The notes under the pieces are model-generated. The model saw nothing but the letters and a program-made list of their open reading frames with translations, was not told where the DNA came from and did not search any database. Shown here one piece after another: positions 1-64,000 of a stretch of DNA of 64,000 nt (position 1 is its first letter; every line of letters begins with the position of its first letter). Both the position numbers and the translations under genes were made by a program. The stretch comes from Ophelia neglecta (Eukaryota): contig OZ260663.1 of assembly GCA_965285935.1 (NCBI GenBank), positions 22,196,001 to 22,260,000 on the forward strand. Reading direction: 5' to 3'.

Positions 1-5332
<5,332 letters not shown>

Positions 5333-7128
5333 AGCGACAGAAAAGTCTCCGAAACTATATCTGAACTGTGTTGAGAGAACTAGATTTTCTCACACCTCCA
5401 GAATGCAGATTCGAAGTGACTTGCGTATCAACCTCAGCTTCCTTTTGTATACTCGTAGAAGGATGTACCCAAAGGGCCTGAATTGGATCTGTCATTATTA
5501 TCTCATTATCATCTACAGCAGACAGTGATGTATGATTATATAATGATCATTTTTGTTTGTAGAGATTCAAATGACATCACTGTGCCAGACAGGACTTGAT
5601 GTCATGTGAGTACGGGAAAGGCCGTAAAGGTTGATAAGGAATTGAGGGTGAAATGATAAGATGAAACGATAGTAGAAAAAAAAACCTCCGTCTGATGTTT
5701 ACACGGATGGTACCGTCACTCGACAATATATATATATATATCTATATATCTATATCAGGAAATTTTGGCGGCTAATGTGCTATGTCCCTTATGACCATTT
5801 ACTCAACAGTCACTCGACAGTCACTCTACAGTTATTTTGGAATGCTTCCTCTCAATCAATATTAGCATTGGTTTGTCTGTGATGAGAGTCAGTGGTGGGT
5901 CCACAAATATGGAGCTGGTGATCAAGATCATTTTCCCCCGGTTTTTAAGTCCCCCGGACTCAATAATTTAGCTTATAATAACACCCAAGGGATAATACAT
6001 ACCAGTGTTTTTGAGCGGCGGACCCTATAAACCAGGATTTCGAGACCGGATCCCAAATATATACTAGACCGCAGGACTTACAGTACTAGGGTTTCAAGAT
6101 CGGGGACTCCTGTACCTGGGTTTGGGTTAGTAAATGTAGTCCTGGGGTCTGAGGGGCAGTGTGTGGAAGGATGGGGTGTGGTTGTGGGATTGAGGGGGTG
6201 GGTTCTCCAACAGAAGAGCAAGGTCGGGAGCCCCTTTTAAATCATGGCTCAGGTATCCAACCCACTAGTGACACCTAAACTCTTTCACCGACCTTTACCC
6301 AATTCCCTTTCGCCGGGCCTTGTCACCTCACTATCGCGAACATGCCTCCATAGGAATGACAGATAGGGAACGATTCTCAAACAAAAATTTGACAATTTAA
6401 TTATTAAACAACTGGAGGGGCGTGTTGGTAAAGCAGTTAGGGGAATTACGACAATGCGCGCGAGCAGCACTTTACACAAGGATGTGTGCCTCCGCGGAGC
6501 GAAATCGTCAATTTTTGCAGACTTAATAATATTAATCTTACAATTCAAATTGTCAGAATTGATACATCATTAGTTAATTAGAATTTACCTATGCAAATGA
6601 CTGTTAAACATTTCCACGTTTCTAAAACAAGGCCGTAAGGTCATACAGTAGCCGGCTGAGCTGAAATGCCATTGAACACGTACGTCTGTGTATTACTGTA
6701 AATAGATTTTTTTTTATAGAAATTCCGTTCATCATGTAAAGAATATTTCAATTCAGATGAACGCTAAGAGTATGATTGTGCAAAAATACTCTCGATACCA
6801 TTTGTTTACTACAAATATGTTAATCGGATTTAGTATAATCCTTTGGAGTTTCGACAACAAGGATATAACCCTTGGGCTTCCATTTCATTTATTTATGAAC
6901 TAAAACTACTCTTTCAGTGCGCTTTGCTTTTTTCCATGATTCCCTTTATAATGTTTCTCTGCTATGATTTTGTGATATGAGAATTTACAGTCATGTATCT
7001 CCATTGTGAGATGCTTGGCGTCTGATCTTTAAAGTAATCACCCAAAGTCGATCATCAATAAAACCATTTTGCTTCACAAACTTGTATATGTCCGGCCATT
7101 GACCTAAGTTCGGCCACCTATCTCTAGT

Positions 7129-7227
7129 GCCTACAGCACCCAATGCCCCCCAACTTCTCAGGAGCTAAGCTAGGGCAGGCCGTGGGTGACAGTACACTGG
7201 GTATTATGTAACCCGCTTATGTTGTAG
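7129..7227 (+). pseudogene. Possible highly degenerate 5S rRNA-derived sequence (pseudogene or SINE3-like head)
   Basis: Begins gcctac, contains tctcaggagctaagctagggcaggccgtgg...agtac resembling the 5S box A region TCTCGGAAGCTAAGCAGGGTCGGGCCTGGTTAGTAC, and ends gttgtag. Box C is not recognisable. Confidence 0.3.
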
Positions 7228-9528
7228 TGTTAGTTATTGTTTATTATATTCTAATAAACCTGGAATAAAGTTTATGCCCTAGCAATTTTACCCGACTTTT
7301 CTGTATGTGTAAATTATGTTACCCTATTTGTATTAAGTATAAAATTTGATTCTTAGCACCTCCAAACTTAGGTTGGCATCGTCAAAGGACATGACAAGGA
7401 CGAACATAAAGACGCATTTCAGAAGTTCTACCCATCGGCTTCGCAGAGCATATTTATTACTTGATTCCTCCGGCCAAAACAATGAGAAAAACGTGAGTCA
7501 AATTATTCCAGCGGCCTGTCGGACATTTCAAAATTTCACCGTGAAAGGACACAATAACACGATGAAAATAAGGTGTTTTGTGACATTGAACAGTTTTAGA
7601 ACCAATAAAAAGAAAAAAATATGTTTTTATTTTCTCATTATTGCGTAATCTGAAGCAAATCTGAAAATCAGAAGTTTAAAAGAACATCACGTGTAAAATA
7701 TTACTCAATTAGACCTAACGTCGGCCTCCCCTGGTCTTAATGTCGGCCTCCCATGAAGCTTTGTTTGGCCCACCTTGCGTCTTTAGTTGAGCCGACCGGA
7801 TTGTACCTGGTCGACCTTAGGTCATATTGCTGCAGTAAAAAAGGTTATCTAATCACCACATGAAGAATCTAAGACCTAAATTAATCATACAGCTTTGTAT
7901 CTCTATCATTAAAAAGAAAAAATAAAAAAATAAAGGTCAATGACATACAGAGGCTCAAAGGCGCGATCGAACCCCGTCCCCAAATATGTGGAAGCAGGTA
8001 TAGTTGCTAATTGTGAAACAATTTAAATTTTTCAAGAAGTTGGGGTTGATTTGAAGCAAATATTATATCAAAAGGGAGGGATTAGAAAGACCCATTTTGT
8101 TTTAAAGAAGGAGACGCAAAATGAAGGACTAGGCTCCCCTGCCCCCCCCCCCATCCCCACCCCCACCCATCTTCACTATTTTAACGCTGCTGACGTTAAG
8201 CAATACCAAGATTATATAATCACCTAGATCCCAACTTCCTACACGAGTCAATAGCAGATGATTGATAAGGCACGAGTTTAAGAAATGTTGGACAACTTAA
8301 TTATGAGATCATCGGTATGTTTGTGAACCAGACAGCAGAATTCCGACCCAGGGATCAGATCAAGGAACCCGCGTCCTTTTAGGCGGAATATGTCTGGGTC
8401 TCGACATATTATATATAATTTAGTCGAGACACAGACACTTGAAACAAATTCCAGTTGTCATGATTGATACATCGCTTATTTACACTTTAATTAACCAGAG
8501 GATAGGTCATTTCGCACATTTGCCCACGTTGAAATTCCAAGTAAGAAAAAATGATAAGCATTGAAGCAGAAAGCCTATTGTAAACTGTCTATTTGCGTCT
8601 CTTAAACTATTCCCAGCCGCGTTAACTAATGTTTTTTTCCTAAATATATATTTTTGACAATCCTAGTTACCGTCACTTCCAAATCATTATTTAGAAACCC
8701 CACCCGAGCGAGATACATAGCCCTGCGAACAGTAGTACTGAAGTACTGAAGTACTGAAACAGGTTATGATGTGCTAAAATGCAGTCATCGTGGGGGCAGC
8801 CCACGGGAGACACAGTCTAGTGAGCTCAAAACAAGCTCTTTAAGTAGTGAGGGAGACATTACGACTTTTCTCGATCTATTGCAAATTTACAAAACTTGGC
8901 GAATTTCACAATTTGGCCGATCACAAAAATTGGTGTCCTGAAAGAGTATGCTGTTTAACGAGCAATTGTATGGTAAATAAACTGATAAACACTAAACTTG
9001 AATTGATTGACTTGCTCTAATTGTATTGCTTATTTGCTTTTATAGTCATACTGTGTACTCTATTGAAACTCTCCCACCAACATAACCAGTGGTGTTCTTA
9101 TTATCTTGCAAGGTAGGTTTGTTATATTCTAGATCCTCAGTGTTGTACGGGATAGAGCCTATTCCATTACAGGCCACCAAGAACACAATTTCAATCATAT
9201 GCCACCCCATTGTCTTGAGCCAAGATCATGTAGAACAAGTGACTTTTAAAAAGCCATTATCGAAGGCTCATAGTGTGGCATTACGCTGCAAAATTGCAGG
9301 AAGATGGTTGTATAGTGAATTAATTAATAAACAAATCAGGTATGACATCAGGTAGGACAAATATACATTTTATTAAACTAAGTACATCATCTCAGTCACA
9401 AGTCATTTCAAAATTACTAAAGTGGTAATTCTGCTGGGGATGGTTTGGTATTTTGGCCTGCCTTCAGTGAGCTCAGTGTCAGGCACCTGTAATGATTAAA
9501 AGAGAATGCAAGATTATTATGTGTAAAT

Positions 9529-10402
9529 CAGAGATGGGGTCAAATACTTTATGAAGTTTTCAATACAAATACAAAACTTCTGATTTTTCAAAAACAATTC
9601 AAATACAAATACTTTCTTTGTAAAAGTATTTAAGTGCAAATACTTTCAAATGTATTTAAATACAAATACTGTCATGAATTAATTAGTGTTTACATTTTGC
9701 TTTGAAATTTCATTCTTGCTTTCTTACTAGTCATAGCGATCAACACCACATCTGATCAGTGACGGCTATCAAGTGATGGTCCTGACATAATTCTTTACTT
9801 TACACAGGTTGTTTCCCAGGAACTAATTGCCTAAATGCAATTAGTGACACTTTAGTCAACACAAATTAAATGATAATTATGTCACCCCTTTTGTTTTGTG
9901 TTAGGAGTGTATGGAGGAAATATAACACACTTAAGACATGGTGCCTAACTTATTGCATTTGAGTCGTTTTCAGGTCGCTCGGGATTGTTTGAACAATCAG
10001 AAGTTTAACACCCTCTAACATAGCTACTGCCCTGACTGTTCCCTGGCTAACCTATGAAGCTAATATATTCCTATTGGTCAGTTACATTGTGGGCTTTTAC
10101 CTGGGAGGGTGTAGCCCAGCAAGAGGTCCTATACAGTTGTTCAATATGTGTTCTGATGTGTTCAGCTCAGGTAGTAAACACTGCAAATGCAGTGTGCCTG
10201 GTTAGACAACTACCTTAGTCTAACCTAATTTTCCACATTAGTATTAAGTAACATGTATTTTAAAACGAATTTGGTATTTCAAATATTTCTGGTAAGTATT
10301 TAGATACAAATACAAATGCATCTTGTTTTAAAATACAAATACTTCAAGAATGTATTTTAATACTTTCAAATACAAATCCAATTGTATTGGACCCCATCTC
10401 TG
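9529..10402. mobile_element. Non-autonomous hAT-type DNA transposon (MITE)
   Basis: TIRs cagagatggggtcaaatac / gtattggaccccatctctg, 8-bp TSD gtgtaaat / gtgtgaat (1 mismatch), and many subterminal aaatacaaatac repeats at both ends. Confidence 0.8.
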
Positions 10403-11344
10403 GTGTGAATCCCGGGGTGCGAATGCATACATGTGAATGCATACACTTTAATCGAGATAGTAGGACAGAAAACCGTCTAGAGTTCAAGCTTAGATTTGTA
10501 ATCAGGTGATGTCACTGATGTTTCATATGAGTTGGCGAAAATTCAGGACGATTGTGATGAAACTTTTACTCACATTTTCAGCAGAAATCCTTTATATGTG
10601 TGACGTGAATCCAGTCCAGTTGTAGCTGTGTATTGTTGGATAGTTGTCGTTTATTCTCTATTTGCTGTTTTATGTTTCAAAGTGTACACAGTTGTTGTCT
10701 ACTGATCTGCATCCACCATTTCTGACCGGATGTTGTCATCGGAAACCAGCGCACAATCCTGTGAGATGTCGGATTAATCCGCGCTCGCAAAGTAGTCCAC
10801 TTCGTAAATACCCAATTTCATGCTGTCGCTTGCTTAAAGTCTCATCAAATTACTCCGATAAAGCTTTTCCAAATATGCTAAAATCATCGTAATATTTAAG
10901 AGGGCGACTGACGCGAGTTTTGACCTTGTAGTGTTTTGATATGTTGCCCGAAATAAAGTGCGATACAAGTTAATATATATGCAAAGGTTCAATATTTCGA
11001 CCAGGGTGAGAAGGTTGTCAAGAAATACCAGCAAGTGGAAAAATAACCTATTTTTGTCGGTTAAACTGACGAGGCTGCGATGTTCTTTTATTTTTACCAC
11101 ATTGCACCAATCGTTGTGTGTACTGGGACCGAGCGTAGGCCATAGAACAATCAATTAAGATGTCAAGTTTAGGTTAGATTATCACCTATGCCCTGATAAC
11201 CCGGGCACTCCACCCTTAGACTCGTGCAATTTCAGAATGAAAACAAGTGGAACAGTAGCGCCATCAAGTGCGCTACATCTACCACCACAAAATAAATAAA
11301 GCAGGCAAGCCTCGTAACTCGTAGGTCAAAGGTCACTGTTCGCT

Positions 11345-14300
11345 AAAAGATATCGCCAAGATCCTAAATATAACTGGCGCTTGGCGGAGGAACCAGAGGT
11401 TTATTGCCAATATCGGGATGCTCTAGAGGCTCAACTACATATTACTTGCTCGAATAACAATATCATCAAAACAGACGAGGATTTGAACAATGATTACCTT
11501 GGTGTTGTTAAAGCTATTGAAAACGCTGCCGAAATATCAATCCCAAAACGGAAAGGTGACTGCATCCTTAGGTCATACTGGAAAACTGGAGGTATGAAAG
11601 ACCTCCACCGTGATATGATGCGATTTCGGGAGATTCGGAAAGTCGACGGTAAACCCAGAGGAAACGAGTCCAAGACTTTTCGCGACTATAAAAATAGCAA
11701 AAGAGTTTTTACGGCTAAAAATGAGAAATTTAGAAATACAATCTCAGACAAATCGGTTTAACGACATGGACCTTGATCGAAATAAATAATGGCGCATATT
11801 GAAGAGAAATAAAAATTCTCCACCGACAGGAGCGCCCCCCCCCCCCCCCCCTCAACATCAATGGTAACATAAATGCCAACACTGATGAAATATTGGACAG
11901 TTGGACAGAGCATTTCAATGATTTATATACTCCAAATGCTTCCCCTAATTATGATATAGTAAATAAGCTGATAGTCGAAGGTCAAATCCAAGAGTTAGTG
12001 AGAAAAACGGAAAGGGAAGCTGATGAGATAATGGGTTCCCCCATTACATCGTCGGAAGTTTTTGACATTCTAAAAAAAAATTGAAAAATAACAAAGCCGG
12101 GGGTCATGACAGACTTACTTACGAACATCTGAAGCTTGGAAAATTTGACCTGTCACATCGGCTTGCTGATCTTTTTAACTTTAGGTATGAACGAGAATTC
12201 GTCCCTCTTGACATGAAACACGGTATTATCTTTACCCTATATAAAGGAAAAAGAAAGTACGAAGATGACCGACGTAACTACCGAGGCATAACTTTGCTAC
12301 CGGTGATTTACAAAGTCCTAGAGAGAATAATTTTAAACAGGCATCTATCATGGCTAGAAGTAAATGATATCGACTTTCCCAACGAAATGCAAAACGCTTA
12401 TCAAAAACAAAAGTGTTGCCTAATGTCAGCACTCACGGTCCAAGAAGCGGTGTGTTATTGTCAAGAGCAAAACTCACCGGTGTATTCTTGCTTCCTCGAC
12501 GCCGTAACGGCCTTTGACTCTGTATGGCATGATGGTCTTTTTTTCAAGTGACATGAGCTAGGCTTTAAAGGAAAGTGCTGGAAACTACTGCGAAATAGCT
12601 ACAAAGACATGACAGCACAGGTATCTATTAACGGTGAGCTCTCGAAATACATACCTGTGTTACAGTCTTCTCGGCAAGGATCCATACTGGGAGCCTGGTA
12701 TTATATTGGATTTAATAACGACCTAATACACAAACTTAAACGTTCTGGTTTCGGGGTGTCCATTGGGGATCTGTACTGTGGATCTCCGATACAAGCTGAC
12801 GATCTCGCACTACTTGCACTTTCACCGATCAGATTGCAGACAATGATTGATATATGCGTAGATTATAGCAACAGATGGCGCTTTGACTTTAATCCAACCA
12901 AAACTAAAATTGTCATATTTGGAAAGAACAACCAGATTAATACAAAATTTCCTTGGATGCTAAACGGTGCCACTCTAGAAGTAGTCGATACTTTTATTCA
13001 CCTTGGTATTCTTCTTAATAGAAATAACAACTCCCATGAGAGGACTAAAAGTGCTGCGAATAAACTAAAGTGATGTCTGGCATCTCTCAGGTCTTACGGA
13101 GGTCACTCTGAGGTTTTAAACCCGTTAACAACGTCTGCCCTGTATAATTCTATCATTTTACCCCGATGCATGTTCGGTTGCGAGCTTTGGTGCCAGTTAT
13201 CAAGTGGAGAAATGGACATATTGGAAAAGGCCCACAGGTATGCTGGCAAGTCCATACAAGGCCTCCATCCGCGAACTAGGACTATTGTTGCTTACGGTAT
13301 GTTTGGTTGGATCCCCTTTAGGAACTATCTTGACATGAAAAAACTCACATTCCTTGGGAGAATGTGCCGACTGTCAGAAAAACACCCGCAAAATAATCCA
13401 CAAAAGACTTACCGAACAGTCAAAAAACGACCGGACCCTGCGCTCGTCTTTTCAAAAGATATGGTAAATCTGCTAGTGGAACTGGAACTGAGCAGTAACA
13501 TAACAAGCTATCTGACAGGCACTCCATGGCCAGCGAAATGTCAATGGAACAAAATAGTGTCTGGTGCTCTTATTAAAAGGGAGCAATGAGCAATGAAATA
13601 GATGTAAAGAACCCTGTGTTGACGATTGTCTAAAACTATTGCAAGCTGGAACCGTTAGTATATATTGGTGTTTGTGTCTAAAATACCCAAGGTTAAAGAA
13701 ACCTTTGGAAAATACAGCGAAACTCGTTGCTCGGTATGGTTTGTCAAGTCAGTGTCAATTATGCGGAAAATATTCTCTAGACTCCGTTGCACACGTACTT
13801 GTGGAATGCGCCGAGGTTAGTGAAAAAAGATATTTTTTCTGGACTATAGTTTTCAATGACTTTGAAGTGAAAGACAGTGTTTTTTTATTTAATCTTCAAA
13901 AAAAAGATTTGTCAATGGTTATTTGCGGGCTTTTAGAACTAGACTCCAATATTGTCAGGGAAAATTTGATAAGCCTATTTGCAAAAATATTCCACGGAAC
14001 TGTTCACGATATGGTCTGTAAATTTATTTAAGACAGGTATAGACATACAATAATGTCCTTCGTCGAATAATTTATACACGGTTTAAACTAGGTCCACTAT
14101 AACGTATACTGTAAATGTTCTCATTTCGATATTCCATACAGGTTATTTTTTTTTCTATTTTTTTTTATGTATATGTGTGTATGAGGGGCTTATGAATGTG
14201 TATGTATATGTTTATGTGCGTATATATATAAGTGTGTATGTATGCCAGTGCGCGTACATATGTATGTATATGAGGGTGTGTGGGCTTGGCGTTTATATAT

Positions 14301-14380
14301 AATTGTCTCTTTTACTATCCATTAATGTAATATATACATTATACTCTCCTACAAATGGAGGAAATAAAGTCTATAATATA
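11345..14380 (+). mobile_element. 5'-truncated, disrupted non-LTR retrotransposon (RTE-X-like LINE): RT plus C-terminal CCHC region and 3' UTR
   Basis: Consecutive ORF fragments 11381-14031 are broken by stops and frameshifts. Motifs: KAGGHDRLTYEHLK, NYRGITLLPVIYKVLE, CFLDAVTAFDSVWHDGL, RQGSILG, SPIQADD, FNPTKT, HLG, CQLCGKYSLDSVAHVLVEC. The TG/TA-rich 3' UTR ends in a ctcc-tacaaat-ggag hairpin plus AATAAA. Confidence 0.9.
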
Positions 14381-14383
14381 CGG

Positions 14384-15995
14384 TTTTTTTTTTAATTGAT
14401 TTATGTTTATTCTCCTCAACCTAATGAGAGCTTTCATACAAAATGTTTAACTATTTACAATTATATATATGCATAATTGGTCGTCTATTTAACTAATGTT
14501 CAGACACTAATGCATTGATAGTATAGTTTAACAGTAGTCATATTTAAACATGGCTTTAGCAAATGGACCGAATTTACTGGCTACAATCTTCAACAAAATA
14601 CACTTCGATTCATCATCTATAATAACTATTCCAAGTAATGTTCTAACTAGATCATCCATGTCGTCGATGTTGAACAAAGTCACTGATTGTAGGACTGGCA
14701 GTTCGTTAAATATGTCAGTCCACATTTCGTCGCGATTCTGTTTAAGGAATATGCATCCAGTTTCGCAAAACATATGATGAAAAGGACTGACAATGAGCTC
14801 CTGACACAGTTGACATGAAAGTATTAGGGCTGAATTGTACAGGCTAAATAAAGTTATCAGGTTCAGGCATTGGTTTTTGATGGAAATATCTCCTTTCGCA
14901 AGGACATACAGTTCTAGCGGGCGAAAGTTTGAGAAAATATTGGAAAAAATATTAAGATCTTTTTCTGTCTTTGAAAGTTCCCCTATGCGGTCTAATTCTT
15001 TCTGCCGGATAGCTCTTTTTACCAAGCATTTCCATCCGGATTTCGTGACACCCTTATCAAAATCACCTACTCCAACACAAAAATGCTTGTCCAGACTGTA
15101 TTTAGACAAAATGCGTAGCGTGTCAGGGATGAATCCCCTCTGCTGGCAATCTGTGTCCAATTCAGCCAGTCTCTTGTGAAATATTGCACTTGCCAAATGC
15201 CTCTCTGGGGACAAGGTACAAAGTTTGTGCAAAAATACAAGCTTCTTTATTTCGAGCTCACATTCGATATTAAACCATCCCAGGGTTCCGAGAGCAATAA
15301 TCGTGTGAGTGCGTTTCGGCATGCCCTGTATCGATTTGGCTGCATACCGGTGCATGACTTCTAGTTCATTAATTTCAGCCTTCGAAAGATCGTTCCAGAG
15401 TTCGGACCCATGGAGAGCTGATGGGACAGTAATATGGCGATATAGTCGGGCTGAGGTGAGGGGATGGAGTCCACCAGCTGACACACCGACACCGGCCATC
15501 CCAGCAAGCTGACACCTGCCTTTAATGGCTGCTGCATGAGTCCTGTCGGCAGACTTGAAGTCTGTGGAGAGTGCTATGCCAACATGAGTTTCGGTGTACG
15601 CTTCTTCAACCTCCATGTTTCCGAGCCACCATTCGCGCCAGCTCTTATTGACCGTGAGCTGGCGTTTGGTTTCTCCAAAAACTAGAACCGAGCTTTTTTT
15701 TGCTGAGAACTTTAAGCGCCACTTCCTGGCGTATTTGTCGGCGGCGTCAAGTAAAGTTTGGAGACCGTTGGGGGACAGTGAAAGTAGCGCGCTGTCGTCC
15801 GCAAGTGTCGGACTCGCCAAGTCCAGCTCATCCCACCTCAAACCAACCTGAGTTTGCTGTATCGTCTCGTGGAAATCAGAATAAGCGATCGCATGAAAGA
15901 GGGTCGATAGTATTCCGCCTTGTTTAATGCTCCGAGAAATTGTAAAGCTGTTGGATAATTCTCATTAAGGTAGCAACACTACTTTCTACTTTGTA
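14384..15995 (-). mobile_element. 5'-truncated non-LTR retrotransposon (RTE-X-like LINE), C-terminal part of ORF2 still open
   Basis: The frame is open from about 15958 to the stop at 14528: SIKQGGILST...LASPTLADD...KFSAKKS...HVG...LHGSELW...CQLCQELIVSPFHHMFCETGC. The 3' end has AATAAA and a poly(A) tail (T run at 14384-14393 on the + strand). Confidence 0.9.
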
Positions 15996-18900
15996 TTGCA
16001 GATGTAGTTGGCGATTCGTGCAAGATGGCGCTGATGCATAATTATGATTGGTACTTCAGCAGACAATTTAGACACGTGCCAAAGCGTGAATTGCCTGTTT
16101 CTTTCGTTGTCGGGCTAAATTTGGCCTGAAGCAAGTGACAGTGTTTTGTCGCCATCAAGCTGATGATTCAAACCTGTATGTGATGCAATAGGCTCGTTTT
16201 CAGTTGATGGCTTGACATGGCGATAAAGATGGCCAAAAGTTCCTTGAATCTGATTGGAATTTCCGCATTCACGCGTGGCATTCATGGGTTTAAATACAAA
16301 GGATCAAAACGAGACTGTTTGGAAAACAAATTTATGGCTTATAATAATAGTGGTCTAAGCGACATTTTCAACATTGTCAACTGCAGAAGTGGATAGTTAT
16401 GGATTTATTAAAATTCGGCATGAATACATGGCACAAAAAGTTTTGTCTATTTGCCAATATTATGTTATGGCTTTCTGTAAATACATATGTTAAGTGGTTT
16501 CTGATTGCTATGAATATAAGACAAACGAGTTAGCCGCTGTGTTATACTTTATTGTTCTGATGTTCCTCTGCTTACAAGTGCGCACCCAGTGGCTTATATA
16601 TGATGTTTCAATGGGTGGGACCTATGTATCATATTGCGCTTCACACTGGTTGAACCAAAGTTTTGGGCTGTGGTCCTTTCAGACTCAAAACAATGGCTTT
16701 ATAAAACGTACACTGAACCAAGTCTTTGCCAAGAGGTGGCTCAGTGCTTCTTTGATGGATTGAGTTGGGGCTTTTGATATACTATGATTTTATTCTTCTT
16801 ACATAATTCCCCATTTAATTTTAGATTAGTCCCTAATCTTGGTCAACCAATGATCCACTTTGCTCAATAGAATACTATTCTAATATTTTCTTTATTAAAC
16901 AATATAATCAGCTCGCAGATTCAATATAGCCTCACACAACAAAATTAAACAACATTTGTATAACAATTATACAGATCATTAGTCTATTATATTTTCTAAT
17001 ACAATAATCTAGTCAATAATTATTATGTGGTTTACACATATATTTAAGGCATATTTATTCGGACTAAATAAATTAATCATCTTCACTGAGGGTATTGATA
17101 TAGCATCATTATATATATTATATATATTATATATTATTTTGTTATATTATATGAAGCTAAGATATCTGCCTACTGTAAATATTTTTCAATTGTCACTTAG
17201 TCCACTTTTGCACTCAACTAGTCCATTATAAAACTAACGCCTTCTCAATTTCTTGAGCATTCTATAGCTGTTAATAAAGAGAAAATTCCATGTCTCCATC
17301 TATCTAATGTTTTTTCTTTATTTCGGAGCTGGAATATTTCTCTAGAAAACGAGTTGTGTAAGAAATGATGTGTTTCGTAATGCTCCTCTGGCATTCACTT
17401 AGCCGATTACAGTATAACGTCACTAAGGCCATTATTGCGCTAAGCCTTTTAAACATTTCCCGAGTCGCCAATTCTTTACTCACAAGTTGGAGCCTTTCCT
17501 ATTGAGATATTAGCTAGCCATTTCCAGCATAGACAATTAATACTACTACCTACGTTAAGCAATTGGTAACTCAATTTGGGTTTGACTTACACTTAGACCA
17601 ATATAGTACTAAGCTATTCAAAGACTACATAATCTTAACCCCCCCCCCCCCCCCCCCATAACACACATAACTCCCAGCCATTGCCTTTTCCAAAAATAAT
17701 CTGGGTATATTATATAACTCCAACCTTCGTTATGTTTGGCATCTCTACGAATGTGATGCTATGTGTATCCAGAAGCGATTCCATATGCAACACACCTATT
17801 TTTAATCTGACTTCACAACAAAGGCATTCAAATGCAAAAAATGGCAGTCACACCTTTGAATGTGACAGACACTCTAACATTGGTATTAACGTATAGCTTT
17901 TTCTGTGGCATATATTTATTTTAACCCAAGTTTGTTAAATGTTTTATTTAGTATACACTTCACACACTTCTATGTGTAAAGCATTACAACCCAGTCTGAA
18001 TGATTCCCACGATAGCAGTGGTGCAGTCGGTACTATCCACATGGCAAATTATGGATGGTTATACAATGATAAATGTTGTCTGTTTATGCCATGTTCCTGT
18101 TATAACAAAGATGACTATGATCGTGATTATGATCAACCACATACTAACTAGTAGTTTTCACAAAACGAGCGTTTTAAGGAGTAGTGAATGACTTTCACAG
18201 TGGCGTCTGGGATATACCTTAGTTATGACGTTTGCCATGTGGAGTTTGCCAGGGGATCACAATCGTGCCCTCAATCGCATTTGGTGAAATTTATGTTTAT
18301 ATTTTGTTTACAAGTGTTCGTCACATTGTTCTAATCGAGCTACAATGCATTGTCGTGCATTGTGGAATCTATATTGCTATAAATAGTGAAGCGACAAAAT
18401 ACTAATTCAATTCAAAATTGATTGATATTGAAAATTAATATTCAAGCAACAAGCCAGACACCTTTTCCTTCATCTTACGTATACACTTTCTTTTTGTTTT
18501 GCGCCTTCATAGATACAAAAGATATTTGTTAAAATCTATTCAGACCTCCTTCTCGGTACTTTCTAAGTGGGACCTGTTACTTTGATATTATATTCCGCTT
18601 TAGTATTAAAGGACATTTGACACCCCTTTTTTCTAGTGTTTAATGAGACACTTTTATCTACACTCTCTAAATATTATAAGAGGTCCTACAACATTATAGC
18701 CTCTCTTGGAACATATTTTATCTCTGTCCTACTTTGAGCCCTGACTCGTTTGTTTTGTGATCTTGTTCGCATCGTGGAAAACTACTGACTACTTCTTATT
18801 GTAAGTAATATCAATTTTTTTGGAATGTTTTATTTTGTTACATGTTTATTTACTCTTCAGTAGCTGGAGATTAATATACTGATGTGTGTGGAGCTGTGGC

Positions 18901-21026
18901 TTCTGGGTCTTGACGATTTCGGAATGATTTAATGGTCTATTCTTGACTTTGTCTACTATCTGACTTGTCCGCCGGATATCCAATCCCGTTTTATCATCTT
19001 ATAATTTTTCTATTTATACATTTTTTTGGGAGGAAATATATTCTCCACTTTAAATGTTCACTATGGAGTTTCAGTACAAGTTGACACTTGTAATTTCATA
19101 TACGACCAACATTTTCTTTGGTTATACCTAAGAGCTATTGACAACGTATTGCGAATAGTATTCTAATAGCCATTCTCTAATGCATTTTAGTGAATCCGGA
19201 AAAAGTGGGATAATCGTGTTTCAGTATTGGCTGCTCAGGAATTGTACCTTATTACTCTTTTCTCACATATATTCGTTTTACATAACATAGTGTATTGTAT
19301 TACTGAATATTAGTATTGATTTTTGTTAGCATATACAAACCATCTTTACATCACATTCAAAACCCTTCTAGATTGAATCCTTCAGGTCAAAAACATGGAT
19401 CTGAACATCAGCGCAATATCCATATCTTCAGCGTTTGTTGAGTTATGTCAATTTTACAATTTACACCAATATACTGTGGCCTTATTGAATTTCAGGTAGT
19501 CAAAAGGGCCATAGAGGCCTGAAACCATGTTAGGTCATTTCCTTATTCAATCTAGACACCAAAATAAAGACTCCACTCGCTTATTTTGAAATCTGTCCCC
19601 GACTATTGAATTGACTGCACTTATATGCTTTTTAAGACTTTAGGTGCTATCCTATCATGTGATGTGTGTTTTTCTTGAGGTTCCTTTTTTTGTGCCATTT
19701 ATATTTCGTGGTTTTGTTTGTCCATGTGCCAATTAATTCTTGTATTATGCTTTTAACTATACATGTACATTGATTTTTACATGACGAAAATAAATAAAAT
19801 CAAAATCAGTCCGTCCTCTTGAAATAAAATATGCAAATATCTTTGATATTATACTAGGAACACTCTCTTGTGCCAATAGGACAGTTAATTTGGCAATACT
19901 TGAAAGTAAAAGGCATTTTTCTATTAGAAGAAATACCGCACACATCTTGGTACGACAGTGTGAATGTGAGGTTTGGGGGGGGGGGGGTTCAATTGCATCG
20001 GGTTTATATTTATTGAGCTCCTTGGGGGCGATAATTCATTTATTGCCTTACCTGACTAGCCTGATAAGACTTCTTATTAATTGGACAATTAAATTTATAT
20101 GTTCAAATACAATTCAATGTAAATAATTAGCTTGAAAATAGCCTAAAAATAAAACCGTTTATGTTTGAGCAATATAATATCCATTATCCGATACGATGCA
20201 GAGGGGTTTTGCTTCAGGCCTACACATTTTGGAGAAGTGACTTTTGCTTAATCTGATACTATAAGTGATAATGACGAGTGTCGGTTTAATCTCCCATTAA
20301 ATAAATAAATAAAAGGAAGCATGGCTCTAAAGTTAGAAACAAATATATGCCTTAAATTCCGGGTAGGCCCCACGTTTATTGCTTAAATGATTGGGGATAT
20401 CTCTGACTATCATTAATGGGCACGGTAGAGGAAATAATTCATATAAACTCTATACATATAGGCATGAGAAGAATCTTTCATATTATAATAAACTCATTGT
20501 GCTAATCAAAGAATGCTTTAACATTAAATGCGTTTAAGGCTTTTATGAATTCAGCATTAATGAATTGGTCCATTACAACTTTTTTTATGACATGCAAACA
20601 TACATTTTATTTAAATTACGACATAAATTATTTACATAACATGTAAGTGAATTAATTTGAAAACCACAAAAAAAATGCTAAAATTTTCAAAATGATTATC
20701 TCTAATGATCCCAATGTCTATGTAACAATATGAATGATTAACATATGTTAATGTTCTAGGTTTTGATTCACTTATCACTTTGTATTATTCTTTCCTCTAC
20801 CCTTACCTGAACTACTGCATTGTTTGGGGAAGTGATTGCAAATCCTATATTGATCCTCTTCTAAAAATCCAAAAACATGCTTTAAAACCAATTAGAAGTG
20901 AAAAGAATATATAATGCATTATCCAGTGATTGAAATATATTATAGACTCTCGCTGCCACATATGGCTCTCCTTCCGTCAATGATTAAAACTGAGGAGAGC
21001 GTCCGAAATCATACATCGAACGGAAG

Positions 21027-24000
21027 ATGGCAAGTCAAGTAGCTGGACAAGGGGCAACCTATGATGATGGAGCGGGCTTTTACGCCAATTACGAACAAAT
21101 CCACCAAAATATCTACGAGAATGCTGAGCCATGTGTTCTTAAGGCATTAGGTACGTAAACTAGAATAGCATATACGTTTTACAGTTATATTGGCGTAAAT
21201 ATTCTATTTAGCAAACGTGTGTTTGAGTATATTGAGTGTCTAGGAAACATACTAGGGCGGCATGATAGAGGAGTTAACTGTAAATGAATACCCATAAACC
21301 TGAATGAACAAAGCGTCATATATGGAGTACTTCACTCAGGACTGTCCTGTGAGTAAAGGTAGAAATTGTACTCATGAAACATCCGTTTCTATAGCAAAAG
21401 CGAATCTTTAAGTTTGAATTGATATTGTCCTCATATATCTTAACATAGCATTTTAACCATGATTGAGAAAATCATCAGTACTGAGAAAGACACGAATAAT
21501 AACAACAGATTTATTGAAATACATTGTCTTCATTTTGTCCCTGTAGAAGATTTGCCATTTAAGGGAGACCTTTTCGTAATATGTGATTACGGCGCAGCGG
21601 ATGGTGGTTGCTCGAAGGATCTTCTCACAAAATGTGTTGGTGAGCCTGCATTATCCGGATACATACAACATTTATATTAAAGTTTATCCATCGTCCAATA
21701 AATTGTGTTTAGTAAAGGAATAAATAATTGGATTAATGAATTGGTGGTGCAATCAAATTCTTGCCATGCTTTCGGTTATTTCTTTTGTTCATTGCTTTCT
21801 TGTGGAACATATCACTGGGATGACTTGAACAATATAGCCCTCTCCCCCTTCACATTAATTGGTTTCACTTTTCAGGGATACTGAAGAGGAATTACGGCGA
21901 GGGACAACAAGTCCAAATCGTGTATGAAGACCAACCAACCAATAGCTTTAACACCCTGTTCCTAGGCTTAAACGGTAGTTCAAATAATACAGATTTAAGA
22001 ACATCAGTATTTTCCTTAAATCAAGACGTACATTTTCGAACGCTTAAGGGATATATAATATATTTCATAATACCATTAATATTGTTTGCATTGCCTTAAG
22101 GACTTTTGGATGACCCTTTGCCCTACCTGGAACAGCCAGGTGTCTATGTCAGCGCGATCGGGAGGTCATTCTTTAAGCAATGTTTACCCGATAACTCTGT
22201 ACACCTTGGATTTAGCTCAAGGGCCTTCAATTGGTTGTCCCAACGGTAAACCATTCCAGCAAACAGTGTCATGAATTATATTCAGTTATGATGAACATTT
22301 TATTTTTTTAAATCGCCATATGCTGGAAACTTGTGCATATGCATTTAATTTCATGTGATTTGAAACTGCACACCGCTGCCAGATAATTATTGATTATTAT
22401 AATTCCTAAAAGAGATTTTTTAACCATAGACGGATAATTCTGTGTAGGTTTTTATTAGAATGAGGAAGCCTCTAACATGATCCGGAAGTCTTGATGTGTA
22501 CATTCTTAATTCTAGGCCTTGTTATATCAGGAACGCTCTTACAATAACTGGTAAAAATGTGGACGCCAATGAAAAAAAGTTATTTTTTGAGCAAGCGGAA
22601 AAGGACTGGTCAAGTATACTACTTCATCGAGCTCGTGAATTAGCACCAGGTGAAATTGACTGGATCTTTGCTAGTAGAAAATATATTATAGAACTTTTTT
22701 TCAAGAAAAGACATTTGTTATATTTGCCGAAGCCAATAAATCATATTCGATGTCATCAAGATTGTGAAAAAGTATATGAACATCCGCTAAGGTAGCCTCC
22801 TTGTTTAAATAATTACGAAAGAATGAGAAAATGTAAAGATAAGTGTTCATTTGAATTTTTGGCGTAGCAGTTTGCATCTCAGTCAAACTAAGCAAACTGT
22901 TAGAAGATCCAATAAGTATGACAATATTTTCCAGGTGCGTCCTTGGTGGTGGTTATCCCCGGAGATAACCCTGAGCTCAGGATCGCAGGGCGGATGAAGG
23001 TGTATGAAACACTTGACTCGGTGTGGAGTGACATGCGAAATGAAGGAATAATCACGCAGGTAGGAATTAACACAAGCTCCCAGTATTTCCATTTGTTCGT
23101 ACGATACGCCAATGATATATATATGGGATTGTCGGGTTTAGAATGAGCAGGCTGTAGACTTACTACATTTAAAGTTCATTTTGGCAGTGCTATCGAATAA
23201 GTATATATCCAATAATTAATGTCTAGGTGAATAATCTTGTTTGGAGTGTACCGGCATGATAGTGGTTATTAAATGCTTATTAATCTATTTCATAGGTTAA
23301 TTGCGAAATAGGGCAACTCTTTATCTGCAAATTTTGAATGAAGGTCTAAGAGAAGGTATTAGTATAGCGTCACCGCCACACCCCCTCGAGGGACCGCGCC
23401 ACAAAATTAATTTCTAAGAACGCGGGCATCACTTTTCCAATTAGTTCATGATTTACTATCCCTAGTTGTATGTTACTGAGACTGAAAATCTGAAAATAAG
23501 ACCTGTTATTTGCGATGCTCGAATGAATATATAGGCCATTGTTGTCTGCTTGATTAAGCAAGCAACAATGAACGGACTGGATGAATCTGATCAGGACGCC
23601 CAAGATTAGCTCATCCAATTACTCGGGGACAAGGATAACATTATATACATTATATCAAAACTTATATCGCTTACTTGCCACTTTGATATATACAAAGTTT
23701 CATCAAACAAATGATATTGGCTGAGGGCAAAAGGTAACTATTTAGTTTATTGAATCACCAGATGTTGATTACTGGTTTGCGCTTGTGAAATTTAAAGTAG
23801 GCGCTCATCTGTCATCTATATAGGTTGCCTAACGCCCCGTAAAATTAGACGTTATTCACTCGAAATATTTACAAATTCAGCTTAAGTTATTTTTTATCTT
23901 ATGTGTATTTTCGTGCGGAAATTGTTTTAAAAGCGCCCTATTTACCATAAAAAATGGGCTAGAAATAAAACTGCACATTACTAGCGTTGACTTCATGTAC

Positions 24001-26479
24001 ATTAATTGGCGAATGTGCTGGTTACCCTAACGTTTCGGAAAGTTTTTCTCGAGCCTTTTTTATCGCACATTTCAGTACTTATTTTGCACTTAAAGCAGGA
24101 ATAATCCTTATAATTATGTAACGCTAATCCGTGCCAATATTATCTTGAGTGAAATGCATTTTGGCTGCAATCAAAAAATGCTGCCGTCGACCATGTTCCA
24201 GGGATCCTGGCTCCCCGAGTTAAAGAAACGAAGTTAGCCTAGTTTATGTCTAGCTATATTAAGTAGACTTGCTTTACCCTGATTAAATTACTTGAATACG
24301 AAACTGATTCTCTTGTTAAATACTATAATTAACCAAACCGGGGATAGTCCTGACTAGCGCATGAGAATAAGACCTAAGGAACGGACCATTAGATATCTAG
24401 GGGGGGGGGGGGGGCAGAGAACTTGGCTCTAGTCAGGAAATTTTTTTTCATGAACAAAGTTGACAGAAAATTTTTTTTCACCACAGAATCTGCCAGATTA
24501 TTTATTTTCTCTATATAATATGTTTTTTTACTTAAAAATAATAGACAGATTATTTTTATTATTTTTTCTGGCAGATTATTTTTTTTTTGAGAAAATCAAA
24601 GCCAGAAAATTTATTTTCATTTTTTTCTGCCCCCCCCCCCCCCCCTAGATATCTAATGGTCCGTCCCTAATGATATTTGTGAAAATCCAATACAAACTTT
24701 TTTTTAGGGAGGGGTTGGGGGGTGGGGAGTGTTCCGAAAAGAAAAGAACAATGTTCGTCTTTTGCTATAGACATACGTTGAAAATTTGAGAGCATCCCTA
24801 AGGAAGTAAGGCGTATATCAATGTAATGTGCATTCCAGATCCGGTGTACCTCCCAATCATGACGCAGCACATCACACATACGAAAAGAGAAACTGTACAA
24901 ATTGAAATATTCCAGTATTTTCAGCACTGAATACAAATAAATCACGGGCACGGGAACATCCTATACATTGTTCACTAATCTTTGGAAGTTTTATTGTCGA
25001 TATAAACACTAACTTTCCTGTTGTTAGTTGAACACGGAAGGAGGGCCACAATGGAACTGAATGGCTCGACATTTTATTCAAAAAAATTCGATGATCTCCC
25101 CAATTTTACATCACAGTTTGGGGCAATTTGACAATTTATGAGAGATAAACCCGCCCTTCCGACATGACACGCGAACCTCCGAAGTTTACTTTCGCCCGGT
25201 ATTTGCATAAACATTCTGAAAGTCTGACTGCCTGGGCTAGATGACCCGCAGAATATCTTTGGGCTGGTAGGCTAATATTACTTTTAATTTGATTTTTTAC
25301 TGAGAAAAACAATTGTTATAATTGAAAAGGTGAACAATCGGTAAAAAAATATATTAAAACAAAAATAAAAATAAATTCGCGTGCGCGCTTCACTTTTTAG
25401 AGATGCTCAAGACGCTAAATTAATACCTTTTAAGGCCTAACTGCCCTCTTCTCCGTACCGATGTCCTCAATTTTGTTATGAATCTTCGATACGAATATTG
25501 AATTTATTTTTGGACAAAGAAATTTGAAACGCACTGAGTTTTTTTATTGCATGCAATGACTGTGAGGAATTCTGAACATTTAGAAAGAATTCACAGAAGC
25601 AAGTGCCACAACCTACAGTCGTTCAGAAGCAGAGTTAAAAGCTCCTTTCTCAGATAGAAATTCAGAAGTGTACCAATCTGGCCTGAGACTAGTTTCTCTG
25701 CAGTGGATACACACTGAAGATCCTTTTCAAGTAAAATGGAAGGAAAATAAACAAAACGGTAATTCGATAATAATATCCTATATTGAATAATCTTAATCGG
25801 AATCTTCGAAGTTTCTCAACTGGTCGATATAGGTCACTGGCGATCAAAATTACCAAATGCCTTAATTTAAGTAATTAAGTGTTCACTTACTGCATGTGTG
25901 ATAGTTTTGGTTTTACGTAGGAGCCCTGGCTGCCAAGGAACACGCCAAGTCCTTCGCTGACAATATAAAAGCAGGAGGCTATCATGCTGTATATGAAGGT
26001 CTAGATAAAACTCGACAGGATGGAGAAAAACAAAAGATTATGGAAACACTTGCCTCAAGGTAATATCAGGTAGATAACGCTCAAGTGGGTCATCACTGTC
26101 AGTAAGACCCACTTCTCGCGTGATTGCATAGCTCACGTTAAATCCAATGGTGTCAACTGCTCGAAACGCGAGTTATGTACAGATGGGATGACACGAACAT
26201 TTTGAGTCTTTGGAATGATGAGTGTTTTAGTAGCTTAGTACATGATTACAGGATAAACTTGATAATTAGTTCTAAAGCTCCACCTCACAGTATTAGAATC
26301 CATGCAATATTTAAACAACTGCCAGTCATTAATTTAAGTTCCGTTCATATCATTGCAGGCGTTTACATGTGCCTCTTATATAATATTCCAGGTTTGTAGA
26401 TATGGTGGCAGAGGACCCAACTGGGTTTTCTTATGAAAGCGTTCATGCCATCATCCACATGAAAAAGATAAAAGAGTGA
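21027..26479 (+). CDS. SABATH-family (Methyltransf_7) SAM-dependent methyltransferase, 9 exons, 373 aa
   Basis: Exons 21027-21150, 21547-21639, 21876-21974, 22101-22245, 22516-22649, 22935-23059, 25584-25758, 25921-26059, 26392-26479. All introns are GT-AG, phases are consistent, and the 1122-nt CDS has no internal stop. Family motifs appear in order: G..FYAN, ICDYGAADG (SAM motif I), EDQPTNSFNTLF, GRSFFKQCLPDNSVHLGFSSRAFNWLS, QAEKDWSSILLHRARELAPG, MRNEGIIT, YSRSEAELKAPF. Confidence 0.9.
24378..24667. mobile_element. PIF/Harbinger-type (Tourist-like) MITE in methyltransferase intron 6
   Basis: TIRs ggaacggaccattagatatctag(G)n / (C)nctagatatctaatggtccgtccc; TAA target duplication at 24375-24377 and 24668-24670. 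Confidence 0.85.
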
Positions 26480-26630
26480 GGCATACAGCACTGGCTATGG
26501 TATGTAGTATAAAGTATATAGCGAAGTATAAAAAGAGGGAAATACAAAATTACTAAGGTGATACGCCGTCAAAATGTGTCTTACATATATACCATATATA
26601 TTGTACTACCAGAATCAAATTTCCAAAGTA

Positions 26631-27460
26631 TTAAAGGCTATTTGAATATTGGATGATTGAATTGAGACGATAATTTATCCTATTGCAGCGTATATCATAC
26701 AGCTATTCTTATGAGATTAATAACAGACATGAATAGATAAAAGTACAATTGCTTGATTACCATATTGTGTTTGAACTTGATGTTGTTAAGAAAACTGGTA
26801 CATTTAATCTGCATTAAATAACCGTTTGAACAATGATCGTGGTACCATATGTGCCTATCATAATTGGCCGTATGCATGTTTATTAACAATGATTCCTTTA
26901 CATCACAACACAATCGAACCATATATATTCTGCAATTCTACACATTTTACTCGTCATTAGCAAATCAATGTACTGGGGTTTTACATATTTAAGGGAAATC
27001 CATTAACTTATTGTTAATAACTTATTTCCTCAAACATCTGTTATCCTAAGTTTTAAAGGTTATTTGAATATTGGATGATTTAATTGAGAAGACAATTTAT
27101 CCTATTGCAGCGTATATCATACAGCTATTCCTATCAGATTAAAGGCAGACATGAATAGATAAAAGTACAATTGCTTGATTACCATATTGTGTTTGAACTT
27201 GATATTGTTAAGAAAACTGGTACATTTAATCTGCATTAAATAATCGTTTGAACAATGATCGTGCTGTCATATGTGTCTATCATAATTGGCCTATGCATGT
27301 TTATTAACAATGATTCCTTTACATCACAACACAATCGAACCATATATATTCTGCAGTACTACATTTTACTCGTCATTAGCATCTCAATGTACTGGGTTTA
27401 GCATCTCAATGTACTGGGTTTTTACATATTTAAGGAAAACCCATACTTATTGTTAATAAC
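26631..27460. repeat. Tandem direct duplication, unit about 420 bp, immediately 3' of the methyltransferase gene
   Basis: ttaaagg(c/t)tatttgaatattggatgatt...cctattgcagcgtatatcatacagctattc...cttattgttaataac starts at about 26631 and again at about 27053, with scattered substitutions. Confidence 0.9.
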
Positions 27461-28719
27461 CTAATAATACTTTATGCATTTATAATGTATAGGAGTTCAA
27501 TGATGGATGTTTCACTCTGTTTATCAATAAATGACAAATGTATTCTCTCAAAATAAGGCCTTATTTTCATACAATAAGAAATACGTAAGGTTTGGAATAA
27601 GTTAACCATTATATTCCAAATATTTTGATTATTAGCAGTCATGTGACCTAACCCATTTATCAAATTGCTGTAGAACGACCAAAAACAAAATAAAACGGGG
27701 CGATGATAAGTCCAAAAGAAGGACAAGGGGTAAATTATAATGAGGGGCGGGCTTCTACACCAATTCTAATATCATTCACATTTGATGTCTTCAAGAAACT
27801 TGAGCCGATTATTAGTTAGATACTTGTTACGGGACATTTTGTAAACTAGCATATCAGTTAAGTATCTTTTGGTCACAAATATTCTCTTCCGCAAACGTAT
27901 GGATAAACTATCAAAATGAAGCAAGCCAGCCGACATGATAATGCCGAAAACAGTAAGAAGGTTTGCTATTTGAATAAATATTGTTTAAATCCTTAAACTA
28001 TATCATTTATGTTGAAAGAAAAACAGGATTTAGCTTTGGAGTTAAGAGGACTTTGTCAAAAAGTAATGGTTAACAGAGACAGGTTGAAATAAAAAAAAGC
28101 AATACATTTTCAGCTTCCTGGAAGAATAAACAAACAGGAAATATTTCCGATTCGCAAGAAATAAATAACTGAATAATAGGTCGCTAACAATTTCCTTCCC
28201 CTAATATCTCAGTATGTCTGTCAAATCTCTTTTTATTGACCATATAAAACGCCAAACTATTCTCAAGAAACTTTAATGCCATTTCGTGCCAAAAAACACT
28301 CTTACATACACTGCCAAAGTTAAGTCCACGTCCACTTGAAATTGTTAATCACAAAACGGTTATTCTCCTCGGAAACTCGCCAAGGAATCAGTTTGAAACG
28401 CTCCGACAGCCATCCTTAAATCTCGCCGAACATAGGAGAATAATTGGTTGAGCGCGATTGGTTCACCTTTTTGCACCGACTACGCCTAGAAGAATTTTTT
28501 TTCACGATTGGTCAGCTTAACAGCTATACCGGCTTAGTTCGGCGCTCGCTGGTTTACCCCGACCGATCTGGTCGGTGCAGCGCCGAAAATGACGGCGAAA
28601 AGAAATCGCGGGCTATCACTAAGATTGCTTTTGTAATCGTGTATTTAACTGTTCGACTGTTAATAGTGCCAGAAAACAATGGCCAAAGGGTTTGATAATT
28701 TTTACGTTAATATTGGCTC

Positions 28720-29610
28720 CAACTCCTACTGATTTCATTAATAGTGTGAATCCTTCTTCTATGTTTCTGAATCCTGTGAATAGAGAAGAAATCCGTAACA
28801 TTATTGTATCACTAGTGAGTCTAGTGGAGGTTGGGACGGAGTAAGTCCAAAAATAGTTAAATTGTCTTACTTCTTACCAATATTTCCTTCAGTTCATGTA
28901 ACATTTATTTAAATCATCACTATCCGAGGGTATATTTCCCAACGAGCTTAATGTGGCACAATGTATCCATTTGCACAAAAATAGCAATAGAACGTTGGTG
29001 AACAATTACAGGCCTGCATCGGAACTCCCCATTTTCTCAAAACATTTAGAGAAATTAATGTATTCCAGAATAATTGAATTTGTTAATGTGAATGACATTT
29101 TATATAAATTGTCTGTCTTACTTGGAAAACTTTATGAAAATAGATTTAGGGGAGATACTTATGCATGGCTTAGCAATGATTTAACCAATATGTTTCTTAT
29201 CTTGATACTACCTCAGACAGTAGACCCATTACATTCGATGTACCCCAGGGATCGATATTGGGTGCCTAGTTATTTTTCTTATACATCCAATAGATGATCA
29301 ATCCTCTGTTTTATTTTCGGTATTTTTGCTAACTACATCATTGTTTTTGTTAATGATAGAAACGTGGATGCCTTGAGCAACACTATAAATATGGAACTTG
29401 TAACAACTGGAAATGCTCAATGTTAATAAGCTACCCATTAATGTAAAAAAAACTCATTATATTAAATTTTGTAATGAGGTTATTTCTTTTGTGTAGAAAG
29501 AATGCATTCAACTATATTCCTTGGTGTCATTAAAGATTCGAATTAAAATGTATGGATCACGTTCAACTTAATAATCTGAAGTGTCGAAAGGAATAGCCAT
29601 TTTGAATGTA
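28720..29610 (+). mobile_element. Decayed CR1/L2-group LINE reverse-transcriptase fragment
   Basis: NYRPASELPIFSKHLEKLMYSRI resembles the RT motif NYRPISxLPxxSKxLEK. Upstream lie fragments resembling SSGGWDG and GIFPNEL, and downstream gtaccccagggatcgatattgggt reads VPQGSILG. Many frameshifts and deletions. Confidence 0.75.
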
Positions 29611-30898
29611 TATGTCGGAAGACACTTGGCTTATCCATCCATCCTCAAAAATGAAAATATTCCATGTTAAAAAGACATTGACAGGTTTGAAATCCAACCG
29701 CAAGCAATCATCAGTTGGACGAGGTCAACCCATTATGTACGCTGCAGTCACACTATATAAACAGACAAATTAAAAGACAGTCCCCCGCATCTAAAAGAAA
29801 AACCCCTATATGGTTGAAGATGTAGGCTTTCCAAAGGCTACTAGTTCAATGGTTCCCTACAGGATCTCTTCTTTCGATCAAGGTGGTGCATTTTACGATA
29901 CAATAAAAAAAACTATTGACACAGAGTCCCCCCCCCCCCCCCACACACACACACACATATACATATCCCTATCCACCATCCTCTCCTGTCCAATCCGTGG
30001 CAGCATTGGCCAGTCACGTCCATGTGCTGTGAGCTAGAGGTGTCAACTATGCCTATTGTAGTAGAATCATTCTTGCTGGTGCTGCTCAATTCACTGGCTT
30101 GACACAGTGCTTTTCCGTAGAAACCTTTGTTGCGTAAATAGCTTAAATAGCTACATAGCTTAACGGAGCACTAAGTGAATGAAAAAGCCGGGTGATAATT
30201 TCAATAAGAACATTGTTGGCCCACAGGTAACGCTTGTATTTTGTTTACGGCGGCTACCCGGCCAGAGGGGTCTGCTCTTTACTAAAATCCCTGTCATTCC
30301 TGATCGCACAACTCCTCCCTTTATAATTCGCGAGGAATTTGTCCAAAAACCACCCTCTTTCTTAGGAATCGGAGACCGCGGAGATTTCTAGCACAGTGTC
30401 TATCTCTGCGAAATGAAGAATGCTCATGAATGTCCGTCCTACAACTGGTGGAAGGTACACAGGCTACGCACTTCGATTACTGTTTTCTTCAGAGAGGAGC
30501 TAATGGTTATTTTCGTGACGCGTGAATGAACAATTTATTCCCTGCATGTGAAACATCAATGGTGCTTGTTGTTTTGCGTGAATGCGAATTAGCGAATAAC
30601 TTAGAGTGAGAAAAAAGTAAAAATATAACTGATTAAGGTAGAGTTTTATCGAAGTTTTATACTTCATTCCATTCATTTGAAAATGAATCAACTTTCCCCC
30701 ACAAGTTTTAAAACATTTTCCCACTTTAAATGATGTAATAAAGACCCGGTCCTCCTTTTTAATACTATGCAATGAGTCGACTTTAGTCGACTTTTAGCAG
30801 TGTTAGAGGAAGAATGACTTCTTTTTTTGAATGTCCGGCTCCTTTCTTTATCCTAAAGTTTATAGGTCTGCCACCCCAAGTTCAGTTTTTTTGGATAA

Positions 30899-31592
30899 TT
30901 ATGCCTGAGGGACCTGAGGCATCATATAGTTTGGTCATCCGTCGGTAAAGTTTTAACAGCAGTAAGTCAAGAACGGTTCAAGCAATTTCTTTGCTCCTAC
31001 ATGGGAGTTATTATTGCAAAGGGGGACATCAACTGATGAGGTTATCGGACCGATTGAAAAAACAAGATGGCCGCCACATTGTGTACGTCAAGATTTGTTT
31101 GGGACGCGATATTTCTTGAACCGTTTGGGGATGATTTCGTAACTTCATGGGAGTCTTCGATGGAAACTTGCACTGACCTGAAAAGTTTTTGGGCCCGAGG
31201 GCAATCATTTTACAATGTTGAAAAATGTCATCTTTTTAAGCCTAAAGGTGCAAGATAGTCATATCAAATGTATTGGACACTAACAGGAAATCATGAACAA
31301 GGAATTCAGTGGTGGCCTTGAATTTGACCTTGGGTCTGTTTTTCAAGGTTTAAATCAAATCTCAGCATATTTTACTGCGAGTCTAAATAGCAATCGTTGC
31401 AAGCTATACAAATCGGATGTATTAACCACTAATAGGAAAACGAATACAGGGAAACAAGTGGGGACCTTGAATTTGACTAAGGGTCTCATTTACAAGGTGA
31501 GGGTAAAAATTTAAGATTTATTTTGATAGTCTAGATCTTTATTGGTTCCTTTTAATGGCAGCGGGCTTGTGTTTCTAAACACCCAAGATTTT
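30899..31592 (+). mobile_element. Non-autonomous Helentron/DINE-like element
   Basis: Short inverted repeat atgcct...aggcat at the 5' end followed by catccgtc, internal tgaccttg repeats, and a 3' palindrome gtgttt-ct-aaacac just before a T run. This layout is typical of invertebrate DINE/Helentron repeats. Confidence 0.5.
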
Positions 31593-32931
31593 AATACTAT
31601 TTGGATAAAAGGTAAAATAAAAGTACATTTAAACTTGGGTCAAAGTTGGTAACTTTACCTTTATTGTACCTTTTTATGTCACATGACTCTGATGTTGTCT
31701 TAACATGTCAGTTAATTTCATAACAGCGCTAAACATTAATGATGTTGGTGTCCTAAACATTCACAATGTTAATTTATCATTCATACAATTTGTATGATAG
31801 AGATATGCAGCCCCATCAATTCCTAGGACCTTATTTATCAAATATTGTAAACTTAATTCCACAAACTATTTTGAACAACATTAAATATGACATAAATTAA
31901 CTTAGTAGCTGGAATGGAAATACATGTGCTGACTTCATTTAATACTTAATATTGACCTTACATTAATTAATTCAACCATAAGATGTGTGTACTGTCTCTG
32001 TCTCTCCCTCTCTAAGCATAAATCAGTTGAAAAAGGATGCAACACAATTATTATAGTAATGAGCCTTTATTTTTCTATCAACAAGATCTATGTTGCGGCA
32101 TGATAGTCTTAGGGGTCTGGGATTTTTTCGGCAATATGTGCATTTTTTTTATTTTTAGCTATTCTTGCCGTTTCATGAAATTTCCAGTGTTTTGAATAAA
32201 AGAAATAAGTTTGGGTCATTGGGGGAGGGGGGTGGCTGGGAGCCACTATTGATTTCAATTTGCCAGGAGTGATTGTGTGACAGATACGTTTGCTCTCCCT
32301 CTCTCTTAATTGGTGGGGGCATTTCTAAAAGCCTTGTTTGTTTAAAACAATACAGCCATTGCTTAGGTGATGGAATGATATTTAGTATTTGAGTAGTGGC
32401 CATCAAATCAATTTAATTCTGAGAAACCCTGAGAAAATCATAAGGTAATTTTAAATTTATAGGAACTACTTTACAATATTAAAAGTAAAACTGCAATCAC
32501 TGCTGTCACATCGTTCATATGAAAACTTAAAAATTTCATTATTCCATTGGTAAAACTTTTGTACGTGATGTAGGCATTAGAGAAAAATAAAATAATCAAA
32601 GCAATATAAAACATCCTCATGTTTGTACATAGTTCTGTAGACTAGATGACCTGTTTTCTGACAAAGCACCTCTTATTAAGACAAAGCTCATCAAGCTACA
32701 GCCTTTGTTTTACAAAATGTCCACTTTTCGGTCTCCTATCACAAAGAATACTCTCTGGACACAAATTTATGTGCTGTTCTCTTCTGCGATTCATTTTATC
32801 ATCTTGCACTAACTGCTCGCAACTCAGCTGTCACCACAGATTCAAAATACCATTGAAATCCATGCGACAACATTTAGCTCAGCTCCTCACTCTATGGGGC
32901 ACTTTTTCCCTCTTTTGAGTAGCTCTTTTTC

Positions 32932-35900
32932 TCAGGCCCTAAAAGCAGGGAATGCAGCCTTCATGACAGAGTCTATGTCCAGTTTAAATGTGGACCAAGC
33001 CACTGAGTTGAACGTGCCATTGTTGCCCTGTTGGGTTTTCTTGCTTTCTTTCTGCCGCACACTTCTGTCCCCAAACTCCAAGGCTCTCCGAGAGTTTCCT
33101 GAGGTGGATCCATCTCGCTTCTAAAAAGTAAAGTTCATAATTATAACGAATAACTATTGTTACAATGAAAAATACAAAAAATAATCATTGCTTACTTTGG
33201 GCTATCCACAACATGACATATATCATTAGCCCTTTTACAATGAATCACAATGCAAGTTTATTTTATAAGATTCAAATATGACATTTATATATTAATAAAC
33301 TGAATTCATCATAAATAGGGTGGACCTTAAACCGTTTCAGTGCCATCAGATATGCTCAATAGCCACAGGTCATGTCATTTCATATCATTTCCCATATTTC
33401 TAGTCTTTAGGTAGTATTAAAACCTATGCCCTTTAAAAAACTAGTGGTTTGACCTGGAACATTTCTTCAGATTTGTTTCCATCTTTCTTTTGCAAAGGCT
33501 AACATGAAGTTATTCTGATAAACGTCTGCTCGCTGGGGTATAACAATGCGTAAATTTCAATTTGTGCAATTGCAAATTTGCCGACGGTAGACGCCTTTTC
33601 ACTATATATTGCACAAAATATTGCAACAAATTACAGTTGAATATACGGGGATAAATTAAACCAAGGATAAGCATTCATATGGAATGCAAACAGGTATTGA
33701 AGGAACCGTGTATACACTCAAACGGAGGCAATATTTTATTTTAATGTTAAATGTGTTATTAAGTACGTACAAAAAATGCTTCTACAAATGACACTTGGCC
33801 AACATCAAAATGAAGACAGACCAAAAATATACTAATATCTACAAAAGTAATATGTACAAAATATACTAATATCATATTAAAAAATGCCCTTATATGTAGT
33901 TCAATATAAGTTGACTTACTAATATCTGCACTTGTTTCTTTCCAGTAGTTTTAGGGGAGGACGTCTGCTGCTGTCGGTTCTTCTGGAATCTGCCAGGAGG
34001 CGACACAGACCTTGTTCGATGCTCTTTGTTGCCCTTATTGGTTTTTGGCTCCTTGAGTTTCATGTACTCCTGATAGTCATTTTGAATCTGTTGACTGAAA
34101 AACTGCTGCTGCTTCTGTCTCTGGAGAGGGACAAGGAGAAAGGGAGGAAAATATGTGGACCATTAACAATGACCTAGTTATAAGAACAGAACATTTTAGC
34201 ATAAAAATCTATAAATATCCTAATGTGATACTGAGAGCATTTTCCACATTGAGGTTGGGTGAAGTGTTAAAGAGGGGCAATTTTTTTTATGAAAAGGGAT
34301 AAGGGCTATTCCATTGTAGTGTCCTGAGGGGGTAGGCTGAAAAGGGACTTTAATGTGTATGGAGGTGTGCATAATGATAAATTCTGTAGTAAGATGAACT
34401 GGGGTTCATGAAACTTAACATTTCTTGAACCTTGCACCTTTAATAAGTCCTGACCCCCCTCTACATTTTTAAATGGAATAGCCCTAAGCATTGCCATATT
34501 TTGTACTGAAAAATGAATTCCCATAAGTAATACAGATGTTGACTTAAATAGACCTAATAGAGGATAATAATAGATATTAAAGTGGTTTTATATGTCATGA
34601 CGCCATGACGACATTGAAATGTGTCAAGTGTAGACATTGAAAATAATCTCCTTAGGTTAAGAAAAAAATGACATTCTCTGTAAACACCTGCAAAAGAATT
34701 TTCTGGGGAGAAAGAAAGAAAATTTAAATTTTACTCTTTCTTCCTTCTCCCTAGAAATCATCCTCCAAATTAGCTCATACCTGTTTGTCTGTCAGTTGTC
34801 GTAGATCCGAGGCACTGTCTCGGCCACCTTTTGGAGTGCGAGCTTTGATATAACTGCCACTGGAATTCAGATCGCTGTCGGCCATGTCGGTGTAACCCTG
34901 TCTTTTTCGAATCCACCGCCTTAATGGTCTGAACGCAAAAATGATATACATGTAAAATGATACAGTTTATCTGGAAATTTCACTAGCAAGCAACGATCAC
35001 AAATTTCACAATAATCACAAAGCTGGCAACATTCCCTGCCATATTCATACGCTGCCCTACTTTCCAGAGGATGTCATTATTTAGCATTTCTTAGCAAGGA
35101 AATTTCATGATGAGAATATGTTTTGAAATACAATTCATGAAAGTTTCCTGCTCTCAAACAAGCAAATAAGCTGAATACTACTCTAGTAGGCAGCACAGCC
35201 ATTACCAAGAACAACTTTGCAGTACCTGGTGACATTAAGCGTGATGTTCATTGTAGAATCTACTTGTATACTGGATAAATATATAAAAAAGAAAATTCTC
35301 TTATTCCTAAACTTTACAATTCTAAGGTTAAACCTTATACCACTACAACTGTTCACTACTACCACTATGCAGCTATAGATTACACAGAAGCTATTATAAA
35401 TATTATTCTTTCCATCTGAAAATATCTAATAATACAGATAAACTAAGTAAAAAAAATCAAGTAATTCTAATCAATGTAAAATGGAGGAATTAGAACATCA
35501 AAACTGCATGCTAAAAACATAGTTGAATTGGCCTTGGATAAATGATAAGGTGATCTTACTTAACAAATGGAATGACCATGAAGAAAGCATTGGGGTTGAG
35601 ACCTAGGTTCTCTTTACACTGCATGTCCTTCTTGTGGGCTGGCAGTGTTTCCACTTTGAACCACTCCCATCTCTGTTTGAAAAATAGATAAGATTTGAAA
35701 AGTGGTAGAGCACTAAATGTACATAGAGAGAACAATTTAACATGCATTGTGTAGATGTCAATATCAGGGCCTGACATAACCCACTGCCCGGGGCAGGCAG
35801 TATTGGCTGTCGGGCATGTTGATATTTCAGTTTACCTGCCCGACGGGGCAAGTGACCTCATCCCTGATTTTTTTTATTAGTTGCTTTAAAATATAGTGCC

Positions 35901-38900
35901 TGTGTAAGAGGGAGCCTGTTGTTTAGGTCCCCATGACACTTGACCTATTTCCGGTGAATCCCTGTGTCATAGTTTCCTGCGTAAAACTTTGCTTGTTTTT
36001 CCAAATATAATACTGTATTTTGAAATGATAGAAAAAACTATGGGCAAGTAGAATTTTCTTGGGGCAGGTAGAAATTTTGGTCACCTGCCCTACTGGGGCA
36101 GGCAAAAAATAAAAATAATGTCAGGCCCTGAATATACAGGTAATTGGTGTTTAAAAATGTTAAGAATATTCTACTTTGTATTGTGAACACTCAACCTACA
36201 ATCAAGAAGTAAATATGATTCCATAGATTCATTAGCACCAAACAGGGAAGCATGAATTGGTATTAATTTTTTCGCTTAAAATAGACAGCACCCACCTTGA
36301 TTTCTTTTCTTGTTCTGGGAGCAAATACGGTGTCCATGGAGACGCCCGGGATGATATACAACCGGCTCAGCTGCTCATTCATTTTAAACTCAATATACTC
36401 ATCTTTATCTATAAGCTCAATGGCATCAAAACCAGTCTCCTCTAGAACCTAAGGTGAACATTAGCAAATTATTAGGTCAGGATTTTATTTAGTTTAATAC
36501 GCAACATTTGATCTTTAATAATTAAACAATCTAAATAACTTTTATAGATATTGATATAATATTTTCTCGATGATCCCTCTTGTAACAGTCAGCAAAATTT
36601 GATCTCCTGTTCTGAGGATTTTTATGATAAATGTCACTGTCTTTTTTGTCAATCTCCATCAGTACAGAGAATGTAGCACTGATACAAAGGCACAACAAGA
36701 AGAAATACTTCATTGATGGCTATGACACATACCTTGAGAGTTCGTGTTGCGAGTAGCCAAAGGGGTGCCCTCTTCTATTTATTATGGACATTGCACTTTA
36801 TTTTGATTAAACAATGCCAAGTACAACAAAAGCTGCCAAAAAATTTCAAATTACCAGCAAATAACTTGATGATCTATCCAGCTGCCTATCCATGTAAATT
36901 TACACTGGTTTCAGGCATTATCTCACTGAATAATGCATGTGGTTGTGGTGGCGGAAAGATTAACCGACACCTTAGACATCGAAAGTGGTCATGGACAGGC
37001 AAGCATGGCAACAAGCATCGATCTCTGTCATTATAGTCATGCATTAAAAGTCGGTTGTCTAATTCACATACTATAGGCAATGATACAAGTGGGATACATG
37101 ACAGACACTATATTTCTTGGCACACAAGCTTGATCCTTATGGGAGTATTGGGATTTGCCCCAAGCAATGCACTTTCACCTAGAATGCTAGGATCCATACC
37201 CATTTAAAGTTGCCAACTCATTGAAACTCATCATGCGGTCGGCCAACTATAGTTTGTGAATTTTCACTCTATTCCAAGCACTTACAATTAACAAGTTTTG
37301 AACCTTGATGATAGATATCAATCACAATAAATATCATATCATGTAAAATTAAACAATATTATATCTCTAGTTTGTAGCTACATATCCGGACCATCAGATA
37401 ATTAGTATGACTTGCCTCACGCATGGCACAGTCATGAGGGAGCTCCTCCTCATTGACCTTGCCCTTGGGAAAACCCCAGCTGGCTCTGGACCAGTAGCCT
37501 TGTACTAACAAGCACTGAAAAGATACATAGGTGTACAGCAAGCTCTTCATAAATAAATTGATTGATTGAATACCAGGCGATGCAAATCACTATAAAAAGG
37601 CAAAAACCAAGAGTCATAACAGTATAAAATTCAACAACAGTCGCAGTCCTAGAGTAATAGTTAGCATCGAGTGTTTAGATAGAAGTATAATAACTTATTT
37701 TTATCAGAGCTTTAAATTGATGAATGTTAAACCACTCTGAAAACAGAATTCATATGGAAATCTTGATGTATCAGTATTTTTCATAAATTTATATATCGCA
37801 TTTAGACTTTACTAAGGGAACTTTCACTGAAGTTAAAGACTATTGTTTCTGTATAAGGCTGAATATCCCCTACCTGTGTCAGGGTTGGGTCAAGTAGTAT
37901 AGCGCCGTAGGTGGGGACGGCCATCTTATACTCTCTCCAGGACTCCAGGATGGAGTCCACATTGTCTGCATGTTCTTGTAAGGTCGGGCAGTGTCGGAAC
38001 AGTGAACAAGTCAAGGACACACAGAGCATAACACAGAATAATAATTAAATGATAATAAAATTAATGCCAGCAATGTCCACCTGTTTAGATCACAACATCA
38101 CATTACAAGCTACCTACAGAGAATTTGTTTCAATTGTGTAGGTATATTTGAATGAAACTGTTAAATATCAAATACGAGGAAATTCCTCATTTTAACAGGG
38201 TAGTAACCATGAAATTGTTTTACAGATTTAAACTTATTTCATTCTCATTATGCATTGTTACCATCATAAATAGAAAATAGTAAATTTAGTAATGTGTATA
38301 TGTATACCAGGGTGTTCCTGTCCAAATTTAGTTCATTGGGAAATAATTTTAAAAGGAAGTCGACCACTCGTTTTGGCATTACTGAATACCACTTGTCCGT
38401 AGCTTCATTGCAGGCAGCGTTGTTTGATAGTTATAGATTATGGAGTTCTATGCTTTGAACTGTTAGACTTATAGAGCTGTGGACATATGAGTTCAACTTT
38501 GAGCTATCTGATAAGGTCGTTTATAATTATCGCAATTGTGACTGCTCCATCTGGCAGATAGTCTGCTATCTTTATGGAAATATTGCCCTAAATCAAGAAT
38601 TTGCCATGGCTAAATGCCACATTAATCATATATTTAACACTATTTAATATATGTAAGCATAAAGGCAAGGACATTTTGAAACACACTACATACAGGCCAG
38701 CACATCTTTTCATGTTGGCTGACCTTGGTACCATCAACGCCGCCATCGGACAACCATCAGCCCTTCCAAGCACCAGTATGATTATTTTATTGTTACTACA
38801 TACATATAAATGATCGGGTTTTTTGCCTAAAGGATATCTTGTGTTGAGAATTCCTTGATGCCATGAGCTTTCAGAGCAGGCGTCTCTTGACAATAGAAGT

Positions 38901-40092
38901 CCAAATAGAACCAATGAGCCAACTCGATTTGGAAAAACAAACGGATCAAGTCTTGTCGCTCCTCTTCTGGTATGTTTATGATGAAACGACTGAAACGAAG
39001 AAAAAAACATTACAAGTTTTATCACTTGACCTCTGATGAAAAGACCAATCCATAGTACATCAATTTCAGGTAGCCGTGATTTCAGATTTTGAGTTGAGTA
39101 AGACACCGAAAAAAATAGTGGTGAATATTTCTGCAAAACTGTTTTCAATACACCCTACAACGGTTTCATTGAGAATACCTTCACTGAAACGCCTAGCACC
39201 TTTAAATATGGGTTGTACTAAACAACGAAACCGGGCGAAACCGGGCGAAACCGAGCGAAACCGAGCATAAATATATAGAAGTGGGTGCCGAGGAGGGATT
39301 ATTTGGTTGTTTTAAAGCTACAGATATACTTCAAATTAAATATCTGTCATTTTATCATTGTTTTTTTGCTTAATTATACGATTGTTGTCTCCCGTCGATC
39401 GTATTGTCATGTCAGCCATTGGTGTATCCACGGGGCATGCGACCGAAAACCAACCCAAAGCAAGTTATATTTGGGGCATATAACAAGTCGTTTGTATTAC
39501 GCACTAATATAAATTTGCCTCCTTATCATTTTGGATTCTTATTTTGTTGATTTTATCCATATTTTGGACATTTTCGTAACATCTACCATCGAGATACGAG
39601 TGCTGCCCCCTACTGTGACTAAACTGTGGCATCCGAATTAGTTCAGGCATGCGCAACTCTATACAGTTGATTACTTCCTCCTTGCGATCGACGGGATCGG
39701 GAGACAACAATCGTATAATTTAGCAAAAAAACAATGATAAAATGACAGATATTTAATTTGAAGTATATCTGTAGCTTTAAAACAACCAAATAACCCCTCC
39801 TCGGCACCCACTTCTATGTATTTATGTTCGGTTTCGCTCGGTTTCGCTCGGTTTCGCTCGGTTTCGCTCGGTTTCGCTCGGTTTCGCCCGGTTTCGCCCG
39901 GTTTCGTTGTTTAGGACATGCGTTAAATATAGGCCTTAAACATATATGTGAGCGATAATATGGTGAGGCAATTGATTTATGTTCGGCCAAGTAAGTTATC
40001 AATAATAATTACCTGCATAAGTCATCTAGAATATGAGCAGGAATTTGGTGGATGATACTCTGTGTGTTTTGAGGGGTAGTCGGCACTTCCAT
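32932..40092 (-). CDS. DCP2: mRNA-decapping enzyme 2 (Box A + Nudix domain), 9 coding exons, 420 aa
   Basis: Exons 40092-40013 ([11 protein letters not shown]), 38989-38838 ([10 protein letters not shown]...[14 protein letters not shown]), 38001-37874 ([14 protein letters not shown]), 37514-37416 ([21 protein letters not shown]), 36448-36296 (VLEETGFD...PRTRKEIK), 35672-35560 ([12 protein letters not shown]...FFMVIPFVK), 34928-34781, 34120-33920, 33120-32932 ([17 protein letters not shown]...stop). Total 1263 nt, in frame. Confidence 0.97.
34303..34484. mobile_element. PIF/Harbinger-type MITE in a DCP2 intron
   Basis: TIRs gggctattccatt / aatggaatagccc with TAA on both sides. Confidence 0.75.
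35765..36130. mobile_element. hAT-like MITE in a DCP2 intron
   Basis: TIRs cagggcctgaca / tgtcaggccctg with subterminal tgccc/gggca repeats; the TSD is not clean. Confidence 0.6.
38002..38837 (-). other. U12-type (minor spliceosome) AT-AC intron of DCP2
   Basis: 5' splice site G|ATATCCTTT at 38837, branch site TCCTTGAC at 38017-38010, terminal AC at 38003-38002. Joining restores ...STQ-V-FRHCP. Confidence 0.93.
39210..39922. mobile_element. Foldback/MULE-like non-autonomous element with about 190-bp TIRs containing 10-bp tandem repeats
   Basis: The left arm taaacaacg(aaaccg[g/a]gcg)n...gtgggtgccgaggaggg...attgttgtctccc is mirrored at about 39699-39913. An 8-bp direct flank ttaaatat lies at 39202-39209 and 39923-39930. 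Confidence 0.85.
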
Positions 40093-41797
40093 GTTCAATT
40101 TTTCGAGTTCATCTAGCAGACTTCATTTCATGGACGTCCCTGAAGAAAACAACTACCGTAATGCTCACAAAATACGTGCAATTCGGCCATCCATAAGCTG
40201 TCGTCGGGAAAGGGGTATATATTCTCGTACGCCGTAGGCGTTCTTGAGGATTTTCATTATCTGTTTTCTTAAACTGCGTTTTTTCCCGGTAATGTGTTCT
40301 TTGTGTTATTATTTTTCTTACCGTATGGGTAGGGGAAGGTGGGGCAAGACCATCACCTAAAGGAACGTAATCAAATTTCGTTATCATAACTGACTCAAAT
40401 CATAATATTTCGGATTTTCTTGGTATTAAATTTTGTGCTATAATTGTGCGGCGAAAGATGGGGGCCAGAAGCACACCTGGGAAAATTTGTTGCACATATC
40501 AGAAAATAAATAAATAGGCCTATATATACCAATGCCCGTAAACAATTAAGGTGCAGGTCTCCAGTCCCTTTGCCGCGGTAAAAGCATTACTTATCTGGAT
40601 GATACCCATATACTTTAGAGCAATCGTGACACCGCAACATGCTTTGATGAATTCTCCTGCAGCAAACCGCGACTTATCCAAGTGGAAAAGACGAGATTTA
40701 TATGCAGTAGGTGTTTGAGGTAGGTGATCGCGCTGCAGTCAGGCCGTGTGCCTGAATTGTGTATAAATGCAAATACAATGTTAGCGAGTTTTAATATATC
40801 GTAACTGTAGGCCTACTAAATATCTCAAAGTTCTCTAATTAAAAGCTGCGTGAACATATTTACCATAACATTAAAAGGGCTTTTGATGCCTCTTTAACAC
40901 CAATTGGAAAAATTAACATAACCATAGATATGTATAATCCATATTCTCTAGGCCTATATCTATGACATAACCAAGCCAGTGATGAAAATTATGATAAAAA
41001 TTGTACTAGCTAACTGACTGGCTCATAGGCGCTGGATATTATAAGCTCGGATCTAAAGTTATTAGCCGTGTTATAGGCTATTAGCCCAGCAAGTGTAGCC
41101 GTTTTGGTTAGACCCCCCTCTTTTCAGGAGGGAATGTTCCTAGATAAGGGTCTGTTTTCACCAAAATGACCTCAGCTAAGGGTCCCTTTTTCTGTCTGGA
41201 ATGTCGACCTAGCTATTTTGACACTTTTCCCATTTTCAGGCAACGGAGAGTTACCCACAGGTTGTTTTTATGCAGTGATGAATATGGTTTTGTGTTTTTC
41301 GAGCATGGCGGCAATAGGGACTGTAGGGTGTCCTTCAAATGGGTACCGTAATAAATCTTGAGTTTTTTTAAGTTTTAAGAGAAACAAAAAGAAGCGAGCG
41401 AAAAAGGGTCAAAATCGGGAGAAAACGACTTGAGACCGTGTGCCGGAAAAAATTCAAAAACCGGGAAAGACTTACGGCGAAACCAGGTGACTTGAGAGGC
41501 ATGGACCTGTATGCATTCAGGCTCCCGGGGTCTTGCTTCACATCAATTCTAAGCCTTAATTTAACCGCGAAATTTTCCCGGCAAATCGTGATTTCCTGTC
41601 ACGATCACCGTACTTGGGGCTGTAATTGCGTGTATTACGGTAAATTTGACAGCCTCGCGAGAAGAGGTTTGTGGGCGTTAATATGGCGACTGACGAATAA
41701 ATCCTCTTCTGACTTGCAGGAATATGGACGAGTTTTGTGGATAAAATGAATTTGTGATTCACTGTTGACAGTTATTGTGCAAACATAAGATACCAGT
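40093..41797. promoter_or_regulatory. Divergent (head-to-head) promoter region shared by DCP2 and myosin V
   Basis: The start codons at 40092 (-) and 41798 (+) are about 1.7 kb apart, and the interval is visibly richer in CpG than the flanking gene bodies. TSS positions are not determinable. Confidence 0.55.
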
Positions 41798-44700
41798 ATG
41801 TCCTTTAAGGAGTTATATACTAAGGTAAGGCCAGAAAGGATTTAATTATTTAATTTATTACAACCAGTTCCTGGCTGAACCAGTCTGGTCACATATCCAC
41901 TTCGATCAGCTGAGCAGAAGAGCTGTCACTTTCTTAAAATAAACACAGCCATAAAATGAAAATAATGTGTAACCGGTCATATACCATTTGATTTAATGTA
42001 TTTATGTATAGACAATGCCTTTACTTCACATACAAGATGAACTTGACATTTGCCCTGGATGAAATTGACAGACTATTTTTTAGAATGACATTTTCTACAC
42101 ATTTTGATACATTATTCCTGTAACACCACTGGTAACACATTACCTGTGTGTTGTTATACTGTAACACAAGGGGTATCACATACCTGGGTAGGTTTAGAAT
42201 CTTAATTGTTCTGAGTCAATTGCAAAAAAAATGAGATAAACAATATTTCAGTAGAACAGATATTGATAACATCATTTAAGTGATCAATATAAAAATCATG
42301 TTTTTTCACTTTTTGGGGGGTGGCAGCGTGGGAGGGGGGGGGGGGGGGTAGGCATATTAAGGAGTATTGAATATTCAAATCATAGCTACTTTAAAGAATT
42401 AATTTGTATTGTATCAATTTTTGCTATGAAATCTTCAAACATGTAGGCCTCTAGCCATAAACATAGGACCTAACAAAATAAGGATTGTGACTGTGTTCAT
42501 GGGTACTTACTAGAATTATGGGTCTGTTGGTAGGCTTATTTTCATTTTTGAATTTTGTACCAAGTTCCTTGAATAAAATAAATCAATGTTTTAATTTTAA
42601 TTTGCTGCGTCTACCTGAAGCAAAACATTTTTTATTTGGCCTAAGTTACAAGAGAATTATTTTCTACCAGCCTAATTATGTTAATATGCATCTATAATAG
42701 TTGATAACTATGTACACAATGCAGGGTTTGATCAGTTTTTCTACCACCAGTGAAGTGATATACCTGAGCTATTTTAAATCACATCAAATGCTAGTAAGCT
42801 CATCACCATTGCACATAATGTCTATCAACATTTTTAACCAGAATGTCTATCAGAATGAATGACCATTTCTTTGTATTGCCTGAACATCTTTTCTTTTCTA
42901 GATTATTTATATTTCCTTACTGGTATGGTACTGTAAATCACCCATTACTATACACATGTATAGATATTAGTGACTAATATTTTGTAGCTAGCATAGCTTT
43001 CCGTACAGTGAGAAGTGCAAAACATTACTGGTGTTCATTATAAATAACTTAAAAGAATGCATGCTAATGCAATGCAATATCCCACATTTAGCAGTCTGAT
43101 TTTCAACAATTGAGCTTTGTTCATATTTACATATTCATTATATTTTGCATGAATAACAACTATTTAGTATAGTAATGGAATATGAAATTTAATACCTGGG
43201 TAGGCATGTAATGTGTGATGCATACAATGGTCTATAATACTGCAGGGCTAAGGATTAGGGTGTTGTTATGCATTGTAAGTGTCCTTGCAAGTAGTGCTGG
43301 TCCCTGTTATGTACTAGCCATGTAAACATGTACCTGTATCAAACAATAGTCATTATGAGTTTTGACTGCATGCCAGTCATCCACAATAGCATTGCTCACC
43401 GCAAGGAAAGTCTTTGATTAGTACAGAATTAAGGCCTTGGCTGGATAATCCTATACATTCATGTGGCCTTTATGGTTAAAACTGTATGCTATGTGTATAC
43501 TGTCTAGCTCCCACAATAAGGCCAAAAAAAAAAAATGTTTCCCGTCGCCCGACCCTACCTAGCAAAAGGTGCCCGGTCCTAAAATTTTTATGAGCATCTT
43601 AAAAAAAATTAACAATTCTCGCCAAAGTCAAAGAAACATCGTCCCTCGCCGTCGGCTAGAAATTTAATTCCCGCGACTTACTCCATTTGTCTCTAGTAGC
43701 GGCACGCGGTTGTCTCCAGAATAGAATCAAATCTAGCAGAAATGGTTATTTGATCATTACAAAAAAAAATTCCAAAAAAAAAACTTTTTCCTACCTTCCT
43801 ACCCTATTTTTTTTGTCCATGTAATAGGAAACATATTTTTTTTTTTTTTGGCCTAAGCTAGAGAGTTAGTTATGTCTGTGTTCTATTGACAAGGCAATCC
43901 AGGAGCTCATACAAAAGCTTAAAAGGAGAATTTCTTTATTTTTTATTTGCAATGTACATTGGAAAACATGAACTGTTGACATAGTGTTTTTTATTGAATG
44001 AAAGAGCATAGTATCCCCACCCTAATTAAGAAGCCCCCCCCCTCCCCCCTCCAACCCTGAAGCTAACTGATCTATGTGCATCTCCTAACCTTGCCGTGAT
44101 CATTTCCAGTAAAAGTTATTTGATCTAAGAGGACTAACCCTCATTGAATATTCATCCCCTAGTAGTGTCTTATTACCATTATAGAATTACACATGTTTAT
44201 GTATTCATGATGGTCACATGCCATGAGGCAGTTCCAGAACAAGTCGTGTCTCAAGGCCTGTCCAGTTGGGGGTGGGGGTGGGATATACCCATATAGTGAG
44301 ATAAACCACTTTAGATAGAGCAGACCCAATGTGCCCTCCCATGTCCCTTGCAAATGATCCACCACACTGTGACTTTATATGTATAGGCACAGTGTCCCAG
44401 CTCCTGGTGGTCACTGGTGCACACTGTGGCTGATCTGACATATTTAGATGTTAATGGTGTTTCAGTGAATTTCAATGTACTTAAACTAGGGAACTAGGCA
44501 ATGACTCCATTACGACCAGTGCTGCTATAATATATTATATCTTTAATACATCATGTTAAGCACCATGCTATATCACAGGTACCTTCATGTAAACTACATG
44601 GGCAGCTAACCTGGTTTACCACAATTGACTTAATCAGCTTTTTGTGTGCATGTATGTGAATAATAAAATGATTTTCAGCGGCCACCATGACATATTATAA

Positions 44701-59700: not shown

Positions 59701-61257
59701 TTATTATGTTGTATGAGGTATACATGTACCGGGTATGTGTCTGATGTGTTTTTGTACGTTTAATGCTGCATTTGATGTGCATGGACCTCAATCCCAACAG
59801 GGCAAGAAAAAAGTAAGTATCAGTGCTGTCCATCTGATCTAACTAGATCACCTGAGAAACTTGTCATGTTTGTCGACTGTTGACACTGTTATTGTGTACT
59901 TTGCATGGTATTTAAATCTTTATTGCTGAGTTTTATCATGAGTTGAAGTACTTAGGCTTTGACAGCTGACTTGCACGTGTCTTAGCCAAATCTTTCCCTC
60001 TGGTTGGTCATGTGGTCTGGGTGATAGCCACTTGACCACAGTGACCTCGCTGGTCCAGCTGTCCGTCCATCTGGACATCACTGGTACATGGATCACTCTG
60101 TTATTTAAGCAAGTTGAAGTCTGCAGGTTGTCTCATTCACATGTTTGGTAATAAGCAAAAGAGACAAGTTTATAGGGCCACAAGATATATTGCAATATAT
60201 TATGCGCTGTTTACCGCTGTTTACAAGTTTACCAGGGTAGTCTGTCTAATCGTAACATGCCCTTAGCTACAAGAGCAATTTTAATATCAGCACAGGACAT
60301 TCACATGACTCATGTGTTGATAAAATAGAAAACCTTATTGAATAACCCAATACAGAATCAAAGATACATACAGGTTATTTGCATATGGTAGTGAAGTGAG
60401 TAGTACAGTGAGTAGTAAATTGTGAGTAGTACACAATGAGTATTACACTAAACGTGAGGCTGGGCCTGATTTGAAAAAAAGTTCACAACATATTGGGACA
60501 TGTTTTAGAACTCCAATGTATACTTTGTAATGGAACGGGGGATGGTTATATTATGGGTCTGTAGGCGATGATTCCGGAGGAATTTTCCACCATTTTGAAT
60601 GAATCATTTCTGATTAATAATTTTGGATTGTCGGCGGCAAAGCCACCCCTGGGTTTTTTGTGCTTGCATGTCATTATGTTGACTTTTTAGTTTTCTAGTT
60701 AGGTTCAATGTGTTTCAGGTTTTTGCAAAGTGTGAAATATGTGTATGTTTAAAGGCATGTGTATTAATTTTAATTTACATGTACATGTACCTCCTAGCCA
60801 TCTAGGGTCTTGATAAAGATATACATGTACTGTATGTACAGTTTTATGTTTTTATTGGTAGAAAGAATAAATCAGAAGCCAATTGAAGTTAACTGACAAA
60901 TCACTGCTACAGAAAATAAATGTTGTATACTAGCTTTCTTTATTATTCTGTAATTTTAATCCTCACTGGCAAAACTGGTGTTAAGGAATTTAGCATGTGC
61001 TATAAAAATTCCATTTAAAATTTTATATTAATGGTACTGAGGATCAGGGATTATTCATTTACTAGGAAGCCTATATCAATTACGTGTGTTTGATGTCAAT
61101 ATTAATGCATTGTGTGCTATACATGTGCTTTCTGTGTGTTAATAGGAGGAAGTCATCCCTGTGAAAACACCGGACCAGCTGCCGCCATTACGAAACCCTG
61201 AGATTCTAATTGGAGAAAATGACCTGACGTCTCTCAGCTACCTCCACGAGCCGGCAG
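41798..61257 (+). CDS. MYO5: Unconventional myosin V, first three coding exons (gene continues beyond the window)
   Basis: Exons 41798-41824 (MSFKELYTK|gtaagg), 55941-56048 ([36 protein letters not shown]) and 61146-61257 ([37 protein letters not shown]). These match the class V myosin N-terminus (ELYTK-ARVWIPD...[23 protein letters not shown]). Confidence 0.93.
43520..43853. mobile_element. PIF/Harbinger-type MITE in myosin V intron 1
   Basis: TIRs ggcc(A)n-tgtttcc / ggaaacata(T)n-ggcc; TAA at 43517-43519 and 43854-43856. Confidence 0.75.
45770..45895. repeat. Degenerate minisatellite, unit about 20-21 bp (ggggcaccacaatgac...)
   Basis: About six imperfect copies of ggggcaccacaatgac(a/c/t). 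Confidence 0.7.
45982..46128. mobile_element. Tc1/mariner-superfamily MITE (TA target)
   Basis: ta|cagtgacacctgtcttaaagaccacc ... ggtcttaattcacaggttttactg|ta; related to the copy at 57446-57620. Confidence 0.7.
49919..50250. repeat. 39-bp tandem minisatellite, about 8 copies
   Basis: Unit approximately aaactccacccacatttacctgactcaggcttgtggcagtt. It explains the repetitive ORF at 50062-50250. Confidence 0.9.
54069..54203 (+). CDS. Candidate alternative first coding exon of myosin V (45 aa)
   Basis: ATG in aaaATGg context, preceded by TATAAA at 54014-54019. Reads [45 protein letters not shown] and ends AAG|GT in phase 0, compatible with the exon at 55941. Confidence 0.5.
56655..56832. mobile_element. 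Tc1/mariner-superfamily MITE (TA target)
   Basis: ta|cagtggtccctgcgttgtagggcc ... ggccttacatcgcagggaccactg|ta. Confidence 0.8.
57446..57620. mobile_element. Tc1/mariner-superfamily MITE (TA target)
   Basis: ta|cagtgaaacctg...aagact ... ggtctttaaggcaggtttcactg|ta. Confidence 0.8.
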
Positions 61258-64000
61258 GTGAGTGAGGAGGTTACAACAATCCCCACCAGGATGCACTTTA
61301 ATCCAAACTGATTCAGTTTAAATCCCTCTCAAAGGACAAAGAATTTTTCAAATTGAACTGTTTGTCTCCACCTTATCAATAATTAAGTACAAGATTGATA
61401 GTAGGATTCCAAACATTGGCTGCTACAACAAGAATACCGCGAAATCCTGTAAATAAGCTGTGCAGCCTGAGCTACTGTGATTGGTCGTTTCCTCAGTAGA
61501 ACCACCACATTCTCTGTCAGCATTTGTGGAAACCAGAATACTGCGGTAAAAACTAAACAATCAATATTCAACCAAGATCTTATGAAATATGATTACAGCA
61601 TTTCACATGTCTTGGAGCTTTACTAGTTAAGATTCTGGTCTAGCCATTCCAGTCTATTGTTAATATATGTACAATTTTCTATTTATTTCTATATTCTATG
61701 AGATACATATGAGATATATATGGTTCTGGCAAATGATGCTACGATGTGAACACCATATGTAGCCCTAAGCAGGTATAGTGGCACTCTGTCTTAACAATGC
61801 CCTTCTGACATTGTTATATGAGGGACGTGTGATTTGTCTGTTTAAAAACAAAGAAGGATTATATGATCAGAGAGAGGGAAAGCCCTCCCGGGTTGAGTAA
61901 GGGGCTGATTGATGTACAAATTGCGTGTTTGCACCCTTATTTTTGTTGTAGGTAACTAAATGTGGTTTAATTAGAGTTGGAGTTTCTGTTACACAGCCGT
62001 AGCTGGTAGATGTACATGTTTATATACATGTAGCCATGGCCCATGGTATCAGATTTACTGAAGATGTGTGTCCTCTGTCTGTCCTTGTGTCTACATGTAC
62101 CTTAATGACCAGTGTAGGGGTTTCATGCATGGCAGGATAGGATGAAGAGATGACTTGCTCAGGGCACCATAAAGCTGACCATATATCTTGCCATACATGT
62201 GGTGAAGATGTATATAGTCTACTAGTGTTTATTCAAAGTATATATCCCCCCCCCTCCTCTCTACCCTCATTGCATCCACAGCCCTGCAGGTACTTGTATA
62301 ATAATCATACTGATCCTTTCTACCTCCAGGTGATTGCCTCTCTCCATTTAACACAGGAGATGCTGGTACTTTAACCCGTTTATAACTAAGACTGTGAACC
62401 GCTCATGCACGTAGCGAGCAGTGTCAGGTGTTTGTACATGAGGGCCGACCCCACTGCTTTCTCAACTCAAACCAGCTCCCTTTGTCTTCAGCATTGTTTA
62501 TTACAGTTTCCTGACCCTTTGCAGGTTATTTCTTTACACCTGACTATCCACAATTCAGCCTACTCTTACATTAAATTAGGCTGCATGCATTTGAAACTTG
62601 CTCATTCCCCGCCTACATAAACAGTTTTGCCATCAACTGATTGAACTGTATTTGACAAGGAACCAGCCTTCCTTTGGCCAAGGGCTAAACTCCCTTCCTG
62701 TGTTCCGATAGTGCTAGCCGTTCTTTATCAGCCCGTCTGAACCTCTAAGTTACCTCTTAGAAAGCATTTTGATTGTTTCCTCTGTGCTGAATCTACAGCT
62801 GTCAGAACACAATTAACTTGTTTTTGCTCAGACACAGTTCTTATTCTTTATTACTATAATCCAACAGACTCCAATTATTTCAATCATCTGAATGATCCCT
62901 TTGTAGGGTTGGATTGACATTATTGGCTTTCTTTTGTAGTTGTGTTTCTATTCTTTATATATCTGTATTAATAAAGAAGATGTAGGTCTGACAGGTTTGG
63001 ACTCAGGTGTTCCTGCCTTCATTTACATGGGTTCAAAAAGCTGAGTATTATTGTTTTAGATATTAATAATACAATGTGTGCTTTGATGAATCAGTGGCAA
63101 AGGGGAATTACATTCCAAATCGTAAAAAAAAATTATGATTAAATTTCAACACCAGACAGGATGCTTACAAGCTTAGTCAATGTGTTTTGAAAGGTCACCC
63201 TTTGTCTAACAGCAATCGGCAATTCCTCATTTGTTAAAAAGGCTTGATTTAGTCAGGAAACTTAGCTTCTTGTAGCAGGTTCTGTCTGATGTCATTTATG
63301 TCAACCAGCAGACAAGCTTCAAGTTTTGCAAAAATCTCACCGTTTTACCCAAAGATTTTCTCACTTTTATCATTTTTATCCGTCATAGTGTTAAGAAATT
63401 CTCATGAGACATCGACTTTAGATGTGTAAGGATGTGTGTTTGACCTTTCACTCTATGGTGTATATAAATATATTCATTTACCCCCCCCCCCCCCCCCTCA
63501 GTCTGGAGTTCTTTGACTGGCGATTTTCCAAAAGGACTCGTACTCTTGCACTGAAGCAATTCCCATAAGTCACTAAATTTCAACATGATGGCTTTAAAAC
63601 TAAATTGAGTAAATTTTCCTAAGGACTCACATTTTCTTCTACCATTAAGTCCTGGGACTCATGCCTCTGAATTTCTAAATGAATCACTGGTATATAATCT
63701 TGTTTAAGTATATGTATAATATACTAGAGTTATAAGTACATTTTGCCTCCAGTTTCACACCCTCAGCTTTTTCGGCTGCTGGCATTGCCATGATGGATTC
63801 AAGATGCACGCAATCATCTACATTAATAAATAAATTGGTGTTTTTTCAACACACTATGCTAGGTTTAATTGAGAGGTCTCCCATTTGGGTTCTCATTAAC
63901 AAAGATTTTCTCCCTGGCCGACTCCCAGACAGACAGTATGGCAGATTGATTCTGAGTTGATCACTGAGTTTTTTTCTTCTTGCTGAACTTTGTATAAATG

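What the first reader, a model, noticed from the sequence alone, without database searches (positions are those of the whole stretch)
21027..26479. Intact, 8-intron SABATH-type small-molecule methyltransferase in an animal genome
Seen in the sequence: a complete 373-aa spliced CDS, visible only as fragments in the ORF track, carrying the ordered SABATH/Methyltransf_7 motifs. Established: this family methylates salicylate, jasmonate, IAA, gibberellins, nicotinate and xanthine alkaloids in plants, has bacterial and fungal relatives, and is not part of the standard vertebrate or Drosophila enzyme set. Inference: the eight spliceosomal introns and the DCP2/myosin V neighbours argue against contamination. 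This suggests a long-resident animal enzyme (ancient horizontal acquisition or patchy retention) for an uncharacterised pathway, for example methylated osmolytes, betaines, signalling or defence metabolites. It is the best candidate for an undescribed system in this window.
Basis: partly seen in the sequence, partly recalled or inferred. Interest (0 to 1): 0.78.

Follow-up and report, generated by a model that had tools for sequence, protein, structure and literature searches.

The report
Ancient invertebrate small-molecule methyltransferase gene
An intact nine-exon gene for a SAM-dependent small-molecule methyltransferase, from the family that holds plant SABATH enzymes and a mycobacterial fatty-acid methyltransferase, lies on this invertebrate chromosome. 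It is real and old in animals, but it is one of at least 44 such loci in this genome and has annotated relatives in other marine invertebrates, so it is an uncharacterised member of a known family, not a new system.

Summary
Window 21027-26479 (+) carries nine exons and eight GT-AG introns, giving 1122 nt (373 codons plus stop).

- **Family.** Exons 3-5 hit Pfam Methyltransf_7 in order, and exon 4 alone passes the curated cut-off. All nine exons tile full-length homologues from end to end.
- **Not contamination or recent transfer.** The gene lies on a 116-Mb contig, 12 kb from the genome's only DCP2 box A match. Introns 1-7 match all seven introns of two Lingula genes in position and phase. 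Three are shared with Nematostella and two with Branchiostoma.
The genome holds at least 44 loci with the family's core exon, 37 of them on contig C7, mostly in tandem arrays. Public annotations show relatives in corals, anemones, jellyfish, amphioxus, brachiopods, an annelid and krill, and in marine protists and bacteria.
- **Closest structure.** It is the mycobacterial fatty-acid O-methyltransferase (5F2K), not a plant SABATH.
- **Position in the family.** The gene is a divergent singleton, about 37% identical to the public homologues and 56-75% per exon (exons 1-5) to its nearest paralogues.

Substrate and expression are untested; no RNA runs were found.

Searches went exon by exon. No search, fold or tree used the joined protein.

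The parts
21027..21150 (+). Exon 1 (124 nt, start codon, ends in phase 1). N-terminal lid with G-A-G-F-Y-A-N-Y-E-Q-I-H-Q, which aligns with the Y-S-x-S/N-x-x-Q region of the family.
   Evidence: It is 56% identical to exon 1 of the C7:103 Mb paralogues. Its intron position equals Lingula intron 1.
21547..21639 (+). Exon 2 (93 nt). SAM-binding motif I, V-I-C-D-Y-G-A-A-D-G-G.
   Evidence: It aligns to V-I-A-D-Y-G-V-A-T-G of 5F2K through profile A1.
21876..21974 (+). Exon 3 (99 nt). Y-E-D-Q-P-T-N-S-F-N motif, with the acidic residue after strand 2.
   Evidence: Pfam PF03492 positions 52-74, E 0.021. Also.
22101..22245 (+). Exon 4 (145 nt). Family core: G-R-S-F-F ... S-S-R-A-F-N-W-L-S, including the conserved Trp.
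   Evidence: Pfam 31.8 bits, above the 29.8 cut-off. Best solved structure is 5F2K at E 1.2e-8, against plant enzymes at E 0.03 or worse.
22516..22649 (+). Exon 5 (134 nt). F-F-E-Q-A-E-K-D-W-S-S-I-L-L-H-R-A-R-E-L-A-P helix.
   Evidence: Pfam positions 148-178, E 0.14. tblastn identity to homologues is 41-55%.
22935..23059 (+). Exon 6 (125 nt, ends in phase 0). Variable segment of the cap domain.
   Evidence: Weak collinear HSPs with a Lingula protein and 45% identity to paralogue L009. Both flanking introns coincide with Lingula, Nematostella and Branchiostoma introns.
25584..25758 (+). Exon 7 (175 nt, the same length as in both Lingula genes).
   Evidence: tblastn identity to homologues is 33-43%. 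About 50 matches in the own genome, the best paralogues at 55-57%. Intron position.
25921..26059 (+). Exon 8 (139 nt). Carries N-I-K-A-G-G-Y-H-A-V where the conserved animal clade has T-R-T-W-S-N.
   Evidence: alignment with the C5:73.49 Mb paralogue.
26392..26479 (+). Exon 9 (88 nt, ends with TGA). Intron 8 before it is absent from the Lingula, Nematostella and Branchiostoma genes.
   Evidence: It is 50-52% identical to paralogue exons.
20908..20914 (+). TATATAA, 119 nt upstream of the ATG. A possible core promoter element, unverified.
   Evidence: Pattern match only. No RNA data.
26630..26635 (+). First ATTAAA after the stop codon, 151 nt downstream. A possible polyadenylation signal, unverified.
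   Evidence: Pattern match only. No RNA data.

Best explanation
This is a resident animal gene for a cytosolic SAM-dependent small-molecule methyltransferase of Pfam family Methyltransf_7. It belongs to the branch nearest the mycobacterial fatty-acid O-methyltransferase.

Shown:
- The gene is complete and canonically spliced.
- It keeps the family's SAM-binding motifs: D-Y-G-A-A-D-G-G in exon 2, Y-E-D-Q-P in exon 3 and G-R-S-F-F in exon 4.
- It keeps the conserved Trp of N-W-L-S in exon 4.
- It shares seven intron positions with brachiopod genes and three with a cnidarian gene.
- It is a diverged single copy inside a family of at least 44 loci in this genome.

Inferred, by analogy with solved family members:
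- The Rossmann-type half (exons 2-5) binds SAM.
- The N-terminal lid (exon 1) and the helical cap (exons 5-9) close over an acid substrate.
- The Trp holds the substrate's carboxylate facing the SAM methyl group.
- The methyl group is transferred directly, without a catalytic base, giving a methyl ester.

The most likely substrates are lipophilic carboxylic acids (fatty, hydroxy-fatty, isoprenoid or aromatic acids). The diverged pocket segment in exon 8 implies a specificity different from that of the conserved animal orthologue at C5:73.49 Mb.
For: - **Gene model:**
- **Pfam by exon:**
- **End-to-end tiling of homologues:**. Collinear tblastn hits.
- **Homologues are full-length Methyltransf_7 proteins:** E 1e-20 to 1e-48.
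- **Closest structures:** profile A1 matches 5F2K fatty acid O-methyltransferase at E 5e-50 over its whole length. Plant SAMT 1M6E scores 1.6e-29 over about the first 270 profile positions only. Exon 4 alone scores 1.2e-8 against 5F2K and 0.03-0.9 against plant enzymes.
- **Known activity of that enzyme:** it moves a methyl group from SAM to the carboxyl group of C8-C12 fatty acids and their 3-hydroxy acids (PMC9744835).
- **Intron positions:** 7 of 7 Lingula introns, 3 of 5 Nematostella introns and 2 of 7 Branchiostoma introns coincide in column and phase.
- **Tree:** animal sequences group together (96/99) apart from the bacterial clade (99/100).
- **Family size in this genome:**
- **Animal chromosome context:** DCP2 box A at window 38803-38991; contig of 115.9 Mb.
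- **Independent DNA contigs:** no disabling change.
- **Expression of relatives:** intron-free 1.3-1.8 kb transcript contigs encode full-length relatives in other animals, so the family is expressed there.
Against: - **No expression evidence for this gene.** No RNA run was found.
- **Polymorphism shows no clear constraint.** Six variant positions fall in 1122 exonic bases: R to K, I to V (two positions in one codon), S to G, and two synonymous. That is about 5 per kb, against about 4 per kb in unique intron sequence.
- **Diverged pocket segment.** The exon 8 segment that reads R-T-W-S-N in the conserved animal clade is K-A-G-G-Y here.
- **Carboxylate-binding Gln uncertain.** The N-terminal Gln of the solved enzymes aligns ambiguously to H or Q here, and it is absent from the conserved animal clade.
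- **No match for two exons alone.** Exons 1 and 7 on their own find no solved structure.
- **Weak tree placement.** Single-exon placement in the tree is unsupported, and exon 4 groups with a ciliate.
- **Other chemistries exist in the family.** Plant members include N-methyltransferases such as caffeine-type enzymes (one search list), so ester formation is not assured.
Confidence: 0.7

Rival explanations
1. The enzyme is an N-methyltransferase, or another non-ester methyltransferase. It would use the carboxylate only as an anchor and methylate a ring nitrogen of a pyridine carboxylate, making trigonelline or homarine, or it would methylate another heteroatom of a marine osmolyte or infochemical.
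For: - The family contains N-methyltransferases with solved structures: CkTcS, CkTbS, xanthosine and dimethylxanthine methyltransferases.
- This branch occurs in marine invertebrates, marine algae, a choanoflagellate and marine bacteria.
- A 2026 paper on homarine catabolism contains no occurrence of 'methyltransferase' or 'synthase' and cites only a 1982 study for biosynthesis, so the synthase seems unidentified.
- The carboxylate-binding Gln is not kept in the conserved animal clade.
Against: - The nearest solved relative by a wide margin is an O-methyltransferase of fatty acids.
- This gene is a diverged paralogue, not the conserved orthologue that a housekeeping osmolyte pathway would predict.
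- Nothing in the sequence points to a pyridine substrate.
Confidence: 0.12
2. The gene is a silent or decaying paralogue. It would be a by-product of the large family expansion that still has an open frame but is no longer expressed or selected.
For: - No RNA evidence.
- Variants are no rarer in exons than in introns, and three of five changed codons alter the residue.
- It diverges from the family consensus in exon 8.
- Many paralogues could cover its function.
Against: - 373 codons stay open in AT-rich DNA and all 16 splice dinucleotides are canonical.
- SAM motifs and the conserved Trp are intact.
- The observed changes are conservative, and indels occur only in introns.
- It is only 56-75% identical per exon (exons 1-5) to its nearest paralogues, so it has stayed open through long divergence.
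Confidence: 0.12
3. The stretch is contaminating DNA, or a recent horizontal transfer from a plant, alga or bacterium.
For: The family is usually described as plant-specific (bioRxiv 10.64898/2025.12.11.693594, listed). Close relatives exist in algae and bacteria.
Against: - Eight spliceosomal introns, seven at the positions of brachiopod introns and three at cnidarian positions.
- A 116-Mb contig with the genome's only DCP2 box A match 12 kb away.
- At least 44 loci on six contigs.
- GC content like its surroundings.
- A high-copy repeat of the host genome inside intron 6.
Confidence: 0.02

Closest known systems
Mycobacterium marinum fatty acid O-methyltransferase (MmFAMT; PDB 5F2K, 5F2N, 5F2O)
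   Same: - Same Pfam family.
- Best solved match of the homologue profile over its whole length (E 5e-50), and of exon 4 alone (E 1.2e-8).
- Shared motifs: D-Y-G, D-x-P-x-N-x-F, G-R-S-F-F/Y and W-L-S.
- It methylates carboxyl groups with SAM (PMC9744835).
   Different: - It is bacterial and has no introns.
- The residue before the conserved Trp is Gln in FAMT (changed to Ala in entry 5F2O) and Asn here.
- The N-terminal Gln region and the exon 8 segment differ.
- Exons 1 and 7 alone find no solved structure.
- The substrate of the animal protein is unknown.
Plant SABATH methyltransferases (for example Clarkia SAMT 1M6E, loganic acid MT 6C8R, caffeine-type N-MTs 2EFJ and 2EG5)
   Same: Same Pfam family (PF03492), the same SAM-binding motifs and the same conserved Trp. 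Like this family here, they are expanded in tandem arrays within genomes.
   Different: - Much more distant. The profile matches only about the first 260-310 positions, at E 1e-23 to 1e-29. Exon 4 scores E 0.03-0.9.
- The C-terminal cap does not align.
- Their substrates are plant hormones and alkaloids, which are not expected here.
Uncharacterised animal Methyltransf_7 proteins in public annotations. Examples: Lingula 'gibberellic acid methyltransferase 1/2-like'; Nematostella 'methyltransferase LUC1'; coral and anemone 'probable SAM-dependent methyltransferase At5g37970/At5g38780'; Branchiostoma; a Lamellibrachia fragment; krill.
   Same: - Same branch of the family.
- Same length, about 370-385 aa.
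- Shared intron positions: 7 with Lingula, 3 with Nematostella, 2 with Branchiostoma.
- They group together in the tree.
   Different: - Those proteins are 50-58% identical to one another's clade representative. This gene is only about 34-39% identical to them.
- This gene lacks their T-R-T-W-S-N segment.
- This gene has an extra eighth intron.
- Their names were given by similarity. I found no paper on an animal member.
Insect juvenile hormone acid O-methyltransferase (JHAMT)
   Same: A possible functional analogue: an animal SAM-dependent enzyme that esterifies lipophilic acids. A fly enzyme also makes fatty acid methyl esters (title of PMC4823748).
   Different: From my own knowledge, not tested here: JHAMT belongs to a different class I methyltransferase family, not PF03492. 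No homology is claimed.

Membership tests
Pfam Methyltransf_7 (PF03492; SABATH in the broad sense) | Match to the family profile above the curated cut-off | tested here: met
   Exon 4 alone scores 31.8 bits against a cut-off of 29.8. Exons 3, 4 and 5 match profile positions 52-74, 90-124 and 148-178 in order. The genome search gives 39.8 bits with neighbouring exons.
Pfam Methyltransf_7 (PF03492; SABATH in the broad sense) | SAM-binding motifs: Asp in motif I, an acidic residue after strand 2, and the Ser-Phe of G-x-S-F-Y/F | tested here: met
   C-D-Y-G-A-A-D-G-G (exon 2), Y-E-D-Q-P-T-N-S-F (exon 3) and G-R-S-F-F (exon 4) align with the same motifs in homologues and in 5F2K. The roles of these residues are taken from knowledge of plant SAMT, not tested here.
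Pfam Methyltransf_7 (PF03492; SABATH in the broad sense) | The carboxylate-holding pair: a conserved Trp in x-W-L-S and an N-terminal Gln | tested here: inconclusive
   The Trp is present (N-W-L-S, exon 4). The Gln position aligns to H or Q in Y-E-Q-I-H-Q, depending on a one-residue shift. It is not conserved in the animal clade.
Pfam Methyltransf_7 (PF03492; SABATH in the broad sense) | Full two-domain architecture: Rossmann-type core plus helical cap, about 350-390 aa | tested here: met
   The nine exon rows tile homologues of 370-386 aa from end to end. Those homologues match PF03492 over positions 9-335. No fold of the joined protein was made.
Pfam Methyltransf_7 (PF03492; SABATH in the broad sense) | SAM-dependent methylation of a small-molecule carboxyl group or ring nitrogen | not testable with these tools
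   This needs recombinant protein and an activity assay.
FAMT-like branch (bacterial fatty acid O-methyltransferase type) | Closer to 5F2K than to plant SABATH enzymes | tested here: met
   Profile A1: 5F2K at 5e-50 over its full length, against 1M6E at 1.6e-29 over about the first 270 profile positions only. Exon 4: 1.2e-8 against 0.03 or worse.
FAMT-like branch (bacterial fatty acid O-methyltransferase type) | Activity on medium-chain fatty acids and their 3-hydroxy acids | not testable with these tools
   The activity is known for MmFAMT (PMC9744835). Nothing is known for any animal member.
Metazoan clade of the family | Shared ancestral intron positions | tested here: met
   Alignment columns and phases (55,1), (92,1), (125,1), (185,2), (231,1), (346,0) and (404,1) are identical in this gene and two Lingula genes. 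Positions (125,1), (231,1) and (346,0) also occur in Nematostella, and (231,1) and (346,0) in Branchiostoma. None is shared with Salpingoeca.
Metazoan clade of the family | Placement of this gene inside the animal group in a tree | tested here: inconclusive
   Database animal proteins form one group at 96/99. This gene could only be tested exon by exon. Exons 5 and 7 fall beside the animal rows and exon 4 beside a ciliate, all without support. The full-length placement was left out.

The most novel reading that the evidence does not exclude
The at least 44 loci, this gene among them, would form an animal counterpart of the plant SABATH radiation. That would be a lineage-specific toolkit of small-molecule methyltransferases, built from an ancient metazoan gene. 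It would make methyl esters or N-methyl betaines used as osmolytes, pheromones or defence compounds. One branch could supply the still unidentified synthase of homarine or trigonelline in marine invertebrates.
Probability: 0.12. Interest if true: 0.75.

Novelty: new member of a known kind. Interest (0 to 1): 0.42.

Why it matters
Plant biologists describe the SABATH family as plant-specific. In the paper library searched here, every paper that names the Pfam family deals with plants or a plant parasite, apart from two protein-language-model preprints.

This gene and its intron map show that a sister branch has been in animal genomes since before cnidarians and bilaterians split. It was then lost from many lineages, and in this invertebrate it has multiplied to dozens of copies.

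No animal member has a known substrate. Marine invertebrates hold abundant methylated small molecules whose enzymes are unknown. These genes therefore form a concrete, testable candidate set. This single gene is only one diverged member of it.

Tried and rejected
1. **DMSP synthesis (DsyG/DSYE-type S-methyltransferase).** I rejected this. The paper gives DsyG as Pfam PF08241, a different family.
2. **A named homarine synthase in the literature.** I found none.
3. **Papers on animal members.** Searches by family name, accession or NCBI product names returned mostly plant papers and none on an animal member.
4. **RNA evidence.** No RNA run holds the stretch. The three holders are genomic DNA of one sample.
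5. **A close orthologue.** Exon 4 against 1.84 billion representatives gave at best 52-66% identity, mostly to exon-sized fragments. The profile search listed no protein nearer than about 39%.
6. **A second profile alignment (A2).** One Lingula protein plus the exon rows aligned badly, so I did not search with it.
7. **Single-exon placement in a tree.** It was unsupported.
8. **NCBIfam.** No match.
9. **Exons 1 and 7 against solved structures.** No match.
10. **Myosin motor and Nudix motif patterns in the window.** None found. DCP2 was confirmed another way.
11. **The two primary FAMT papers.** They are not held in the library.
12. **The joined 373-aa protein.** The joined CDS was used only inside scripts, to count its length and stops and to read the codons at variant sites.

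Full report
**The observation**

The ORF list and the raw sequence of 20900-26600 show nine coding pieces on the + strand. A script confirmed the junctions. The exons are 21027-21150, 21547-21639, 21876-21974, 22101-22245, 22516-22649, 22935-23059, 25584-25758, 25921-26059 and 26392-26479.

Every intron begins GT and ends AG. The phases are 1,1,1,2,1,0,1,2. The sum is 1122 nt, which gives 373 codons and one terminal stop.

I used the joined CDS only inside scripts, to count length and stops and to read codons at variant sites. No search, fold or tree was made with the joined protein.

**Family**

Pfam scanned exon by exon gives Methyltransf_7 (PF03492) for three exons:
- Exon 3: profile positions 52-74, E 0.021.
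- Exon 4: positions 90-124, E 1.1e-7, 31.8 bits against a cut-off of 29.8.
- Exon 5: positions 148-178, E 0.14.

The three matches are in order. Exon 4 searched against 1.84 billion representative proteins found 160 proteins at E 0.001 or better. The full-length ones are Methyltransf_7 proteins at E 1e-20 to 1e-48.

Laid back on the window by tblastn, these proteins give collinear HSPs on exons 2, 3, 4, 5, 7 and 8. In alignment A1 the nine exon rows tile five homologues of 370-386 aa from the first Met to the last residues. Exons 1, 6 and 9, which are weak against distant homologues, are 56%, 45% and 50-52% identical to the matching exons of paralogues in the same genome. All nine exons thus have homology support.

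**Which part of the family**

A profile of A1 against all solved structures matches the mycobacterial fatty acid O-methyltransferase (5F2K, 5F2N, 5F2O) at E 5e-50 over the whole length. Plant SAMT 1M6E and the other plant SABATH enzymes reach 1e-23 to 1e-29, over about the first 260-310 positions only. Exon 4 of this gene alone gives the same order: 1.2e-8 for 5F2K against 0.03-0.9 for plant enzymes.

The mycobacterial enzyme transfers a methyl group from SAM to the carboxyl group of C8-C12 fatty acids and their 3-hydroxy acids (PMC9744835). "SABATH-type" is therefore right only in the broad Pfam sense. The nearer relative is the bacterial fatty-acid enzyme.

The motifs D-Y-G-A-A-D-G-G, Y-E-D-Q-P-T-N-S-F, G-R-S-F-F and N-W-L-S are all present. 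Two points differ. The N-terminal Gln of the solved enzymes aligns ambiguously to H or Q. The segment that reads T-R-T-W-S-N in the conserved animal clade is K-A-G-G-Y in exon 8.

**Residency in animals**

The window is G000:C5:22196001-22260000, on a contig of 115.9 Mb in a 762-Mb assembly. The only DCP2 box A match in the genome lies at window 38803-38991 on the minus strand (72.3 bits). I could not verify the myosin V neighbour, because no motor motif lies inside the window.

I mapped the exact exon structure of five public genes onto their genomic loci and put the intron positions on one alignment with the exon rows. Introns 1-7 of this gene fall at columns and phases (55,1), (92,1), (125,1), (185,2), (231,1), (346,0) and (404,1). 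These are the same seven positions as in both Lingula genes, and the exon lengths nearly match (124/121, 93/99, 99/99, 145/151, 134/131, 125/140, 175/175).

Nematostella shares (125,1), (231,1) and (346,0). Branchiostoma shares (231,1) and (346,0). The choanoflagellate Salpingoeca shares none.

Intron 8 is absent from those genes. It is present in paralogues of this genome at C5:73.49 Mb and C9:70.98 Mb, and absent from the C7:78.1 Mb copies. This follows from HSP boundaries.

Shared introns across a brachiopod, a cnidarian and a cephalochordate mean the gene was in animal genomes before these lineages split. This rules out contamination and recent transfer.

**Distribution**

Named relatives come from the following groups:
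- Animals: corals, sea anemones, a jellyfish, two amphioxus species, Lingula, an annelid fragment and krill.
- Protists: green algae, a haptophyte, diatoms, Chromera, ciliates and Salpingoeca.
- Marine bacteria.

In a maximum-likelihood tree of 48 database proteins, all 16 animal rows fall in one group (support 96/99), together with three rows labelled protist. The bacterial rows form a separate clade (99/100). The tree is unrooted and its backbone is unresolved. It therefore cannot decide between old vertical descent with many losses and a very old transfer involving marine protists.

Transcript-sized contigs without introns encode full-length relatives in other animals, so the family is expressed there.

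**This genome**

The Pfam search of the whole assembly finds at least 44 separate loci with the core exon. Thirty-seven are on C7, most of them in arrays:
- 6.63-6.78 Mb
- 78.09-78.12 Mb
- 89.37-89.38 Mb
- 94.67-94.74 Mb
- 99.72-99.74 Mb
- 102.80-103.40 Mb: eight copies about 80 kb apart; the five I fetched give identical per-exon identities to this gene, so they are probably near-identical.
- 105.12-105.22 Mb

The orthologue of the conserved animal clade is at C5:73.49 Mb, 56-57% identical to the Lingula protein and to P0053.

The gene under study is a single copy with no near-identical paralogue. Its nearest relatives are the C7:102.8-103.4 Mb array, at 56, 60, 65, 75 and 61% identity for exons 1-5. 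A weaker paralogue lies 176 kb upstream at C5:22.04 Mb. Against all public proteins the gene is about 34-39% identical.

It may be the same family. I did not check that.

**State of the gene**

No RNA run holds the stretch. Three DNA runs of one sample give contigs that are collinear with exons and introns and show no spliced copy.

The exons hold six variant positions:
- R214K.
- I215V, through two positions in one codon.
- T224 synonymous.
- G325 synonymous.
- S361G.

Indels occur only in introns. Variant density is about 5 per kb in exons and about 4 per kb in unique intron sequence. This small sample shows no clear constraint, but no damage either.

A TATATAA lies 119 nt before the ATG, and the first ATTAAA lies 151 nt after the stop. 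Both are pattern matches only.

**Function**

The best-supported reading is a SAM-dependent methyltransferase acting on a small carboxylic acid, most likely a lipophilic one, with a specificity of its own. The chemistry (ester or N-methyl product) and the substrate are inferred, not shown.

I rejected a role in DMSP synthesis, because DsyG is a different Pfam family. A role in homarine or trigonelline synthesis remains a speculative rival. No synthase gene is named in the recent homarine paper.

**Novelty**

In the searchable papers that name the family, all deal with plants or a plant parasite, apart from two protein-language-model preprints. None describes an animal member. A 2025 preprint still calls the family plant-specific. 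Public annotations nevertheless already list animal members.

The gene is a new, diverged member of a known family. The ancient intron map and the expansion to 44 or more loci are the more interesting facts.

Noticed in passing
G000 contig C7 (6.63-6.78, 78.09-78.12, 89.37-89.38, 92.76, 94.12, 94.67-94.74, 99.72-99.74, 102.80-103.40 and 105.12-105.22 Mb); also C5:22.04, C5:73.49, C5:92.44, C9:70.98, C12:34.11 and C1:142.29 Mb: At least 44 loci carry the Methyltransf_7 core exon, 37 of them on one contig, mostly in tandem arrays. One array has eight copies about 80 kb apart; the five fetched give identical per-exon identities to this gene. How many are intact genes is unknown.
   Followed up: partly
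window 24377-24668: A 292-bp MITE-like element lies in intron 6, with 38-nt terminal inverted repeats that end in runs of 15 G and 15 C. Contig depth there is in the thousands, against about 20 beside it, so it is a high-copy repeat of this genome. A second repeat lies near 25048-25231.
   Followed up: partly
window 38803-38991, minus strand: The only DCP2 box A domain match in the whole assembly (72.3 bits). The decapping enzyme gene is therefore the downstream neighbour on the opposite strand.
   Followed up: partly
window 11381-15841: Long ORFs of 126-437 aa on both strands. The 156-aa ORF at 12081-12551 reads like the start of a reverse-transcriptase domain, suggesting retrotransposon copies upstream of the gene. 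This was judged by eye and not scanned.
   Followed up: no
tree of database proteins: P0182 and P0185: The krill (Meganyctiphanes) protein sits next to the Branchiostoma belcheri protein, with branches of only 0.15 each. That is odd for an arthropod and a cephalochordate. It could be contamination of one assembly or a transfer.
   Followed up: no
tree of database proteins: P0233, P0235 and P0220: Three rows labelled as protists fall inside the animal group: two 'COSAG02' single-cell assembly proteins and one transcriptome protein. Prey or contaminant sequences are possible.
   Followed up: no
L017 (Salpingoeca rosetta) and L015 (Branchiostoma belcheri): One intron position (alignment column 164, phase 0) is shared by the choanoflagellate and the amphioxus gene, but not by the other animals compared.
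   Followed up: no
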